64,000 bases of DNA from Bacteroidales bacterium UBA1797 (GTDB lineage: Bacteria; Bacteroidota; Bacteroidia; Bacteroidales; VadinHA17). How positions within the stretch are numbered: the first letter of the stretch is position 1; the number at the start of each line of letters is the position of its first letter. This document shows, in pieces, positions 1-64,000 of the stretch. The position numbers and the translations under genes are program-made. The stretch lies in the NCBI GenBank assembly GCA_002319885.1, contig DCFT01000112.1:2820-66819 (forward strand), read 5' to 3'. The notes under the pieces were generated by a model. It did no database searches. It was given only the letters and a program-made list of their open reading frames with translations, and was not told the origin of the DNA.

Positions 1-40
1 CTAAAATAATCAATCCAGGTAAAAATTTTAATTTTTTCAT
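1..40 (-). CDS. 5' end of a gene running off the left edge (signal-peptide-like N-terminus MKKLKFLPGLIIL)
   Basis: The reverse complement of 1-40 reads ATG AAA AAA TTA AAA TTT TTA CCT GGA TTG ATT ATT TTA. Only 13 codons are visible. Confidence 0.25.
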   Translation of the reverse strand, partial: MKKLKFLPGLIIL

Positions 41-133
41 AATCTATAAATACCAGCCATTTACATTAATATTAGACCATTCATCTTTCCTTGAAAGCCA
101 TGTAATTAGTTTTTTATGGTCATTTAATACAGT

Positions 134-3100
134 TTATTTTAATTCCAGTAATCTCAGTGAATCATTATTGATTGCGAACAGTAAGGCATCATTTCCTGAA
201 GCCAATTTAATCTTCCTGATAGCCTTCACTTCACCTTTAATCATAAGGGTGCTCTCTGACGGTGGTACAACCTTTATATCACCTTTGGTATCTGATAGTA
301 ATACCAGCCCAATACTTGCATCATTTCTGGGCGTCTCTACCTCTGATCCATATAAATTGCCCGCAACAATGAAAGCAGTACTATTTTCTTTATATTTTAT
401 TTCAACTATATCATTGATGGAAGAAAATTGAGCCCAATTTGGGAGTTTATGCATTGTGAATTCCCCTTTTCCTTTATTTTCAATCCAATAACTGGCAAAA
501 GTATCTGCCTTATAATGCAAAGAAGCCTTCAACATTTGTTCTCCATATATCTCTTGCAGTGTTGCCCGTGCAAAATCTTCATAACCTTTGTACCTGAGTT
601 TCAGAACCGGAATCTGTCTGACAGTAGCATCAAAACCAGTGACCGGATAATTTTTCCCGTTCTCACTATAACCAAGCACTATATCTGACTTCCCATTTAC
701 ATCAAAATCATTGGAGTATATTTCAAATGGTTCTTTTTCGCTGGTTTTGTACTTATAATTTAATCCAAGATTACCCACCAGGTAATCGTTATCGCCATCC
801 TTATCAATATCGATACTATTAATACTACTCCACCAGCCGACAGTTTCTTTAAATCCTAATTTATCAGAAACATCTACAAATCTATTTGAAGAATTTTTTA
901 AGAAGTGAATTTTCATCCATTCACCCACAATTATAAGGTCAACATTCCCATCGTTGTCAAAATCATCCCAGACAGCATCTGTGACAAGTCCCAGATTTAA
1001 AAGTTCCGGGGCTATTTTTTCTGTAACATTTTCAAATTTCAGATCAGCTCCTTTTTTCCCGTTATTTTTCAAAATATAACTATTAGCCGGGAGAGGGTAT
1101 TTTCCGGGAACAATACGTCCTCCTAAGAATAAATCCAGATGTCCATCCTTGTCATAATCTGCAGCTTTTACACATTTCCCGCTTTTATTTAAGTCTGCAG
1201 GCAGACAATTGTTACATTTAACAAAACCCTGTCCTGTATTTAAATACAACCTATCCTGGTAAAATTCCTTTTTTTCCCTGTCGTCGTTCCCTCCGCTAAC
1301 CACGTATAGATCCAATCTCCCATCATTGTCAGCATCAAACAGTAAGGCCCCTGTATCTTCATAAAGCGAATCGTTTATCCACGGGCCAGGTATTTCCTTA
1401 AATGTACCTTTTTCAGTCTGCAAATACATAGCTGCCTTAAAACCCTTAGCATTGCCAATAAAAAAATCTTCAAGTCCGTCTCCATTTATGTCGCCAACAG
1501 TTAAACCAGGGCCCATCTGTGAATTCTTGTATGGAAGCAACTCTTCATACTCAAAATCATCGAATTTATCTTCGTGATGAACAAATGTTATTCCGGCCTG
1601 CTTTGTTATGTCATTAAAATTTAATTTTTGAGCGGGTTTTTCTTCGGCAGCAACTGCATCGATATATTTTAATTTAAGTGTCTGGTCCGCTCTGATGTTT
1701 TTTAGTATTTGTTGTTTTTTATCCGGCCATATAACGGTTACTTCATCTATAGTGTCTTTTTGAGCTAAACCAAAATGAATGGTGGTTGGAACACTCGACT
1801 GATAGCCCCTTGTAAGAGTAAGTTCCTGTTTTTGTGTAATATCGCCTGTCCTTACTGTTACGATGCTGCCTATACCAAATGGATTGGTAACCGATCCGGC
1901 AAGATTAATTTTCAAATAATGATTGTTGGCAGGAACGATTCTGTTTTCATAAATGTCAGCAACAGAATTTATATTATTAATTATTATATCCAAATCACCA
2001 TCATTATCCAGATCGCTGTAAGCGACTCCATTTGAAAAACCCGGTTTTTCAAAACCCCAGCTATCCGACTTGTTGGTAAATGTAAAATCGCCGTTATTTT
2101 TGAAGACATGATTTTTTACCGGTGTACTGGGAAAGAGTTCCGGACGGTATTCCTTTCTAACCTTGAAATAAATATTACTCCTTGAATCTTCCAAAACGTC
2201 TCTGTCGTTGATATCTCTTAATACACCGCTGGTTATAAACAGATCCTTGTTCCCGTCATTATCCATATCCATAAAAAGGCCTCCCCAGCTCCAGTCTGTA
2301 TATGCAACACCTGCAAACAAAGAAATATTACTGTAAATGGGGATATTATTAAAAATGCCATTGTTTAGCTGTAAAGAATTTTGCATGTACTGATAATGTA
2401 AACCATAATCAAGGCTTTGGTAAAATGTCTGACGACTCATAGGACTAACATTCACCATTCTGCGATAATGATCTTCAGGAGTCATATCTATCTGATATAA
2501 ATCGATGAGTCCGTCATTGTTAATATCGGCAGCATCAAATCCCATTCCGAAAATGGATGTTTGAGAAGTAGCTTCTCTCACAACATTTTTAAATGTCCCG
2601 TCTCCATTGTTTAAATATAAGTAATCTGGTACATTGAAATCATTTGAGATGTATAAGTCTTTCCAGCCATCATTATTATAATCCATTGCAACCACCCCTA
2701 TTGACATACCAAAGTTTTGCACTCCCGCTTCCTTTGTTACATCAGTAAAAGTATTATTACCATTATTTCTATATAAGTGTCCCGATTCTTCGTATTTATT
2801 TTCAATCATCTTATCATGATAGAATTTGGCCCCCATACTTACGGGTACGATTGGATAATTGGCAACATATAAATCCAGAAGTCCATCATTATTATAATCA
2901 AAAAAAGTTGCCTGAACAGCAGAACTCTTGTCGTTGATGCCATAATTTGCAGCACATTCGGTAAAAGTATTATCATGGTTATTAATAAAAAGTAAATTAC
3001 CTTTTGGTTGATATTTAGCTGAAACACACACGTAAATATCCAGCCAGCCGTCATTATTCACGTCTGCCATAGTTGAACCCGTAAACCATTGATGATTACC

Positions 3101-3412
3101 TTCTATACCTGCTTTTTCTGATATATCCTCAAATTTCATATTACCCTTGTTGAGATAAAGCTTGTTTTTGACAAGATTCCCTGTAAAAAAGATATCATCG
3201 AGACCGTCATTATTAATATCGCCTACAGAAACGCCTCCGCCCATATACATATATGGAAAAATCAGATAATTCAATGTGTCGTTTTCTGTCACCTTATTAT
3301 TGAAATCAATACCTGAACTGGAAGGTGATATCTTTTTAAATGTCCCTTTGGAAGGTTTGCCACAGGAAAACAGAAGGAGGCATATAAAAATTAAACCGAA
3401 ATATGATCTCAT
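134..3412 (-). CDS. FG-GAP/VCBS-repeat lipoprotein with ASPIC/UnbV-like C-terminal region (CRTAC1-like)
   Basis: 1092-aa ORF. The lipoprotein signal ends in LLFSCGK. There are many repeats of the DxNxDGxxD / FG-GAP type (DINNDGLDDIFF, DVNNDGWLDIYV, DYNNDGLLDLYV, DLDNDGDLDIII, and others). It is a paralog of 5197-8556. Confidence 0.85.
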   Translation of the reverse strand: MRSYFGLIFICLLLFSCGKPSKGTFKKISPSSSGIDFNNKVTENDTLNYLIFPYMYMGGGVSVGDINNDGLDDIFFTGNLVKNKLYLNKGNMKFEDISEKAGIEGNHQWFTGSTMADVNNDGWLDIYVCVSAKYQPKGNLLFINNHDNTFTECAANYGINDKSSAVQATFFDYNNDGLLDLYVANYPIVPVSMGAKFYHDKMIENKYEESGHLYRNNGNNTFTDVTKEAGVQNFGMSIGVVAMDYNNDGWKDLYISNDFNVPDYLYLNNGDGTFKNVVREATSQTSIFGMGFDAADINNDGLIDLYQIDMTPEDHYRRMVNVSPMSRQTFYQSLDYGLHYQYMQNSLQLNNGIFNNIPIYSNISLFAGVAYTDWSWGGLFMDMDNDGNKDLFITSGVLRDINDRDVLEDSRSNIYFKVRKEYRPELFPSTPVKNHVFKNNGDFTFTNKSDSWGFEKPGFSNGVAYSDLDNDGDLDIIINNINSVADIYENRIVPANNHYLKINLAGSVTNPFGIGSIVTVRTGDITQKQELTLTRGYQSSVPTTIHFGLAQKDTIDEVTVIWPDKKQQILKNIRADQTLKLKYIDAVAAEEKPAQKLNFNDITKQAGITFVHHEDKFDDFEYEELLPYKNSQMGPGLTVGDINGDGLEDFFIGNAKGFKAAMYLQTEKGTFKEIPGPWINDSLYEDTGALLFDADNDGRLDLYVVSGGNDDREKKEFYQDRLYLNTGQGFVKCNNCLPADLNKSGKCVKAADYDKDGHLDLFLGGRIVPGKYPLPANSYILKNNGKKGADLKFENVTEKIAPELLNLGLVTDAVWDDFDNDGNVDLIIVGEWMKIHFLKNSSNRFVDVSDKLGFKETVGWWSSINSIDIDKDGDNDYLVGNLGLNYKYKTSEKEPFEIYSNDFDVNGKSDIVLGYSENGKNYPVTGFDATVRQIPVLKLRYKGYEDFARATLQEIYGEQMLKASLHYKADTFASYWIENKGKGEFTMHKLPNWAQFSSINDIVEIKYKENSTAFIVAGNLYGSEVETPRNDASIGLVLLSDTKGDIKVVPPSESTLMIKGEVKAIRKIKLASGNDALLFAINNDSLRLLELK

Positions 3413-3464
3413 GATGTATAGAATAGAATTCGCAGGCTGAATATATTACAATTATTTTTAAATA

Positions 3465-5105
3465 TTAATATCCGGGATTTTGATCATTCTGTGTAATGGC
3501 AGGATTTGAATCAATCTCAGACTGTGGAATAGGCCATAAATAATTTCTGGCCGGATCAAAACTAAACATATATTTCATGTAATAGGGCAACTTGGGCATG
3601 GCCTCCTCCCTGATAAATGCCTCAAGACGACGCCATCTGATAAGGTCGTTGATACGTACCTGCTCATTGCAAAGCTCAATTTTGCGTTCATGTTCAATGG
3701 CTTTTCTAAGTTGCTCCTGATTGGTAACCGGATAAATGTTATCCATTTCAGGCGAACCGTAATTTGGCATCATTACGTCAGGCCTGTTTCTTACCTGATT
3801 AAGATATTTAATGGCGTCAGGAATATTGCCAAGTTCATTTTCTATTTCGGCCATCATTAGCAAAACATCGGCCAGTCTGATCACCCTGGTATTGATTCCT
3901 GAATAATTACTTTCAGATTTTTGCTTGTAATAATTCTGGTATTTTTTCCAGCCATATTGAAACAATATTTCATTAAGAAGAACACCGTCCTTCCAATATC
4001 TGAGGGTATCGGTATATAAAACAGCTGTATCTTTTCCCTTGTTGTATAAATCACCAGTCTGATAAATACAATAACCCAATCTGGGGTCATTTTTAACGCC
4101 ATTGTCTGCTACTGTTTCAAATTCCTCTACGAGATCCCGGAAGGGATAAGCGTTATACCAGTTGAAACAACCATATTCAATTCCTCTTAAAGAACATTCG
4201 TTCAATCCGGTCCCATTATCATCAGATGACCAAAGATTGGCAGTACCCAATGCAGGGTTGAACTCAACTTCAAAAACAGATTCAGGACCATGTTCTGTTT
4301 CTTCTTCAAAATTATTGCTATACCTGGCCTCAAGTTCGTAGTTTTCATGATCATCAATAACCTTAAGAAAGGCATTTCTGGCTGCAAGAAAATCAGCCGG
4401 ATCTTTGGAATCATTGGCCTGAAACAGATGAGCCTTGCCTAAAAGGGCCCAGGCTGCTCCGGAGGTAGCCCTTCCTTTTTCTTCAAGGTTTTTCGGAAGG
4501 CATTTCGTTGCTGCAAAGGATAAGTCAGTTTCAATCTGAGCCCAGACAAGTGCTTTCGGACTTCGTGGCATGCCAGTATTACCTTCCGTATTCTCGACAA
4601 TCAATGGAATATCTCCAAACCTGGTGACAAGAAGAAAGTAATATAAAGCCCTTAAAAACCTTGCTTCACCAAGATACTTGTCTTTTTTAATCTTTGACAT
4701 CAATCTTTCAGGTATCTTGTTTATCGCTTCCTCATTATGAATGACAAAATTGGCTCTGTTAATTCCCGCATAACATCTTTTCCAATATTCAGCGATAAAA
4801 ATATTGTTGGCATCAAAAGTATATAGTAAAAATACATGATAAACAGGATCAGCGGTGTTTAATTGCTCGAAAGCCATAAAATCCATGCTATAATACAAAG
4901 TACGCTGATAAAGCCCGTCGGTTTGTAAGTTGGCATAAACAGCATTAACTGCTTGTTGAACCTCGGCTTCGGTTTTAAAGAAAGTACCGGGTGTCGGTTC
5001 GTTAGGATTTGTCAGTTCGAGTTTATCTACATTGCAGCTATTTAGATGTAAGAACAAAATAATTGATACATTAACAAGAAAGATTCTTTGCTGATACATA
5101 GCCAA
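3465..5105 (-). CDS. SusD/RagB-family outer-membrane nutrient-binding lipoprotein (second copy, no adjacent SusC)
   Basis: 546-aa ORF with lipobox LNSC. SusD-like motifs include YLGEARFLRALYYFLLVTRFGDIPL and a C-terminal IRWRRLE...LWPIPQSEID...QNPGY. It is a paralog of 8666-10297. Confidence 0.9.
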   Translation of the reverse strand: MAMYQQRIFLVNVSIILFLHLNSCNVDKLELTNPNEPTPGTFFKTEAEVQQAVNAVYANLQTDGLYQRTLYYSMDFMAFEQLNTADPVYHVFLLYTFDANNIFIAEYWKRCYAGINRANFVIHNEEAINKIPERLMSKIKKDKYLGEARFLRALYYFLLVTRFGDIPLIVENTEGNTGMPRSPKALVWAQIETDLSFAATKCLPKNLEEKGRATSGAAWALLGKAHLFQANDSKDPADFLAARNAFLKVIDDHENYELEARYSNNFEEETEHGPESVFEVEFNPALGTANLWSSDDNGTGLNECSLRGIEYGCFNWYNAYPFRDLVEEFETVADNGVKNDPRLGYCIYQTGDLYNKGKDTAVLYTDTLRYWKDGVLLNEILFQYGWKKYQNYYKQKSESNYSGINTRVIRLADVLLMMAEIENELGNIPDAIKYLNQVRNRPDVMMPNYGSPEMDNIYPVTNQEQLRKAIEHERKIELCNEQVRINDLIRWRRLEAFIREEAMPKLPYYMKYMFSFDPARNYLWPIPQSEIDSNPAITQNDQNPGY

Positions 5106-5196
5106 TTATTTTAGACCATATTAAAACTATTTTTATTTATCTGAATATTAGTATGTTATTTTTAATATATATGCAAACCGGAATTAGAAAAGCTGT

Positions 5197-8100
5197 TTAT
5201 TTGAATTTAAAGATCTGAAGTCTTTCATTATTGTTTCCGACTAAAACAGCTTTGTCTTTACCAGCATTATTCAGGTGAATTAATGATAATGCCCGAACTT
5301 CCCCGGGAACAAAAAATCCTGAAAGTCTTGAGGGAACAACTTCAAAACCTCCCTTACCATCACCTTTCAGAAACGCACCAACTCCCCCGTCATTTCTTGG
5401 TGTAACAGTTTCTACATCAAAGAGATTCCCGGCAGCTAAAATATCCAGATGCCCATCATTATCAAAATCATCAATAATAAAATCATTTATTGAAGATAAC
5501 TGCGCTTCATTTGGCAACCTGTGAATTTTAAACTTCCCATTCCCGATATTTTCAAAATAACAGCTGGCAAAGGTCTCAGCCTGAAGATGCAAAGATTCAT
5601 CTAATACTTTTTTTGTATAAATATCTGAGACGGTTGCTTCAGCAAAGCTCTTATAAGTAGGAAATTTCTTTGCTACCCAGGGATTCTGGTCGATAAAACT
5701 TTTTCTGCTTCTTAAAGGAAATTGTTTCCCATTTTGAAAATAGCTTAATACAATATCCGAATTCCCGTTATTGTTAAAATCTCCCGCATAAACATCAAAT
5801 GTTTTGTCGCTACTTGCCTTATATCTGGAATTTAAACCAAGATTGCCTGCTACCAGATCAATATCACCATCATTATCAAAATCAGCGCCATCAATGCTAA
5901 ACCACCATCCCTTTGTTCCTTCAATAGTAGTTTTTTCAAATTTCCCATGTTTGTTTTCAAATATGCAGACAGGCATCCATTCGCCTGCGATTACCAGATC
6001 CGTCCAATGATCATTATCAATATCACCGCAAAATGCAGAAGTAACCATACCTGTATTTAAAAGATCAGGTGCCACTTCTTTTGTAACATCTGCAAATTTT
6101 ACAACTCCATTAATGGTTCTGTTTTCCAGAATGTAGCTACTTGCAGGAAAAGGATATTTTCCGGGTACCTGCCTTCCTCCGATAAATAAATCCAGATCGC
6201 CATCGTTGTCAAAATCAATAGCTCTAACACATGATCCGTTAGACGTTATTGCAGGCAATGAATTTGGACTTTTGGAAAAATTACCTTTACCATCATTTAG
6301 ATAAAGACGGTCAGTATAGCTTTTTGAATCTTTCGGGAGATCATAACCTCCGCTTGCAACATATAAATCAAGATCTCCATCATTATCAGCATCAAAAAGC
6401 AAAGTTCCGGTAGCTTCAAACAGACTATCGTTCACCCAGGGCCCCTCCTTAATTCTGAAAGTTCCGTTTTTATTCTGGATATACATCCTACCCGGACTTT
6501 TAGATGCATTCCCAATATAAAAATCCTCAAGCTGATCGTTGTTAACATCACCTACAATAATGTCAGGTCCTTGATTTGACATCTTATGAGGTAGTAAAAC
6601 CTGATCTCTATAATCATTATGAATGTTCCCTTTATGAATAAATTCCAGTCCTGTTGAATCAGTTATTTCTTTAAAAATCTTTTGAATTTTCACCTTACGC
6701 TCAACAAGTGATATTGCATCAGAATGTTTTAGCGTCAGTTTTTGATTTGCTTTGATATTTTTCAAATTCTGGACCATTCCATCGGTCCATTTCACATAAA
6801 GTGAATCAATAGATTCATACTTATTCAGACCAAAGTATAGAATTGGTTCCACGGAAGACTCATATCCCCTTGATAAAGTGAGTTCTGCCATCTGCATTTT
6901 TCCTCCGGTCCAGATTGTTACAATTGAGCCGATTCCCATTTTATTTGAAGAAGTACCTTCAAATTCAACTTTAAGATAATTCCCTGACTTTTTTTCACTT
7001 GCATTGTTTTTATATATAGACGCCTCACCGTCTATATTATTAACAATAAGTTCCAGGTCGCCGTCGTTATCAAGATCAGCGTATGCCACCCCATTTGAAT
7101 AACCTTCGTCCTTTATACCCCATTCCTCATTGTATTTAGAAAAAGTAAGATCGCCATTGTTCTTATATATGTAATTTACCAGGGTTTTAAAAGGCATACC
7201 TTTCACTAGTTTTAACATTTCGGTTTTACTCAGCCCTTTTTTAGAATTTGAAGATTCTGCTATTTTATTAAAATAATCAAGATTATTTATGTCTCTGCGT
7301 ATACCACATGTTATGAATAAATCTTTCCAGCCGTCAAGGTCGTAATCTGCAAACAAAGCCGCCCAACTCCAGTCAGTTGAAGTAACACCCGCTATCCAGG
7401 CGGAATTGCTGAAAAAAGGTAAGCCATTCGCCATTATACCCCTGTTAAGCTGTAAAGTACTATATCTGTACTGATAATGTAACCCTTCCTTCACCATTTC
7501 CTCAAAATCCTGCGAACTCATTGTTGACATATTCTCTTTCGCTCTTTTATTATCTTCAGGTGCCATATCAATTTGCATAATGTCAAGTAATCCATCGTTA
7601 TTATAATCTGCAACATCGGCACCCATACCATAAAAAGAAGTCTGGCCCAGAACTTCGCCGGCTTTGTCAGAAAAAGTTCCATCGGCGTTGTTAAAGTAAA
7701 AATAATCGGGGCAGGTAAAATCGTTAGAAAGGTATAAGTCCTTATATCCGTCCTGGTTAAAGTCACTTACTGTTGCACTTAGTGTTAATCCAAATGATAA
7801 TAAACCACTCTCTCTGGTAACATCTGTAAAAGTACCATCACCATTGTTTCGATATAAATGACCAGAATCAATCCACTTTACATTTCTCATCATTTGTTTA
7901 TAAGAATAAGGAGTAGCTTTAAAATTTGTTATGGGATAATTTGCCACATACAAATCCAGGTCGCCATCGTTGTCATAATCGAAAAAAGTACTCTGGGTAC
8001 TCATTCCCGGATCGTTAATACCATATTTTTTAGCTTCTTCCCTGAAAACAGGAATACCATCTTTATTGATGCCCTGATTAACAAATAATAAATTTTCGTG

Positions 8101-8556
8101 ATTCGTGGATAATCCGGAAACACTCACATAAATATCAGGCAGGCCATCATTGTTGATATCACAGATGGTTGAACCCAGCATCCAGCGATGGTCTCCACCT
8201 GTCCCTGAAATTTTGGTAATGTCTAAAAATTTCAGGTTTCCCATATTGAGATACAAGCGGTTGCTGACCATATTACCGGTAAAATAGATATCAGTCAGAC
8301 CATCATTATTAAAGTCTCCAACAGAAACCCCTCCGCCCATATATATGTAGGGATAAAGAAAATAGTTAAGAGTATCGGTCTCGGTCAGTGTGTTATGAAA
8401 GGTAATATTTGTTTTTGCTGACGAGAGTTTCTGAAATAGAGGACCTTCATGGGGGTTTTTCTCAGGTTTGCATGAAAAAAAAATACAAAAATTAACTATG
8501 AACAAAACTACTGGGTAAAGTCTTTTACGGTATTCAGGTTTTATAAGGTTACTCAT
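5197..8556 (-). CDS. FG-GAP/VCBS-repeat lipoprotein with ASPIC/UnbV-like C-terminal region (CRTAC1-like)
   Basis: 1119-aa ORF with lipobox FFSCKPE. It carries the same repeat architecture as 134-3412, and long colinear stretches are shared by eye (for example TLNYFLYPYIYMGGGVSVGDFNNDGLTDIYFTGN). Confidence 0.85.
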   Translation of the reverse strand: MSNLIKPEYRKRLYPVVLFIVNFCIFFSCKPEKNPHEGPLFQKLSSAKTNITFHNTLTETDTLNYFLYPYIYMGGGVSVGDFNNDGLTDIYFTGNMVSNRLYLNMGNLKFLDITKISGTGGDHRWMLGSTICDINNDGLPDIYVSVSGLSTNHENLLFVNQGINKDGIPVFREEAKKYGINDPGMSTQSTFFDYDNDGDLDLYVANYPITNFKATPYSYKQMMRNVKWIDSGHLYRNNGDGTFTDVTRESGLLSFGLTLSATVSDFNQDGYKDLYLSNDFTCPDYFYFNNADGTFSDKAGEVLGQTSFYGMGADVADYNNDGLLDIMQIDMAPEDNKRAKENMSTMSSQDFEEMVKEGLHYQYRYSTLQLNRGIMANGLPFFSNSAWIAGVTSTDWSWAALFADYDLDGWKDLFITCGIRRDINNLDYFNKIAESSNSKKGLSKTEMLKLVKGMPFKTLVNYIYKNNGDLTFSKYNEEWGIKDEGYSNGVAYADLDNDGDLELIVNNIDGEASIYKNNASEKKSGNYLKVEFEGTSSNKMGIGSIVTIWTGGKMQMAELTLSRGYESSVEPILYFGLNKYESIDSLYVKWTDGMVQNLKNIKANQKLTLKHSDAISLVERKVKIQKIFKEITDSTGLEFIHKGNIHNDYRDQVLLPHKMSNQGPDIIVGDVNNDQLEDFYIGNASKSPGRMYIQNKNGTFRIKEGPWVNDSLFEATGTLLFDADNDGDLDLYVASGGYDLPKDSKSYTDRLYLNDGKGNFSKSPNSLPAITSNGSCVRAIDFDNDGDLDLFIGGRQVPGKYPFPASSYILENRTINGVVKFADVTKEVAPDLLNTGMVTSAFCGDIDNDHWTDLVIAGEWMPVCIFENKHGKFEKTTIEGTKGWWFSIDGADFDNDGDIDLVAGNLGLNSRYKASSDKTFDVYAGDFNNNGNSDIVLSYFQNGKQFPLRSRKSFIDQNPWVAKKFPTYKSFAEATVSDIYTKKVLDESLHLQAETFASCYFENIGNGKFKIHRLPNEAQLSSINDFIIDDFDNDGHLDILAAGNLFDVETVTPRNDGGVGAFLKGDGKGGFEVVPSRLSGFFVPGEVRALSLIHLNNAGKDKAVLVGNNNERLQIFKFK

Positions 8557-8610
8557 AAGGGCTAAATCGTAAAGAATGAAGGATGAATGTACTTCAAATA
8601 ACTCAAAAGA

Positions 8611-8641
8611 AGAAATGGTCCTGTTTTACAAGACCATTTCT
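8611..8641 (-). terminator. Hairpin between susD-like and the downstream FG-GAP gene (possible partial terminator or processing site)
   Basis: The 10-bp stem agaaatggtc / gaccatttct has a 10-11 nt loop. On the minus strand it is followed by the T-rich stretch tcttttgag. Confidence 0.35.
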
Positions 8642-8665
8642 TTGAATTATAACTGGCTTTATCCG

Positions 8666-10297
8666 TTAATAACCTGGATTCTGATCTGCCTGTTCAATTT
8701 TTGGGTTAACATCAATTTCCTTCTGAGGAATAGGCCATAGCATATTTTTGGGATAACTGAATACCAAAGCAGCTTTATCGGCCTTCGGAATAGAATTCAG
8801 CAACTTAGCTGAAGTTAAGAAAGTGTTAAGCTTGTCCCATCTTACCAGGTCGGAGAAGCGAATCTGTTCGCCGCATAGTTCAACCTTGCGTTCATGCTCC
8901 AAAGCTGTCATAAATTCATCCAATGTACCCACAGGATAAATAGCATCCATTGCAGCTGTGCCATATAATGGCATATTCACATCAGCCCTTGCTCTTACCT
9001 GATTCATATAACCTACAGCCGTAGCGAGGCTACCGCCTGATCTGTTTGCTTCTGCTTCCGCTTTCATTAACAGTACATCGGCATACCTGATCACTTTCAT
9101 GTTGATGCCTGATTCATTTCCGGCAACAGCTCCTTCAGTAGCAGCTTTATAGTAGTTCTGGTATTTTCTCCAGCCTCTCCTTACATAAAAATCAGCTTCC
9201 GAGGTGGGAGTTGCAGCAACAGTCACAGGATCTATCGTCATGGTCAGGGTATTATTGTCATACAAATCACCAGTCTGGTAGCAGCAGTATCCGCGTCTGG
9301 GATCGGTTTTTACACCGTTTGCAGCAGCTGTTTCGAATTCATTCCAAAGATCTTCTGAAACGAATACGTTAAACCAGTTTAAGCAACCATATTCCTGGCC
9401 TCTGAAACAAGCCTCATTCAAACCTTCGTCAGTTCTGTCGGAATTCCATTGGCTGGAATAACCGGCTGCGATGCTAAACTGGACTTCGAAAAGGGATTCC
9501 GGTCCATTTTCGGTTTCTTCCATAAAGTTGTTAAAATAAACAGGTTCCAGTGAGTAACCGGTAATATTATTAAAAGCATCAAGAGCGCCCTGATAATTTT
9601 TCTGGTATAAACGTGCTTTGCCTAACAGAGCCCATGCAGCCCCTGAAGTAGCCCTTCCGGCTTGTTCATCAGCTTTGGAAAAACATTTTGCTGCGGCATC
9701 TTCACAGTCGGCTTCAATTTGTGCCCAAACCTGGGCTTTAGGAGTTCTGGCAACGCCTGCACTCTCTAAAGGATCAACTCCAAGATACAGGGGAACATCA
9801 CCAAATTTATCAACCAGGAAGAAATAATACAAAGCCCGCAGAAATTTTGCCTCTCCAATATACTTGTCTCTCTTAGCATCCGATAATAAACTAACAGAGA
9901 TATTGGTCTTAATTAATTCCGCATTGTTGATAACAAAATTGGCTTTATTAATGCCTCTGTAGCAAGAACTCCAGTAAGCTTCAATCAAACCATGTGTTGC
10001 ATCGAATGTGAAATTCAGCCACTGTCGCTTATCAGCTTCCTGCTGTGAGTTACATGTATTCTCATGACCCATGTTTTCATTACCATACCACATGCCACGG
10101 TTGTACATACCGGTTGTTTGTAAACTGCCATAAATAGCATTTACAGCTGACTCCACCTGAGCCGCAGTTGTAAAATATGTGTCAGGTGATAAATTGTTAG
10201 GATTCGTAAGTTGTAACTTATCCGCTTTACAGGAAAAGAATAGAACCAATGCACTGAAAAATAGTGCCGGTATGAAATATATTTTAAGTTTTTTCAT
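8666..10297 (-). CDS. SusD/RagB-family outer-membrane nutrient-binding lipoprotein
   Basis: 543-aa ORF with lipobox FFSCKAD. SusD-like motifs include YIGEAKFLRALYYFFLVDKFGDVPL and the C-terminal LWPIPQKEIDVNPKIEQADQNPGY. It lies directly downstream of the SusC-like gene. Confidence 0.9.
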   Translation of the reverse strand: MKKLKIYFIPALFFSALVLFFSCKADKLQLTNPNNLSPDTYFTTAAQVESAVNAIYGSLQTTGMYNRGMWYGNENMGHENTCNSQQEADKRQWLNFTFDATHGLIEAYWSSCYRGINKANFVINNAELIKTNISVSLLSDAKRDKYIGEAKFLRALYYFFLVDKFGDVPLYLGVDPLESAGVARTPKAQVWAQIEADCEDAAAKCFSKADEQAGRATSGAAWALLGKARLYQKNYQGALDAFNNITGYSLEPVYFNNFMEETENGPESLFEVQFSIAAGYSSQWNSDRTDEGLNEACFRGQEYGCLNWFNVFVSEDLWNEFETAAANGVKTDPRRGYCCYQTGDLYDNNTLTMTIDPVTVAATPTSEADFYVRRGWRKYQNYYKAATEGAVAGNESGINMKVIRYADVLLMKAEAEANRSGGSLATAVGYMNQVRARADVNMPLYGTAAMDAIYPVGTLDEFMTALEHERKVELCGEQIRFSDLVRWDKLNTFLTSAKLLNSIPKADKAALVFSYPKNMLWPIPQKEIDVNPKIEQADQNPGY

Positions 10298-10318
10298 AAT
10301 ATAATTCGTTTTTAAAGT

Positions 10319-13300
10319 TTAGAAGGTAATCTGAATACCACCAATTACTGATTTTGGTATAGGATAATTACCTACGTCAATTCCATTAGCATAGTTTTGA
10401 GCTGTCGTTTGAGGAGCGCCAATTGATCCCAATGAAGTTCCGCTTGCTGTATATCTTCCAACCTCAGGATCTAAACCCGAATATTTTGTTATGCAAATCA
10501 TGTTTTGTGCACTTACATAAATTCTGAATTTAGCTATTTTGTCTCCAAATATTGCTTTAGGTAACGTATATCCCAGAGTTATGTTTTTCAATTTGGTATA
10601 GGCACCGTCTTCAACGAAACGATCAGATGCCTGAACATTGGAAGCAACTGTCCCTGCTCTTGGAATAGTGTTTGAAGGATTGGTTGGAGTCCATCTGTCT
10701 AGTACCTTGACATCGGAATTAAATAACCTGTCCATACCTACCAGATCAAAAAGATTGGTATTGTAAAGCTTATTACCGTATACTCCGCTTATAAACAAGT
10801 TCAGATCAAAGCCTTTGTATGCCATATTGAGGTCCAAACCAAGAGTCAGCTTGGGGAATGGGTTTCCGATATTGGTTCTGTCGGTTGCATCAATTTTGCC
10901 ATCCCCATTTGTGTCTTTTATACGGAAATCTCCTGCAGTTGCAGAATTGAGCGCTTTTTCCGTACCACCCATATAGCTTGCAGCTTCTTCATCTGACTGG
11001 AAGATGCCGTCGAACTTCCATCCGTAGAAGTAGAAAGCAGGTTGTCCAACCTGACATCTGTTAAGGTCTTCTCCTTCAAAAGAAAATCCGGAAATATATG
11101 TAGAACCACCCAGGGATTTGACGTTATTTTTGAAAGTACCAAGATTTAAATTAGCTGACCATTGAAAATCACCTTCAAAATCGTTGTAGCCAAACTGCAA
11201 TTCAAAACCTTTTGTATCCATAGAACCTGCATTCTTGCTGATAGTACCCGTCCAGTCTCCCGTTGAAAGTGGAAGCGGCACCTGCATCAGAAGATCACTT
11301 CCCGAGTTAATATAATATTCAGCTGACAATGTAAATTTGTTTTTAAACAAACCTAAATCCAGTCCAATGTTGGTCATGGTTTCCTGCTCCCATTTTAAAT
11401 TAGGATTTGAAGCTCCTGCCTGAGTTGTTCCAACAACAGCTGCATTTTCAATAACATAATACATGTTTGAGGTTAAGGATGAGGAATAGGCATAATCCGT
11501 TATCTTGTCATTACCGGCTTTACCCCAGCTCGCTCTTAGTTTTAAGTTGCTGATAGAGGGAACATCACTTAAAAAGGCTTCTTTTGCAATATTCCAACCC
11601 AGAGATAATGAAGGGAAAGTACCCCATCTCTTGTTAGCACCAAACCTTGACGAAGCATCTTTTCTTATTGAAGCTGAGAATAAGTACTTCCCATCATAGT
11701 TATAATTTAATCTTCCAAGGTAACTGATTCTGTAATAATCAATTGAGGCTGAACTTATTGATGCGTCAGTGTTGCTCAATTGTTCAACCTGGTTTGTAAT
11801 ATTATTGTGTGAACTGGCATTCTCAACAGTTGAGTGTGCAGCGCTGTATTCTGTCAATGCCAATAACTCAAAATTATGTTTTTCAGCAAGTATCAGGTTA
11901 TAAGTTAAATTGTTGGTAAACAGGAATGAATTATAATTTGCCTGATTTTTATAAATAGTTGCAAAAGTTGCCTGGTGAGTATTGCCTCCAAGATTATCGT
12001 CATTGTATGTAGGGTAAAATTGGTTGTTACGTATTCTCTCATCCTGAAGACCAAGATTTGTTCTGAATTTAAGGCCTTTAACAATGTCAAGTTCTCCATA
12101 GAGATTACCAAGCACGTACAGTGTGTTCTGGTTGCGTCTGTTAAGTTTCATTATTCTGACAGGGTTTTCAGCGTCCTGTCCGTCAATGGCGCTGGTTGGA
12201 CCCTGGAAGCCGCCTAAATTATCTGCATTGTATACCGGCAGATAAGGGGCCATTTTAATGGCATGCTCCAACAGCGATCGCCCGCCATCATCTGCCAAAG
12301 GATCCTGTGAGGAGTATGAAAAACTGAGGTTCTCTCCAACTTTCAGTCTACCCTTTTTAAAATCACTGTTTGCTCTGAAGTTGTATCTTTCCAGACCGGT
12401 TTTGATAACTATACCTTGTTGATTTAAATAACCGGCTGACAATCTGAATGCACTGTTATCATTACCACCTGAAAGTGCAAGGTCATAATTTTGCATAGTA
12501 CCTTTCTGGTATATCTGATCCTGCCAATTAGTTTCAGCAGCAGTAGTACGGGCAGCATATTGCGGATCTGAATAAACAGGAGGTGTTGTAAATGCCCCAC
12601 TGGTTGCATATTCTTTATATTGGGCACTGTTCAACAAATTATATCTTGCATTGGAATATTGAACTCCGTAATAGCTATCTAAATTAACTACTACATTACC
12701 GGCTTTCCCTTTCTTGGTTGTAACCATAATAACGCCATTTGATCCCAGTGAACCATATATAGCAGCTGTGGAAGCATCTTTTAATACTTCAATGGATTCA
12801 ATGTCTGATGGACTGATGTTGCTGATACTTGTTGCAACAACCCCGTCAACAACAAACAAAGGATTAGCATCGTTAACAGTACTGATACCTCTAATCCTGA
12901 TTGTAGCATCAAAACCCGGAGCTCCATTGGAAATAACCGTCACACCGGCTGCACGTCCCTGCAAAGCCTGATCAAGACCTGATGAAGGCAGTGCTGTAAG
13001 CTTATCAGCTGTTACTGATGCAATAGCACCGGTAACAGTTGCCCTCTTCTGGGTACCATAACCTACTACAACAACTTCATCCAGTCCGGTCAAAGCTGAT
13101 TCAAGAGTAACATCAATGACTGATTTACCATTAATATCTACCTCCTGGGTTGTATACCCCACAAAAGAGAATAACAGTGTTGTACTTCCTTTGGGAGCAA
13201 CAAGTATATACTTCCCATTGGAATCTGATAAAATACCGACAGAAGTTCCTTTGACAAGAACTGTTACGCCGGCCATAGCTTGGCCATCCTTGTCCTTAAT

Positions 13301-13405
13301 GACTCCAGTAATCGTTGTCTGGGCCATCAGGCTAAGATTAGCCAATAGCAATAAAAACAATAATGCACTTCGTTTAAGCATAGTTTTGGATTTTAAGTAA
13401 AACAA
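10319..13405 (-). CDS. SusC-family TonB-dependent outer-membrane receptor
   Basis: 1028-aa ORF. It has a signal peptide, a carboxypeptidase-regulatory-like N-domain (ITGVIKDKDGQAMAGVTVLVKGTSVG), a TonB-box/plug region (DEVVVVGYGTQKR...NPLFVVDGV) and a C-terminal barrel ending in ...GGIQITF. No STN signalling domain is evident. Confidence 0.9.
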   Translation of the reverse strand: MFYLKSKTMLKRSALLFLLLLANLSLMAQTTITGVIKDKDGQAMAGVTVLVKGTSVGILSDSNGKYILVAPKGSTTLLFSFVGYTTQEVDINGKSVIDVTLESALTGLDEVVVVGYGTQKRATVTGAIASVTADKLTALPSSGLDQALQGRAAGVTVISNGAPGFDATIRIRGISTVNDANPLFVVDGVVATSISNISPSDIESIEVLKDASTAAIYGSLGSNGVIMVTTKKGKAGNVVVNLDSYYGVQYSNARYNLLNSAQYKEYATSGAFTTPPVYSDPQYAARTTAAETNWQDQIYQKGTMQNYDLALSGGNDNSAFRLSAGYLNQQGIVIKTGLERYNFRANSDFKKGRLKVGENLSFSYSSQDPLADDGGRSLLEHAIKMAPYLPVYNADNLGGFQGPTSAIDGQDAENPVRIMKLNRRNQNTLYVLGNLYGELDIVKGLKFRTNLGLQDERIRNNQFYPTYNDDNLGGNTHQATFATIYKNQANYNSFLFTNNLTYNLILAEKHNFELLALTEYSAAHSTVENASSHNNITNQVEQLSNTDASISSASIDYYRISYLGRLNYNYDGKYLFSASIRKDASSRFGANKRWGTFPSLSLGWNIAKEAFLSDVPSISNLKLRASWGKAGNDKITDYAYSSSLTSNMYYVIENAAVVGTTQAGASNPNLKWEQETMTNIGLDLGLFKNKFTLSAEYYINSGSDLLMQVPLPLSTGDWTGTISKNAGSMDTKGFELQFGYNDFEGDFQWSANLNLGTFKNNVKSLGGSTYISGFSFEGEDLNRCQVGQPAFYFYGWKFDGIFQSDEEAASYMGGTEKALNSATAGDFRIKDTNGDGKIDATDRTNIGNPFPKLTLGLDLNMAYKGFDLNLFISGVYGNKLYNTNLFDLVGMDRLFNSDVKVLDRWTPTNPSNTIPRAGTVASNVQASDRFVEDGAYTKLKNITLGYTLPKAIFGDKIAKFRIYVSAQNMICITKYSGLDPEVGRYTASGTSLGSIGAPQTTAQNYANGIDVGNYPIPKSVIGGIQITF

Positions 13406-13818
13406 TAATTAGGTTTTTTTCAATAATGCAAATTTTAGGCAATGTCAGATTATATAGATTAATAGCGATATAGAATTAGTTATCGTTCCACATAAATATG
13501 TCAAACAGTGACATGAAATCATTTAGTTCAAGAATCAGGTTGATACATATCAAATTTATTTTATCGAGGATGGATGATATGTTAAATTCTAAACTATTGA
13601 TATAAAAATTAGATCATTTTTTAAGATTAAAGAGGATAACTATCAAATTTGAATCTTATGATAAAAATTAATCAATAGTGGATTTTAGATGCCGGATATA
13701 TAACCTAGCTTATTTAATTTACAGTTTCTAATCTTCTTAATTATGAGTGCTAGTCTATATTTGAATGGCGATATTTGATTATTGTCCCGGGATTCGTTAG
13801 CCTAATTAGAGCCCATGT

Positions 13819-13861
13819 CCTGACAAATTGCCGTCCGCATGAGGGTTGTCAGGCTTTTTTG
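13819..13861 (+). terminator. Orphan hairpin + T-run in the 838-bp gap upstream of susC (possible small-RNA 3' end)
   Basis: The 8-bp stem cctgacaa / ttgtcagg is followed by cttttttg on the plus strand. No plus-strand ORF lies upstream. The loop is large (19 nt), so this is weak. Confidence 0.3.
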
Positions 13862-14243
13862 CCGTCCCGATAGATGGATGCAATTTTTGTAGTCCTGATA
13901 AAACTCACCTGAGTCAGTGTAACAATAATCTCGAAGGAACTCTCATATCAAGGTGTTCTTTATAAATGCTGAGCAAAAAACGTTCCCAACTAAGCGTCGG
14001 CAGGCAACCCCGTTAAAAATAAAAGAAAATGAGTACAAAAATGTTAAATACAAAATACGACCAGTATGCTTATCCTATCCTTCGTATTGAAATCAGATTT
14101 CTTTTTCTTTGGCAGGGTTACAAAAGCTTTTCTACATCCCACCTGCAGGACAAGCGTTATTATTACAGTATTTAATTCAAAGGGTCAGATTTCTGAGATT
14201 TCTTTACCGTAAGCAGACCGCCAGATAACAGATCAAAGAATAA

Positions 14244-14855
14244 TCACACGAGTTTCTCCTCAAGAGCAATTTTAACCAAAGCGGCTGTATTTTTAGCATT
14301 CAGTTTGAAAAGAAGATTTTTACGGTAACTCTTTATGGTTTCCGCTCCGAGAAAAAGCTTATCGGCTATCTCCTGATTTGTGTATCCCTCGGTAATCAGG
14401 CGAAGAAGATCTGTTTCACGATGGGTTAGAAATACATGTTTGTCGCTTTCTTTTTTCATAAAAATATCAACCTCGTGACAAAGAAATATTTCCCCATTCA
14501 TTACTGTTTCGACACCTTTAATTATCTCCTCTGGCATAGCATTTTTAAGGACATATCCGGAGGCACCATTCGTCAACATATTATTCACATATGTAAACTC
14601 GCTGAAGCTGGTAAGAGCCAGAATTTTAACCTTAGGATAATTCGTATGAATTGTCTCACACAACACAATACCGTTTATATCAGGGAGGTTGATATCCAGA
14701 AAAATGAGATCATATTCCGAGGTGTCCATTTTTCTTGCACATTCTTTTCCGGTGGGTGCAATATCGGCATTGCTGCAAACTTTATATTCTGAAAGAAGTG
14801 ATTTAAGTCCGCCTGCAAGTACCGGATGATCATCAACAATAAGAATCTTATACAT
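14244..14855 (-). CDS. NarL/LuxR-family response regulator (REC + HTH_LuxR)
   Basis: 203-aa ORF. Receiver motifs are ILIVDDHP, DLIFLDINLPDINGI and ILALTS. The C-terminal region is LTHRETDLLRLITEGYTNQEIADKLFLGAETIKSYRKNLLFKL. Confidence 0.9.
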   Translation of the reverse strand: MYKILIVDDHPVLAGGLKSLLSEYKVCSNADIAPTGKECARKMDTSEYDLIFLDINLPDINGIVLCETIHTNYPKVKILALTSFSEFTYVNNMLTNGASGYVLKNAMPEEIIKGVETVMNGEIFLCHEVDIFMKKESDKHVFLTHRETDLLRLITEGYTNQEIADKLFLGAETIKSYRKNLLFKLNAKNTAALVKIALEEKLV

Positions 14856-14861
14856 AACCTC

Positions 14862-16781
14862 TCAACAATTAAATTCAACATCCACTTCTGTACCTTTTCC
14901 AGGTGCAGTTATAATTTCAAGTCTCCCTGCCAGGGAGGTAACCCGTGAACGAATATTTTTCAAACCATTTCCTCCTTTAGCTTCAGCAGCTTCCAAATCA
15001 AACCCCTTGCCATCATCCTCTACAATAACATGTACCCTTGTGTCGTCAACTATAAGCTGGACATTAATGCTTTTTGCCTCGGAATAACGAAGGGCGTTAT
15101 TTACCAGTTCATTAACAATCCGATAGGTTGCTATCTCTGTCTTTTCATCGGGACGCCGGTCGCTTCCAAAAAAATGATAGGTTACTTTATCGGTGCTGTG
15201 GCAAAAATCAGCAAGTGCGGTATTGAGCCCGTATTTCATAAGCGATTCGGGCATCAGATTATGGGCGACTCTGCGTAACTCCTTTATGGATGTGTCAATT
15301 AGTTCAATGGCTGAATTAAGAGAAGCTACGTTCTCTTCCGGGATGGTCAGATTTCCTTTCATTGTTGCTATTTTAAGTTTTGCCACCGAGAGCATTCCTC
15401 CAAGGCCATCATGAAGATCTCTTGACAGACGTGCTCTTTCGGTTGCTTCACCTTCCATGACTGACTGAGTGGCTGTTATTTGTTTCTCTTGTTCGAGTTC
15501 TTTTATCCTTTGAGCAGAAATAAGTTGTCGTTGTTTCAGGTTTTTATATATCGAATATCCGGTTCCTGCAACTGTTGCCAGAATTGCGAGTAGTGAAACT
15601 ATCAGTATAGTGTTTGTTTTCTTTTCGCTTTTCAGTGCAGTTATCTCAAGTTCCTTTTTTTCTGTATTATATTTAGCATCAACATCAGCTATCTTTTGAG
15701 CCCATTCTTCATTCAGGTCAGCTTCTTTCATCCTTATCTGTTCCTGGGAATAATGAATAGCTTCTTCCGGCAGATTCAACCATATGGCAGATCGTTTTAA
15801 CATATCGTATAATAGCCTCATATCAAGACGATTGGATGTGTCGGCCAATTGCAAAGCTTCTTTACCCGTATTTCGTGCATCTGTATACCGGCCCATTTCA
15901 ATAAGATAATCACCTTGCTGCCTGTAAGCTTCCATCATACCCCTGATATTATGGTTCTCCTTATAGATATTGATCGCTGTAAGGTTATATTCAAGAGCTT
16001 TTTCCTTTTTCCCGGTCATATAATAACAATATCCCACTCTTACCAAGGCTGCTGCATAGTAGTTCTTGTCAATATCTTTCAGTAAATTTAAAGCTTCATC
16101 ACCATATAATATTCCTTCATTAAAATCACTTTTATTAAGTGCAAATACTGAGAGGTTCACCAGCGAAACCGCAGTACCTCTTTTATCGTTTGTCTTCCTT
16201 TGCAAGGCCAGCGATTTCAATGTATATTCTCTTGCTTTCTCCTGGTTACCGGCGGTGTAGTAAAGCGAACCCAGGTTGCCCAGTATTTTACCCTGCATGA
16301 TCAGGTTGTTTTCCGATTCATAATATTTAAGCAGATTCGTATAGATAACCATAGCTGTGTCATACTTTGCTGTAACCCTGAATATGTTGGCAATGTTATT
16401 CAGCAGCTCTGCCTCCTTCTTTTTATCCGGGCGATCTTTAAAGCTTTCAAGAGCATCATTGAGAAAGATCAGGGAACTATCGTTTTTACCCTGACTATAA
16501 TATATGTATCCTATCCATCCGGCTGCTTCTCCTTTTTTTGAAATCTCGCCACCTTCCTCTGCAAGACGATATTGCCTTTTTGCAACTGATAAGGCAGATG
16601 GAAGATCATTAGCCAGATACAGATTATATAATTGCTGAATGATCTTAATCTGTTCGGCATAATTCGTTCTGTCAACAGAGTCCAGTATTCTCTGAAGCGA
16701 GTCGACCCTGGTTGGATTCTGCTGCGCGACAGAGTGATTAAATGTGATTAACAAAACTGGTATGACAAATAAATTTCTCAT
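14862..16781 (-). CDS. TPR-repeat sensor histidine kinase (HisKA_3/HATPase type, partner of the NarL-type regulator)
   Basis: 639-aa ORF. It has a signal peptide, a long TPR-like repeat region, a coiled coil, one TM helix (ILIVSLLAILATVAGTGY), the H-box ARLSRDLHDGLGGML and an ATPase region (DDGKGF...GNGLKNIRSR). It ends 6 nt before the regulator gene. Confidence 0.85.
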   Translation of the reverse strand: MRNLFVIPVLLITFNHSVAQQNPTRVDSLQRILDSVDRTNYAEQIKIIQQLYNLYLANDLPSALSVAKRQYRLAEEGGEISKKGEAAGWIGYIYYSQGKNDSSLIFLNDALESFKDRPDKKKEAELLNNIANIFRVTAKYDTAMVIYTNLLKYYESENNLIMQGKILGNLGSLYYTAGNQEKAREYTLKSLALQRKTNDKRGTAVSLVNLSVFALNKSDFNEGILYGDEALNLLKDIDKNYYAAALVRVGYCYYMTGKKEKALEYNLTAINIYKENHNIRGMMEAYRQQGDYLIEMGRYTDARNTGKEALQLADTSNRLDMRLLYDMLKRSAIWLNLPEEAIHYSQEQIRMKEADLNEEWAQKIADVDAKYNTEKKELEITALKSEKKTNTILIVSLLAILATVAGTGYSIYKNLKQRQLISAQRIKELEQEKQITATQSVMEGEATERARLSRDLHDGLGGMLSVAKLKIATMKGNLTIPEENVASLNSAIELIDTSIKELRRVAHNLMPESLMKYGLNTALADFCHSTDKVTYHFFGSDRRPDEKTEIATYRIVNELVNNALRYSEAKSINVQLIVDDTRVHVIVEDDGKGFDLEAAEAKGGNGLKNIRSRVTSLAGRLEIITAPGKGTEVDVEFNC

Positions 16782-16825
16782 ATAAAAATGTATTACAAAT
16801 TTCTAAAAGCTTTTTTTCTGAAAAA

Positions 16826-16841
16826 ACCCCCTTTTGGGGGT
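16826..16841. repeat. C5/G5 hairpin motif ACCCCC-TTTT-GGGGGT in a divergent promoter region
   Basis: Read directly from the sequence. It resembles the motifs at 42852, 42911 and 56093. Confidence 0.4.
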
Positions 16842-16917
16842 AAAACAGCTTCGGGAGTACAAATAATTTTGTCGTATATCAAACTTAATATTATCAAACA
16901 ATAAAAAAGTACTAATT

Positions 16918-17475
16918 ATGAAAAAAAATCTGATTTCCGTTATCTTGTTTATTAGTTTAACTACAGGAGCCATAGCTCAAAACACATTTGTAAAAGGGGA
17001 TAAAATCCTTAACCTTGGAATTGGTTTAGGCAGTGTTTTATATTCGGGAGGATCATATACAAGTAAAACTCCTCCATTATCAGCATCATTTGAGATAGGT
17101 GTTAAGGACAAACTCTTTGATGATAAAAGCTCACTTGGAATTGGAGGGTATCTTGGTTACACCGGCGCAAAATGGGAATATGACAACTGGGGATATAAAT
17201 ATTCAAACATCATTTTAGGTGTAAGAGGAGTACTGCATTATCAACTGGTTGATAAACTCGATACTTACACAGGTTTACTGCTTGGCTATAATATTGTTAC
17301 TGCCAAGGAATTTGGTACAGCCATTTATGGATATAATTACAGCGCCTCTTCCAGTGGTCTTGCGTATTCATGGTTTGTCGGCGGAAGGTATTACTTCAGT
17401 GATAAATTTGCCGGCATGCTTGAACTTGGATATGGCATCTCTTATCTTAATCTTGGCGTAGCTTTAAAATTCTAA
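16918..17475 (+). CDS. Small outer-membrane beta-barrel protein (porin-family-like)
   Basis: 185-aa ORF with a signal peptide (ISLTTGAIAQN). The sequence is Gly/Tyr-rich with an alternating pattern and ends in ...LGVALKF (aromatic terminal residue). Confidence 0.6.
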   Translation: MKKNLISVILFISLTTGAIAQNTFVKGDKILNLGIGLGSVLYSGGSYTSKTPPLSASFEIGVKDKLFDDKSSLGIGGYLGYTGAKWEYDNWGYKYSNIILGVRGVLHYQLVDKLDTYTGLLLGYNIVTAKEFGTAIYGYNYSASSSGLAYSWFVGGRYYFSDKFAGMLELGYGISYLNLGVALKF

Positions 17476-17614
17476 GATCTTAAACCTCACTCCGATAATC
17501 AATTATAATATATGAGTATCTGTAATTATGTATATTAATCCATTGAATTCCCTGCGTTTTTGGATTTAATATACATGATTACCGATAGTCAGTTAAAATA
17601 ATAAAATCATATGT

Positions 17615-18322
17615 ATGAATTGCATAATAGTTGATGATGATATATTAACTTGTAGAATCCTGGAGGAATATGTGATGAAATCCACTTCGCTTAACCTGAT
17701 AAGTATTTTCAGCGAACCGAAAGCAGCAAGAGATATGTTAACTAAACGACAGGATATTGATCTTGCCATTCTCAATATCCCGATGCCTTATCTGGATGAT
17801 TTTGAGTTTATTAGTAGCCTAGATTCTAAACCTAAAATAATAATAGTATCATCAACTGAGGAATTTGCACTGAAAGCGTTCGACTTCAACATTGTCGATT
17901 ACCTGTTAAAACCTGTCACATATGGACGTTTCTGCAAAGCCATTGACAAAACAATCAGGTACTTTTCACGTAAAGAGGGTACAAACAACGGCAGTGAAGA
18001 AATATTCATCAAAGAAGGAACAACACTGGTTAAGCTCAAACTCACAGATATTATATATATCGAATCTTTAGAAAATTATATTACACTTAATACCAGGAAC
18101 AAAAAATTTACTATTCATTTTACAATGAAAGCCATTGAGAACCAACTTCCATCACATATATTTGTAAGGGTACACAGATCTTTCATAATAAACAAGAATA
18201 TGATACTCGCTATAAATGAGAATACTCTGGATATTCAAACAGGAGATTCTGTTAAAAAAATTCCAGTCGGGAAATCATTCAGGAACTACCTTTTGAATTA
18301 CATTAATGTGATGGCGAGATAA
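17615..18322 (+). CDS. LytTR-family response regulator with atypical receiver (Asn at the phospho-acceptor position)
   Basis: 235-aa ORF. Receiver motifs are IIVDDD, IIIVSS and DYLLKP, but the expected ...LDIxMP is IDLAILNIPMP (N54, codon aat at 17774-17776). The LytTR domain reads FVRVHRSFIINKNMI. Confidence 0.85.
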   Translation: MNCIIVDDDILTCRILEEYVMKSTSLNLISIFSEPKAARDMLTKRQDIDLAILNIPMPYLDDFEFISSLDSKPKIIIVSSTEEFALKAFDFNIVDYLLKPVTYGRFCKAIDKTIRYFSRKEGTNNGSEEIFIKEGTTLVKLKLTDIIYIESLENYITLNTRNKKFTIHFTMKAIENQLPSHIFVRVHRSFIINKNMILAINENTLDIQTGDSVKKIPVGKSFRNYLLNYINVMAR

Positions 18323-18365
18323 TTGCATGAAATAGTCTTCTACTCACAAATTGCTACATAAAAAA

Positions 18366-18866
18366 TTATTCCTGCTCCTGTATTAAGTTCAATTTTTGTT
18401 CAGTCTCTATAAATACTAATCTGTCTTTAACAAGTTCACCCTTGTTATCTCTTCCGTAAAGCTTTATACAAATATTTGGTATGGCACCATAAAAAATATT
18501 AGTTATGGGAGAAAATGCGTCATTAATATCCTCAAATTCATTTATTTCATCATATTCCTCAATATTAAAATAGAGGTGCAAAATAACAATATAATCAGGT
18601 TTGTCAATCCTGACCAGGACATTAAGTATCTTTGCGAGCCATATTGATGATGCAGTATTGAAATATTCCAGATCGAACCTCAAATTGGTAGTTGGCCTTG
18701 CATTTAATATATACTCTGTAACCCAATTCATTACCGGCTCATATAATTTACCGGCATTTTCAGGAATTGATCTGCCTGACAAAATAAGCTCCCCTGTTAA
18801 ATGATCCAGATTTACTTCAGGCGTGTTAGGAGTCTGTTCAATTATTAATCTTTGAATTTTATTCAT
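18366..18866 (-). CDS. DUF1987 / SiaC-like regulatory protein
   Basis: 166-aa ORF. TPNTPEVNLDHLTGELILSGRSIPENAGKLYEPVMNWV...LRFDLEYFNTASSIWLAKIL matches my recollection of the DUF1987 pattern (tP.v.fd...G.l.i.G.S.PEn ... YFNTSS). Confidence 0.7.
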   Translation of the reverse strand: MNKIQRLIIEQTPNTPEVNLDHLTGELILSGRSIPENAGKLYEPVMNWVTEYILNARPTTNLRFDLEYFNTASSIWLAKILNVLVRIDKPDYIVILHLYFNIEEYDEINEFEDINDAFSPITNIFYGAIPNICIKLYGRDNKGELVKDRLVFIETEQKLNLIQEQE

Positions 18867-19296
18867 TTTACTTTATGATAGAAGTTTATTAAATATGCCA
18901 GACCAGTTTTAATTTTAGATTAATAATCAAATTTATTACATGTTTTTATAAGTTTAAAAATCCTCATCAATTACTTATGATCAATCATCAATAAAATCGT
19001 CTGTTCATCAATTTATTTCTCGATTTATCTCCAAGAAACGATTAATTTTTCTTTTTACCCGATTTTTTTGCCTCACTGATTTTGTAACAAATAATCTGGA
19101 AAACTCAAAATAATAAATCACTTTATAACCTGATGAACTCAAAAATCAAAGATCTTTATTCTGCTCTTACAAATTTTTCAATAATTATTATAGATAATTT
19201 ATAACCTTGTCGCAAATTGCGGTAAGTTTAATTTTTATCCTGTCTTCAAAACTCAGGGATTTTGGATACAAAGAAAAGTATAAGCTGCTAACAATC

Positions 19297-19806
19297 TTAT
19301 TGAAAACATTGCAGGGTTCTTATAAAATAGTCCTGTTTATCAATTACGAAATCATCATAACTGTTATTATAATAAACCCTGATTTTATTGATCGCATGGC
19401 GTTTCAGAAAATCAATACTTTCTTTTGTCATTTTTGAATAATCAATCAATTTTTCTCCTTCGTTTCTACAGATTATTTGTCCTGAGAGTGGTAGGGTAAT
19501 GAAATCATTACCCGACTTTAAAGATATTTTGCTTTCCTTCCCAAAACAACTCTTATAACCAGGTTTCAGGAGAATGAAAAGAGCCATTGAGGTATCTCGG
19601 TATGTAATATTCTGTTCAATCTTCACTTTTAAATTACCCGGTATACTGGATACATTCTCGTAATAAGCTGAACGAGTAACAAGATCATCACAAGGGTCAT
19701 TAGTTGTTTTTAAATTGCACTGTGCCTGAACTGAAAGAGAATACATAAAAATTAAAAGGAAAATGATTATTGATTTTATTTTAAAAAGCATACTTGCTAC
19801 TGACAT
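19297..19806 (-). CDS. Hypothetical secreted protein
   Basis: The ORF track gives 19297-19941. A signal peptide (MLFKIKSIIIFLLIFMYSLSVQAQC) begins only after internal Met46/Met51 (ATG at 19806 or 19791), so a shorter start is more plausible. I recognise no family. Confidence 0.45.
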   Translation of the reverse strand: MSVASMLFKIKSIIIFLLIFMYSLSVQAQCNLKTTNDPCDDLVTRSAYYENVSSIPGNLKVKIEQNITYRDTSMALFILLKPGYKSCFGKESKISLKSGNDFITLPLSGQIICRNEGEKLIDYSKMTKESIDFLKRHAINKIRVYYNNSYDDFVIDKQDYFIRTLQCFQ

Positions 19807-20450
19807 GTAATTAATAAAGTTAAGAATTCCATTTTTTGTTATGATTGTTTTAACTACCGTTTCAAATCTGACATACTTATAAGTTTTTAGAATCCCAGGC
19901 ATTCTAAATGCAAGCAATGGATGTCCTTCTATTGTTTTCATGAATTTTTGTAAGTTTTAATATGATAAAAGTAGTTTGGAGTAACAACTTTGTCAAGCCT
20001 CTGTCGCCCATTTTGTGGGGAACTAAACTTGTTTTCAAACTATTTGTCTTTCAAAACCGGAAGAATATTTACCAGTATAAGCCACTGATGTAACAAAGAG
20101 TATTCTTAGTCAAAATAGAGTACTAATTTATCAGCAATATGTCAGAGAATTTAAAATAACAGATTAGCTGCAATACATCTTTATGATTGTCTGACTATTA
20201 ACGAATCTGCCTGTAATTAATATAAGAATTTACGATTTTGACGAGTAATTTATTTGTAGGGATCAATTATATCAAAAAAGTTGAAAATTTGCCATTTAAA
20301 CTGGCTTTTATGCGGAAAGTTGATACAAAAAAGCAAATAGTAAAAGTTAAAAATTGTAGAAATTGAATCACATAATGCATTAATGCAGTATTTTCACCCA
20401 CTAAAATCTTAGAATAAGAAATTTAAACAACAAATCAGGAGGATAAACTT

Positions 20451-21596
20451 ATGCTCTATCGTCAACTTGGTAAAACAGGCATTGATCTTTCAATTCTGGG
20501 ATTCGGATGTATGCGACTTCCTATAATCGACCACAAACCTGAAAAAATTAACTATTCAATAGCAACTAAACTGCTTTATCATGCAATAGAAAATGGCGTT
20601 AATTATGTTGATACTGCCTATTTTTATCATGCTTCTGTTTTCGGACAACGTGGTGAAAGTGAACCTTTTGTTGGGGAGGCACTTTCCCGGGGACTGAGAA
20701 AAAAAGTGCATCTGGCCACTAAGATGCCACTTTTTCAACTGAGGCAAAAGGAACAGATGGAAACATATCTCTCGGAACAACTGGAAAGACTGAAAACAGA
20801 TTATTTAGATTTTTATCTCTTACACGGGCTCAATGGTGATTTATGGGACAAAATGAAAAGTTTTGGTGTTCGCGAGTTTCTCGATAAAAAGAAAGCTGAA
20901 GGAAAGATCAGATTCCCTGCATTTTCATTTCATGGAAAAACGGAGGATTTTATGAGAATTTGCGACGAATATGACTGGACATTCGGGCAGATACAATATA
21001 ACTATATGGATATAGATTTTCAGGCCGGATATAAAGGTCTTAAGTACGCAGCCGGTAAAGGAATCGGAGTAGTTGTGATGGAACCTTTAAAGGGCGGCAA
21101 ATTAGGGAATAATCTCCCATCTGAAATGACACCTGTCTTCAAAGAATCTTCTGCTAAAAGAAGCCCGGCTGAATGGGCACTGCGTTTTGTGTGGAACGAC
21201 GCCGCAGTAACAAGTCTTCTTTCGGGCATGAATAGCATGGAGCAATTGGAGGAAAATATCAAGGTAGCGAATAATGGAATTTCAGATTCTCTCAGCAAGG
21301 ATGACCTATTGATGTTTGACAAGCTGAGAAGTGCAATGAGCGTAAGGATCAAAGCAGATTGCACGGAGTGCAGATACTGTATGCCCTGCTCCTCCGGAGT
21401 GGATATCCCTGACGTTTTAGCCGCTCTTAACAACGCTGCCATCTGGAATGACGCCAACACATGGGTAACCGGTTATGTACGTGTAAAAGGCAAAGCAGGC
21501 AAATGTACAGAATGTAAGGAATGTGAGGAAGTATGTCCTCAGGGACTTCCAATATCGACTTTTATGAAAGAGGCTGTTTCTTTATTCAGAGAATAA
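20451..21596 (+). CDS. Aldo/keto reductase fused to a C-terminal 4Fe-4S ferredoxin-type domain
   Basis: 381-aa ORF. The AKR N-terminus is YRQLGKTGIDLSILGFGCMRLP...VNYVDTAYFY. The C-terminal Cys clusters are CTECRYCMPC and CTECKECEEVCP. Confidence 0.85.
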   Translation: MLYRQLGKTGIDLSILGFGCMRLPIIDHKPEKINYSIATKLLYHAIENGVNYVDTAYFYHASVFGQRGESEPFVGEALSRGLRKKVHLATKMPLFQLRQKEQMETYLSEQLERLKTDYLDFYLLHGLNGDLWDKMKSFGVREFLDKKKAEGKIRFPAFSFHGKTEDFMRICDEYDWTFGQIQYNYMDIDFQAGYKGLKYAAGKGIGVVVMEPLKGGKLGNNLPSEMTPVFKESSAKRSPAEWALRFVWNDAAVTSLLSGMNSMEQLEENIKVANNGISDSLSKDDLLMFDKLRSAMSVRIKADCTECRYCMPCSSGVDIPDVLAALNNAAIWNDANTWVTGYVRVKGKAGKCTECKECEEVCPQGLPISTFMKEAVSLFRE

Positions 21597-21789
21597 TAAA
21601 AATAAAATCAGTGCCGGTATTTACATTTTATTTTAAAGAATTATTACTAACAATAATTTTGCCTTTATAATTATCTCTTTCTGTTACTACCCTGTTGGAA
21701 TAAATGCTAATATCAGGATGAATAATAATATTATCATCTTAATCTTTAACTTTACAAAAAGAAACCGCATTTCATATAAAAGACAGATT

Positions 21790-22179
21790 ATGAAAACTCT
21801 GATTCTCGTTTCATTGCTAACCATTCTCACATTTTCAGCATTTGGCCAGGGAAGAAGCTCTACCTTATATGTTGATGCTTACAAAAGGGATAAAAACATG
21901 GAAAGAATCGGCGGAGCATTAACCGTTTTTGGCGGAGTTACACTTTTTGTTGGTAATATATTGTACTGGAAAGTATATCATGATAATAACGGAACATCAA
22001 CAGATTATGTGAATGCATACCGAAATATCATGCTTGGAGGTCTCGGACTGATGGTGATCGGAATTCCAATATGGTCGTATGGTAAAGCAAACGAGAGGCA
22101 TATAAGAATTGATGCAGAACTTATTAACTTTAGAGGATTAGCACTTACGAATGGTGTTGGATTACGAATAAAGTTTTAA
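21790..22179 (+). CDS. Hypothetical small membrane/secreted protein
   Basis: The track ORF starts at 21718. The internal ATG at 21790 gives a signal peptide (MKTLILVSLLTILTFSAFGQG). Two hydrophobic segments follow, and the protein ends in ...GLRIKF. Confidence 0.4.
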   Translation: MKTLILVSLLTILTFSAFGQGRSSTLYVDAYKRDKNMERIGGALTVFGGVTLFVGNILYWKVYHDNNGTSTDYVNAYRNIMLGGLGLMVIGIPIWSYGKANERHIRIDAELINFRGLALTNGVGLRIKF

Positions 22180-22198
22180 TTAATACAAAAAGACAAAC

Positions 22199-23230
22199 AT
22201 GGAAAAGAAATCCGGATTATCTGAAAGCAGAAGGAGACTTCTTAAAGGTTTGGCAGTTCTTCCATTTGCAGGAAGCTTTTCGATTGCCTCAGCTGCAACA
22301 CGGCTTATGTCAAACAATCAGGGGTATCTTACTGATGAAGCGAAGGATTCGTTAAAAAATCTGAAAGGAGTGCTTCCAAAAGGGAAACTTGGAAAATATG
22401 AGATAAGCAGGCTTGTAATGGGCTGCAATCCAATGGGAGGATGGTCGCATTCAAGAGATCTTTCTTATGTCGGGCAACTAAGCAAACACTGGCATACCGA
22501 GACGAAAATGAAGGAAACATGGGCAATAGCAGAACAGGCGGGTATTAATTTTTGTAACCTCGTGGAATTTCAATACAAGGCATTCAATGAGTTCAAAAGA
22601 GAGACAGGAAGTAAAATGATGAATGTGTGTCAGTGTTCTATTGGTCAGCCCGCTGACAGACTGGCTCCTGTTAAAAAAGCGGTTGCTGACGGAGCCGATT
22701 TCATCTACATCCAGGGTGAGAATGTTGATAGCCTGGCAAAAACCAACGCGATTGATGTCTTGCTGAAAACTGTCGATTATATACGGAGCCAGGGCCTCCT
22801 TGCCGGTGTTGGCGCTCACTCCATAAAAAGTATTAAAGCTTCAATTGATGTAGGTGTCAAACCTGATTTTTATTATAAAACTTTTCATCACGACAATTAC
22901 TGGTCAGTTACACCTCCTGAAAACAGAAAAGAATACCCGACCTATCCAACAACTCCAATAACTGACCGTAATCAATGGAATGATAATATGTGGGATCAGT
23001 TTTATGAACAGACCATTGAAACCTTCAAAACCATCGATGTGCCTTTCTTTGGATTTAAGGTTTTGGCGGCTGGTTCGATAGAGCCGAAGAATGGTATTCG
23101 CTGGGCATATGAGAATGGAGCCGATTTTGTTTGTCTGGGTATGTACGATTTCCAGGTGGTTGATGATGTAAACACAACTATTGATATATTAGGAAGCCTT
23201 GGAAAACGTGATAGACCCTGGTATTCATAA
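22199..23230 (+). CDS. Tat-signal periplasmic protein of unknown function
   Basis: 343-aa ORF with a twin-arginine motif (SESRRRLLKGLAVLPFAGS). I do not securely recognise the remainder. Confidence 0.6.
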   Translation: MEKKSGLSESRRRLLKGLAVLPFAGSFSIASAATRLMSNNQGYLTDEAKDSLKNLKGVLPKGKLGKYEISRLVMGCNPMGGWSHSRDLSYVGQLSKHWHTETKMKETWAIAEQAGINFCNLVEFQYKAFNEFKRETGSKMMNVCQCSIGQPADRLAPVKKAVADGADFIYIQGENVDSLAKTNAIDVLLKTVDYIRSQGLLAGVGAHSIKSIKASIDVGVKPDFYYKTFHHDNYWSVTPPENRKEYPTYPTTPITDRNQWNDNMWDQFYEQTIETFKTIDVPFFGFKVLAAGSIEPKNGIRWAYENGADFVCLGMYDFQVVDDVNTTIDILGSLGKRDRPWYS

Positions 23231-23323
23231 AAAGTTCACCAGTATCTTATGCACTTATAATTTTTAACATAACAGGTTAAAAATCTTATTTGATTTAAAT
23301 ACCCGGAGAATTCACTTTTAAGA

Positions 23324-23830
23324 TTAGTCTTTTACTCTGGTATATGTTTCAACTCCAAGCGATTTGTTATTCACTATTTCTTCACGTGTAACCAGATCAG
23401 GTGATTTGACATCGAATATTACTCTAAAACTTGCTTTTTCAGGATTTGAAGCAAACTCAAAGGGAACCTGTTCGCACCTGTTTTTGGCTGTGAACCATAA
23501 AATGCCCATCATAAAATTTGGAGCGTCTTTTACAAATCCGGCAGTAATCATTTTATCCCTCTTTTTGTCATATCCCCATAACTCCTTCATTTCCATCCAG
23601 AGTTTACCCTGTGTAACACTCTTTAGATTGAATTCAACCCCATCATTTCCATAGGGTTTAATTTCTGCTGTATAGACAGTGTCTTTAAAAGTTTTATTTT
23701 CCCAGGTGCCAATAAATTGTTTCAGAAGTTCAGCCTGATTGAGGTCGCTTTGCATAGTCTGTGCGTGTATTACATTAATACTTAGTAAAAAGAATACTGC
23801 AACCACTGCGATTGAATAATTTTTTCTCAT
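23324..23830 (-). CDS. Hypothetical secreted protein
   Basis: 168-aa ORF with a signal peptide (AVVAVFFLLSINVIHAQ). I recognise no family. Confidence 0.55.
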   Translation of the reverse strand: MRKNYSIAVVAVFFLLSINVIHAQTMQSDLNQAELLKQFIGTWENKTFKDTVYTAEIKPYGNDGVEFNLKSVTQGKLWMEMKELWGYDKKRDKMITAGFVKDAPNFMMGILWFTAKNRCEQVPFEFASNPEKASFRVIFDVKSPDLVTREEIVNNKSLGVETYTRVKD

Positions 23831-23942
23831 AAGTTATATTTATTAATGAATGATTTGTAAAAATCTGATTACCAAACAACTTTTGGCTGATATTGTTCAT
23901 AATCAGGTATAAGAATAAATAAAAGAAATAATTCACCATGTG

Positions 23943-23976
23943 TTACGATATATTACGATATATTGTTATAAATTTG
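23943..23976 (+). promoter_or_regulatory. Tandem direct repeat TTACGATATA x2 abutting a TAAATTTG (-7-like) box upstream of the PadR gene
   Basis: ttacgatata occurs at 23943-23952 and again at 23953-23962. taaatttg at 23969-23976 fits the Bacteroidota TAnnTTTG consensus. The PadR ATG is at 24017. Confidence 0.35.
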
Positions 23977-24016
23977 TGAAATGTTTGATTTTAACTTAAA
24001 TCTAAAGAACTGAAAG

Positions 24017-24529
24017 ATGGCTGACAACCATTTTAAAGATAATCCAAAACAATCACGCCTCTTTAAGAAGGGTGATCTGAAATATATAATCCTTGATATA
24101 GTTAAAGATTGTCCGTCACATGGATATGATATAATATCAGTTCTGGAGGATCGTTTTCACGGACTCTATTCTCCTAGTGCCGGAAGTATTTATCCGATAC
24201 TTCAGTTTCTCGAAAGTGAAGATTTTGTCACAGCCTGCAGGAAGGATGGGCGAAATGTATTTACGATCACAGATGCCGGTATAAAATATCTTAAAGAAGA
24301 GAAAGTTACAACAGACAAGATAAAGGAACGCTTCAAGAACTTGTGGGGGTGCTCCAACAGGGAATATCTTCAGGATGTAAGGACTGTATTGAATTATTCA
24401 TCTGAATTACGACATATAATCGGCCGGCTGGCTATGAGTAAAGACACTGAAAAAGTCGCTATTCTTAAAGGGAAACTTTCCAAAGCATTGATTGATATTA
24501 AAAAAATAACCGAAGAAGATAATATATAA
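24017..24529 (+). CDS. PadR-family transcriptional regulator
   Basis: 170-aa ORF. The winged-helix region LKYIILDIVKDCPSHGYDIISVLEDRFHGLYSPSAGSIYPILQFLESEDFV is typical of PadR. Confidence 0.85.
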   Translation: MADNHFKDNPKQSRLFKKGDLKYIILDIVKDCPSHGYDIISVLEDRFHGLYSPSAGSIYPILQFLESEDFVTACRKDGRNVFTITDAGIKYLKEEKVTTDKIKERFKNLWGCSNREYLQDVRTVLNYSSELRHIIGRLAMSKDTEKVAILKGKLSKALIDIKKITEEDNI

Positions 24530-24598
24530 TTAAAATATCCCGGTGTCATAATCGTCTAATTATAATATGATACTAAACAAAAACAAAAACAAATACAT

Positions 24599-26380
24599 AT
24601 GGGATCAGAAGTTTTAGTGAAGAATAAGGGGAAAAAAACAGGCAGTGGACTGAGAGAACTTCTTAAACTATATCGGTTTTTAAAGCCATACCGATGGAAA
24701 TTTGCCCTTGGAATGTTGTTTTTACTGATTTCAAGCGGAGCAAGCCTTATGTTTCCAAAATTTCTTGGCAATATGGTAGATCTGGGAAACAAAGGAAAGA
24801 TGATCTCTGAGATAACTCATACAGGATTAATTCTTCTGGCAATAATTCTTGTTCAGGCAATATTTTCCTACTCACGGATACGGATATTTGTTGAAGTAAC
24901 AGAAAAAACACTGGCCTCAATACGTCAGCATTTATACAACCACCTGATCAAGTTGCCTATGAGTTTTTTTGCGTCACGAAGAGTAGGTGAGCTGAATAGC
25001 CGTATTTCCTCCGACATTTCCCTGTTACAGGATTCACTCACTTCAACCCTTGCCGATTTGTTGTCTCAGATCATACTGATAACAGGTGGAATTACACTAA
25101 TGACTATAAGTTCCTTCAAGCTCACTTTATTCATGTTATCAATTTTGCCAGCTGTTGCACTCTTTGCTTTCTTTTCAGGAAGAGCTATCCGCAGGTATTC
25201 AAAGAAAGCACAGGGATATGTGGCTGAATCAAATACAATTGTTGAAGAGACTCTACAGGGAATACAAAATGTAAAAGCTTTTACAAATGAATTATTTGAA
25301 ATAAACAGGTACCGCGATAAGACAATTGAAGTAGCAAAGGCCGGTATAAAGGGCGGTAAGTATCAGGCCGCCATGTCATTTATTGTTCTGGCATTTTTCA
25401 TGGCCATGGGTGCTGTGATATGGAGAGGTGCAACATTAATTGCTTCAGGCCAGATGGCAGCCGGTCAGCTTTTTTCATTTGTAATTTATTCGGGGTTTAT
25501 AGCAGGCAATATTGCAGGGATGGCGGGTGTATATACACGTCTTCAAAAAGCAATCGGTGCTGCAGAGAAATTGTTACTTCTGCTCGACGAACCTGCAGAA
25601 GCGGTGGATGAAAAGTATGATCATAAACTTTCCAATACATTGCATGGGCAGATTGTTTTTGACAATGTTGCATTCGAATACCCTTCAAGGAAAGAAAATG
25701 TAGTGTTACGTAATGTAAGCTTCAGAGTTGAACCTGGCCAGCAGGTTGCACTAGTTGGTCCCAGCGGAGCTGGAAAATCAACTATTGTTTCTCTGTTGCT
25801 AAAATTCTATGACCCAACGAATGGAGCAATTCTCTTCGACGGCCGCGACAACCGTAGTTTTCCAATTACAGCACTTCGTGCTCAGATGGCGATAGTCCCA
25901 CAGGATGTATTCCTGTTCGGAGGAACCATTCTTGAGAATATTGCATACGGGAAACCCGGGTCAGGCGAAGAGGAGATTATTGAAGCTGCCAGACAGGCGA
26001 ATGCATGGGATTTTATACAGACTTTCCCGGAAAAACTTAATACTATTGTAGGAGAACGGGGAGTACAGCTCTCAGGTGGCCAACGCCAACGTATTGCAAT
26101 CGCCAGGGCAGTTCTTAAGAATCCGAAAATTCTGATCCTCGATGAAGCTACTTCGTCACTTGATTCTGAATCTGAAAGGCTGGTTCAGGAAGCACTCGAT
26201 AAGCTTATGAATGGACGAACCTCAGTAGTGATTGCACATCGTCTGGCCACTATTCGTAATGCCGACAAAATTATCGTTCTTGAAAACGGAACAATAATTG
26301 AACAGGGAACACATAACGAACTTCTCTCCAATAAAAATGGTTTATATAAGACACTCACAGAATTACAGTTTGCAGTGTGA
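24599..26380 (+). CDS. ABC exporter, fused permease + ATPase (ABCB/MsbA-like)
   Basis: 593-aa ORF. It has six predicted TM segments, Walker A GPSGAGKST, the signature LSGGQRQRIAIARA and Walker B ILILDEATSSLD. Confidence 0.9.
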   Translation: MGSEVLVKNKGKKTGSGLRELLKLYRFLKPYRWKFALGMLFLLISSGASLMFPKFLGNMVDLGNKGKMISEITHTGLILLAIILVQAIFSYSRIRIFVEVTEKTLASIRQHLYNHLIKLPMSFFASRRVGELNSRISSDISLLQDSLTSTLADLLSQIILITGGITLMTISSFKLTLFMLSILPAVALFAFFSGRAIRRYSKKAQGYVAESNTIVEETLQGIQNVKAFTNELFEINRYRDKTIEVAKAGIKGGKYQAAMSFIVLAFFMAMGAVIWRGATLIASGQMAAGQLFSFVIYSGFIAGNIAGMAGVYTRLQKAIGAAEKLLLLLDEPAEAVDEKYDHKLSNTLHGQIVFDNVAFEYPSRKENVVLRNVSFRVEPGQQVALVGPSGAGKSTIVSLLLKFYDPTNGAILFDGRDNRSFPITALRAQMAIVPQDVFLFGGTILENIAYGKPGSGEEEIIEAARQANAWDFIQTFPEKLNTIVGERGVQLSGGQRQRIAIARAVLKNPKILILDEATSSLDSESERLVQEALDKLMNGRTSVVIAHRLATIRNADKIIVLENGTIIEQGTHNELLSNKNGLYKTLTELQFAV

Positions 26381-26382
26381 AT

Positions 26383-26410
26383 AAAAAGAGACGCCCAAAC
26401 CGGGCGTCTC
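26383..26410 (-). terminator. Rho-independent-type terminator between convergent genes
   Basis: The 9-bp GC-rich stem is gagacgccc / gggcgtctc (26388-26410). On the minus strand it is followed by a T-run (plus-strand aaaaa at 26383-26387). Confidence 0.5.
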
Positions 26411-26452
26411 AACCAACTAATATGCATGAAATAAATAGCTTATAGATTCAAT

Positions 26453-27529
26453 CTAGATAAGAATCTGCCGGGCATAATGAGCACAGGTCCTAACCTCTTT
26501 TACTGAATTTGACCATGGTTTAACATCATATTCAAGTTCAATATCACAAAAGATAGGCCATCCCTTCTGTTTTATATTCAACAAAATATCCTCCAGAGGA
26601 CATTCTCCCTGACCCCATACCTGATTTGTATTCGCCGGGTCAGTCTTAGGACCGGTTTTGTCTTTAATATGGATGCTGACAATACGATCGTGATACTTAT
26701 CGATGATCGTATTCGGATGAATCCCCGTTGAACCAAAGAAGTGTCCTGAATCGAAATTAAACATAACAGCAGGTGAGATAGCCATAAACGGATCATAGCT
26801 GAACCCTGGTGTTGCAAACTGAAAATGAGTGTGGAATATTGCAAACATTCCATGTTTCTCAGCAAAAGGAGCGAGTTTCTTAACTGCTTCCATCCCAAGC
26901 TCTTCGCTTACTCCTTTGGCGCCAAGTGCTTTAGCTGCTTTAAATGCATAATCAATTTCCCCATCTGACCATCTTGCAGGTGAAAATTTAACTATATGGA
27001 TGTTTATGCCTGCATTGTCGAACATTTTTCGGACATCTTCAATTTTTGATATTGGAAGAGCTAAGCGCCACTCTTTGATTTCCTTTTCATACTTTGCTAT
27101 TTCAGCTTTCTGCTCAGGAGTAAATTCAGGTCTCTTGAAGGCTGGAGGTGGAGCGCCTGCAGGTGCACCTGCTGCAGGTTTTGGAGCTGCAGGAGGATGA
27201 GCAAACATTGCCATCATTGGATTCTTGGGTGCCCCGAGAGAATCTTCCACGTCACCACTCATCAACTCAATTGAATTGATCCCTGTCTCGCTGCAATATT
27301 TGATTATATTTTCAACTCCTCCTTCTCTGTCACGCCAGCTGTACGTTATTGTACCAATCTGAACGCCACCAAAATTTGAATCTGGTTTTGTTCCGGGAAC
27401 CACTTTCCCCACTATTGTGCTTTTGCCAAACAAATTAACCGGAATCAGCGAAAAAGCAGCAACTGTGGCAGTGCTCCCAAGGAATTTACGTCTTGAGAGG
27501 CTCTGTTTTGATTTGTTCTTGTCTTCCAT
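26453..27529 (-). CDS. Tat-exported sugar-phosphate isomerase/epimerase-like (xylose-isomerase-like TIM barrel) protein
   Basis: 358-aa ORF with Tat motif SRRKFLGSTATVAAF. TIM-barrel family landmarks are INSIELMS, FDSGHF, IHIKD and CDIELEY. It contains a Pro/Ala-rich insert. Confidence 0.8.
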   Translation of the reverse strand: MEDKNKSKQSLSRRKFLGSTATVAAFSLIPVNLFGKSTIVGKVVPGTKPDSNFGGVQIGTITYSWRDREGGVENIIKYCSETGINSIELMSGDVEDSLGAPKNPMMAMFAHPPAAPKPAAGAPAGAPPPAFKRPEFTPEQKAEIAKYEKEIKEWRLALPISKIEDVRKMFDNAGINIHIVKFSPARWSDGEIDYAFKAAKALGAKGVSEELGMEAVKKLAPFAEKHGMFAIFHTHFQFATPGFSYDPFMAISPAVMFNFDSGHFFGSTGIHPNTIIDKYHDRIVSIHIKDKTGPKTDPANTNQVWGQGECPLEDILLNIKQKGWPIFCDIELEYDVKPWSNSVKEVRTCAHYARQILI

Positions 27530-27570
27530 ATTTTCTTTATTTGAATTAAAAAATTATTGCCTTTACAAAA

Positions 27571-29112
27571 TTACAGGCTCCAGCCATTACGGTATTCATA
27601 CTGAAACAGACTGTTTGCTTCAGGAAGATTTGTGATTTTCATATTAGCTGCATCATATTCCAGAGTTATATCATCAAGCTGATGTTTTACTGCAATATTG
27701 GTCAGCAACATTATCTCAGTAAGCTTTGATGAAATAGAAAAATCGTTACAGGATTTTTTACCGGCTTTGATAGCCCCTACCCAGTCTTCAAATATATTTC
27801 CGGTGCGGGGAAGCCATGCATCAGGACCTTTGAAGTCATCATTTCCGGGAATAAGCTCAGGCATGGCACCATGACTTGCATGAGTTAATATGCCTTTGTC
27901 ACCATAATAAGTAGCATCTTTCATTGCCCTGCCTGGTTCCAGACTGTCAGGCCGGGGAGGTCTAAGTCCACCGTCACACCAGGTAACCTTCACTGCCGGC
28001 ATATCACCTCTGGCAGGGAATTCATATGTAACCATCTCACATAAAGGCATATAATCAGTACTATATGGTGAACTCGTAGCCTGAATTTTAGTAGGCATAC
28101 CCAGATTCAGGGCCCATATCGGTGCATCAAAAATATGAGCCCCCATATCTCCCATAGCACCGGTACCATAATCCCACAATCCTCTCCAGTTGAAATGAAG
28201 TGCTTTAGGATTATAAGGTTTGTATGGAGCTGGTCCCAACCATACTTCATAATTCAGTTCTTTAGGAACAGGCATACCTTCAGGTCTCTTTATATCGCCC
28301 TGTGGCCAGAAACCCATTGGACGGTTTGTAGATAACTGCACGTCTGTTACCTTTCCTATTACTCCAGATTGTATCCACTCAACAGTCTTACGTGTTCCTT
28401 CTGTGGCATGTCCCTGGTTTCCCATCTGTGTAACCACCCCGGTTTCTTTTGCCAGTTCTGCAAGTTTACGGACCTCAAAAATTGTTTTTGCCATCGGTTT
28501 CTCAAGGTACACATGTTTTTTTGCCCGCATAAATGCAGCCGCAATCATAGCATGATTATGGTCGGGCGTACCAATTACAACAGCATCAATTGATTTTTCC
28601 TTGTCAAGCAATTCCCGCCAGTCATTATAAATTTTAGCCTTTGGATATCCTTTAAAGATATGGCCCGCATAATTTGGATCCACATCACAGAGAGCATAAA
28701 TGTTCGCAAGTTTTATCGGGCCTTTATCTGCAGCGCCCATCTGCACAGGTGCATTTGTATTAGGGCCAGGCTTTCCTTCTTTAGAAGCCATCCGTTTCAT
28801 CATCTCAGCCATCCTTGCCTGTTGGGCAGCAATCTGCTCTTTAGTCATAGGAGTGCCGTCAAAGTTTCTCACCGGCCTGATAATAGGAACATCCGGAGTG
28901 CATAACTGCTGTATATCTCCACCTCCCTGGCTTCCAACACCAATTCCGGCTACATTGATAATATCGCTTGGAGGAGTATACCCTTTACCACCCAAAACAA
29001 ATCGGGGAACAATTGTAAATGCGGCAGCTGCGGTGGCCGTAGTACCCAGAAAGCTACGTCTTGACAGATTTTTTCCAGGTAAATCTTTCATGTTATCCTT
29101 TTTCTGACCCAT
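27571..29112 (-). CDS. Tat-exported Gfo/Idh/MocA-family oxidoreductase
   Basis: 513-aa ORF with Tat motif SRRSFLGTTATAAAAF. The Rossmann region is INVAGIGVGSQGG...DAVVIGTPDHNHAMIAAAFMRAKKHVYLEKPMA. Confidence 0.85.
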   Translation of the reverse strand: MGQKKDNMKDLPGKNLSRRSFLGTTATAAAAFTIVPRFVLGGKGYTPPSDIINVAGIGVGSQGGGDIQQLCTPDVPIIRPVRNFDGTPMTKEQIAAQQARMAEMMKRMASKEGKPGPNTNAPVQMGAADKGPIKLANIYALCDVDPNYAGHIFKGYPKAKIYNDWRELLDKEKSIDAVVIGTPDHNHAMIAAAFMRAKKHVYLEKPMAKTIFEVRKLAELAKETGVVTQMGNQGHATEGTRKTVEWIQSGVIGKVTDVQLSTNRPMGFWPQGDIKRPEGMPVPKELNYEVWLGPAPYKPYNPKALHFNWRGLWDYGTGAMGDMGAHIFDAPIWALNLGMPTKIQATSSPYSTDYMPLCEMVTYEFPARGDMPAVKVTWCDGGLRPPRPDSLEPGRAMKDATYYGDKGILTHASHGAMPELIPGNDDFKGPDAWLPRTGNIFEDWVGAIKAGKKSCNDFSISSKLTEIMLLTNIAVKHQLDDITLEYDAANMKITNLPEANSLFQYEYRNGWSL

Positions 29113-29270
29113 AATAAGAGAATTATTGAAGTTTATAAAGAAATAAAGCTCCTAAATTTACTCAATATCTCACCCCTTATCAATGAATCGTTAAACAATT
29201 TGGCCTGTTTAATTATTTTTAACAAATGAATATTCCGGGCTTTTTACTATTCAACAGATATGGAAATAAA

Positions 29271-29302
29271 AATGAAAAACCCGGATATATTCTACCCGGG
29301 TT
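29271..29302 (-). terminator. Rho-independent-type terminator after glnK
   Basis: The 7-bp stem is aacccgg / ccgggtt (29278-29302). On the minus strand it is followed by tttttcattttt. Confidence 0.5.
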
Positions 29303-29326
29303 ACAATGTTTAAAAACTGATAAACC

Positions 29327-29671
29327 TTAAATTGCAGTTCCGCCTCTCTCTCCTGTCCGGATTCTTATACACTCCTCAAGTGGAGTTATAAAAATTTTCC
29401 CGTCTCCAACACTTCCGGTTCCATCAGTACGCGCAGCTTTTAGTATCGCATTCACTGTTATTTCTACAAAAGCATCATTGACTCCTATCTCAATTTTGAT
29501 TTTTGGGATAAGGTCAGGAATAATTATCTGCCCCCTGTACATTTCTTCAATTCTCTGCTGACCATGACCTGAGACACGGCTGACAGTGATCCTTTTAATA
29601 TCAGCTTCAATAAGTGATTCACGAACCTTGTCGAGCTGAACTTCTCTGATAATTGCTGTTATTAATTTCAT
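29327..29671 (-). CDS. glnK: P-II nitrogen regulatory protein
   Basis: 114-aa ORF. MKLITAIIREVQLDKV...KIKIEIGV...GDGKIFITPLEECIRIRTGE is a P-II pattern. It lies immediately downstream of the ammonium transporter gene. Confidence 0.9.
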   Translation of the reverse strand: MKLITAIIREVQLDKVRESLIEADIKRITVSRVSGHGQQRIEEMYRGQIIIPDLIPKIKIEIGVNDAFVEITVNAILKAARTDGTGSVGDGKIFITPLEECIRIRTGERGGTAI

Positions 29672-29697
29672 CTTATGACATTTACAAAATTACCTGA

Positions 29698-31029
29698 TTA
29701 ACTTGGATTTAACATTCCATATCCTCTTTCACCATGATAAGACCTGTCGAGTCCTGCCATTTCATCATCCTCTGACGATTTAAACTTAATAAACTTATTC
29801 AGTACAAAGATTATTATAAGAGTCATCACTGCTGCATATACAATTGCGATCGATACTGCCAGACCCTGTACACCAAGCTGATTCCAGATTGTCCATTTTC
29901 CTCCTGTAATAGTTGCTGCATCGCTCATCCACGAAGGACGAATAAAGAATGTAAGAAGCAGAGCTCCTACAATTCCTCCTACTCCGTGAATCCCAAATGC
30001 ATCGAGACTATCGTCATACCCAAGCCTGTTTTTAAACTGGATAGCAGAATAACAAACGAATGAAGCCAGTAACCCTAATATCATAGCGCCATAAGGCTGA
30101 ACAACACCTGCAGCTGGTGTTACAGCGACCAGACCTGCCAGAATTCCCGAGGCAAAACCCAGAGCTGTTGCTTTTCCCTGGTGGAAACTTTCAATGAGTA
30201 TCCATGAAAGAGCACCAGTTGCAGCGGCAACCTGAGTTGCTGTAAGCGCTTGTGCTGTGCTTAATCCAGAAGAGATACTGCTGCCCGCATTAAACCCGAA
30301 CCAGCCAACCCAGAGAAGACCTGCACCAAGCATTGTAATTACCATATTATTAGGACGGATCACCTGGTAGGGATAGCCTCTGCGTGCTCCAAGGAAAAGT
30401 ACTGCAACAAGTCCACTTACCCCGGCAGAAATATGAACAACTGTTCCTCCTGCAAAATCTATAGCCCCTTTTGCTCCCAGGTGAAAAAGGAAACCATCTG
30501 AGCTCCAAACCCAATGGCAAATGGGATTATAAACCAGAAGACTCCATATAGTTATAAAAAAACAATACGCTTTAAAATTAACTCTTTCCGCGAATGCACC
30601 TGCTATCAGAGCCGGCGTTATAATAGCAAACTTGCCCTGGAACATAGTGAATACATATTCAGGAATACCGGCATCCATAATCTTAGTGTCAATTCCTTTT
30701 AAAAAGAAATAGTCTTTATTCCATCCAAACCACCCTCCTAAAACATTCCCTCCAAAACACATGCTATATCCGACGATAACCCACACAACGCTAATAATAC
30801 CCATTGCCACAAAACTATGCATTATCGTTCCAAGCACATTTTTTGAACGTACAAGGCCACCATAGAACATCGCCAATCCCGGAATCATCAGTAAGACAAG
30901 AGCCGTGGATGTCAACATCCATGCCGTTGCTCCTGAATCAATGTGAGTATTATCAGCGGCAAATAAACCTGTACTGCTGATAAATAAAAATAAGAGTATC
31001 AAGAAGTATCTTCTTCCGGAAGTTTTCAT
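29698..31029 (-). CDS. amtB: Ammonium transporter (Amt family)
   Basis: 443-aa ORF with a signal peptide and about 11 TM segments. Amt motifs are DFAGGTVVHISAGVSGLV and DDSLDAFGIHGVGGIVGALL. Confidence 0.9.
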   Translation of the reverse strand: MKTSGRRYFLILLFLFISSTGLFAADNTHIDSGATAWMLTSTALVLLMIPGLAMFYGGLVRSKNVLGTIMHSFVAMGIISVVWVIVGYSMCFGGNVLGGWFGWNKDYFFLKGIDTKIMDAGIPEYVFTMFQGKFAIITPALIAGAFAERVNFKAYCFFITIWSLLVYNPICHWVWSSDGFLFHLGAKGAIDFAGGTVVHISAGVSGLVAVLFLGARRGYPYQVIRPNNMVITMLGAGLLWVGWFGFNAGSSISSGLSTAQALTATQVAAATGALSWILIESFHQGKATALGFASGILAGLVAVTPAAGVVQPYGAMILGLLASFVCYSAIQFKNRLGYDDSLDAFGIHGVGGIVGALLLTFFIRPSWMSDAATITGGKWTIWNQLGVQGLAVSIAIVYAAVMTLIIIFVLNKFIKFKSSEDDEMAGLDRSYHGERGYGMLNPS

Positions 31030-31187
31030 CAGTCAATAATTTAATGTTGAAGTAATAAAAAAGTAATATTTGATACAAACATATGCTATTTTAGGGGGTA
31101 TTTCAAAATATTTATATGTTTTTTTAATAATTATGATATTTTTTGAGGGGTATTTGTGAATTTTATATACTTTTTTATTAACTGCCT

Positions 31188-31964
31188 CTATTTTTCTTTG
31201 AGATTACTGATAAACTGAGATACATTCTCATTCAAATTTCCTTCCTGCCCTATGACTTTCACAAAGGCACTACCTATAATACCTCCCCGGGAATATTGCC
31301 CTGCCACTACAAATGTCTCACGGTTTGAAATGCCAAAACCAATCAATCCGGGGTTTTTCAGATTCATCTCTTGTATCCTTCTGAAATATGAAATCTGAGT
31401 ATCAGTGAATTTGTCTTTTGTCCCGGTAATGGATGATGAAGACACTATATAAATAAATCCACGGCTTATCTTATCTATAGCGAAAATCCTCTCATCAGAG
31501 GATTGGGGAGAAACAAGTAATATATTATAAAGATCATAATGATTAAAAACACTAAAATATTGCTCACTATAGATCAAAGGGGGCAGGTCGGGAATAATAA
31601 TACCATCTATACCTGTCTCACTGCATTTCAGGCAGAAATTCTCTACCCCGAACTGTATAACAGGGTTTAAATATCCCATGAGAAGCAGTGGTATTTTCAC
31701 TTCATCCCTGATATTGTTTAACTGATCGAAAAGAAGATTAAGGGTCATTCCATTCTTAAGCGCTCTTTCATTACTACGCTGAATAACTGGTCCATCAGCC
31801 ATTGGATCAGAGAAAGGTATACCGATCTCAATCATATCAGCACCGGCATTCTCCAGAGCTTTGATTATTCCGACTGTGGAATCAAGCTTTGGGTACCCGG
31901 CTGTAAAATAGACTGAAAGTATATTGCCTGTTTTCTGCCTGAAAAGTTTGTCAATCCGATTCAT
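31188..31964 (-). CDS. trpA: Tryptophan synthase alpha chain
   Basis: The track ORF extends to 32075. The TrpA-like sequence starts at the internal ATG at 31964 (MNRIDKLFRQKTGNILSVYFTAGYP...EIGIPFSDPMADGPVIQ). Confidence 0.9.
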   Translation of the reverse strand: MNRIDKLFRQKTGNILSVYFTAGYPKLDSTVGIIKALENAGADMIEIGIPFSDPMADGPVIQRSNERALKNGMTLNLLFDQLNNIRDEVKIPLLLMGYLNPVIQFGVENFCLKCSETGIDGIIIPDLPPLIYSEQYFSVFNHYDLYNILLVSPQSSDERIFAIDKISRGFIYIVSSSSITGTKDKFTDTQISYFRRIQEMNLKNPGLIGFGISNRETFVVAGQYSRGGIIGSAFVKVIGQEGNLNENVSQFISNLKEK

Positions 31965-32094
31965 ACTATAACGAACTAAATTTAAATTGCAATTTGTGAT
32001 AGTCTGTAGATCACTTAATGTTTCTTGTGGGTAATTGAATTCATTTTTACCATAAAAGCAAACAAAGTATAACACTAAGATACACCAGGGGAAT

Positions 32095-33291
32095 TCATAA
32101 ATTAAATATTCCCTTTTCCATGTATTTTATATAGGTATCCATATCTTTATCTCCTCTTCCTGAAATTGTTACTACTACAACATCCTCTTTATTGAAACGA
32201 TGTTTTCCTAACCATGCAAGTGCATGAGCCGATTCAAGTGCCGGGACAATTCCCTCAAGACGGGTAAGTCGGAATGCAGCCTCAAGAGCCTCATCGTCGG
32301 TTACATTATCGAAAATGACCCTCTTTAACTTATGAAGATATGAATGAATCGGTCCAATACCCGGATAATCGAGTCCGGCTGAAATTGAATAAGGTTCCGT
32401 TATCTGACCATCATCTGTCTGCATAAGCATAGTCCGGCTACCATGTATAATTCCCGGACGGCCCATTACCATTGTTGCAGCTGTTTCTCCACTTTTAATT
32501 CCTTTCCCTCCTGCTTCAACGGCAATCAATTTTACATGTTCATTTGTAAGATAATGATAAAAAGAGCCAATAGCGTTGCTCCCTCCTCCAACACAGGCTA
32601 TTATGTAATCAGGGTTTTCTTTCCCGGAAACTTCCCTGACCTGAAGTTTCATCTCCTCACTTATTACCGACTGCAGCCTTGTAACCAGATCGGGATATGG
32701 ATGCGGTCCTACTACCGAACCAATAATATAATAAGTATCAACCGGATTACCGATCCAGTCACGGATAGCCTCATTAGTGGCATCTTTCAGGGTTTTATTT
32801 CCACTTGTAACAGCGATTACTTCAGCGCCAAGCATTTTCATACGCAATACATTCGGTGATTGCCTTTCAATATCGGTTTGTCCCATAAAAACGATGCATT
32901 TCATCCCCATAAGGGCACATACTGTTGCAGTGGCAACGCCGTGCTGTCCAGCTCCTGTTTCAGCAATGATCCTCGATTTACCAAGACTCTTTGCAATTAA
33001 TATCTGTCCTATTGTATTGTTGATTTTATGCGCTCCGGTATGATTAAGATCCTCCCGTTTCAGAAAGATTTTTGTACCATGATACGACGACAACCGCGAG
33101 GCAAAAAACAAAGGAGAAGGCCTTCCTACATAATGCTTTAACAATGAATGAAATTCATCTTTGAATTTTTCATCATCAAGTATCTTAATGTAATTATCTT
33201 TCAATTCCTTTATATCGGAATACATCATTTCAGGAATATATGCGCCTCCGAATTCCCCGTAATAACCCCGCTCATCTACATTAAAGTTCAT
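32095..33291 (-). CDS. trpB: Tryptophan synthase beta chain
   Basis: 398-aa ORF. Motifs are GEFGGAYIPE, LKREDLNHTGAHKINN (PLP lysine) and GGGSNAIG. Confidence 0.95.
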   Translation of the reverse strand: MNFNVDERGYYGEFGGAYIPEMMYSDIKELKDNYIKILDDEKFKDEFHSLLKHYVGRPSPLFFASRLSSYHGTKIFLKREDLNHTGAHKINNTIGQILIAKSLGKSRIIAETGAGQHGVATATVCALMGMKCIVFMGQTDIERQSPNVLRMKMLGAEVIAVTSGNKTLKDATNEAIRDWIGNPVDTYYIIGSVVGPHPYPDLVTRLQSVISEEMKLQVREVSGKENPDYIIACVGGGSNAIGSFYHYLTNEHVKLIAVEAGGKGIKSGETAATMVMGRPGIIHGSRTMLMQTDDGQITEPYSISAGLDYPGIGPIHSYLHKLKRVIFDNVTDDEALEAAFRLTRLEGIVPALESAHALAWLGKHRFNKEDVVVVTISGRGDKDMDTYIKYMEKGIFNL

Positions 33292-33922
33292 TGCCTGTCA
33301 TTTTAATTGTCTTAATAAATTCTGTTACCAGTTCAACATCCTTAATTCCCGGAGCAGTTTCAAAACGACTGTTTATATCAATAGCAAAGTATCCACTGTT
33401 TTCAATCAGTCTGAGTGCACCCGGGTCTTCGGGCCCTATTCCTCCACTAAGGAAAAATGGCTTCTCAAGGGAGTATTCTTTTAGTTTTTCCCAGTTAAAC
33501 TTAGTACCACTTCCACCGGGCTTATCACTTTTAGTATCAAATAAAAAAAAATCACAAACAGGCATATATTGTTTCAGAATTTCAAAACTGAATTCATTGT
33601 CAATATTGAAAGTCTTAATTATAGCAAGTCCCGATGATCGTAACTGAAAACATGATACAGGTGATTCGTTTCCATGCAGTTGAATCATATCAAGTCCTGT
33701 CTGAGCCGATATTTCAAGTATCTTACTAATGTTTTCGTTCAGGAATACACCTACCCTTTTAATATCTGAATGCACATTACGGAAGAGTTCTATTTCCGGT
33801 TTGTCACCAACATATCTGGGTGATTCAGGATGGAAAATAAATCCCATGAAATCTGGCTTAGCTTCTGCTATCTCCTTTACATTCAAAGGATCATGCATAC
33901 CACATACTTTGACTTTTATCAT
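33281..33922 (-). CDS. trpF: Phosphoribosylanthranilate isomerase
   Basis: 213-aa ORF (MIKVKVCGMHDP...DFMGFIFHPESPRYV...QLHGNE...FLSGGIGPEN-like). It overlaps trpB by 11 nt. Confidence 0.9.
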   Translation of the reverse strand: MIKVKVCGMHDPLNVKEIAEAKPDFMGFIFHPESPRYVGDKPEIELFRNVHSDIKRVGVFLNENISKILEISAQTGLDMIQLHGNESPVSCFQLRSSGLAIIKTFNIDNEFSFEILKQYMPVCDFFLFDTKSDKPGGSGTKFNWEKLKEYSLEKPFFLSGGIGPEDPGALRLIENSGYFAIDINSRFETAPGIKDVELVTEFIKTIKMTGNEL

Positions 33923-33926
33923 TGCT

Positions 33927-34709
33927 TCAGGTTATTTCTTTAACAAATTCAGAAAAAGCATTTACAGGGTCAGGAGACCTCATAAATTTCTCGCCAATAA
34001 GAAATCCGTCAAATCCTGCCTCTCTTAGCTTTTTTATTGCCTGTGGTGAAGAGATACCACTTTCTGAAATCTTTATAAACCCTTTGGGTATTTTATCGGC
34101 TACCTGTTCAGAGATATTAGTGTTTACATCAAATGTTTTCAAATTCCGGTTATTTACACCAACGATATTTACATACTGGTTTACCTTATCAAGTTCGGCA
34201 GGTTCATGTATTTCCAGAAGGACCTCCATGTTCAGGGAACGGGCTAATCTTGCAAGATTCAGAAGCTCCTTTCTTCCAAGAACTGCAGCTATTAAAAGGA
34301 TTGCATCAGCACCGATTGACTTTGATTCAATGACCTGATATTCTTCAATTATAAACTCTTTCCGTAGAATTGGGAAAATACTCTCCTTTCTAATGCGCAA
34401 AAGGTCGGCATTTGAACCACCAAAAAATTGTGTGTCAGTAAGAACGGATACACCCGATGCGCCCTCCCTGAAATAGCCTGATGTAACTTCATCAATTGCA
34501 GAAAATGAATTTATTATACCTTTTGAAGGAGATTTTCTCTTGAACTCAGCAATAATGCCTGTCTTACTTTTATTCATAATAGACTCTGAGAGAGAAATAG
34601 CCTGCCGTTCAAACAATTCATTCTTTTTCAGATCGCTGAGAGGAGTTATACTGGCAAGTAATTTCACCTCTACCTTTTTGTTTTCAATTATTTTATCAAG
34701 TATGGTCAT
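33927..34709 (-). CDS. trpC: Indole-3-glycerol-phosphate synthase
   Basis: 260-aa ORF. Motifs are IIAEFKRKSPSKG, VLTDTQFFGGS, LRKEFIIEEYQ, VGVNNRNLKTF and ESGI. Confidence 0.9.
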   Translation of the reverse strand: MTILDKIIENKKVEVKLLASITPLSDLKKNELFERQAISLSESIMNKSKTGIIAEFKRKSPSKGIINSFSAIDEVTSGYFREGASGVSVLTDTQFFGGSNADLLRIRKESIFPILRKEFIIEEYQVIESKSIGADAILLIAAVLGRKELLNLARLARSLNMEVLLEIHEPAELDKVNQYVNIVGVNNRNLKTFDVNTNISEQVADKIPKGFIKISESGISSPQAIKKLREAGFDGFLIGEKFMRSPDPVNAFSEFVKEIT

Positions 34710-35701
34710 AGTTGCAATTGAATCAATCTAGTAAATGCTTTATAAGCCTTCCCGCTCAAAAGAGAATTGCTTGCGATTTCGCGACATTCTTCAAATGATT
34801 TTGCCGGGTAATAACATTTCAGTGCCATCTGGGTATTTACAATCACTACACTATTCTGGGTTGTTGTGCCTTCACCCTTCAGAATTCTGATAAAAAGATC
34901 AGCTGCTTCCTGTACACTTCTTCCACCACTCAACCCGGATTGGTCAACTCTCTTATACTCCATCTTTTCAGGTGAAACAATATGTTCAACACCATTAAGA
35001 ATATACTTGAATTCAGATGTAAGAGAAACCTCGTCATATCCGTCGAGACTAAAAATAATCATATACTGCATTGATGATTGCTGGTACAGATAGTTGTACA
35101 AACGGGCAAGTTCTAGACTATAAACACCTATTAGTTGTTTCGTGGGAAATGAGGGATTAACCATTGGTCCCAGCATATTGAAAAATGTCTTAATTTTTAA
35201 AGCTCTCCTTACAGGTGCCACATTTTTCATTGCGGGATTGAAGAGGGGAGCATGTAAAAAACAGACTCCTGATTTATCAATCTCTTTTTTTAGTTTTTCG
35301 CTATCGGTGGAAAATTTATAGCCGAAATGCTCAAGAATATTAGACGAACCACACGTTGAACTTACTCCATAATTTCCATGCTTTGCTATTTTGATACCTG
35401 CCCCGGCAAGAACAAAAGTAGAGAGTGTTGATATATTGAAAGTGTCTTTCCCATCGCCGCCCGTGCCGCAAACATCCATAGGATCAAATTCTGACAGGTC
35501 CACTCTGATACAAAGGTTAAGCAGAGCATCGCGAAATCCGGTGAGCTCATCAACAGTGATGCTCCTCATAAGATAGACAGTTAGAAAAGCAGCAATCTCC
35601 GACTCTGAATAATTACCATTGGCAATGTTGGTAAGAACTTTTTCTGCTTCCTGCCGGGAAAGAGTTTTGTGGTCGAAGAGATGATTCAGTGTTTCACGCA
35701 T
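34706..35701 (-). CDS. trpD: Anthranilate phosphoribosyltransferase
   Basis: 331-aa ORF. Motifs are DVCGTGGDGKDTFNIST and KHGNYGVSSTCGSSN. There is a 4-nt overlap with trpC. Confidence 0.9.
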   Translation of the reverse strand: MRETLNHLFDHKTLSRQEAEKVLTNIANGNYSESEIAAFLTVYLMRSITVDELTGFRDALLNLCIRVDLSEFDPMDVCGTGGDGKDTFNISTLSTFVLAGAGIKIAKHGNYGVSSTCGSSNILEHFGYKFSTDSEKLKKEIDKSGVCFLHAPLFNPAMKNVAPVRRALKIKTFFNMLGPMVNPSFPTKQLIGVYSLELARLYNYLYQQSSMQYMIIFSLDGYDEVSLTSEFKYILNGVEHIVSPEKMEYKRVDQSGLSGGRSVQEAADLFIRILKGEGTTTQNSVVIVNTQMALKCYYPAKSFEECREIASNSLLSGKAYKAFTRLIQLQL

Positions 35702-35764
35702 GTTTTTTAGTATTTAACTTTTTCATCAGACTACTGTAAATGATTAACAATATTCAACCGGTAT

Positions 35765-36337
35765 CTAATAATTAATCCAGTTCTCTATTATATTCATACC
35801 ATACCCTGTAAGAACTGATTCGGGGTGGAACTGCAGCCCTCGTACATCGTAGACTTTATGACTTATGCCCATAATTATCCCGTTTTCATCCTTGCAGGTG
35901 ATTTTAAAACATTCAGGTAAATCATCACCCGACACTACCCATGAATGATACCTTCCTCCTATAATTGAAGAAGGAATATTTTTGAAAAGAGGGTCATTAA
36001 TATCAGTTATCAGCACCGGAGTGGCAATCCCATGAAATACAGAATTAAGATTCAGAATTTTGCCTCCGAAAGCCTCTCCTATTGCCTGGTGTCCAAGACA
36101 TATACCCAGAATGCTTTTTGTCGGAGCGTAGCATTTTATCAGATCAATACAAATCCCTGCATTAACCGGAACTCCTGGTCCGGGAGAAATAACAATTTTT
36201 TCAAACCCCTCAACTTCATCTATTTTAATCTCATCATTACGATAGACAGAAGGGCATATCCCTGTCAGCTTTTCAATGTAATAAACCAGATTGTATGTGA
36301 ATGAATCGTAATTATCAATAACCAATATCTTTTTCAT
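35765..36337 (-). CDS. trpG: Anthranilate synthase component II (glutamine amidotransferase)
   Basis: 190-aa ORF. Motifs are ILVIDNYDSFTYNLV, ISPGPG, GICLGHQAI and the catalytic region LQFHPES. Confidence 0.9.
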   Translation of the reverse strand: MKKILVIDNYDSFTYNLVYYIEKLTGICPSVYRNDEIKIDEVEGFEKIVISPGPGVPVNAGICIDLIKCYAPTKSILGICLGHQAIGEAFGGKILNLNSVFHGIATPVLITDINDPLFKNIPSSIIGGRYHSWVVSGDDLPECFKITCKDENGIIMGISHKVYDVRGLQFHPESVLTGYGMNIIENWINY

Positions 36338-36354
36338 ATAATAATAATTAAGAA

Positions 36355-37764
36355 TTACTTAATTTCTTCTGCCTGTTCAATAGCTTTTCGGAGTGCCCCA
36401 AGCTTATTATTAACCTCCTGCAGTTCCATCTCCTCGTCAGAATTGGCAACAATTCCGGCGCCTGCCTGATAATAAAGAGTATTGGCTTTGCTTAGAAAAG
36501 TTCTGATCATTATGGCATGGTTAAAATGACCCCTGAAATCGAGGAAGCCGATTGCTCCTCCATAATACCCGCGTCTTTGATTTTCCAATTTATCTATGAT
36601 TTTCATTGCCATATACTTAGGAGCTCCTGAAAGTGTGCCGGCAGGGAAGGTTGAAGACATCATGTCTGCAACATTTGTACCTTTTTTAAGCTCTCCTGAA
36701 ACGGCTGATACAAGGTGAATAACATGAGAATAGAACTGAACTTCCCGGTAGCTTTCAACTTTGACATTGTCTGCATGTCTGCTCAGATCATTCCGTGCAA
36801 GGTCAACCAGCATAACATGTTCTGCATTTTCTTTCTGATCGGTTGAAAGTTCCTGCGCAAGAAGCTTGTCTTTTTCATCATTGCCGGTACGCTTGAATGT
36901 TCCGGCAATAGGATTAATGAAAGCTTTCCCCTTAATAATCTTCAGGTGGGCTTCGGGTGATGATCCGAATATCTTATAATTCCCATAATCAAAATAGAAA
37001 AGATAAGGAGAAGGATTTATCGACCTCAAAGCCCTGTAAACATTAAATTCATCGCCAGTAAATTGCCGCGAGAATTGCCTGGATAAAACCACCTGAAAAA
37101 CATCTCCCAGATAACAATGTTCTTTCCCTTTACTTACCATAGCCATATACTGTTTGTCAGAAATATTACGATGTTCATCCCCGACAGTTTTAAAAGAGTA
37201 GATAGCAACGTTTCTGCTGTTAAGTAATGATTCAATCCTGTCAAGCTCACTGGATTCGCCATTTACCTGATTTTCAATTATCTGCAGTGTGTTCAGATAA
37301 TGGTTTATTGCTATAATGTATTTATAAAGGTGATATCTGGCATCAGGGATCTCATATTCGCAGTAAGGACTTTGTTTAAATTCAATCTTTTCGAAATATT
37401 CAACAGCGTCGTACGACAGGTAACCAAACAGTCCGTTAACCGGGATATCTTCCTGCAAATCTGATTGAACAAATGTGTCAGCAAAAGCAGAGAACCTTGT
37501 ATTAAACGTCTGTTTATCTGCTATATCAGTAACAATTGTCGAACCGTCAGGGAAAGTTTCGGTAATAGTTCCTTTATCAGCCTCGAAACCTGCCACCGGT
37601 TTCATGCAAATGAAAGAATAACTGTTTTCATTACCGTGATAATCAGAGCTTTCCAATAACAGAGAGTTTGGATAGATGTCTCTGATTCTAAGATATATGC
37701 TCACCGGAGTTATTATGTCAGCCAACAGCCTCCTTGAAATTGTTTTAATCTTAAATTGTATCAT
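36355..37764 (-). CDS. trpE: Anthranilate synthase component I
   Basis: The track ORF starts at 37824, but that would place the terminator hairpin inside the CDS. The internal ATG at 37764 gives [29 protein letters not shown]... Chorismate-binding motifs are [20 protein letters not shown] and YYGGAIGF. Confidence 0.9.
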
Positions 37765-37815
37765 AGTTTTTGTTTTTATTCTGTCACATCTACTTTTCAA
37801 AATTCCCTGTTTCTT

Positions 37816-37852
37816 AAAAATCAAAAAAGCCTGTCGTGATTACGACAGGCTT
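37816..37852 (-). terminator. trp attenuator terminator hairpin upstream of trpE
   Basis: The minus strand reads AAGCCTGTCGT-AATC-ACGACAGGCTT, a perfect 11-bp stem with a 4-nt loop, followed by TTTTGATTTTT. It lies between the leader ORF and the trpE ATG. Confidence 0.75.
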
Positions 37853-37895
37853 CTGATTAATATCTTATAATATTATATACAAATAGCTGGCAGTC

Positions 37896-37955
37896 TCACG
37901 TCAAAAAGTGAAAAATTCTTAACCACCAACGCCAATATGTACAAATAGTCTTCAT
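37896..37955 (-). CDS. trp operon leader peptide, 19 aa (MKTICTYWRWWLRIFHFLT)
   Basis: The minus strand reads ATG AAG ACT ATT TGT ACA TAT TGG CGT TGG TGG TTA AGA ATT TTT CAC TTT TTG ACG TGA. Three of the 19 codons are Trp, in a W-R-W-W cluster. It sits about 45 nt upstream of the terminator hairpin. Confidence 0.7.
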   Translation of the reverse strand: MKTICTYWRWWLRIFHFLT

Positions 37956-37974
37956 TTTAAGTTCCGTTCAACTG

Positions 37975-37982
37975 CAAATATA
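37975..37982 (-). promoter_or_regulatory. Candidate -7 promoter box TATATTTG for the trp leader/operon
   Basis: The minus strand reads TATATTTGCA, which fits the Bacteroidota TAnnTTTG element. A TTTG lies 19 nt further upstream. The leader ATG is about 20 nt downstream. Confidence 0.4.
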
Positions 37983-38045
37983 GAATATGTTTTTAAAAAA
38001 ACAAATTCTGACGGTTTTTATTGAAAATGACCGTTAACTACAAAG

Positions 38046-38135
38046 TTCACAAAGCAGGCACAAAGTACACTAAGAGAATGTATTTAGTTTATCAGTCCTT
38101 TGTGATCTTTGTGTTAACCTTTGTGTCCTGTGTGG
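38046..38135. repeat. Inverted array of CACAAAG / CTTTGTG heptamers
   Basis: ttcacaaagcaggcacaaagtacac (38046-38070) faces cctttgtgatctttgtgttaacctttgtgtcctgtgtgg (38097-38135). The arms can pair as a long imperfect hairpin. Confidence 0.5.
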
Positions 38136-38167
38136 TTAAGAGACTCCTTATAACATTTTACATTCCC

Positions 38168-38187
38168 ATGACAATTGATGACAATTC
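38168..38187 (+). promoter_or_regulatory. Tandem direct repeat ATGACAATTG / ATGACAATTC (10-bp period), candidate response-regulator site
   Basis: Read directly from the sequence. Further ATGACA copies occur at 38199-38204 and 38273-38278, all upstream of the gene starting at 38314. Confidence 0.35.
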
Positions 38188-38313
38188 TTTACACAACTAT
38201 GACAGCGATTCATTTTCTGAAGTGCAACTTTGTATTACAAATTAAGAATCGTCATAAAAATGAATATAAATGATGACAAATTTCTATAAATACTAAAATT
38301 GAAACCTTCAATC

Positions 38314-39426
38314 ATGAAAACAAAACATTACGGGTTCGTGGCATTTTTCATAATCTTATGTACACTCAGTCTTTCTGTGAAGGCTGATGATTTACGAAAA
38401 ATTGTATCTCTCTCCGGATACTGGAAATTCTCAATAGGAGACGACAGCAAATGGGCAAATCCTTCTTACGATGATTCTGGCTGGGATCAGATTACTGTAC
38501 CCGGAAAGTGGGAGGATCAGGGCTATAACGATTATAATGGATACGCATGGTACCGGAAAACATTCAAAGTTAACGGCATTCCTGAAAATACCACTATCTA
38601 TTTAATGATGGGCCACATTGACGATGCTGATGTTGTATATCTTAACGGGAAAGAGGTCGGCAGAAACGGATCCTTTCCGCCAAATTTTGTAACTGCTTAT
38701 GACAGAGTCAGAAAATACATAATCCCTGCCGATTACCTTAAAGATGGTAGCGATAATGTTATATCTGTAAAAGTCTATGACACTTATGGGGATGGAGGTA
38801 TTGTCGAAGGGCCTGCAGGCATTTATTACGATGAGGATATCGATTTGCTCAGCCTAAATTTAAATGGAAGCTGGAAATTTCAAACCGGCGATAATAAAAG
38901 CTGGAAAGCAGTGGAATTCAATGACGAAGCCTGGAAGACAATTAATGTGCCTGCAACCTGGGAGAGCCAGGGGTATGAAGACTACGACGGATATGCCTGG
39001 TACCGACTTAAGTTCACTGTGCCTCAGAATCTGAGTAAGGAAGAATTGTTTCTGTCACTTGGAAAGATTGATGATATTGATGATGTCTATCTGAATGGAG
39101 AGCACATTGGAAATGTCTATGATCTTAGAAAAAAGTCATGGATAGGTGTACAAAACACAGGATGGGAATGGACAATGCCGAGAACGTATAAAATCCCGGA
39201 AGGTCTGTTAAACAGAAACGGATCCAATACAATTGCAGTAAGAGTCTATGACGGACAGGGACTGGGAGGCATTTACGAAGGACCGATTGGCATAATGACA
39301 ACTGATAACTACCACATTTATAAGAAAAAACATCATTCATATTCTTATTCATACAGATCATTCTGGGGATTTGTGTATGACGTGATTTTTAATAATGATA
39401 ATTCAAACGAGGAGGACGAACAATGA
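38314..39426 (+). CDS. Secreted protein with two tandem GH2-N-terminal-like (galactose-binding-like) sugar-binding domains, no catalytic domain
   Basis: The track ORF starts at a TTG (38299). The ATG at 38314 gives the signal peptide MKTKHYGFVAFFIILCTLSLSVKA. Two internal repeats are present: WKFSIGDDSKWANPSYDDSGWDQITVPGKWEDQGYNDYNGYAWYRKTF and WKFQTGDNKSWKAVEFNDEAWKTINVPATWESQGYEDYDGYAWYRLKF. Confidence 0.7.
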   Translation: MKTKHYGFVAFFIILCTLSLSVKADDLRKIVSLSGYWKFSIGDDSKWANPSYDDSGWDQITVPGKWEDQGYNDYNGYAWYRKTFKVNGIPENTTIYLMMGHIDDADVVYLNGKEVGRNGSFPPNFVTAYDRVRKYIIPADYLKDGSDNVISVKVYDTYGDGGIVEGPAGIYYDEDIDLLSLNLNGSWKFQTGDNKSWKAVEFNDEAWKTINVPATWESQGYEDYDGYAWYRLKFTVPQNLSKEELFLSLGKIDDIDDVYLNGEHIGNVYDLRKKSWIGVQNTGWEWTMPRTYKIPEGLLNRNGSNTIAVRVYDGQGLGGIYEGPIGIMTTDNYHIYKKKHHSYSYSYRSFWGFVYDVIFNNDNSNEEDEQ

Positions 39427-40478
39427 TAAAATTTCTAAATAACCGGAGGACAGGAATCTTACTGGTTACCGCTTTAATACTTTTGTTCAGCCAGTCAACA
39501 AAAGCAAATCCGGCTGAAGACAATCTGGTTCTGCTGAAGAATCTGACAGGCCGCTGGCAGTTTTCCATAGGTATAAATAAAGAATGGATATCTCCAAAAT
39601 TTGACGATAGTAAATGGGAGTCAATTCATGTGCCATCACCATGGGAAGACCAGGGGTTCAACGGCTATAATGGTTATGCTTTTTACAGGAAAAATATTGA
39701 GATCCCATCAGCTTATAAAGACCGTATGCTTTACCTGAATATGGGATATATTGATGATGTTGATGAGGTATATCTCAATGGACATAAAATCGGTGCATCA
39801 GGAGGCTTCCCTCCAAATTATAACACTGCTTATAATGCTGAACGCATTTATTATATCCCACAGGAGGACATCAACTTCGATGGCTCAAATCTTATAGCTG
39901 TAAAAGTATACGACTCGTACGACCAGGGTGGAATTGTAAGCGGTAATATAGGTTTATATGGAGGAAAGACATCCGTAAACCTTGATCTGAATCTTCAATC
40001 TTTATGGAAATTTCAAACTGGTGATGATCCCAGACGTAAAGAGTCGGATTTTGATGACAGCAGCTGGTCAGAAATTTTTGTCCCGGCAAAATGGGAAGAT
40101 CAGGGCTACAGAGATTATGATGGCTATGCATGGTATCGCAAAAAATTCACATATCAGGGCAACAGTGATGAAAAAATGGTCCTGCTAATGGGTAAGATAG
40201 ATGATATCGATCAGGTTTTCATAAATGGAATTTTAGTTGGCTCTACCGGAAAGTTCCCGGCAAAGAAATGGGATGATGTGTCAACAAGCGGTGAATGGAC
40301 AGCCTTCAGGGGATACTATATACCCGACGGTTTACTAAAGAAAAATCAGACATATGTAATAGCAGTAAGAGTTCTCGATACGGGCGGAGACGGAGGGATT
40401 TATGAAGGTCCGGTTGGCATCCTCTCGCAAACTAAATACATCGAATACTGGAGAAAAATCAAGAAATCAGGAGACTAA
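39423..40478 (+). CDS. Paralogous secreted protein with two GH2-N-terminal-like sugar-binding domains
   Basis: 351-aa ORF with a signal peptide. It has the same two-repeat layout (WQFSIGINKEWISPKFDDSKWESIHVPSPWEDQGFNGYNGYAFYRKNI and WKFQTGDDPRRKESDFDDSSWSEIFVPAKWEDQGYRDYDGYAWYRKKF). A 4-nt ATGA overlap joins it to the upstream paralog. Confidence 0.7.
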   Translation: MIKFLNNRRTGILLVTALILLFSQSTKANPAEDNLVLLKNLTGRWQFSIGINKEWISPKFDDSKWESIHVPSPWEDQGFNGYNGYAFYRKNIEIPSAYKDRMLYLNMGYIDDVDEVYLNGHKIGASGGFPPNYNTAYNAERIYYIPQEDINFDGSNLIAVKVYDSYDQGGIVSGNIGLYGGKTSVNLDLNLQSLWKFQTGDDPRRKESDFDDSSWSEIFVPAKWEDQGYRDYDGYAWYRKKFTYQGNSDEKMVLLMGKIDDIDQVFINGILVGSTGKFPAKKWDDVSTSGEWTAFRGYYIPDGLLKKNQTYVIAVRVLDTGGDGGIYEGPVGILSQTKYIEYWRKIKKSGD

Positions 40479-40504
40479 TTTTCGCATGTTGTTACCTGGG
40501 AAAT

Positions 40505-40541
40505 GGAGGAGGTTGATAAACCTTCCTCCTTTCTTTGTTTT
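40505..40541 (+). terminator. Rho-independent-type terminator after the paralog pair
   Basis: The stem ggaggaggtt / aaccttcctcc has 10 bp with one bulge and a 4-nt loop. It is followed by tttctttgtttt. Confidence 0.6.
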
Positions 40542-40593
40542 CACTGAAAAATATTCATCCGAAATTCTATATATTTAAAGAAATTATCTGTTC

Positions 40594-42132
40594 ATGGGGT
40601 CATCATTACGCAAGGTGAGTTTATTAATCCTGTTGATCATTGTCCTGCCTGTTATGATATTCTCAGTTTTTGAGATCGGCAATCTAAGGCAAAATGAAAA
40701 GGTCATTCAGAATATTTACAAAAATCAGCTCGACGCAATTCTGTTTTCAATAAATCAATATTCCGACGATATCATAAGCAACTTTGCAAGCCGGATCGAG
40801 AATAATTTAAACAACTTCAACTCTGATTCAGCCGGACTAAACAAAATAATTAACGAATTTCAGGTAAACTGCCTTATCCATTTCGATAAAAAGCTTGAAT
40901 TTATCTCATCCGAACCTTATTCATATCGTGATAGCACCTTGCTTCCCGATATCAGAGCAATGATTAAAAATAATTACACAGTAATTGATCAGTTAAGGAC
41001 TTACTTAAGAGGAGGTTACCGAAAAATAATACCCCTGGGGAATATGGGCAAAGATATGCAATGTGTAGCTTTTTTAACACTCGTTAAGAATGAAGAGGTA
41101 ACAAATGTCCTGGTTATTGATCCGGTTAAATTTATCAGCAAGGTCCTCGATCCCAGGATTCAGGAGATAGCACAGGGGAAATTTCATATTGCAGTCTATC
41201 ACCTGGGAGGTGTTTTGCCTGTTTATACTTCAAATAAGCAATATATCCCGGGGAATATTGATGATAAAGAACCCTTCTGGCTGTTGAAAAACTACACAAT
41301 GGGGATAGAACTCAAAGACGCTACAATCGCTGATCTGACGAAAGACAGGATCAGGAGAAATCTGGTTATGATTGGATTAGTAGATGTTATCTTAATTTTC
41401 GGAGCAGCGCTGATTTTCAGAAATGTCAGGAAACAGGTTGAGCTTTCACAGTTAAAGAGCGATTTTGTTTCCAGTGTTTCGCATGAAATAAGAACTCCGC
41501 TTGCACTGATAACAATGTACATTGAGACACTCGAAATGGGAAGATTGAAAAATGCGGCGAAAATTAAGGAGTATTATGCTGTTATTTTGAGTGAGACAAC
41601 CCGTCTCTCGGGTATAGTTAACAGAATTCTTAATTTTTCTCAGATTGAAAGTAACAAAAGAAAATACTTCTTCAGCGAGACTGATATAAATGAAATCGTT
41701 GAAAACGCGGCTCTGTCTTTCCGGTATTCAGTAAAAAAGAAAGGATTCAGCTATACTTTCAGTCCTGATAAAACACTACCAGCAGTTATGGTTGACAAGG
41801 AAGCAGTTACCGACGCCCTTGTGAATCTTGTTGACAATGCTATGAAATACAGTACCGAAAAAAAGGACATTGTTGTCAGAACAGGAAAGTCTGAGAAGTA
41901 TGTGTACATTGAAGTGGAGGATCATGGAATTGGAATCTCACAAAAAAATCAGAAGTACATTTTTGACAAATTTTACCGGGTAACAGAAACGAATCTGGCT
42001 AATAAGGTGAAAGGATCAGGATTGGGACTAGCTATAGTTAAACATATTATGGACTCTCATGGAGGTAAGATATATGTCAAAAGTTCACCCGGATCGGGAT
42101 CACTGTTCAGACTTTTATTTCCGGTTAAATAA
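40594..42132 (+). CDS. Periplasm-sensing histidine kinase (HisKA + HATPase_c)
   Basis: 512-aa ORF. TM1 is near residues 9-29, followed by a periplasmic region of about 225 aa and TM2 (LVMIGLVDVILIFGAALIF). The H-box is DFVSSVSHEIRTPL, with N/G boxes DNAMKY, DHGIGI and GSGLGLAIVK. Confidence 0.85.
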   Translation: MGSSLRKVSLLILLIIVLPVMIFSVFEIGNLRQNEKVIQNIYKNQLDAILFSINQYSDDIISNFASRIENNLNNFNSDSAGLNKIINEFQVNCLIHFDKKLEFISSEPYSYRDSTLLPDIRAMIKNNYTVIDQLRTYLRGGYRKIIPLGNMGKDMQCVAFLTLVKNEEVTNVLVIDPVKFISKVLDPRIQEIAQGKFHIAVYHLGGVLPVYTSNKQYIPGNIDDKEPFWLLKNYTMGIELKDATIADLTKDRIRRNLVMIGLVDVILIFGAALIFRNVRKQVELSQLKSDFVSSVSHEIRTPLALITMYIETLEMGRLKNAAKIKEYYAVILSETTRLSGIVNRILNFSQIESNKRKYFFSETDINEIVENAALSFRYSVKKKGFSYTFSPDKTLPAVMVDKEAVTDALVNLVDNAMKYSTEKKDIVVRTGKSEKYVYIEVEDHGIGISQKNQKYIFDKFYRVTETNLANKVKGSGLGLAIVKHIMDSHGGKIYVKSSPGSGSLFRLLFPVK

Positions 42133-42143
42133 CTTTACTAACT

Positions 42144-42836
42144 ATGAAAAAGATACTGATAGTTGAAGACGAATTGCTTATGGTAAATGGTCTGAAAGAT
42201 AATCTTGAACTCGAAGGTTATGAAGTAGAAACTGCAATGGAAGGGTCCACGGGTCTTCAAAAAATACTTCAATGCCGGTATGATCTTATTTTACTTGATA
42301 TTATGTTGCCAGAAATATCCGGATTTGATATTTGTAAAACTGTAAGGAAAGAAGGAGTAAATACCCCTATTATTCTGTTGACGGCTAAGGGTGAGGAAAT
42401 TGATAAGGTACTTGGATTGGAGCTAGGAGCCGATGATTACATTACTAAACCATTTAGCTTGCGAGAGTTACTCGCAAGGATAAAAACAATTTTGCGGCGT
42501 GCTCCAATTGGAAAAGAAGGAGGAGGTGAACCAGAATTTATACGCATAGGGAATATTAGAGTTAATTTCAAAAGTTATCAGGCCCTTGAGGGAACTAATG
42601 AAATCAAAATGTCATACAAAGAATTTGGAATATTGCATTACCTGTATATGAATGCAGGCAAAATTATTCAACGCGATGATCTCATGAGCGATGTATGGGG
42701 CATTGAATTTGATATTTCAACCCGAACGGTGGATAATTTTATCCTTAAACTGCGGCAGAAAATCGAAGTTGATCCCAATAGTCCAAAGATTATTCTGACA
42801 GTACACGGGATAGGCTATAAAATGATCTTGCCGTAA
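42144..42836 (+). CDS. OmpR/PhoB-family response regulator
   Basis: 230-aa ORF. Receiver motifs are ILIVEDE, DLILLDIMLPEISG and DDYITKPF. The winged-helix C-terminus is ...TRTVDNFILKLRQKIE...ILTVHGIGYKM. Confidence 0.9.
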   Translation: MKKILIVEDELLMVNGLKDNLELEGYEVETAMEGSTGLQKILQCRYDLILLDIMLPEISGFDICKTVRKEGVNTPIILLTAKGEEIDKVLGLELGADDYITKPFSLRELLARIKTILRRAPIGKEGGGEPEFIRIGNIRVNFKSYQALEGTNEIKMSYKEFGILHYLYMNAGKIIQRDDLMSDVWGIEFDISTRTVDNFILKLRQKIEVDPNSPKIILTVHGIGYKMILP

Positions 42837-42851
42837 TTTTTTGCACCCCTT

Positions 42852-42865
42852 CCCCCCTAAAGGGG
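42852..42865. repeat. C-tract/G-tract motif CCCCCC-TAAA-GGGG
   Basis: Read directly from the sequence. It lies in the gap between convergent regulator genes. Confidence 0.35.
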
Positions 42866-42910
42866 AGTAAATTCTTAGTTTATCAATAATTTCATCAAGG
42901 ACACCGAATT

Positions 42911-42945
42911 AGTCCCCATTTAGGGGGACTGCCGCGCAGCGGCAG
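42911..42945. repeat. Two adjacent GC-rich hairpins (AGTCCCC-ATTTAG-GGGGACT and CTGCCGC-GCA-GCGGCAG)
   Basis: Both are perfect 7-bp stems read directly from the sequence. They lie between convergent genes and may also act as terminators. Confidence 0.45.
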
Positions 42946-42958
42946 TGGGTGTTGAATC

Positions 42959-43672
42959 CTATAAAAAATTCTTATCGAGGAATACCTGAAATTTCTCCTT
43001 ATACTGATCGCTTATGGGAATATATTCCTTGCCAAAAACGATCCTGCTGCGTTCGATTGTATCTATTTTTTCAAGATTTACAATGAAAGAACGGTGGACC
43101 CGCATGAATTTCTCTTCAGGAAGCTTTGATTCCAGAAGTTTAAGAGAAGTAAGTGAAAGAACAGGCTTAATTGAATTTTTTGTGTAAACTTTTACATAAT
43201 CCTTGAGCCCTTCAATGTATAAAATATCATTAAAATTTAAGCGCTTAATTTTATAATCAGACTTCAGAAACAGGAATTCATTATTGACGTCTACTCTTGC
43301 GGGAGTGTTCTGTTCGAGCCTTAGTAACTTCTGAACTTTATGCACAGCCATTAAAAATTCTTCATAGCTGAATGGCTTTAATAAATAGTCAACTATCTCA
43401 AGTTTATATCCTTCCAGGGCATATTTTTCAAAAGCTGTGGTAAAAATTATCTTAGGTCCTTTCTCCATTAACCTTGTAAACTCTATTCCTGAGAGGTCAG
43501 GCATCTGAATATCAACGAATATCAGATCAACCCGGTTGTCTGTAAGAAATTCGGCTGCGTCGAGAGGGTTGTCAAATTTCCCGGCAAGTTTCAATCCAGG
43601 AGTTTTTTCGATATAACCTGTAACAAGCTGCAACGCAAGAGGTTCGTCATCAATTGCAATAGTTGTAATCAT
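42959..43672 (-). CDS. LytTR-family response regulator (canonical receiver)
   Basis: 237-aa ORF. Motifs are AIDDEPLAL, DLIFVDIQMPDLSGIEF, DYLLKPF and FMRVHRSFIVNLEKI. Confidence 0.9.
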   Translation of the reverse strand: MITTIAIDDEPLALQLVTGYIEKTPGLKLAGKFDNPLDAAEFLTDNRVDLIFVDIQMPDLSGIEFTRLMEKGPKIIFTTAFEKYALEGYKLEIVDYLLKPFSYEEFLMAVHKVQKLLRLEQNTPARVDVNNEFLFLKSDYKIKRLNFNDILYIEGLKDYVKVYTKNSIKPVLSLTSLKLLESKLPEEKFMRVHRSFIVNLEKIDTIERSRIVFGKEYIPISDQYKEKFQVFLDKNFL

Positions 43673-44775
43673 TATGCTATATTAATCTGAAGCAGTACTT
43701 CAAATTCTGTTTCTGATTTATTTATTTTTATATCATGCTTCCCGGGGAATAACAGATTCAGCCTTTTTGTGACATTCTCCAACCCGATCCCTGAATAGAC
43801 CGGGTCATTATCTTCCCTGACCTTAAATAAGCTATTGGCACATCTGAATTTTAACAACCCTTTTTCTATAGTCATGCTGACATCAATGAATGACTTTTCA
43901 CGGTAACTGATACCATGTTTAAACGCATTTTCAATAAAAGGAATAAAGATCAAAGGAGGAATATTAATATCTTCGAATTTTTCAGGGAACGAAAGGTTGA
44001 GACTTATCTTATTGCTCATTCTGAGTCGCATAAGATCTATATAGTTATTCATAAAATCTATCTCATTACTCAGTTTTGTATTACCGTGCTCAGAATCATA
44101 CAGCAGGTATCTCATTAGTTTTGAAAGCCTTAGCACAGCCTTTTGAGAATCCTCCGCATTGATGCTGATCAAGGAATAAATATTATTAAGAGTGTTAAAG
44201 AAAAAATGAGGACTAATTTGATTCTTAAGGAACGCCAACTCTGAATTTAGTTTTTCCTTTTCAAGCTCTTTTTGAAGTTTCTCGATTTGTGAATGACGTT
44301 CAAGAACTCTCATACCCACAGAGAAAAAGACAAGAAACAAAGAGGTAAACAAATAATTAAAAAGATGCATTTCCCTGAAAGGTGGATGTCCATGATGATC
44401 ATCAGGGTTTAAAGGAGGCCGCTCTTTTCTCTCTGTTTCAGGTTTAACGACTTCTTCCGTGTTGTTTCGTCCAGGCACATATCTGAAAACCAGTTCATTT
44501 GATTTGTCAGAGATAAAATATAAAAATGTTAACAGAAAAATTACCGACAGATAGTATTTATAATTCCGGCTCCCGAAAAAAAATTTTGGAACCAGTATCA
44601 GATAATTAGTATAAAATATTATTCCATTGATAATGTTACCTATATAATAAATCCACATAAAATCCTGCCCGACTTCCCATCTTTTAAAAAAATATAAAGG
44701 AATACCCAGAATTATGGCCCAGGCCAGAAGGTGTAGCAAAATCTTAATTTTATTTCCCGTCAGAAAATTTTTCAT
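43672..44775 (-). CDS. LytS/YehU-type membrane histidine kinase (His_kinase domain)
   Basis: 367-aa ORF with an N-terminal multi-TM region, a coiled coil, and then LKNQISPHFFFNTLNNIYSLI, which is characteristic of this kinase family. It overlaps the regulator gene by 1 nt. Confidence 0.85.
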   Translation of the reverse strand: MKNFLTGNKIKILLHLLAWAIILGIPLYFFKRWEVGQDFMWIYYIGNIINGIIFYTNYLILVPKFFFGSRNYKYYLSVIFLLTFLYFISDKSNELVFRYVPGRNNTEEVVKPETERKERPPLNPDDHHGHPPFREMHLFNYLFTSLFLVFFSVGMRVLERHSQIEKLQKELEKEKLNSELAFLKNQISPHFFFNTLNNIYSLISINAEDSQKAVLRLSKLMRYLLYDSEHGNTKLSNEIDFMNNYIDLMRLRMSNKISLNLSFPEKFEDINIPPLIFIPFIENAFKHGISYREKSFIDVSMTIEKGLLKFRCANSLFKVREDNDPVYSGIGLENVTKRLNLLFPGKHDIKINKSETEFEVLLQINIA

Positions 44776-44845
44776 GGATTTAAAAGTATAACAAAATACA
44801 ATTGGTTTGTTGTTATATTATAAGAATTAAAACCAGATAAATATT

Positions 44846-46066
44846 CTATTCATATCTGAGCGCATCTATCGGATTCAGATTTGCAGCTTTCCGTGCCGGG
44901 TACCATCCGAAAAAAACACCAATAACAAAACAGACAACAAATGCAAGAACAACAGACTGTGTTTTTACAATGGCCTGGCTCGACATAAGTGATCCGGCCA
45001 GTCTGGCTAAAAGGTAGCCGAAAATAACTCCCATCATTCCTCCCAGAATGCTTAGAATAATTGACTCTGCAAGAAATTGCTTCATAATATCTTTACCCCG
45101 GCCTCCGATAGACATACGTAATCCGATTTCACGGGTGCGTTCAGTTACCGATACAAACATTATGTTCATAATGCCAATCCCTCCTACCAGAAGTGATATG
45201 CCCGCAATGGCTCCGAGGAGATAAGTCATAACATCTGTAATTGAAGTAACAGTCTGTAGAAGTTCAGTTTGTGACATTACCCTGAAATCATTTTCTGCCG
45301 ATTCTTTAAGTTTATGTGTCCTTCTCAGGATTTCCTCTACCTCAGCTTTTGCAGCTGGACTCTTCTCTTCACTTAAGGCTGACGCATAAATTCCATTTAT
45401 ATAATCAATAGCCGCAAGCCTTCGCTGAACAGTTGTATAAGGGGCAATTATCAGATCGTCCTGGTCCTGGCCCATCCCACTTTCACCCTTGTCTTTCAGT
45501 ACTCCGATTATCATAAAAGGGAGGTTCTTTATTCTGATTGAAAGGCCTACAGGATCTGCTCCTGCACCAAAGAGATTCTCAACAACCGTCTGTCCTAGTA
45601 TACAAACTTTCGACATGTTTTTTACCTCATTTGCGTTGAAAACTCTACCGCTTTGTATTTCAAGTTTCTTAATATTTAGATATTCTTCGCTGACCCCGTA
45701 TATAGTTGTCTGTGTATTCTGATTGCTGTAAATAACCTGTCCGCTTGCCCTTATTTCCGGAGAAACCGCACTAATTGCCGTTGCCTCGGCACGAAGGGCT
45801 GTAACATCACTGTACTTAAGGGCCATTGAGCTGGAAGCTCCCAGACTGACACCTCCACGCCTTTGAAAATTAGGCATCACCATAACCATATTTGTTCCCA
45901 TTGATGATATCTGTTTCCTGATTTTCTGCTTTGAACCTTCGCCGATTGCTAACATGGCAATCACTGAAGCTACACCGATAATGATACCGAGCATAGTTAG
46001 AAATGCCCTCAGTTTGTTTCTTATCAACGCTCTTATAGCGATCCTAAATAAATTTGAATAGTTCAT
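44846..46066 (-). CDS. MacB/FtsX-type ABC transporter permease
   Basis: 406-aa ORF. TM1 is followed by a large periplasmic domain and a C-terminal FtsX 3-TM region (...REIGLRMSIGGRGKDIMKQFLAESIILSILGG...). Confidence 0.9.
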   Translation of the reverse strand: MNYSNLFRIAIRALIRNKLRAFLTMLGIIIGVASVIAMLAIGEGSKQKIRKQISSMGTNMVMVMPNFQRRGGVSLGASSSMALKYSDVTALRAEATAISAVSPEIRASGQVIYSNQNTQTTIYGVSEEYLNIKKLEIQSGRVFNANEVKNMSKVCILGQTVVENLFGAGADPVGLSIRIKNLPFMIIGVLKDKGESGMGQDQDDLIIAPYTTVQRRLAAIDYINGIYASALSEEKSPAAKAEVEEILRRTHKLKESAENDFRVMSQTELLQTVTSITDVMTYLLGAIAGISLLVGGIGIMNIMFVSVTERTREIGLRMSIGGRGKDIMKQFLAESIILSILGGMMGVIFGYLLARLAGSLMSSQAIVKTQSVVLAFVVCFVIGVFFGWYPARKAANLNPIDALRYE

Positions 46067-46083
46067 TTCCTTAAGTTTTTTAA

Positions 46084-46839
46084 TTAATCAAATTCTTCAA
46101 TTGCCTCAACCGGCAACGTCTTCAGAATTTCAGTGGCATTTAACCGTTCAGTAACAAGACTCTCACGGCTTATCTTCCCGTCCCGGAACATTACGTTTCT
46201 TTTTGCAAACTTCGCAATATCAGTTTCATGAGTCACAAATACAATTGTTCTACCTTTCTCATTCAGATCCTGGAATAGCTCCATTATTTCAAAAGAGGTC
46301 CTTGTATCGAGGTTTCCTGTTGGTTCATCAGCAAGAATAAGAACCGGATTATTTACCAGTGACCGGGCAATTGCTACTCTCTGTTGCTGGCCTCCCGACA
46401 ATTGGTTGGGCATGTGATGCATACGATCAGTAAGACCAACTGCCTCAAGAGCTCTTACAGCCAATTCTTTGCGCTCTTTCGACCTGATCTTGGGATTATA
46501 GAACAAGGGGAGCTCCACATTCTCCAGAGCTGTTGTTCTGGCTAATAAATTATATGCCTGAAAAACAAACCCCAGTTTCATATTCCGGAGCCTCGCTATA
46601 GCATCTTTCTCCATTGAACTGACATTGATGCCATCCAGAAGATAATCGCCGGAAGTCGGTTTGTCAAGACAACCCAGTATATTAAGCATTGTTGATTTAC
46701 CTGAACCGCTGGCACCCATTATAGCTAAGAATTCCCCTTCATGAATTTTAAGGTCAACACCTCTTAATGCATGAACAGTGACCTCCCCCACATGATAATC
46801 CTTCTTCAGGCTGCTTATTTCTATTATTGTGTTATTCAT
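46084..46839 (-). CDS. ABC transporter ATP-binding protein (MacB/LolD-like)
   Basis: 251-aa ORF with Walker A GASGSGKST, signature LSGGQQQRVAIARS and Walker B ILADEPTGNLD. Confidence 0.9.
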   Translation of the reverse strand: MNNTIIEISSLKKDYHVGEVTVHALRGVDLKIHEGEFLAIMGASGSGKSTMLNILGCLDKPTSGDYLLDGINVSSMEKDAIARLRNMKLGFVFQAYNLLARTTALENVELPLFYNPKIRSKERKELAVRALEAVGLTDRMHHMPNQLSGGQQQRVAIARSLVNNPVLILADEPTGNLDTRTSFEIMELFQDLNEKGRTIVFVTHETDIAKFAKRNVMFRDGKISRESLVTERLNATEILKTLPVEAIEEFD

Positions 46840-46874
46840 GATAACATTTATTTTAAAATTAATACTGCCTTTGT

Positions 46875-48140
46875 TTAGAAGGGGAATGGGCCACGTGGAC
46901 CATTATCAGTCTTTTTTGTTGTACCTGCAACTTCTTTATCACCCATAGAAGTAATTACCTCATCTCCTTCCTTTAGACCCGAGAGTACTTCAATACTTGT
47001 TCCATTATCAATTCCAATTTTTATGATTTGAGGCCGTAGTCCCAATTTCTCGTCCTTTATCCATACGGTTTTTGTTTTAGGATCACTGGGCATTGCTGTC
47101 ATAGCTGATGCCGTAGGCATACTACCAGGCATCCCTTTTGAACCTGAAGGACCAGCAGCAGGCATATTTGACATCGACCCGCTGACTTTCATTTTTTCAA
47201 ACATCTTCTTCATATAATCCTGATCGGGAGTAAACCTGACAGCCTTACCTGATAAGAGTAATGTATTTGTTTTCTCTTCTACATAGATTATAGCACTGGC
47301 TGTCATACCCGGCATAAGTTTTTTATCAGGATTCGGAGCATTCAGAATAACCACATAGGTAACAACGTTGTTGGTTGTAACCGGCTGTAACCTTACCTGT
47401 GCGACTGTACCTTCAAATTTCAGATCGGAATATGCATCAACGGTAAATTCAACCCGCTGGCCATCAACAATCTTTCCAATGTCAGCTTCATCAACACTAG
47501 TCTGGACTTCCATTTGAGTAAGGTCGTTAACGATGGTGAAAAGAGTTGGTGTACTGAAGCTTGCAGCTACTGTCTGGCCTTCTTCAACAGCCCTGTTTAG
47601 AACAACTCCGTCAATCGGAGAAGTTATTGTGGCATACGCCAGATTCACTTCTGCTCTGTCGAGTGCAGATTTAGCATTAGCCAGTGAAGCCTTTGAATTC
47701 TCAAAATTGTATAATGCCTGGTCATAATCAGTTTGTGAAATAAGCTGCTTATCGAAGAGGACCTTTAACCTGTTATACGTTGATTCTTCAAAATGAAGCT
47801 GTGATGTCGCCTGATCAACTGCTGACTGGCTCTGAGAAAGTTGTGTCCTGAGAGGTGTCTCATCAAGCTTTGCAAGAAGTTGTCCCTGCTTAACATGATC
47901 ATTAAAATCAACATAAATGTGCAGAATAATTCCTGATACCTGTGTGCCTACATTCACAGTTTTTATAGCCTGAATTGTACCTGTGGCAGTAACCGTATTG
48001 CTGATGTTACCCTTCTCAACTTTTACAGTATTGAAGTTAACAACTGCTTCCTTTTTTGAAAAGGGTTTCAGTGCAAGTATAGCAGCAATAGAAACTACAG
48101 CCACTCCTGCAATAATTATTAACGTTTTCTTTTTCATCAT
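46875..48140 (-). CDS. Efflux periplasmic adaptor (MacA/HlyD-family membrane fusion protein)
   Basis: 421-aa ORF with an N-terminal anchor, a lipoyl/hairpin pattern (GTIQAIKTVNVGTQVSGII...QGQLLAKLD...YATITSPIDGVV) and a beta-barrel region. Confidence 0.9.
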   Translation of the reverse strand: MMKKKTLIIIAGVAVVSIAAILALKPFSKKEAVVNFNTVKVEKGNISNTVTATGTIQAIKTVNVGTQVSGIILHIYVDFNDHVKQGQLLAKLDETPLRTQLSQSQSAVDQATSQLHFEESTYNRLKVLFDKQLISQTDYDQALYNFENSKASLANAKSALDRAEVNLAYATITSPIDGVVLNRAVEEGQTVAASFSTPTLFTIVNDLTQMEVQTSVDEADIGKIVDGQRVEFTVDAYSDLKFEGTVAQVRLQPVTTNNVVTYVVILNAPNPDKKLMPGMTASAIIYVEEKTNTLLLSGKAVRFTPDQDYMKKMFEKMKVSGSMSNMPAAGPSGSKGMPGSMPTASAMTAMPSDPKTKTVWIKDEKLGLRPQIIKIGIDNGTSIEVLSGLKEGDEVITSMGDKEVAGTTKKTDNGPRGPFPF

Positions 48141-48191
48141 TTTATTTTTAAACTTTTATCGTAATTTTTTAGTCTCTTCTCTTTCGAGTTT

Positions 48192-49511
48192 TTAAAGTGT
48201 TAAAGGAATACCCATATAATAATCCATGATCTTGTAACTTACTATGAGGTTATATTTTGATTGCAGTAATTCGCTTTCTGCAACTATCAGATTTGTTTTT
48301 GACACCAGATAATCGACCGAGTTGATTACTCCCTGTTTGAATTTTTCATCCGACAGAACGGAAGCTTCAAGAGTTGCCGAATAATTTTCCTTGCTTGCTT
48401 CATATTTGATCTGAGCTGAACTTACATCAACACAGGCCTGTTCAACGTTTTTCCTAAGAGTGTTTTTTGTATCTGTCTCACTCAACTCTGCGTTCTGATA
48501 ACCAATTTTCGCCACTGCGATACTGGTCTTAACCTGTTTTTTCTGATAAATAGGAATTGAAAGTGAGAGTCCTATGGTAGGATAAATCTGGTCGTTAAAC
48601 TGTCCGGAATAAGAGCTGCTGTTAAGACTTGAATACCCCGAGCTTATACCAGCATTCGCTGAAAGTGTCGGAAAAAGTGCCGTTCTGGCAACTTTCTCAT
48701 CATATGATGCAATTTCCCTGTTCAGAGCAGCATTTTTTATTTGCGGTTTTAATGTAAGTGCCTGTTCATATACAAGTTTAACATCGGGTATTCTTTTCTG
48801 ATTTAAAGATTCTGCGATATCGGGATGTGCGATATTAAAATTATCAGAGACAGGGAGTTCCATCAATTGCTCAAGTGTTACCCTGGCAATAACAAGTTGA
48901 CTCTGCGAATTAGCCAGAGTAAGCTTTTCACTGGCAAGCTGTGATTTAACCTGGGCGTAATCCGACTGTGAAATAGCTCTGAGCCTCAGCCTCTCCTCAG
49001 CCAGGTTTAGCTGACTGGAAGTAGATACAATCTGCTTCTCACTGTTACGTACCAGCTCTTCTGCATACAATATCTGAAGATATGCGTCGAGAATACTCAG
49101 GCTGATTGATTCCTTGGTAGTCTCCAGTGAATACTTGCCGCTTTCAATGCTGAGATTTGCCTGTATTATAAGGTCAGTAAGCTTTGATGCGTTGAAAATA
49201 GTGACACCCGTATTAATTGAATAACTCGAACCGTTGCTCCCTTTTAACCCTGATTCACCTGTTACAGAACTTTTAGACCAGTTAAAATTCTGACCTATTG
49301 AAGCATTTGCTGATGGGAAGCGCTGTGCCTTAGCCTGTTCAGCATAAACCATATATTGTTGGTTAATGAGTTCGCTTTTCCTTACCTGGATATTTCGGGT
49401 TAACGCGTAATCAATGCATTTTTCAAGAGTCCAGGCGCTGTCTTGTTGGGCGAAAATGTTTTCACTCATCATAAGCAGACTTAAGCTCAGTATCAAAATC
49501 AATTTTTTCAT
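48192..49511 (-). CDS. TolC-family outer-membrane efflux protein
   Basis: 439-aa ORF with a signal peptide and two repeats of the TolC-like coiled-coil/barrel pattern (WTLEKCIDYALTRNIQVR...). It is the first gene of the efflux operon. Confidence 0.9.
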   Translation of the reverse strand: MKKLILILSLSLLMMSENIFAQQDSAWTLEKCIDYALTRNIQVRKSELINQQYMVYAEQAKAQRFPSANASIGQNFNWSKSSVTGESGLKGSNGSSYSINTGVTIFNASKLTDLIIQANLSIESGKYSLETTKESISLSILDAYLQILYAEELVRNSEKQIVSTSSQLNLAEERLRLRAISQSDYAQVKSQLASEKLTLANSQSQLVIARVTLEQLMELPVSDNFNIAHPDIAESLNQKRIPDVKLVYEQALTLKPQIKNAALNREIASYDEKVARTALFPTLSANAGISSGYSSLNSSSYSGQFNDQIYPTIGLSLSIPIYQKKQVKTSIAVAKIGYQNAELSETDTKNTLRKNVEQACVDVSSAQIKYEASKENYSATLEASVLSDEKFKQGVINSVDYLVSKTNLIVAESELLQSKYNLIVSYKIMDYYMGIPLTL

Positions 49512-49811
49512 AAAAGTTTTTAATTTTGGGATAAATGTATGGTGAGACAGTACCCTGTAAAAACTTAATAGAAGTATTGACCTATTTTACCGACAGAAGG
49601 AGCTATTTCAGGTATAAATGATACCCGTTTAATTAGTTAACGAATAAAAAAAACAGTTTTCATGCATTCGTAAATTAAATTTTGGAGTAATTAATCATTA
49701 AAAATAATCCCAAAATGTGCTTACCTTTGAAAGAGATAAATGCACAGATTCGACCAAAGTTTTAGATTGTGATCTACTATATTCAGACAACATAAAAAGT
49801 AATACATAAAC

Positions 49812-50576
49812 ATGAAAAATATTTCCCGCCGCGATATGGTACAAATATCGGGACTGTCAGCTGTAGGTTCATTAATTGGAGTATCAGCATTTTCAAAAGC
49901 CTCAGGAAAAGACAAATCCTCAGGGAACAAGCTTAAAATTATTGTTATGGGTGCCCATCCTGATGACCCGGAAAGCGGATGCGGAGGAACAATGGCATTA
50001 TTTTCAGCAGCAGGGCATGAAGTTGTATCCGCTTATCTCACCCGTGGAGAAGCAGGTATTACCGGCAAATCATACGATGAAGCAGCCAGAATAAGAACTG
50101 AAGAAGCTTTGAAAGCATGTAAAATTTTAAATGCCAGGGCAGAGTTTCTCGGACAGATCGATGGAAGTACTGAAATAACAAAAGAACGTTATGCTGAGAT
50201 AAATACTTTCTTTGAACGTGAAAATCCCGATATAGTTTTTACTCACTGGCCCGTAGATAGCCACAGGGATCACAGGATCTGCTCTATTTTAGCATATGAC
50301 GCCTGGCTTAATCTGGGGAAGAAATATGATTTATATTACTTTGAGGTTGATTCGGGAATTCAGACACAAAATTTTTTACCCTCAACCTATGTAAATATCG
50401 GTCCGGTAATAACAAAAAAGGGTTCAGCCTGTATGGCACATGCCAGCCAGGACCCTGAAGACTTTTATTTAAATATCCATAAAAAAATGGAAAAATTCAG
50501 GGGCCTGGAATATAATTGCGAATTCGCTGAGGCTTTTGTCAGACATAATCAAAATCCGCAGACACTGATCGGCTAA
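49812..50576 (+). CDS. PIG-L/LmbE-family deacetylase with Tat-like signal
   Basis: 254-aa ORF. The N-terminus is RRDMVQISGLSAVGSLIG. The family motif is IIVMGAHPDDPESGCGGTMA, followed by ...HWPVDSHRDH. Confidence 0.8.
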   Translation: MKNISRRDMVQISGLSAVGSLIGVSAFSKASGKDKSSGNKLKIIVMGAHPDDPESGCGGTMALFSAAGHEVVSAYLTRGEAGITGKSYDEAARIRTEEALKACKILNARAEFLGQIDGSTEITKERYAEINTFFERENPDIVFTHWPVDSHRDHRICSILAYDAWLNLGKKYDLYYFEVDSGIQTQNFLPSTYVNIGPVITKKGSACMAHASQDPEDFYLNIHKKMEKFRGLEYNCEFAEAFVRHNQNPQTLIG

Positions 50577-50587
50577 TGCAAAAAGGA

Positions 50588-51526
50588 TTATCTTACCGTT
50601 GTTTTAATCATTAACAAATTTGCTTCAAGCCCATCAAGGTAAATAAGGGCCCATGAAAGGGGATTCAGGGAGAAATTCATCTGTGATCCTGGCTCTCCTC
50701 CAAAACCGTCTTCCCTGTAATCAAAAATTAAAGGCGCATCCTTGGCAAGACTTTCATAGCCAGAACTTTTCCCTAATTCCAGAATAAGATTTTTTAGAGA
50801 GGTCTGCAGCTCATTTCCAGGAAATGGTCCCTCAGGATTCAAAATTGCATCTGCAGCCAATCCTCTTGCCTCAGGACGCCACAAATTTCCAGGATTACTA
50901 TTCCATTGTTCTCTGGAGAGACCTTCCTGTTTTAATATCTTATCCTGATATTCATTCACGATATTTAATACTTCATCAATTTTCAGATTTACTGTCGATT
51001 GCTGATGCTTTTCAGGAAACTGTATCAATGCTTCTTCCTGCCTTTTATAGTCTCGTGATAAATTATAGCTGTCATCAATAACCTCCCTGGAAACATTCAA
51101 TGCGAGCATACATGAAAAAACGGAATTGAGAGCCAGGAGCATGAGAACAAATACTGTATTGTAGATATTAAAATTCTTGTTTTTCGATGTAACAACCAAA
51201 AAGACTGGAAGAAAAACAATATATGGAAATGGAAGTGCAATCAGCAGTGCGAGGCCCGCAAAAGGCCAATGCTGTATTTTAAAAAGCATTCCGGTGAAAA
51301 CAACAAAACAGGTAATATATGTTACAATATAAAGTAGCCTGTTCTGATTATTTCCTTCAGCTTTATAACTATTTATCAACGAAGCAGGAAGGAATATCAG
51401 AACGAGTATCAAAGTTCCGACAGCGATCAAAATTTGTCCCATTGGCCAATGCTCCACTTTAAGTATTAATCCGGTGGAAATGATCATAGCCGAAATTACC
51501 CCGAGAATATATAGCTTTTGTTTCAT
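50588..51526 (-). CDS. Membrane protein: two GldL/PorL-like 'K(V/I)xHWP' TM hairpins + GldM-like TM anchor and periplasmic domain
   Basis: 312-aa ORF. The hairpins are ILKVEHWPMGQ and LFKIQHWPFAG. The third TM, ...LLALNSVFSCMLALNVSREVI, resembles the GldM/PorM N-terminal anchor (LALNVSKEVL-like, from memory). A soluble C-terminal domain of about 165 aa follows. Confidence 0.5.
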   Translation of the reverse strand: MKQKLYILGVISAMIISTGLILKVEHWPMGQILIAVGTLILVLIFLPASLINSYKAEGNNQNRLLYIVTYITCFVVFTGMLFKIQHWPFAGLALLIALPFPYIVFLPVFLVVTSKNKNFNIYNTVFVLMLLALNSVFSCMLALNVSREVIDDSYNLSRDYKRQEEALIQFPEKHQQSTVNLKIDEVLNIVNEYQDKILKQEGLSREQWNSNPGNLWRPEARGLAADAILNPEGPFPGNELQTSLKNLILELGKSSGYESLAKDAPLIFDYREDGFGGEPGSQMNFSLNPLSWALIYLDGLEANLLMIKTTVR

Positions 51527-51631
51527 ATTAATATATTTTTGATTTTAAAGAATTATGCATCCAACAATCTGATGCTTTAAACAATCGAACATCAGGTTTG
51601 TAAAAGCGTTGGAGTTCATAATCTTATGTAA

Positions 51632-53071
51632 TTAGTTGTTATGATTTGCAATTGTATTTAATACATATGACTCAACAGTAAGAAGTCCGTTTTTCATAAT
51701 TTCAAGAGTGTGAAGGCCAGCCATTAAAGATATTTCACCTTTGTAGGGGTTTCCTGAAGGTAGAAATATATCTGTATCAAGCATTTTTTTATATTTCAGC
51801 AAATCTTCTCCAGGAATTATGCTGGCTAAATAGCTTTCGTATTCTGCTATTGAAGAATTAAGTCCATTACGGGTAGTGCAGCCAGGGGTAAGAAATGCCC
51901 TTGCAGGGCCGGGATCGAAAGGTTTGGAAAGTTCGGAATACATTATTTCCTGACCGGTATCCGTCTGACTTATCTGGCGGGCACTTACTGCGGGCTTGCC
52001 AGGTTGTCCTTCCGATTCCTGAACCATCTTCTTCTGGATATTGCTTAGAATTGTAAGAATTTCGGTAGTTTTTGAATGCAGCCGTTCTATCTCATTGTAA
52101 TGTAATGAGTCTTTAAATCTTGTGATCTCAGAACTGTTATGCCTGTACAGGTAATTATATAATGCCTTTTGCTGGTCATTATATGGATAGTAATATGCCT
52201 GGTATGAATGCTGCAGGCTCAGGGTTAACATGGCTCCCGGGACAACAATTAACAAGTAACCAATGACCATAAAAATGAACTTTGGATTAACATAATTTTC
52301 CTCCTTCCAGGTAAGCCTGGTATATATCGGGAATGCAATAAAGCATAAAAGTATTATCCCAATAATTATAAATATGGTTGCTAGCGGCCAGTGTTGTAAC
52401 TTAAACAGCATGCCTGCAAAAAAAAGTGCAGTTCCGAGTCCTCCTAGCCAGTAAACCTGTCGCTTTGACTTGTTTTGCTGATCGGACGATCTGTTCTGGA
52501 CCAGTGCCGGAATAAAAAACAGAATACCAAATAATGCAGCAAGGGTTAGAAGTGCTCCTGCAAAAGGCCAGTGCTGAACTTTAAAGAGGGTCCCGAAAAT
52601 AAACAGCATCCCGGCAGCAAAAGCTGATGAAACCAGGAAAAGTCTTTTCCTGTTATGAGTCTCTTTCCAAAGGACACTAAGGGCTGAAGGCAGAAAAATA
52701 AAAGCAAGAATTAAAGCCCCAAGAGTCATCAGTACCCCTGCGAGAGGCCAGTGCTGAATTTTGAACAATGCTGCAAAGCCAAACATGACAGTGCCTGCAA
52801 CGCCTGAAATTTTCATTGTGTTTTTCATATATCGGTATTTTGTGTCAACTGCATAAAGCGTTTCTTTCTGGATCTCTTTAAGCCGGCGTGACCCCATTTT
52901 TTGTCTGACATTCCTGTAGGCCTCAGAAAAACTCAGACCATTCTGCATCTCGTTCTCCACGTCACAACATACATGATCAATGAGATCCTCCAGCAAATGG
53001 GAAAATGATATCTCCTCTCTGCTAATGTCCCTGCTTATCTGATCAATATGTTGCAGACTAAGTTCAGGCAT
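51632..53071 (-). CDS. Membrane protein: PadR-partner-like cytoplasmic N-domain + three GldL/PorL-like 'LFKxQHWP' TM hairpins + periplasmic domain
   Basis: 479-aa ORF. The helical N-terminus is LLEDLIDHVCCDVENEMQNGLSFSEAYRNV. Three repeats of about 60 aa are centred on LFKIQHWPLAG, LFKVQHWPFAG and LFKLQHWPLAT. A further TM segment and a C-terminal domain of about 190 aa follow. The start overlaps the PadR gene by 8 nt. Confidence 0.5.
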   Translation of the reverse strand: MPELSLQHIDQISRDISREEISFSHLLEDLIDHVCCDVENEMQNGLSFSEAYRNVRQKMGSRRLKEIQKETLYAVDTKYRYMKNTMKISGVAGTVMFGFAALFKIQHWPLAGVLMTLGALILAFIFLPSALSVLWKETHNRKRLFLVSSAFAAGMLFIFGTLFKVQHWPFAGALLTLAALFGILFFIPALVQNRSSDQQNKSKRQVYWLGGLGTALFFAGMLFKLQHWPLATIFIIIGIILLCFIAFPIYTRLTWKEENYVNPKFIFMVIGYLLIVVPGAMLTLSLQHSYQAYYYPYNDQQKALYNYLYRHNSSEITRFKDSLHYNEIERLHSKTTEILTILSNIQKKMVQESEGQPGKPAVSARQISQTDTGQEIMYSELSKPFDPGPARAFLTPGCTTRNGLNSSIAEYESYLASIIPGEDLLKYKKMLDTDIFLPSGNPYKGEISLMAGLHTLEIMKNGLLTVESYVLNTIANHNN

Positions 53072-53408
53072 GGCTTATTCCTGGTTTGGTATCGACAATC
53101 TGCTGAAGTGATTCGATGAACTCGCTGAGTTCTTTGATTCTTTCAGCGACAACGGTATGACCTTTAGGCGTAAGACTATAGTAGATCCTTATTCTGTTAT
53201 TAAAATTTTCTGAAGCAGTTACCAGGGACCCATCCTTTTCCAGTTTATGAAGGATTGGATAGAGTGCTCCATAGGTTAGTTTCATTTTCCCTGAGGTCAG
53301 TTCCTCCACTTTGCGTGTTATAGCATATCCGTGCATTGGCCCTTCCTCTTTTAACAGTTTCAGGACAATGGTTTTTAGAGATCCTTTTATCAGGTCTGAT
53401 GGTATCAT
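53064..53408 (-). CDS. PadR-family transcriptional regulator
   Basis: 114-aa ORF. GSLKTIVLKLLKEEGPMHGYAITRKVEELTSGKMKLTYGALYPILHKLEKDGSLV is a typical PadR winged helix. Confidence 0.85.
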   Translation of the reverse strand: MIPSDLIKGSLKTIVLKLLKEEGPMHGYAITRKVEELTSGKMKLTYGALYPILHKLEKDGSLVTASENFNNRIRIYYSLTPKGHTVVAERIKELSEFIESLQQIVDTKPGISHA

Positions 53409-53461
53409 AGTTTAATATATTAATAGTATAATAAAATTATATATAATTTGTTTATATATTG

Positions 53462-53469
53462 CAAATATA
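53462..53469 (-). promoter_or_regulatory. Candidate -7 promoter box TATATTTG for the PadR-led operon
   Basis: The minus strand reads TATATTTGCA, 54 nt upstream of the PadR ATG. It is the same 10-mer as at the trp and mutL upstream regions. Confidence 0.35.
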
Positions 53470-53564
53470 AAATATTATATTTTATAAAAACAAATTAATC
53501 AAAAAAAAATTTTGTTGCATGAAACGGTGATATTATCATAATTCCTCTTATTCACTGTATTATT

Positions 53565-53870
53565 TTAAAAATCACTCCGGAATTCACAATCCGCTACTGA
53601 TATACACTGGCTATAATAAGCAGGATCTAGATGAATTATCCCACGAATATGATCCAGCATTATGACAAATGAACATAATGCAATATATGGATATTGTTTC
53701 CCCAACCAGTTCCATTGTTCCTTTACTATAATTCCATTGTCAGACAAGTGCATCGATTTATTCGCAATCCAGCCAAATGAATTGTTGTGATTCCTTACAC
53801 ATATAGTATAAAATAGTGCCGTCCTGACGTATAATCAAACCCGGACAAGCTGTTAAGTTTCCTGTGCATC
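53565..53870 (-). pseudogene. Decayed Y1 (IS200/IS605-superfamily, RAYT-like) transposase remnant
   Basis: The 62-aa ORF ...KEQWNWLGKQYPYIALCSFVIMLDHIRGIIHL resembles the W..l...yp...ld.fVIMPNHIHGII core with the HUH motif degraded (H-I-R). An upstream piece in another frame (PGLIIRQDGTILYYMCKESQQFIWLDCE*) resembles the N-terminal YDYSQ.G.YFITICTK part, so a frameshift and a stop are present. The C-terminal Tyr region is missing. Confidence 0.45.
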
Positions 53871-54002
53871 TGATTAAACAATAATATTGTTTCTGACCAG
53901 CGAGATCATATATAGCTAATTTTAAGCAAATTAGAAATTACAATCAAAATTTGTCTGAAAATATTTGTCTTTTATTAAAATGTATCATAAATTTGACCAT
54001 TC

Positions 54003-54037
54003 GGTTAAACTCAATAGTTAAACTAACAGGTTAAAAA
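54003..54037 (+). promoter_or_regulatory. Three GTTAAA(C) repeats immediately upstream of the TetR gene (candidate operator)
   Basis: ggttaaac is at 54003-54010, gttaaac at 54017-54023 and ggttaaaaa at 54029-54037. The unit is nearly self-complementary (GTTAAAC versus GTTTAAC). Confidence 0.3.
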
Positions 54038-54649
54038 ATGAGTGAAAATGAAAAACTGACTGAGGAAAAAATCTTCGAGGCTGCAACAGTTGTCTTTGAA
54101 GAGGAAGGACTATCAGGTGCACGAATGCAGACAATAGCTGACCGTGCCGGCATAAATAAAGCATTGCTTCATTATTACTTCCGGACAAAAGATCACCTTT
54201 TTGAAGCCGTCTTTACAAAACTTGCAAAGAAAATGTTTAGCAAATTCAATCCTATTTTTGAAAAAGAGCTTTCACTTGAAGAAAAAATCAGATTCTTTTT
54301 CAGGGAGCATATTTCTTTTATGCAACATAATCCAAAACTCCCGGGCTTTATAATAAACGAAATTAATCATAACCCTCAAAGGATTAAAAAGCTTCTGAGC
54401 AATATCGACTTTAAAAAATTATGGTCAACTATACTGGAACATCACGCTCATGAACTGTATAAATACAATATAACAGAGGAAAACCTCCCACAGATTATGA
54501 CAACAATTGCATCTCTTAGTGTGTTTCCCTTTGCAGCAAGAGGTATTCTTGAAATAGTATTTAACAATTACGGAGTCAATTTTGATAAGTATATTGAAGA
54601 TAGAAAGACCTTTGCAGCGGATTTTGTAATCAAAGCTATAACAAAATAA
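54038..54649 (+). CDS. TetR/AcrR-family transcriptional regulator
   Basis: 203-aa ORF with HTH region ARMQTIADRAGINKALLHYYFRTKDHLFEAVF. Confidence 0.9.
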   Translation: MSENEKLTEEKIFEAATVVFEEEGLSGARMQTIADRAGINKALLHYYFRTKDHLFEAVFTKLAKKMFSKFNPIFEKELSLEEKIRFFFREHISFMQHNPKLPGFIINEINHNPQRIKKLLSNIDFKKLWSTILEHHAHELYKYNITEENLPQIMTTIASLSVFPFAARGILEIVFNNYGVNFDKYIEDRKTFAADFVIKAITK

Positions 54650-54710
54650 AGAAGACTCCTTCGCACGCAGCTTAGCTCAATTTTAAAATTAAAATACTAA
54701 ATCTATATAA

Positions 54711-56009
54711 ATGAGAAGAAGAGAATTGATAATAATGATTATACTGCTTCTGGGACAGTTTCCACTTCAGGCCCAGAAGATACTGACTCTGCAAGAGTGC
54801 TATGACCAGGCTATGAAAGCTAATGCCCTGGCTGCTGAAAAAAATGGCTATGCCGATATTTCAAAACTGAGAGATGAAAATCTGGCAAAGGGATGGCTCC
54901 CTACTCTAGATGCTAACGGAAGTTTCATCTATAATTCTTCCGTGCTCGATATGGGGAGTGTCCTGGGATCTCTTCCAATACCAGGTATAGCAGGTGCAAT
55001 CAAGCCGCTCCCGAATGAACAATATAAAATTACTCTCGATATAAACCAGGTTATTTATGACGGAGGAGCTATCAAAGGCGCCAGGGCAATTGAAAAGGCT
55101 GACCTTAGCATTAATGAAAAACAGACCGAAACTGACCTGTATAAGCTTCGGGAGCAGATAAACGGCTATTATTTCAATATTTTGCTGCTGGCCCGACAGA
55201 AAGAGCTTTTGAATAATTATATGGAAATTATTAAAAAACGTATCGGGTCAATACAATCAGGAATAAACAATGGCGTAATAATAAAGTCAGATGAAGATGT
55301 ACTGACGTCTGAAAAGATAAATCTTGAACAACAACTTGCTGAAAATGAGATCAGGAAAAATGCCTTTATGAAGATCCTGTCCGATATTACAGGTAATGAG
55401 ATCAGCAGTTCAACTGAGTTAATTATGCCTTCACCTCCTACAGAACTGACAAATGAATTATCACGTCCCGAATTGCAGCTTTTCGATTTAAGGAAGGAAC
55501 AACTGGATGCGGGGATGAAGGTTATTGAAAGCAAAAGAATGCCTAAAGCGTTTGGATTTGCTACCATCGGTTATGGCAATCCTCCCGGAAGTAATTTCTT
55601 TAAAAATGAGTTTGCTCCTTATTATGTTCTCGGAGCAGGCATAAAATGGAATATATTCGACTGGAACAAATCAAGAAATGAAAAACAAATTATCTCATTT
55701 CAGCAAAATATTATGCAGAACAGGAAGAATGATCTTTCTGATAACTTAAAAAGACTACTTGATTTAAAATATGCCGAAATAGAAAGTCTCAAAACTCTTA
55801 ATGAAACCGATTCCAGCCTTATAGCCCTGAGGAAACGAATAACTGCCTCTGCCGAATCGCAATATCAGAACGGCACTATTACAGCAACTGACTACCTGAA
55901 TCAACTTGACGCTGAACGACAGGCTATGATAAATTCAGAGATCCATAAAATAAGCCTTTCAATGAGAAGAATCGAATACCTGAATATCAGCGGAAAAGAG
56001 ATAGAATAG
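54711..56009 (+). CDS. TolC-family outer-membrane efflux protein
   Basis: 432-aa ORF with a signal peptide. It has the TolC-like start LTLQECYDQAMKANAL and a duplicated coiled-coil/barrel layout. Confidence 0.85.
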   Translation: MRRRELIIMIILLLGQFPLQAQKILTLQECYDQAMKANALAAEKNGYADISKLRDENLAKGWLPTLDANGSFIYNSSVLDMGSVLGSLPIPGIAGAIKPLPNEQYKITLDINQVIYDGGAIKGARAIEKADLSINEKQTETDLYKLREQINGYYFNILLLARQKELLNNYMEIIKKRIGSIQSGINNGVIIKSDEDVLTSEKINLEQQLAENEIRKNAFMKILSDITGNEISSSTELIMPSPPTELTNELSRPELQLFDLRKEQLDAGMKVIESKRMPKAFGFATIGYGNPPGSNFFKNEFAPYYVLGAGIKWNIFDWNKSRNEKQIISFQQNIMQNRKNDLSDNLKRLLDLKYAEIESLKTLNETDSSLIALRKRITASAESQYQNGTITATDYLNQLDAERQAMINSEIHKISLSMRRIEYLNISGKEIE

Positions 56010-56092
56010 CCCAACTGTGATAGCAGGACCCCATCCCCCCTTGGGCCAATCTCCACAGATAAGGTTATGTATAATAAAAGATCAATAATTAA

Positions 56093-56115
56093 CCCCCTTT
56101 AGAGGGGCAGGGGGC
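56093..56115. repeat. C-tract/G-tract motif CCCCC-TTTAGA-GGGGCAGGGGGC (with a second C-rich stretch at 56028-56046)
   Basis: Read directly from the sequence. It lies in the 149-nt gap between the TolC-like and HlyD-like genes. Confidence 0.4.
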
Positions 56116-56158
56116 AAAAGGTGAAAATAAATCAATAAAAAACTAACAATATAACAAC

Positions 56159-57052
56159 ATGAAAACCAGATCACTAATAATAATCACAGCAGTGCTCTTA
56201 GTCGGATGCAAAAACAATACCGACAAAGCTGATGCATACGGCAATTTTGAAGCAACAGAAGTTATTATTTCTTCTGAAACAAACGGAAGAATCCTGCATC
56301 TGGATCCCACTGAGGGCTCAAAGATTGATGAAGGCTCTGCAATAGCGCTTATCGATACAACCATATTTCATCTGCAGAAAGAAGAAATAAATGCTGCCAT
56401 GAGAAATGTTGTAACACGAGTCGCTTTAATCAATGCCCAGAATGATATTCTAACACAGCAGATAGCAAACATCAATATAAATATATCTAGGATCGGAAAG
56501 ATGTTGAAAGATGATGCTGCCACTCAAAAACAATATGATGATCTGGCAGGTCAGGTTGCCGTTCTGCAGAAACAAATCAATGCCAACAACACACAAAAAG
56601 AATCAGTGGCAGCTGAGCTCTCTGTAAATGAATCAAAGAAAGCAACTTTAAATGAACAGATTAAAAGGTGTACGGTAAAAAGCCCCCTTAAAGGAACTGT
56701 AATTGAAAAATATGCCGAAGCCGGAGAAATAACGGCTGCCGGCAAACCATTGGTAAAAATTGCAGATCTGTCAGTTATCAAACTTAAAGTTTTCGTAAGC
56801 GGAGCGCAAATTGGTAAAATAAAGACCGGAGAAAAATGTACAATAAGGATCGATAATGGTGTAAATGGATATAGTTCATTTCCGGGAACAATAAGTTACA
56901 TATCGGAGAAAGCAGAATTTACTCCCAAAATAATTCAGACAAAAGACGAAAGAGTAGTCCTTGTTTATGCAGTAAATATTGATGTAGTAAATGACGGATC
57001 TCTAAAATCAGGGATGCCGGGTGAAGCGCTTTTCAATATAGAAAATAAATGA
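56159..57052 (+). CDS. HlyD-family periplasmic adaptor lipoprotein
   Basis: 297-aa ORF with lipobox LLVGCKNN, a coiled-coil centre and the motif VKSPLKGTVIEKYAEAGE. Confidence 0.85.
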   Translation: MKTRSLIIITAVLLVGCKNNTDKADAYGNFEATEVIISSETNGRILHLDPTEGSKIDEGSAIALIDTTIFHLQKEEINAAMRNVVTRVALINAQNDILTQQIANININISRIGKMLKDDAATQKQYDDLAGQVAVLQKQINANNTQKESVAAELSVNESKKATLNEQIKRCTVKSPLKGTVIEKYAEAGEITAAGKPLVKIADLSVIKLKVFVSGAQIGKIKTGEKCTIRIDNGVNGYSSFPGTISYISEKAEFTPKIIQTKDERVVLVYAVNIDVVNDGSLKSGMPGEALFNIENK

Positions 57053-57056
57053 TAAT

Positions 57057-57971
57057 ATGATAAAAGCAATTGAAGCATCGGGCATTTCTAAATCGTTCGG
57101 AGCAACAAAGGCACTCGATAATATTTCTTTTTCAGTTAACGAATCTGAAATATTTGGGTTTATCGGTCCTGATGGCGCCGGAAAAACTACTTTGTTCAGG
57201 ATCATTACATCACTGCTTATACCTGATTCTGGAACCATGAAAGTTTTGGGGATGGACCCCATAACTGAATATAAGGAACTGCGGAAGAATATAGGATATA
57301 TGCCGGGAAGATTCAGTCTTTACCAGGATCTCTCAGTAGAAGAAAACCTGAATTTTTATGCAACTGTTTTCGGTACGACTGTTGAGGAAAATTATGAGCT
57401 TATTTCCGATATCTACTCACATATTGAACCATTCAAAAAAAGGCTGACCGGTAAACTTTCAGGAGGAATGAAACAAAAACTGGCCCTCTCCTGTGCATTA
57501 ATACACAAGCCAAAACTTCTGGTTCTCGATGAACCGACAACAGGTGTGGATGCCGTTTCAAGATCTGAGTTCTGGGATATGCTGGGCAAATTGAAAAAAC
57601 ATAACATAACTATAATTGTATCTACACCATATATGGATGAAGCCATCCGATGCAACAGGGTGGCTCTGATACAGGATGGAAACATCCTTTCAGTTGATAC
57701 TCCTCAAAATGTCAGGACAGGTTTCAGCAGAAAGCTTTTTACCGTAAAATCAGCTGAAAAATACAAACTTATTAAAACACTGAGAAAAAATCCGGAGGTT
57801 CTGACAGCGTATCCCTTTGGAGATTCTATGCATGTAACCTTAATTGATGGATCAACTCCTGACTCTCTTTCAAAGGGACTGGTTCGGGAAGGGATAAATG
57901 ATGCGGTTGTCCATGAAGCTGAAGCAGGAATCGAAGACCGGTTTCTCGAATTGATGGAAAAGCCACAGTAG
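57057..57971 (+). CDS. ABC transporter ATP-binding protein (ABC-2/YbhF-like, first of two)
   Basis: 304-aa ORF with Walker A GPDGAGKTT, signature LSGGMKQKLALSCA and Walker B LVLDEPTTGVD. Confidence 0.9.
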   Translation: MIKAIEASGISKSFGATKALDNISFSVNESEIFGFIGPDGAGKTTLFRIITSLLIPDSGTMKVLGMDPITEYKELRKNIGYMPGRFSLYQDLSVEENLNFYATVFGTTVEENYELISDIYSHIEPFKKRLTGKLSGGMKQKLALSCALIHKPKLLVLDEPTTGVDAVSRSEFWDMLGKLKKHNITIIVSTPYMDEAIRCNRVALIQDGNILSVDTPQNVRTGFSRKLFTVKSAEKYKLIKTLRKNPEVLTAYPFGDSMHVTLIDGSTPDSLSKGLVREGINDAVVHEAEAGIEDRFLELMEKPQ

Positions 57972-58053
57972 CATTTTTTACTTGGAAATTTGACAGCGGA
58001 ATAAGATTTTATTGACAGGTTAAAAAACAACAAATTAATACAAGGGCGAAGAG

Positions 58054-58779
58054 ATGAACAAAAAGGTTATCTATGTTAAGAACCTGGTAAAAAAATTCGA
58101 CAGCTTTGTTGCTAACGATAATCTCAGCTTTGAGGTCTCGGAGGGTGAAATTTTTGGTTTTCTGGGGGCTAATGGTGCAGGCAAAACAACAACGATACGT
58201 ATTCTCTCCGGGCTATCTAAACCTACGTCAGGAGAAGTTAAGGTTGCTGGGTTTGACGCTTATACTCAAGCCGAACAAATAAAAAAGAATATCGGCTATA
58301 TGTGTCAGAAATTTTCACTATACGAAGATCTGACAGTAAAAGAAAACATAGTCCTTTATGGCGGAATTTATGGAATGAAGAAATCTCTGATTAAAGAAAG
58401 ACTTTCTGACCTTCTTGAAAAACTGCATTTCCAGGAATATGAAAACAGAATGATATCTGACCTTCCTCTCGGACTAAGACAAAAACTTGCCTTCTCTGTG
58501 GCAGTACTGCACGAACCAAAGATTGTATTTCTTGATGAACCCACAGGAGGCGTCGATCCAATTACCAGGCGGCAGTTCTGGGAGACAATATACGAAACAG
58601 CCTCAAGAGGAATCACAATATTCGTTACCACGCATTACATGGATGAGGCAGAATATTGTGACAGGATATCAATAATGAATGAAGGAAAAATTGTTGCACT
58701 GGATACCCCCGAAATGCTTAAGAAGCAATATAATGTTTCTTCTGTTGAGGAGGTGTTTATTAAAATAGCCAGACCATGA
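58054..58779 (+). CDS. ABC transporter ATP-binding protein (ABC-2/YbhF-like, second of two)
   Basis: 241-aa ORF with Walker A GANGAGKTT, a degenerate signature LPLGLRQKLAFSVA and Walker B VFLDEPTGGVD. Confidence 0.9.
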   Translation: MNKKVIYVKNLVKKFDSFVANDNLSFEVSEGEIFGFLGANGAGKTTTIRILSGLSKPTSGEVKVAGFDAYTQAEQIKKNIGYMCQKFSLYEDLTVKENIVLYGGIYGMKKSLIKERLSDLLEKLHFQEYENRMISDLPLGLRQKLAFSVAVLHEPKIVFLDEPTGGVDPITRRQFWETIYETASRGITIFVTTHYMDEAEYCDRISIMNEGKIVALDTPEMLKKQYNVSSVEEVFIKIARP

Positions 58780-59885
58780 AACGATTCCTCGGTTTTGTAA
58801 AAAAAGAATTCCTGCATATTTTCAGGGATTACCGGACACTATTTATCCTTTTTGGTATTCCTGCTGCCCAGATACTAATTTTTGGTTATGCTGTCAGCAC
58901 CGATATAAGAAATGCCGGTGTCGCAGTACTCGATTTATCACACGATGAAGTAACCACGAAACTGACCGACAAAATTATGAGCTCGGGTTTTTTCAAAAGA
59001 ACTGAGACATTGCTGAATTACAACGATATAGACAAAGTATTTAAAAAGGGTAAAACAAAAGCTGTAATAGTTTTTGAAGAAGGTTTTGGCAAGAAACTTA
59101 TAAACGAGGGTAAAGCCTCTTTAAGCATTATTGCTGACGGTTCAGAGCCTAACACGGCAACACTTATCACAAATTATACAACTGCAATAGTGAACGATTT
59201 TACAACAGATTTAGCCGGACCTTCAAGAAATAACTCATTACGGATAAGCCCTGAAGTAAAAATGTTCTATAACCCCGGACTTAAAAGCCATTACATGTTT
59301 GTTCCGGGTGTGGTAACTCTGATACTTATACTGATCTGTGCTCTTATGACATCTGTTACTATAACACGTGAAAAAGAATTTGGGACAATGGAGGTCCTCC
59401 TTGTCTCTCCCCTTCGTCCAATACAGATAATTCTTGGGAAAGTGACTCCTTATTTTATCCTCTCTTTTATCAATGTGCTTCTCATTCTCGGGTTATCATG
59501 GCTGGTTTTCGGACTGCCTGTAAAAGGAAGTATTATTCTTCTTTTGGCTGAATGCATGCTTTATATATTAATGAGTCTAAGTCTTGGAATACTTATCTCA
59601 ACGGTATCGGACAATATGCAACAGGCCATATTCATCTCCCTTATAGGACTAATGTTGCCGACAGTACTACTCTCCGGATTTATTTTCCCGATTGAAAACA
59701 TGCCAAAAATTTATGATTATGTAAGTTCAATTCTTCCACCAAGATATTTTATTGTAATAATTAAAAACATAATGATAAAAGGGACAGGTATCATGTATAT
59801 TTGGAAAGAGACACTTATCCTGATTATCATGACATTAGTCTTTATAGGATTGAGTGTCAGGAAGTTTAAGATCAGACTGGAATAA
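58776..59885 (+). CDS. ABC-2-type transporter permease (YbhS/YbhR-like)
   Basis: 369-aa ORF. It has an N-terminal TM segment, a large periplasmic loop and five C-terminal TM segments. A 4-nt overlap joins it to the ATPase gene. Confidence 0.85.
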   Translation: MKRFLGFVKKEFLHIFRDYRTLFILFGIPAAQILIFGYAVSTDIRNAGVAVLDLSHDEVTTKLTDKIMSSGFFKRTETLLNYNDIDKVFKKGKTKAVIVFEEGFGKKLINEGKASLSIIADGSEPNTATLITNYTTAIVNDFTTDLAGPSRNNSLRISPEVKMFYNPGLKSHYMFVPGVVTLILILICALMTSVTITREKEFGTMEVLLVSPLRPIQIILGKVTPYFILSFINVLLILGLSWLVFGLPVKGSIILLLAECMLYILMSLSLGILISTVSDNMQQAIFISLIGLMLPTVLLSGFIFPIENMPKIYDYVSSILPPRYFIVIIKNIMIKGTGIMYIWKETLILIIMTLVFIGLSVRKFKIRLE

Positions 59886-59942
59886 AAGCGGGTAACGAAG
59901 CACAAAGTAAGACAAAGGATAAAAATTAATCAGCCTTCAGTG

Positions 59943-59964
59943 AGTCGTGAATCGTTAGTCGTGA
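59943..59964. repeat. Direct repeat of AGTCGTGA (14-nt spacing) inside the inter-permease gap
   Basis: agtcgtga occurs at 59943-59950 and 59957-59964, within cagtgagtcgtgaatcgttagtcgtgagtcatt. A CACAAAG-like stretch (cacaaagtaagacaaagg, 59901-59918) precedes it. Confidence 0.45.
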
Positions 59965-60024
59965 GTCATTATATCTATTAATCGTATGTATTAATTTTTA
60001 ATTGAATAAGAAAAAAACTATTGA

Positions 60025-61143
60025 ATGAGAACGATATTCTACCTGATAAAAAAAGAATTCCTTCAGATTTTCCGGAATAAATTTATTTCGAAAGCCATTT
60101 TTGCTGTCCCTCTGGTGCAGATGCTGATTCTTGTTCCTGCTGTAACATTTGAGTTAAAAAGCGTTAAACTTACTGTTATTGATAAAGATATTACCTCCGA
60201 ATCGAGAGGGTTGATAAACAAACTTAATGGATCTACGTTTTTCAAAGTTTCATCCTCAACCTTTTCAGAAGACGAGGCAATTAATCTTCTTCACAGGAAT
60301 AAATGCACTATGATACTTGAGATACCTGAAGGGTTTGGTAAAGATATAGGAAATGGAACCCCTGGCAGATTACTGGCCACTATTGATGCCGTAAACGCCT
60401 CATCGGCAGAGCTTACCTGGGCTTATTTCAGTGGTGTTATCCGAGATTATAATACGGATCTTATAAAGAAAAACTTATCAACCATTTCACCTATTCCCCT
60501 GCAAAAAATTGTAATTACAAACAGGTACTGGTACAATGAATTGCTTAATTACAAATACTACATGCTCCCCGGTATTCTGGTAATCCTCGTCACAGCGATA
60601 GGATTCCTTCTGGCTGGTCTGAACATGGTAAGAGAAAAAGAAGTTGGGACCATAGAGCAGATAAATGTTACACCTGTCAGAAAATATCATTTTATCATAG
60701 CAAAAATGGTACCCTTTCTGCTCATTGGACTAATAGATCTTGCTCTTGGTCTGATCATAGGCAAAATTGCATTTAATATACCATTTGAAGGAAGTATTCT
60801 GCTTTTGTTCCTTAGCAGTACAATATTTCTTATAGCCGTGCTGGGTGTGGCTCTTTTTATATCCACATTCTCAGGAACCCAGCAACAGTATATGTTTGTG
60901 GCATTTTTCTGTATGATTATTTTCATCCTGATGAGCGGTATCTTTACACCCTATGAAAGTATGCCTGTATGGGCACAGGATTTTAACCTCATCAACCCGG
61001 TTGCCTATCTTATGCGTATAAACCGGATGGTCATGCTTAAAGGATCTACAATGCATGACATCAGCAGGGAACTCTATTCTCTGGCGACAATTGCGATAGT
61101 TTTTACAACTCTTGCAGTTAGACGTTACCGGAAAACAGCCTGA
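60025..61143 (+). CDS. ABC-2-type transporter permease (YbhS/YbhR-like), paralog
   Basis: 372-aa ORF with the same topology and shared motifs (REKEVGTIEQINVTPVRKYHFIIAKMVPF versus REKEFGTMEVLLVSPLRPIQIILGKVTPY). Confidence 0.85.
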   Translation: MRTIFYLIKKEFLQIFRNKFISKAIFAVPLVQMLILVPAVTFELKSVKLTVIDKDITSESRGLINKLNGSTFFKVSSSTFSEDEAINLLHRNKCTMILEIPEGFGKDIGNGTPGRLLATIDAVNASSAELTWAYFSGVIRDYNTDLIKKNLSTISPIPLQKIVITNRYWYNELLNYKYYMLPGILVILVTAIGFLLAGLNMVREKEVGTIEQINVTPVRKYHFIIAKMVPFLLIGLIDLALGLIIGKIAFNIPFEGSILLLFLSSTIFLIAVLGVALFISTFSGTQQQYMFVAFFCMIIFILMSGIFTPYESMPVWAQDFNLINPVAYLMRINRMVMLKGSTMHDISRELYSLATIAIVFTTLAVRRYRKTA

Positions 61144-61239
61144 TTTAAACAGTTTTCAGATTATAAAACAGAAAAAGTTTTGTTTAAAAATAAGTTGATG
61201 ATTTAGCCTGACTAATATGAAGTTACCAATGATATTATT

Positions 61240-62106
61240 TCAATTTAAGGAAACGACAGCTTCTACGGGCCAGTGGTCTGAGATAAAGATCCCATGTTCC
61301 TTTTTAACAATGGTTTTATAATCGAGTACCCTTAGCCCGTTTCTTACGAAAATATAGTCTATTCTGGCTGATTTTAATTTGTTAGAAAACCCGTTAAAAG
61401 TACTGACAGGACCAGAAGGTCTTTTTTCGGTTATTACATAGGAATCTTTTAACAAAGGCACACTTTCATCCGGACCCGTCAGGATTGAATAACCGGTACT
61501 GGTAGGCGGCATATTAAAATCTCCTGAAATTATAAATGGATATCCTTCAGCTATCTTATTAACTTCATTAAGAAGAATATGTGAACTCATTAGTCTGGCA
61601 GAGTCAGAATCATGGGCGAAGTGTGTATTGAAAAAGAAAAAGTGTTTATGACTGTCCTTATTAACAAGCTCCATCCATGTAACAATCCTGGGCAGCGAGG
61701 AGCCCCATCCCTTTGAGCCTGCAACATCGGGAGAATCGGAGAGCCAGAAAGTGATGTTTCTGACCATATCAAACTTTTCTTTCCTGAAGAAAACAGGGTT
61801 CATTTCCCCTTCTCTTGACCCATCGTTCCGGCCTACTCCTACCGATGAATAATTAGCAAGGGCAGAATCAAGAATTTGATACTGATGCCATAATACTTCC
61901 TGCAGACCAAGAATATCAGGTCTTTCGCTTTTAATAAAATTACAAACCTGGGTCGCCCTTCTTGGCCAGGCGTTGATACTATCTTCCGGGTTATCATATC
62001 TTATATTCAAAGTCATTACTTTTATTTCGTCCTTCAGGGATTTATGTGAACAGCCGGAAACAACAATAAAAAAGATGAGGATTATACAAAGAAGTAGTTT
62101 TTTCAT
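61240..62106 (-). CDS. Endonuclease/exonuclease/phosphatase (EEP)-family lipoprotein
   Basis: 288-aa ORF with lipobox VVSGCSH. EEP motifs are VMTLNIRYDN, DILGLQEV, NTHFAHDS, GDFN and SDHWPV. Confidence 0.8.
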   Translation of the reverse strand: MKKLLLCIILIFFIVVSGCSHKSLKDEIKVMTLNIRYDNPEDSINAWPRRATQVCNFIKSERPDILGLQEVLWHQYQILDSALANYSSVGVGRNDGSREGEMNPVFFRKEKFDMVRNITFWLSDSPDVAGSKGWGSSLPRIVTWMELVNKDSHKHFFFFNTHFAHDSDSARLMSSHILLNEVNKIAEGYPFIISGDFNMPPTSTGYSILTGPDESVPLLKDSYVITEKRPSGPVSTFNGFSNKLKSARIDYIFVRNGLRVLDYKTIVKKEHGIFISDHWPVEAVVSLN

Positions 62107-62210
62107 TTCCCAGAATTTTTATCAAAGATAATAATCTGAACTCTAATAACCATTATCGTTTTCATATGCTTCTCCTTGTGTGTTGTGAAAGGTTATGCAC
62201 CAATTATTTA

Positions 62211-62218
62211 TATATTTG
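62211..62218 (+). promoter_or_regulatory. Candidate -7 promoter box TATATTTG upstream of mutL
   Basis: The plus strand reads tatatttgca, about 90 nt upstream of the mutL ATG. Confidence 0.3.
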
Positions 62219-62307
62219 CAGGATTGATCCATAAGGGATGCACAATTCATTTTATGAACTTGTGTACAAATCAGATGTTAACTATATCTACAGTAATATT
62301 TTAATTG

Positions 62308-64000
62308 ATGCCCGATATTATTAAGCTTTTACCCGACTCGGTAGCTAACCAGATCGCTGCAGGCGAAGTAATACAAAGGCCTGCATCTGTCGTAAAGGAG
62401 CTTGTCGAAAACTCAGTCGATGCCGGATCAAAAAATATCAGGGTCATAATAAAAGACTCCGGAAAGACATTGATTCAGGTAATTGACGATGGATCGGGCA
62501 TGTCGGAGACAGATGCCAGGCTCTCTTTTGAAAGACATGCCACATCAAAAATTACAACTGCTCAGGATCTCTTCGCAATTACGACAAAAGGATTCAGGGG
62601 AGAAGCACTGGCTTCTATTGCTGCTGTTGCAATGGTTGAGCTTAAGACAAGGCGTGCAGAGAGTGATTCAGGAATAATAGTGGTAGTAAGCGGATCAAAG
62701 GTTGAAATACAGGAACCATGCAGTTGTCCGGAGGGATCAAGCTTTTCTGTTAAAAATCTCTTCTTCAACATTCCTGCCCGCCGGAAATTCCTTAAATCGG
62801 ATAATACTGAAATCAGGCATATAGTTAATGAATTTCAGAAAATCGTACTTGCACACCCTGATATAAGATTCTCTCTTCATCACAATGGCAGTGAAATCTA
62901 CAATCTTTTAGCGGGTAACTTAAGACAGCGCATAATTGGTGTTTTTGGAAAGCAAATAAACCAGGACCTGATTACACTCGAAACCAATACAAGCCTGATA
63001 AATATAAAAGGATTCATTGGGAAACCCGAAAATGCACGGCGGACATACGGTGAACAATTCTTCTTTGTGAATAACCGGTTCATGAAACATCCTTATTTTC
63101 ATAAAGCAGTTGTTGAGGCTTATCAGAATATCCTTCCTGTTGAATCTATCCCCTCTTACTTTATTTTCCTTGAAGCGGATCCGGCTTCAATTGACATTAA
63201 TATTCATCCCACAAAAACCGAGATTAAATTTGAAGATGAAAGATCGATTTGGCAGATACTAATGGCTTCAGTACGGGAGGCGCTAGGCAGGTTTAATATT
63301 GTCCCTTCACTCGATTTTGAGAATGAAGTGCTCATCGATATCCCGGTAATGAGGTCATCAAATATCATACCGGACCAGCCTGAGATTGAGATCAATAAAC
63401 AATTTAATCCATTTGACGGCGAGGAGAGATCAAATGAAAGATCCGGATTTGTTGAACGGTTTGAAAGGGAGAATACCTCTAATTGGGAAAAACTCTACAC
63501 AGCTCTTGAAAAAGAGAATGATAATCCGGAGCAATTTGAAAGAATAAAGGAGTCGCAAAGAAAATTTTTCCAGATAAAAAACAAATATTTTGTGTGTCCT
63601 GTCAAATCGGGCCTGATGATTATTGACCAGAAGAGAGCACATGAAAGAATCCTTTATGAAAGATATCTTGAATGTCTCAGTAATGACAGGGCAATAAGCC
63701 AGATCGATATGTTTCCTGTAACAGCAGAATTAAATCCCGCTGATTATTTTATACTGAAAGAAATTGAAGGAGATCTGAAATTACTGGGGTTCAGTATAGA
63801 GCATTCAGGTAAAAATAAAATCACTATCAATGGACGACCGGCAGACAATGATTCTGCTGATCCTCTTGAAATGCTGGAGATTTTGCTCGAGGATTATAAA
63901 AATACACAGACTGAACCAACTATCGGGGAGAAAGAGAAGGTAGCAGCGGGAATGGCTTATGCATCGGCAATCCAGTATGGGAAAGTGCTTAGTCAGGGCG
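62308..64000 (+). CDS. mutL: DNA mismatch repair protein MutL (5' part, runs off the right edge)
   Basis: This ORF is not in the supplied track because it is open at the window end. The ATG at 62308 gives MPDIIKLLPDSVANQIAAGEVIQRPASVVKELVENSVDAG..., followed by ...TKGFRGEALASIA... and ...NIHPTKTEIKFEDE... I read the frame as open through 64000. Confidence 0.9.
   Translation, partial: MPDIIKLLPDSVANQIAAGEVIQRPASVVKELVENSVDAGSKNIRVIIKDSGKTLIQVIDDGSGMSETDARLSFERHATSKITTAQDLFAITTKGFRGEALASIAAVAMVELKTRRAESDSGIIVVVSGSKVEIQEPCSCPEGSSFSVKNLFFNIPARRKFLKSDNTEIRHIVNEFQKIVLAHPDIRFSLHHNGSEIYNLLAGNLRQRIIGVFGKQINQDLITLETNTSLINIKGFIGKPENARRTYGEQFFFVNNRFMKHPYFHKAVVEAYQNILPVESIPSYFIFLEADPASIDINIHPTKTEIKFEDERSIWQILMASVREALGRFNIVPSLDFENEVLIDIPVMRSSNIIPDQPEIEINKQFNPFDGEERSNERSGFVERFERENTSNWEKLYTALEKENDNPEQFERIKESQRKFFQIKNKYFVCPVKSGLMIIDQKRAHERILYERYLECLSNDRAISQIDMFPVTAELNPADYFILKEIEGDLKLLGFSIEHSGKNKITINGRPADNDSADPLEMLEILLEDYKNTQTEPTIGEKEKVAAGMAYASAIQYGKVLSQG

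Follow-up and report, generated by a model that had tools for sequence, protein, structure and literature searches.

The locus raises the question of what a PadR-family regulator does at the head of an operon whose two membrane proteins recall the subunits of the gliding and type IX secretion (T9SS) motor. The window (the whole 64-kb stretch of DNA that was analysed) carries the three genes concerned, all confirmed by a check of its open reading frames:

53064-53408, minus strand: padR, 114 aa, PadR-family winged-helix regulator (PF03551, E=7.4e-20)
51632-53071, minus strand: gene of protein A, 479 aa
50588-51526, minus strand: gene of protein B, 312 aa

In a Pfam search the PadR domain scores 71 bits (cut-off 27). 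The padR stop and the start of A share an 8-nt overlap (ATGCCTGA), recurring at this length in 39 related loci, and the gap between A and B is mostly 2-30 nt among related loci. A PadR-led operon, this overlap and the motifs quoted below had been claimed in the preliminary description, made from the sequence alone; these claims held, reading frames and motifs all being found in place.

Parts of proteins A and B

Protein A consists of a cytoplasmic helical N-domain, three GldL-type transmembrane (TM) hairpins, a GldM-type TM helix and a D1 domain, and protein B has two hairpins before parts of the same GldM type:

52832-53071, minus strand: N-domain of A, residues 1-80, cytoplasmic, three-helix, HAAS-like
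52655-52828, minus strand: A hairpin 1, residues 82-139, PF22827, loop K104-I-Q-H107-W-P
52475-52648, minus strand: A hairpin 2, residues 142-199, PF22827, loop K164-V-Q-H167-W-P
52295-52468, minus strand: A hairpin 3, residues 202-259, PF22827, loop K224-L-Q-H227-W-P
51635-52288, minus strand: A residues 262-479, GldM-type TM helix and periplasmic D1-like helical domain
51356-51526, minus strand: B hairpin 1, residues 1-57, PF22827, loop K23-V-E-H26-W-P
51176-51346, minus strand: B hairpin 2, residues 61-117, PF22827, loop K83-I-Q-H86-W-P
50591-51169, minus strand: B residues 120-312, GldM-type TM helix and D1-like domain

The hairpins belong to the GldL_N domain family. Pfam model PF22827 matches three stretches of A (E=9.4e-19) and two of B (E=3.5e-10), both proteins exceeding its gathering cut-off of 24 bits, and the motif K-x-x-H-W-P recurs in A at residues 104, 164 and 224, an exact period of 60 aa, and in B at residues 23 and 83. 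The range 52316-52813, earlier assigned to the hairpins of A, corresponds to A residues 87-252. The full-length GldL model TIGR03513 stays below its cut-off of 68.3 bits (41.9 and 22.9 bits); the match spans only profile positions 4-55 of 247, and the cytoplasmic C-terminal domain of GldL is absent. Searches of PDB sequences with A or B as single sequences give only weak GldL matches (E=0.15-0.45). Family profiles were needed to reach the GldL/GldM homology beyond these searches, and GldL chain 7SAU_C is matched at 2e-5 by the A-family and at 4.6e-6 by the B-family profile. No sequence relationship of A or B to the MotA/ExbB families was detected. Chance or artefact as the origin of the repeats is ruled out by the Pfam E-values together with conservation across 80 loci.

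Each hairpin has its own identity. When each hairpin is compared with those of other loci, its nearest neighbour holds the same one of the five positions (first, second or third in A, first or second in B) in 136 of 140 cases, and hairpin 2 of B bears a position-specific signature, its TM2 containing a nearly invariant P99, an invariant P101 and Y/F102. Among orthologs only 25-30% identical, the spacing is nearly invariant (37-residue period), the hairpin block of both proteins is free of indels, and the distance from the conserved proline to the start of the central helix is an invariant 18 residues in A and 17 in B.

The GldM-type part is the seventh TM helix of A, followed by a helical domain of ~190 aa, and the fifth of B, followed by one of ~170 aa; MLALNVSREVI (B residues 140-150) lies at the end of the helix. 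Profile 272-475 of the A family (alignment A1) aligns to residues 14-219 of GldM 7SAU_A with E=1.9e-21 and also finds PorM (7SAT_A, 5.5e-19; 6EY0_A, 4e-14). Overall, A-family matches to GldM/PorM chains range from E=2e-21 to 3e-7 and cover the TM helix plus D1. For B, a narrow alignment (A3) missed GldM, whereas a diverse, loci-derived one (A4) found it: B 131-310 aligns to GldM 15-211 (7SAU_A, E=5e-16), with PorM 7SAT_A at 4e-14. Further GldM/PorM chains matched by the profiles are 7CMG_A and 6YS8_A. The Pfam model GldM_1st (PF12081), run against the window proteins alone, gives E=0.011 and does not pass the Pfam cut-off.

Structure comparison points the same way. With Foldseek, the best matches of the A model are PorM D1 6EY0 (TM-score 0.63-0.70 on the target), GldM 7SAX_B and PorM 7CMG_B, and the 14 best matches of the B model are all GldM/PorM chains. 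The Foldseek E-values are weak (0.02-0.3) despite probabilities of ~1.0, and the AlphaFold model of B is of moderate quality (pLDDT 71). Both proteins stop at the D1 boundary, A at 475/479 aligned to GldM 219 and B at 310/313 aligned to GldM 211; PorM D1 comprises residues 30-212 according to the title of 6EY0. Domains D2-D4, which span the periplasm to the outer-membrane GldKN ring, are missing from both. Profile and fold homology trace A and B back to GldL and GldM, the two subunits of the gliding and type IX secretion motor. The earlier claim of this homology thus held, with GldL_N above the Pfam cut-off and support from profiles and Foldseek.

For the N-domain of A the evidence of relationship is weaker. 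In the AlphaFold model, helices span residues 6-18, 24-43 and 48-75, the third passing almost straight into TM1, and loop charges obey the positive-inside rule with the N-domain cytoplasmic and the C-domains outside. Alignments A1 and A5 define a cluster S24-H25...D32-H33-x-C35-C36...E39, in which D32, H33 and E39 are invariant and C35 and C36 are at least 90% conserved; S24 and H25 are conserved within the three-hairpin class. Pfam models of the HAAS or DUF1700 type (DUF1700, DUF1129, DUF1048) give nothing significant with this domain, and no significant match, hence no solved relative, was found among PDB sequences. Weak matches to the permease-prefix domain 1 model NF038403 occur in 13/29 members (best E=9e-5, below the cut-off). 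Gly60 is conserved without an accompanying proline; the GxP motif described for HAAS is absent.

Motor residues kept and lost

Published work identifies GldL Y13, K27, H30 and E49 and GldM R9 and Y17 as key residues of the motor. Their equivalents were compared over 37 ortholog pairs. Every one of the five hairpins retains, without variation, those of GldL K27 and H30, which belong to the periplasmic GldL-GldM interface. A and B have lost the proton-coupling residues, GldL E49 and Y13 and GldM R9 and Y17. Across the five hairpins, the E49 position holds L, G, L, L and P: Leu in 35/37 in A hairpin 1; Gly, Ile or Leu in A hairpin 2; Leu, Ile or Phe in A hairpin 3; Leu41 facing the motor Glu in B hairpin 1 when aligned to GldL 7SAU_C; and Pro in 37/37 in B hairpin 2. 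Acidic residues make up at most 20% of every TM column. Equivalents of Y13 are G, A, G, G and T. GldM R9 is replaced by F or Y in A (F in 27/37) and mainly by F (15), A (7) or G (7) in B. The position of Y17 is mostly hydrophobic or Asn (I/F/L in A, N/L/I in B); under the one-residue shift of the HMMER alignment it is L, F, or Y in 6/37.

Relatives, gene linkage and upstream DNA

The family is confined to Bacteroidota and forms 1519 clusters at 50% identity. Gene linkage was assessed in 80 species-representative Bacteroidota loci, including 66 full-length cases. In 63/66 full-length loci (40/42 for three-hairpin and 23/24 for two-hairpin proteins), the gene immediately preceding that of the hairpin protein encodes PadR, so that the PadR linkage is conserved. 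An adjacent B-type gene accompanies 41/42 three-hairpin proteins versus 0/24 two-hairpin proteins. Two seeming exceptions to this linkage are broken or masked genes. Two features had escaped the preliminary description. One is the sum of A and B, 3+2 hairpins and 1+1 helices, which equals the 5:2 count of the GldL5GldM2 motor. The other is the large partner-less subfamily with two hairpins and one GldM-like helix (24 loci). A general rule by which hairpins sum to five was considered for the superfamily and rejected, given the partner-less two-hairpin class and P0318, a protein with four hairpins and one helix whose 3.9-kb contig encodes no hairpin partner; the five-hairpin sum holds within the triad subfamily only. 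At locus L048, a three-hairpin protein lacks a partner.

Beyond PadR, A and B, no conserved neighbour surrounds the module in the 80 loci, and no gldK, gldM or gldN adjoins it in these loci or in the 64-kb window. Here the module is flanked by efflux and TetR genes, an arrangement common only to close relatives. Beside some related loci, a SpoIIE/PP2C phosphatase is fused to GldL-type hairpins, a second signalling context. Public records list the family as ‘hypothetical protein’ or under automatic domain names, and the literature searched holds nothing relevant on a concatenated, PadR-linked GldL/GldM-like family, so that the repeat, although part of the GldL_N family, appears undescribed in this form. 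None of the three refuting conditions named in the preliminary description was thus fulfilled.

Upstream of padR, the following elements are recognized:

53491-53494, minus strand: -33 box TTTG, part of the putative promoter
53462-53469, minus strand: -7 box TAnnTTTG, here TATATTTG, part of the putative promoter
53462-53494, minus strand: putative Bacteroidota-type promoter, -33 and -7 boxes 21 nt apart
53439-53459, no strand: candidate PadR operator, inverted repeat ATATATAA-N5-TTATATAT, immediately downstream of the -7 box

No site recurred consistently in a crude scan for the best inverted repeat ahead of padR; alignment footprinting then found one, inside a conserved footprint of ~75 nt. 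At up to two mismatches the palindrome is the sole match in the 64-kb window, where 0.19 is expected by chance. It occurs in the PadR-upstream zone of 36/42 three-hairpin and 14/30 two-hairpin loci, with only 2 matches in the remaining 822,854 nt. Flavobacteriales-type loci carry a symmetric, compensatory variant, ATACATAA-N5-TTATGTAT. The promoter block is kept across 16 aligned upstream regions, and DNA farther upstream cannot be aligned. Its boxes fit the Bacteroidota promoter consensus (-33 TTTG, -7 TAnnTTTG), and its role as a promoter is putative, assigned by analogy. The palindrome, overlapping the padR promoter, is likely to be the PadR operator, an assignment inferred from sequence conservation.

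Proposed function and rival explanations

It is tempting to propose that the locus encodes a PadR signalling module that regulates itself and senses through a pseudo-motor derived from GldLM, a reading to which we give a probability of ~0.55, in the absence of any experiment on any member. PadR, a small winged-helix repressor, would bind the palindrome over its own promoter and repress padR-A-B. A and B would associate as a heterodimer, five hairpins encircling two central helices as in GldL5GldM2 and the two D1 domains pairing in the periplasm. Stimulation from the periplasmic side or within the membrane would displace the helices, a conformational switch relayed via TM1 to the cytoplasmic N-domain of A, which would then hold PadR or let it go. 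The analysis itself shows the homologies, the order of the domains, which residues are lost and which retained, how the genes are linked and that the palindrome is conserved. The A-B assembly and its 5:2 geometry are inferred from counts, linkage and homology; it is likewise by inference that PadR is said to touch the N-domain, that regulation runs in the stated direction and that the stimulus is of the kind proposed. Two observations count against the proposal: the hairpin count is not general in the superfamily, and the N-domain lacks a Pfam match of the HAAS type.

The assembly could not be a rotary motor, because ring and axle are covalently joined by linkers of short, fixed length, because the proton-coupling residues are absent and because no D2-D4 shaft reaches the outer membrane. 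A ring free to rotate about its axle is not what these chains allow; the last hairpin and the central helix share one chain. As its proton-coupling residues have been stripped, the motor scaffold was probably repurposed as a membrane sensor. The preliminary description had suggested either a sensor controlling PadR or a divergent ion-driven machine; the former is now favoured and the latter disfavoured, since A and B lack the proton-coupling residues and have their parts covalently tethered.

A bolder version, towards which we are rather more sceptical than convinced, sees a rotary motor frozen into a covalently hard-wired 5:2 sensor. All five positions of the ring and the two of the axle would each be held by a distinct, specialised polypeptide segment, and the GldM-like pair would twist or tilt through a limited angle within the hairpin ring. 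The trigger (e.g. pH, envelope strain or a ligand) would act on the D1 pair or on the collar of periplasmic Lys and His, and the Cys/His-bearing cytoplasmic domain would give the readout by retaining or freeing PadR.

Three rival explanations deserve weighing. The one hardest to dismiss, and a real possibility, does without a 5:2 bundle: the hairpins would be a generic membrane-sensing repeat with a copy number of 2, 3 or 4, A and B would pair via D1 only or act apart, and the N-domain of A would still signal to PadR. It is supported by the partner-less two-hairpin and four-hairpin relatives, by the PP2C phosphatase fusions of hairpins and by the lack of structural evidence for a ring. Against it stand the strict coupling of three-hairpin proteins to a two-hairpin partner (41/42 versus 0/24), the specific identities of the five positions in an indel-free block and the retention of residues of the motor's ring-to-axle interface. 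Less credible, and in our view unlikely, is that A and B regulate a genuine T9SS/gliding motor or serve it as decoy subunits, their hairpins or GldM-like parts joining GldL5GldM2 or the GldKN ring to tune secretion or gliding, with PadR merely setting their expression. The retained K27 and H30 equivalents of the periplasmic interface favour this view, as do the retained D1, which dimerises in GldM, and the restriction to Bacteroidota, the phylum that owns the T9SS. However, the module never adjoins gldKLMN in the 80 loci or this window, A and B look self-sufficient in holding both partner types in motor-like proportion, and an N-domain of the PadR-partner type suggests that A signals to PadR beyond being regulated by it.

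The remaining rival, in which A and B make up a divergent but functional ion-driven machine for mechanical or transport work in the inner membrane or the periplasm and PadR is a mere transcriptional regulator, seems very unlikely. In its favour, A and B are clearly homologous to a proton-driven 5:2 motor and add up to a motor-like stoichiometry, and every periplasmic loop keeps Lys and His, which are protonatable and functionally important in GldL. Yet Glu49 has given way to L, G, L, L and P in TM columns with at most 20% acidic residues, GldM Arg9 and Tyr17 and GldL Tyr13 are lost, and the GldL cytoplasmic domain and the GldM D2-D4 output shaft are missing. Continuous rotation is topologically impossible, because ring and axle are one polypeptide with short fixed linkers.

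Three kinds of known system resemble the module most closely. Like GldL5GldM2/PorL5PorM2 (6YS8, 7SAT, 7SAU, 7SAX, 7SAZ), A and B have an F-K-x-x-H-W periplasmic hairpin loop and an N-in single TM helix ending in LALN(V/I)SK(E/D) and followed by a helical D1; both systems are found in Bacteroidota only, and A plus B total five hairpins and two helices. Unlike in the motor, the hairpins are concatenated (3 and 2) on the same chain as the GldM-like part; Glu49, Tyr13, Arg9, Tyr17, the GldL C-domain and D2-D4 are absent; the genes lie outside a gldKLMN cluster; and a PadR-partner N-domain is added, with obligatory PadR linkage.

The second is the dyad of HAAS and PadR-like wHTH proteins (Ravi et al., mSystems 2024, PMC11237479; Listeria LltR-Lmo0600, PMC6624303). 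PadR and a membrane protein with an N-terminal helical domain have been proposed to act as a signalling pair (PMC11237479), and the Listeria PadR-type LltR autorepresses its own operon, including a DUF1700 membrane protein, >100-fold (PMC6624303). Shared features are a stand-alone small PadR gene directly upstream of, and translationally coupled to, the membrane protein; a short cytoplasmic N-terminus, three-helical in the model of A, with a (D/E)-L-x-D-H...E signature ahead of a multi-TM sensor; and, probably, autoregulation of the operon. Unlike these dyads, the N-domain of A has no significant DUF1700/DUF1129/DUF1048 match, lacks GxP and bears a DH-x-CC cluster, the TM module is GldL/GldM-derived, and the three-hairpin class needs a second subunit, B. 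Fusions to ‘uncharacterized 6TM, 4TM and 2TM domains’ are mentioned in PMC11237479 and may include the A/B family. Stator-type 5:2 complexes used for signalling or sensing and not for propulsion are also known, namely ExbBD-TonB with TonB-dependent transducers and ZorAB of the Zorya anti-phage system. They fit the concept proposed for A and B, a 5:2 inner-membrane complex with conformational changes that serve as a signal; unlike A and B, they have separate subunits and keep the ion-coupling acidic residue and, as understood, rotation.

If the sensor reading is right, the stator unit of gliding and type IX secretion has a second role as a signalling scaffold widespread in Bacteroidota, and the poorly understood systems of PadR plus a membrane partner gain an identified sensor type. 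With five ring and two axle positions fixed in two chains, the complex could give structural biologists a state trapped by nature in which to examine asymmetric 5:2 interfaces, which are hard to study in freely rotating homo-oligomers. The bolder version, if true, would make this the first 5:2 stator unit turned into a non-rotary transmembrane signalling device and a natural ‘locked’ model of one GldLM rotational state. A defined operator, the regulator, the loop Lys/His and the cytoplasmic Cys-Cys/His cluster are testable handles, and could reveal the envelope signal that these common environmental and gut-associated bacteria monitor.

Genes and homology of the module

The module comprises three closely packed genes on the minus strand of the window, encoding a PadR regulator, a membrane protein with GldL-type transmembrane (TM) hairpins (protein A) and its partner (protein B):

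53064-53408, minus strand: PadR, 114 aa (PF03551, E=7e-20)
51632-53071, minus strand: protein A, 479 aa
50588-51526, minus strand: protein B, 312 aa

The 3' end of padR and the 5' end of A share 8 nt, an overlap that is present in 39 loci. The spacer between A and B is 105 nt long (51527-51631), contains no terminator-like site that could be found, and is mostly 2-30 nt in relatives. The hairpin loop motif K-x-x-H-W-P occurs at residues 104, 164 and 224 of A and 23 and 83 of B, with a period of exactly 60 residues in both proteins. According to hydropathy and AlphaFold secondary structure, A has seven TM helices and B has five, each set followed by a helical domain. Loop charges in both are compatible with a cytoplasmic N-terminus, periplasmic motif loops and C-terminal domains outside. 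The open reading frames, overlap, repeats and TM layout reported in the preliminary description thus held in every detail.

The same description had pointed to signatures of GldL and GldM (PorL/PorM), the motor subunits of gliding and type IX secretion. These are correct, and are backed by Pfam, family profiles and structure matches. GldL_N (PF22827) is found above its curated cut-off in three stretches of A (E=9.4e-19) and two of B (E=3.5e-10). The GldM signal obtained from the window proteins alone is weak (E=0.011 and 0.024). A family profile built on 31 diverse A-type proteins hits GldM 7SAU_A at 1.9e-21 (profile 272-475 versus GldM 14-219, covering the TM helix and the first periplasmic domain, D1), other solved GldM/PorM chains (7SAT_A, 5.5e-19; 6EY0_A, 4e-14; 6YS8_A, 3e-11) and GldL 7SAU_C (2e-5). 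Its counterpart for B, made from 22 diverse B-type proteins of the fetched loci, matches GldM 7SAU_A (5e-16), PorM 7SAT_A (4e-14) and GldL (4.6e-6). Structure searches, with modest E-values, agree: the five best PDB matches of the A model (pLDDT 83.8) are PorM D1, GldM and PorM, and the 14 best of the medium-confidence B model (pLDDT 71) are all GldM/PorM chains. Since A and B both end where D1 ends, the D2-D4 shaft of GldM is absent; unlike GldL, neither protein has a cytoplasmic C-domain.

Distribution, neighbourhood and candidate operator

The family comprises 1519 clusters at 50% identity (E<=1e-3). All 80 loci fetched from species-representative genomes belong to Bacteroidota, among them Bacteroidales, Rikenellaceae, Flavobacteriales, Sphingobacteriaceae, Chitinophaga, Adhaeribacter and others. 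Loci were annotated with HMMs made from our alignments, and linkage was counted in full-length loci only; the N-domain is the cytoplasmic region of A (residues 1-80).

Gene linkage of the two main architectures
Architecture; full-length loci; PadR directly upstream; B-type gene directly downstream
N-domain + 3 hairpins; 42; 40; 41 (39 with exactly 2 hairpins)
N-domain + 2 hairpins; 24; 23; 0

The two one-hairpin B-type partners are frameshifted or masked genes, and L048, with three hairpins and no partner, is a true exception. The two-hairpin subfamily (L045, L046, L051-L080) is found in Flavobacteriales, Chitinophaga, Sphingobacteriaceae and Cytophagales and consists of PadR and one protein of ~385-430 aa, with the same N-domain, one GldM-like helix with D1 and no partner gene (e.g. 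L071:6001-7170, Adhaeribacter terrigena WP_200504278.1). If such a protein were a homodimer, it would provide four hairpins per two helices. Two further arrangements occur. In P0318 (L081:98-1165), the N-domain is combined with four hairpins and a further TM helix; D1 is missing, and no hairpin partner is encoded within its 3.9-kb metagenomic contig. At L047:4150-5363, PadR precedes a 291-aa protein that shares the N-domain and has a single TM segment, but no hairpins and no Pfam match; an A/B pair without its own PadR lies just downstream.

Beyond PadR, A and B, no gene is conserved around the module in the fetched loci, and its efflux and TetR neighbours in the window are common to close relatives only. 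The membrane-fusion protein of the efflux operon (46875-48140, minus strand; HlyD/MacA-like) carries a Met/Ser/Pro/Gly-rich insert, ...SGSMSNMPAAGPSGSKGMPGSMPTASAMTAMPSDPK..., that recalls Met-rich metal-binding loops. Convergent with B is a PIG-L/LmbE-type deacetylase (49812-50576, plus strand; PF02585, E=5e-28; BshB1-like below cut-off), not kept beside the module in other loci, with an apparent twin-arginine signal peptide, SRRDMVQISGLSAVGSLIGVSAFS. This family is mostly cytoplasmic, and such a signal is unusual there. Farther away, at 17615-19941, GC content falls to its minimum for the window (0.296 at 18001-20000). The three genes there encode, as judged by eye, a LytTR-type response regulator (17615-18322, plus strand), a 166-aa protein with likeness to the DUF1987/SiaC type (18366-18866, minus strand) and a hypothetical protein of 214 aa.

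When 16 upstream regions were footprinted, a conserved block of ~75 nt emerged before PadR. Within it, a putative -7 box of Bacteroidota type, TATATTTG, precedes the palindrome ATATATAA-N5-TTATATAT. The palindrome occurs once in the window (53439-53459; 0.19 expected by chance), and upstream of PadR in 36/42 three-hairpin and 14/30 two-hairpin loci; the other 823 kb of fetched DNA contain just two matches. In loci of Flavobacteriales type, both half-sites are altered in a compensatory way, so that the variant is still symmetric. That PadR regulates its own operon from this palindrome is a well-supported inference and likely, albeit without binding data. Two or three copies of this candidate operator stand in tandem upstream of PadR in some loci, with ~15-nt spacing in L040, L043, L046, L048, L051, L057 and L064 and 25-30 nt in L028, L030, L067 and L074. 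The window has a single copy, with an extra AT-rich insertion of ~24 nt between operator and start codon.

Motor residues and possible assembly of A and B

Mutagenesis of the Flavobacterium motor identified Y13, K27, H30 and E49 in GldL and R9 and Y17 in GldM as important. Across 37 ortholog pairs, the equivalents of K27 and H30, which are periplasmic GldL-GldM interface residues, are strictly or almost strictly conserved throughout the five hairpins of A and B. The remaining positions are lost. Hairpin by hairpin, Leu, Gly, Leu, Leu and Pro stand in place of E49, and Gly, Ala, Gly, Gly and Thr in place of Y13; no TM column in these pairs exceeds 20% acidic residues. The GldM R9 equivalent is mostly Phe (F 27/37 in A; F 15, A 7 and G 7 in B), and at the Y17 position A has a hydrophobic residue (I/F/L), B either Asn or a hydrophobic one (N/L/I). 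That A and B are still a proton-driven rotary machine is very unlikely in view of the lost residues, the missing shaft and the presence of ring (GldL hairpins) and axle (GldM helices) in one chain, which makes continuous rotation impossible. In sequence, A and B retain the scaffold and interface of the motor, and its engine is gone.

GldLM is a GldL5GldM2 heteroheptamer, in which two GldM helices are ringed by ten GldL helices. Together, A and B provide five hairpins and two GldM-type helices. Compared across loci, 136/140 hairpins have their closest relative at the same position (A1, A2, A3, B1 or B2); therefore, these are five distinct orthologous units. The TM block is almost without indels across orthologs of only 25-30% identity: the hairpin period is kept in 34-36 of 37 orthologs (37 residues), and the segment from last hairpin to central helix measures 18 residues in 36/37 A proteins and 17 in 37/37 B proteins. 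A fixed, asymmetric A-B assembly is possible and fits the positional identity, the indel-free TM block and the kept interface residues. A 5:2 stoichiometry is inferred with no model of the complex, and we would rate its chances just short of even. A general rule that hairpins must sum to five was rejected; it is contradicted by the partner-less two-hairpin subfamily and by P0318, which lacks a partner in its short contig.

The N-domain and its proposed partnership with PadR

In the AlphaFold model of A, the N-domain is predicted to form helices 6-18, 24-43 and 48-75, the last being almost continuous with TM1. It contains a conserved cluster, S24-H25...D32-H33-x-C35-C36...E39 (residues 24-39; window 52955-53002). 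D32, H33 and E39 are invariant in both alignments covering the domain (A1/A5), where conservation of C35 and C36 is 90% or more; S24 and H25 are conserved in the three-hairpin class, and the adjacent cysteines are present in three- and two-hairpin classes alike. This cluster may be a metal-binding or redox-sensitive site, with no experimental data to support it. Searches of the N-domain gave no match to Pfam DUF1700-type models and no solved relative. NCBIfam NF038403, the 'permease prefix' domain of PadR-linked FtsX-type permeases, is matched by 13/29 members, all below cut-off.

N-terminal helical domains of this type, termed HAAS, were described by Ravi et al. (PMC11237479) as obligate partners of stand-alone PadR regulators. 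The authors proposed that such pairs offer an alternative to two-component signalling, and they mention HAAS fused to 'uncharacterized 6TM, 4TM and 2TM domains'. The published description of HAAS does not include the cluster found in A. LltR, a PadR-type regulator of Listeria, represses its own operon, which includes a DUF1700 membrane protein, >100-fold (PMC6624303). The module probably joins two known kinds, the signalling dyad of PadR and membrane partner and the 5:2 motor family, with no experimental data on any member. Existing automatic names are limited to Pfam GldL_N and, for the Adhaeribacter two-hairpin protein, UniRef 'GldM N-terminal domain-containing protein'; RefSeq and metagenome sources give 'hypothetical protein'. 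A search of the full-text literature found no paper tying GldL or GldM to PadR and none on GldL-like or GldM-like paralogues.

We propose that PadR would repress padR-A-B (the sign of regulation is inferred) and that A and B would form a GldLM-like pseudo-motor. The bundle would shift in response to a stimulus, of a nature not shown, that is sensed in the membrane, by the D1 pair or by the collar of periplasmic Lys and His residues, and TM1 would pass this shift to the N-domain of A, so that PadR is bound or freed; contact with PadR is likewise not shown. Divergent to PadR, three loci encode ~460-aa proteins (L040:4161-5546, L053:4186-5556 and L061:4141-5517, all minus strand) in which a SpoIIE/PP2C phosphatase domain (PF07228, E=2e-21) forms the C-terminal part and a membrane region with GldL-type hairpins (e.g. 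FKIMHWPGAN) the N-terminal one. This second signalling use of the hairpins supports a sensor role of the module.
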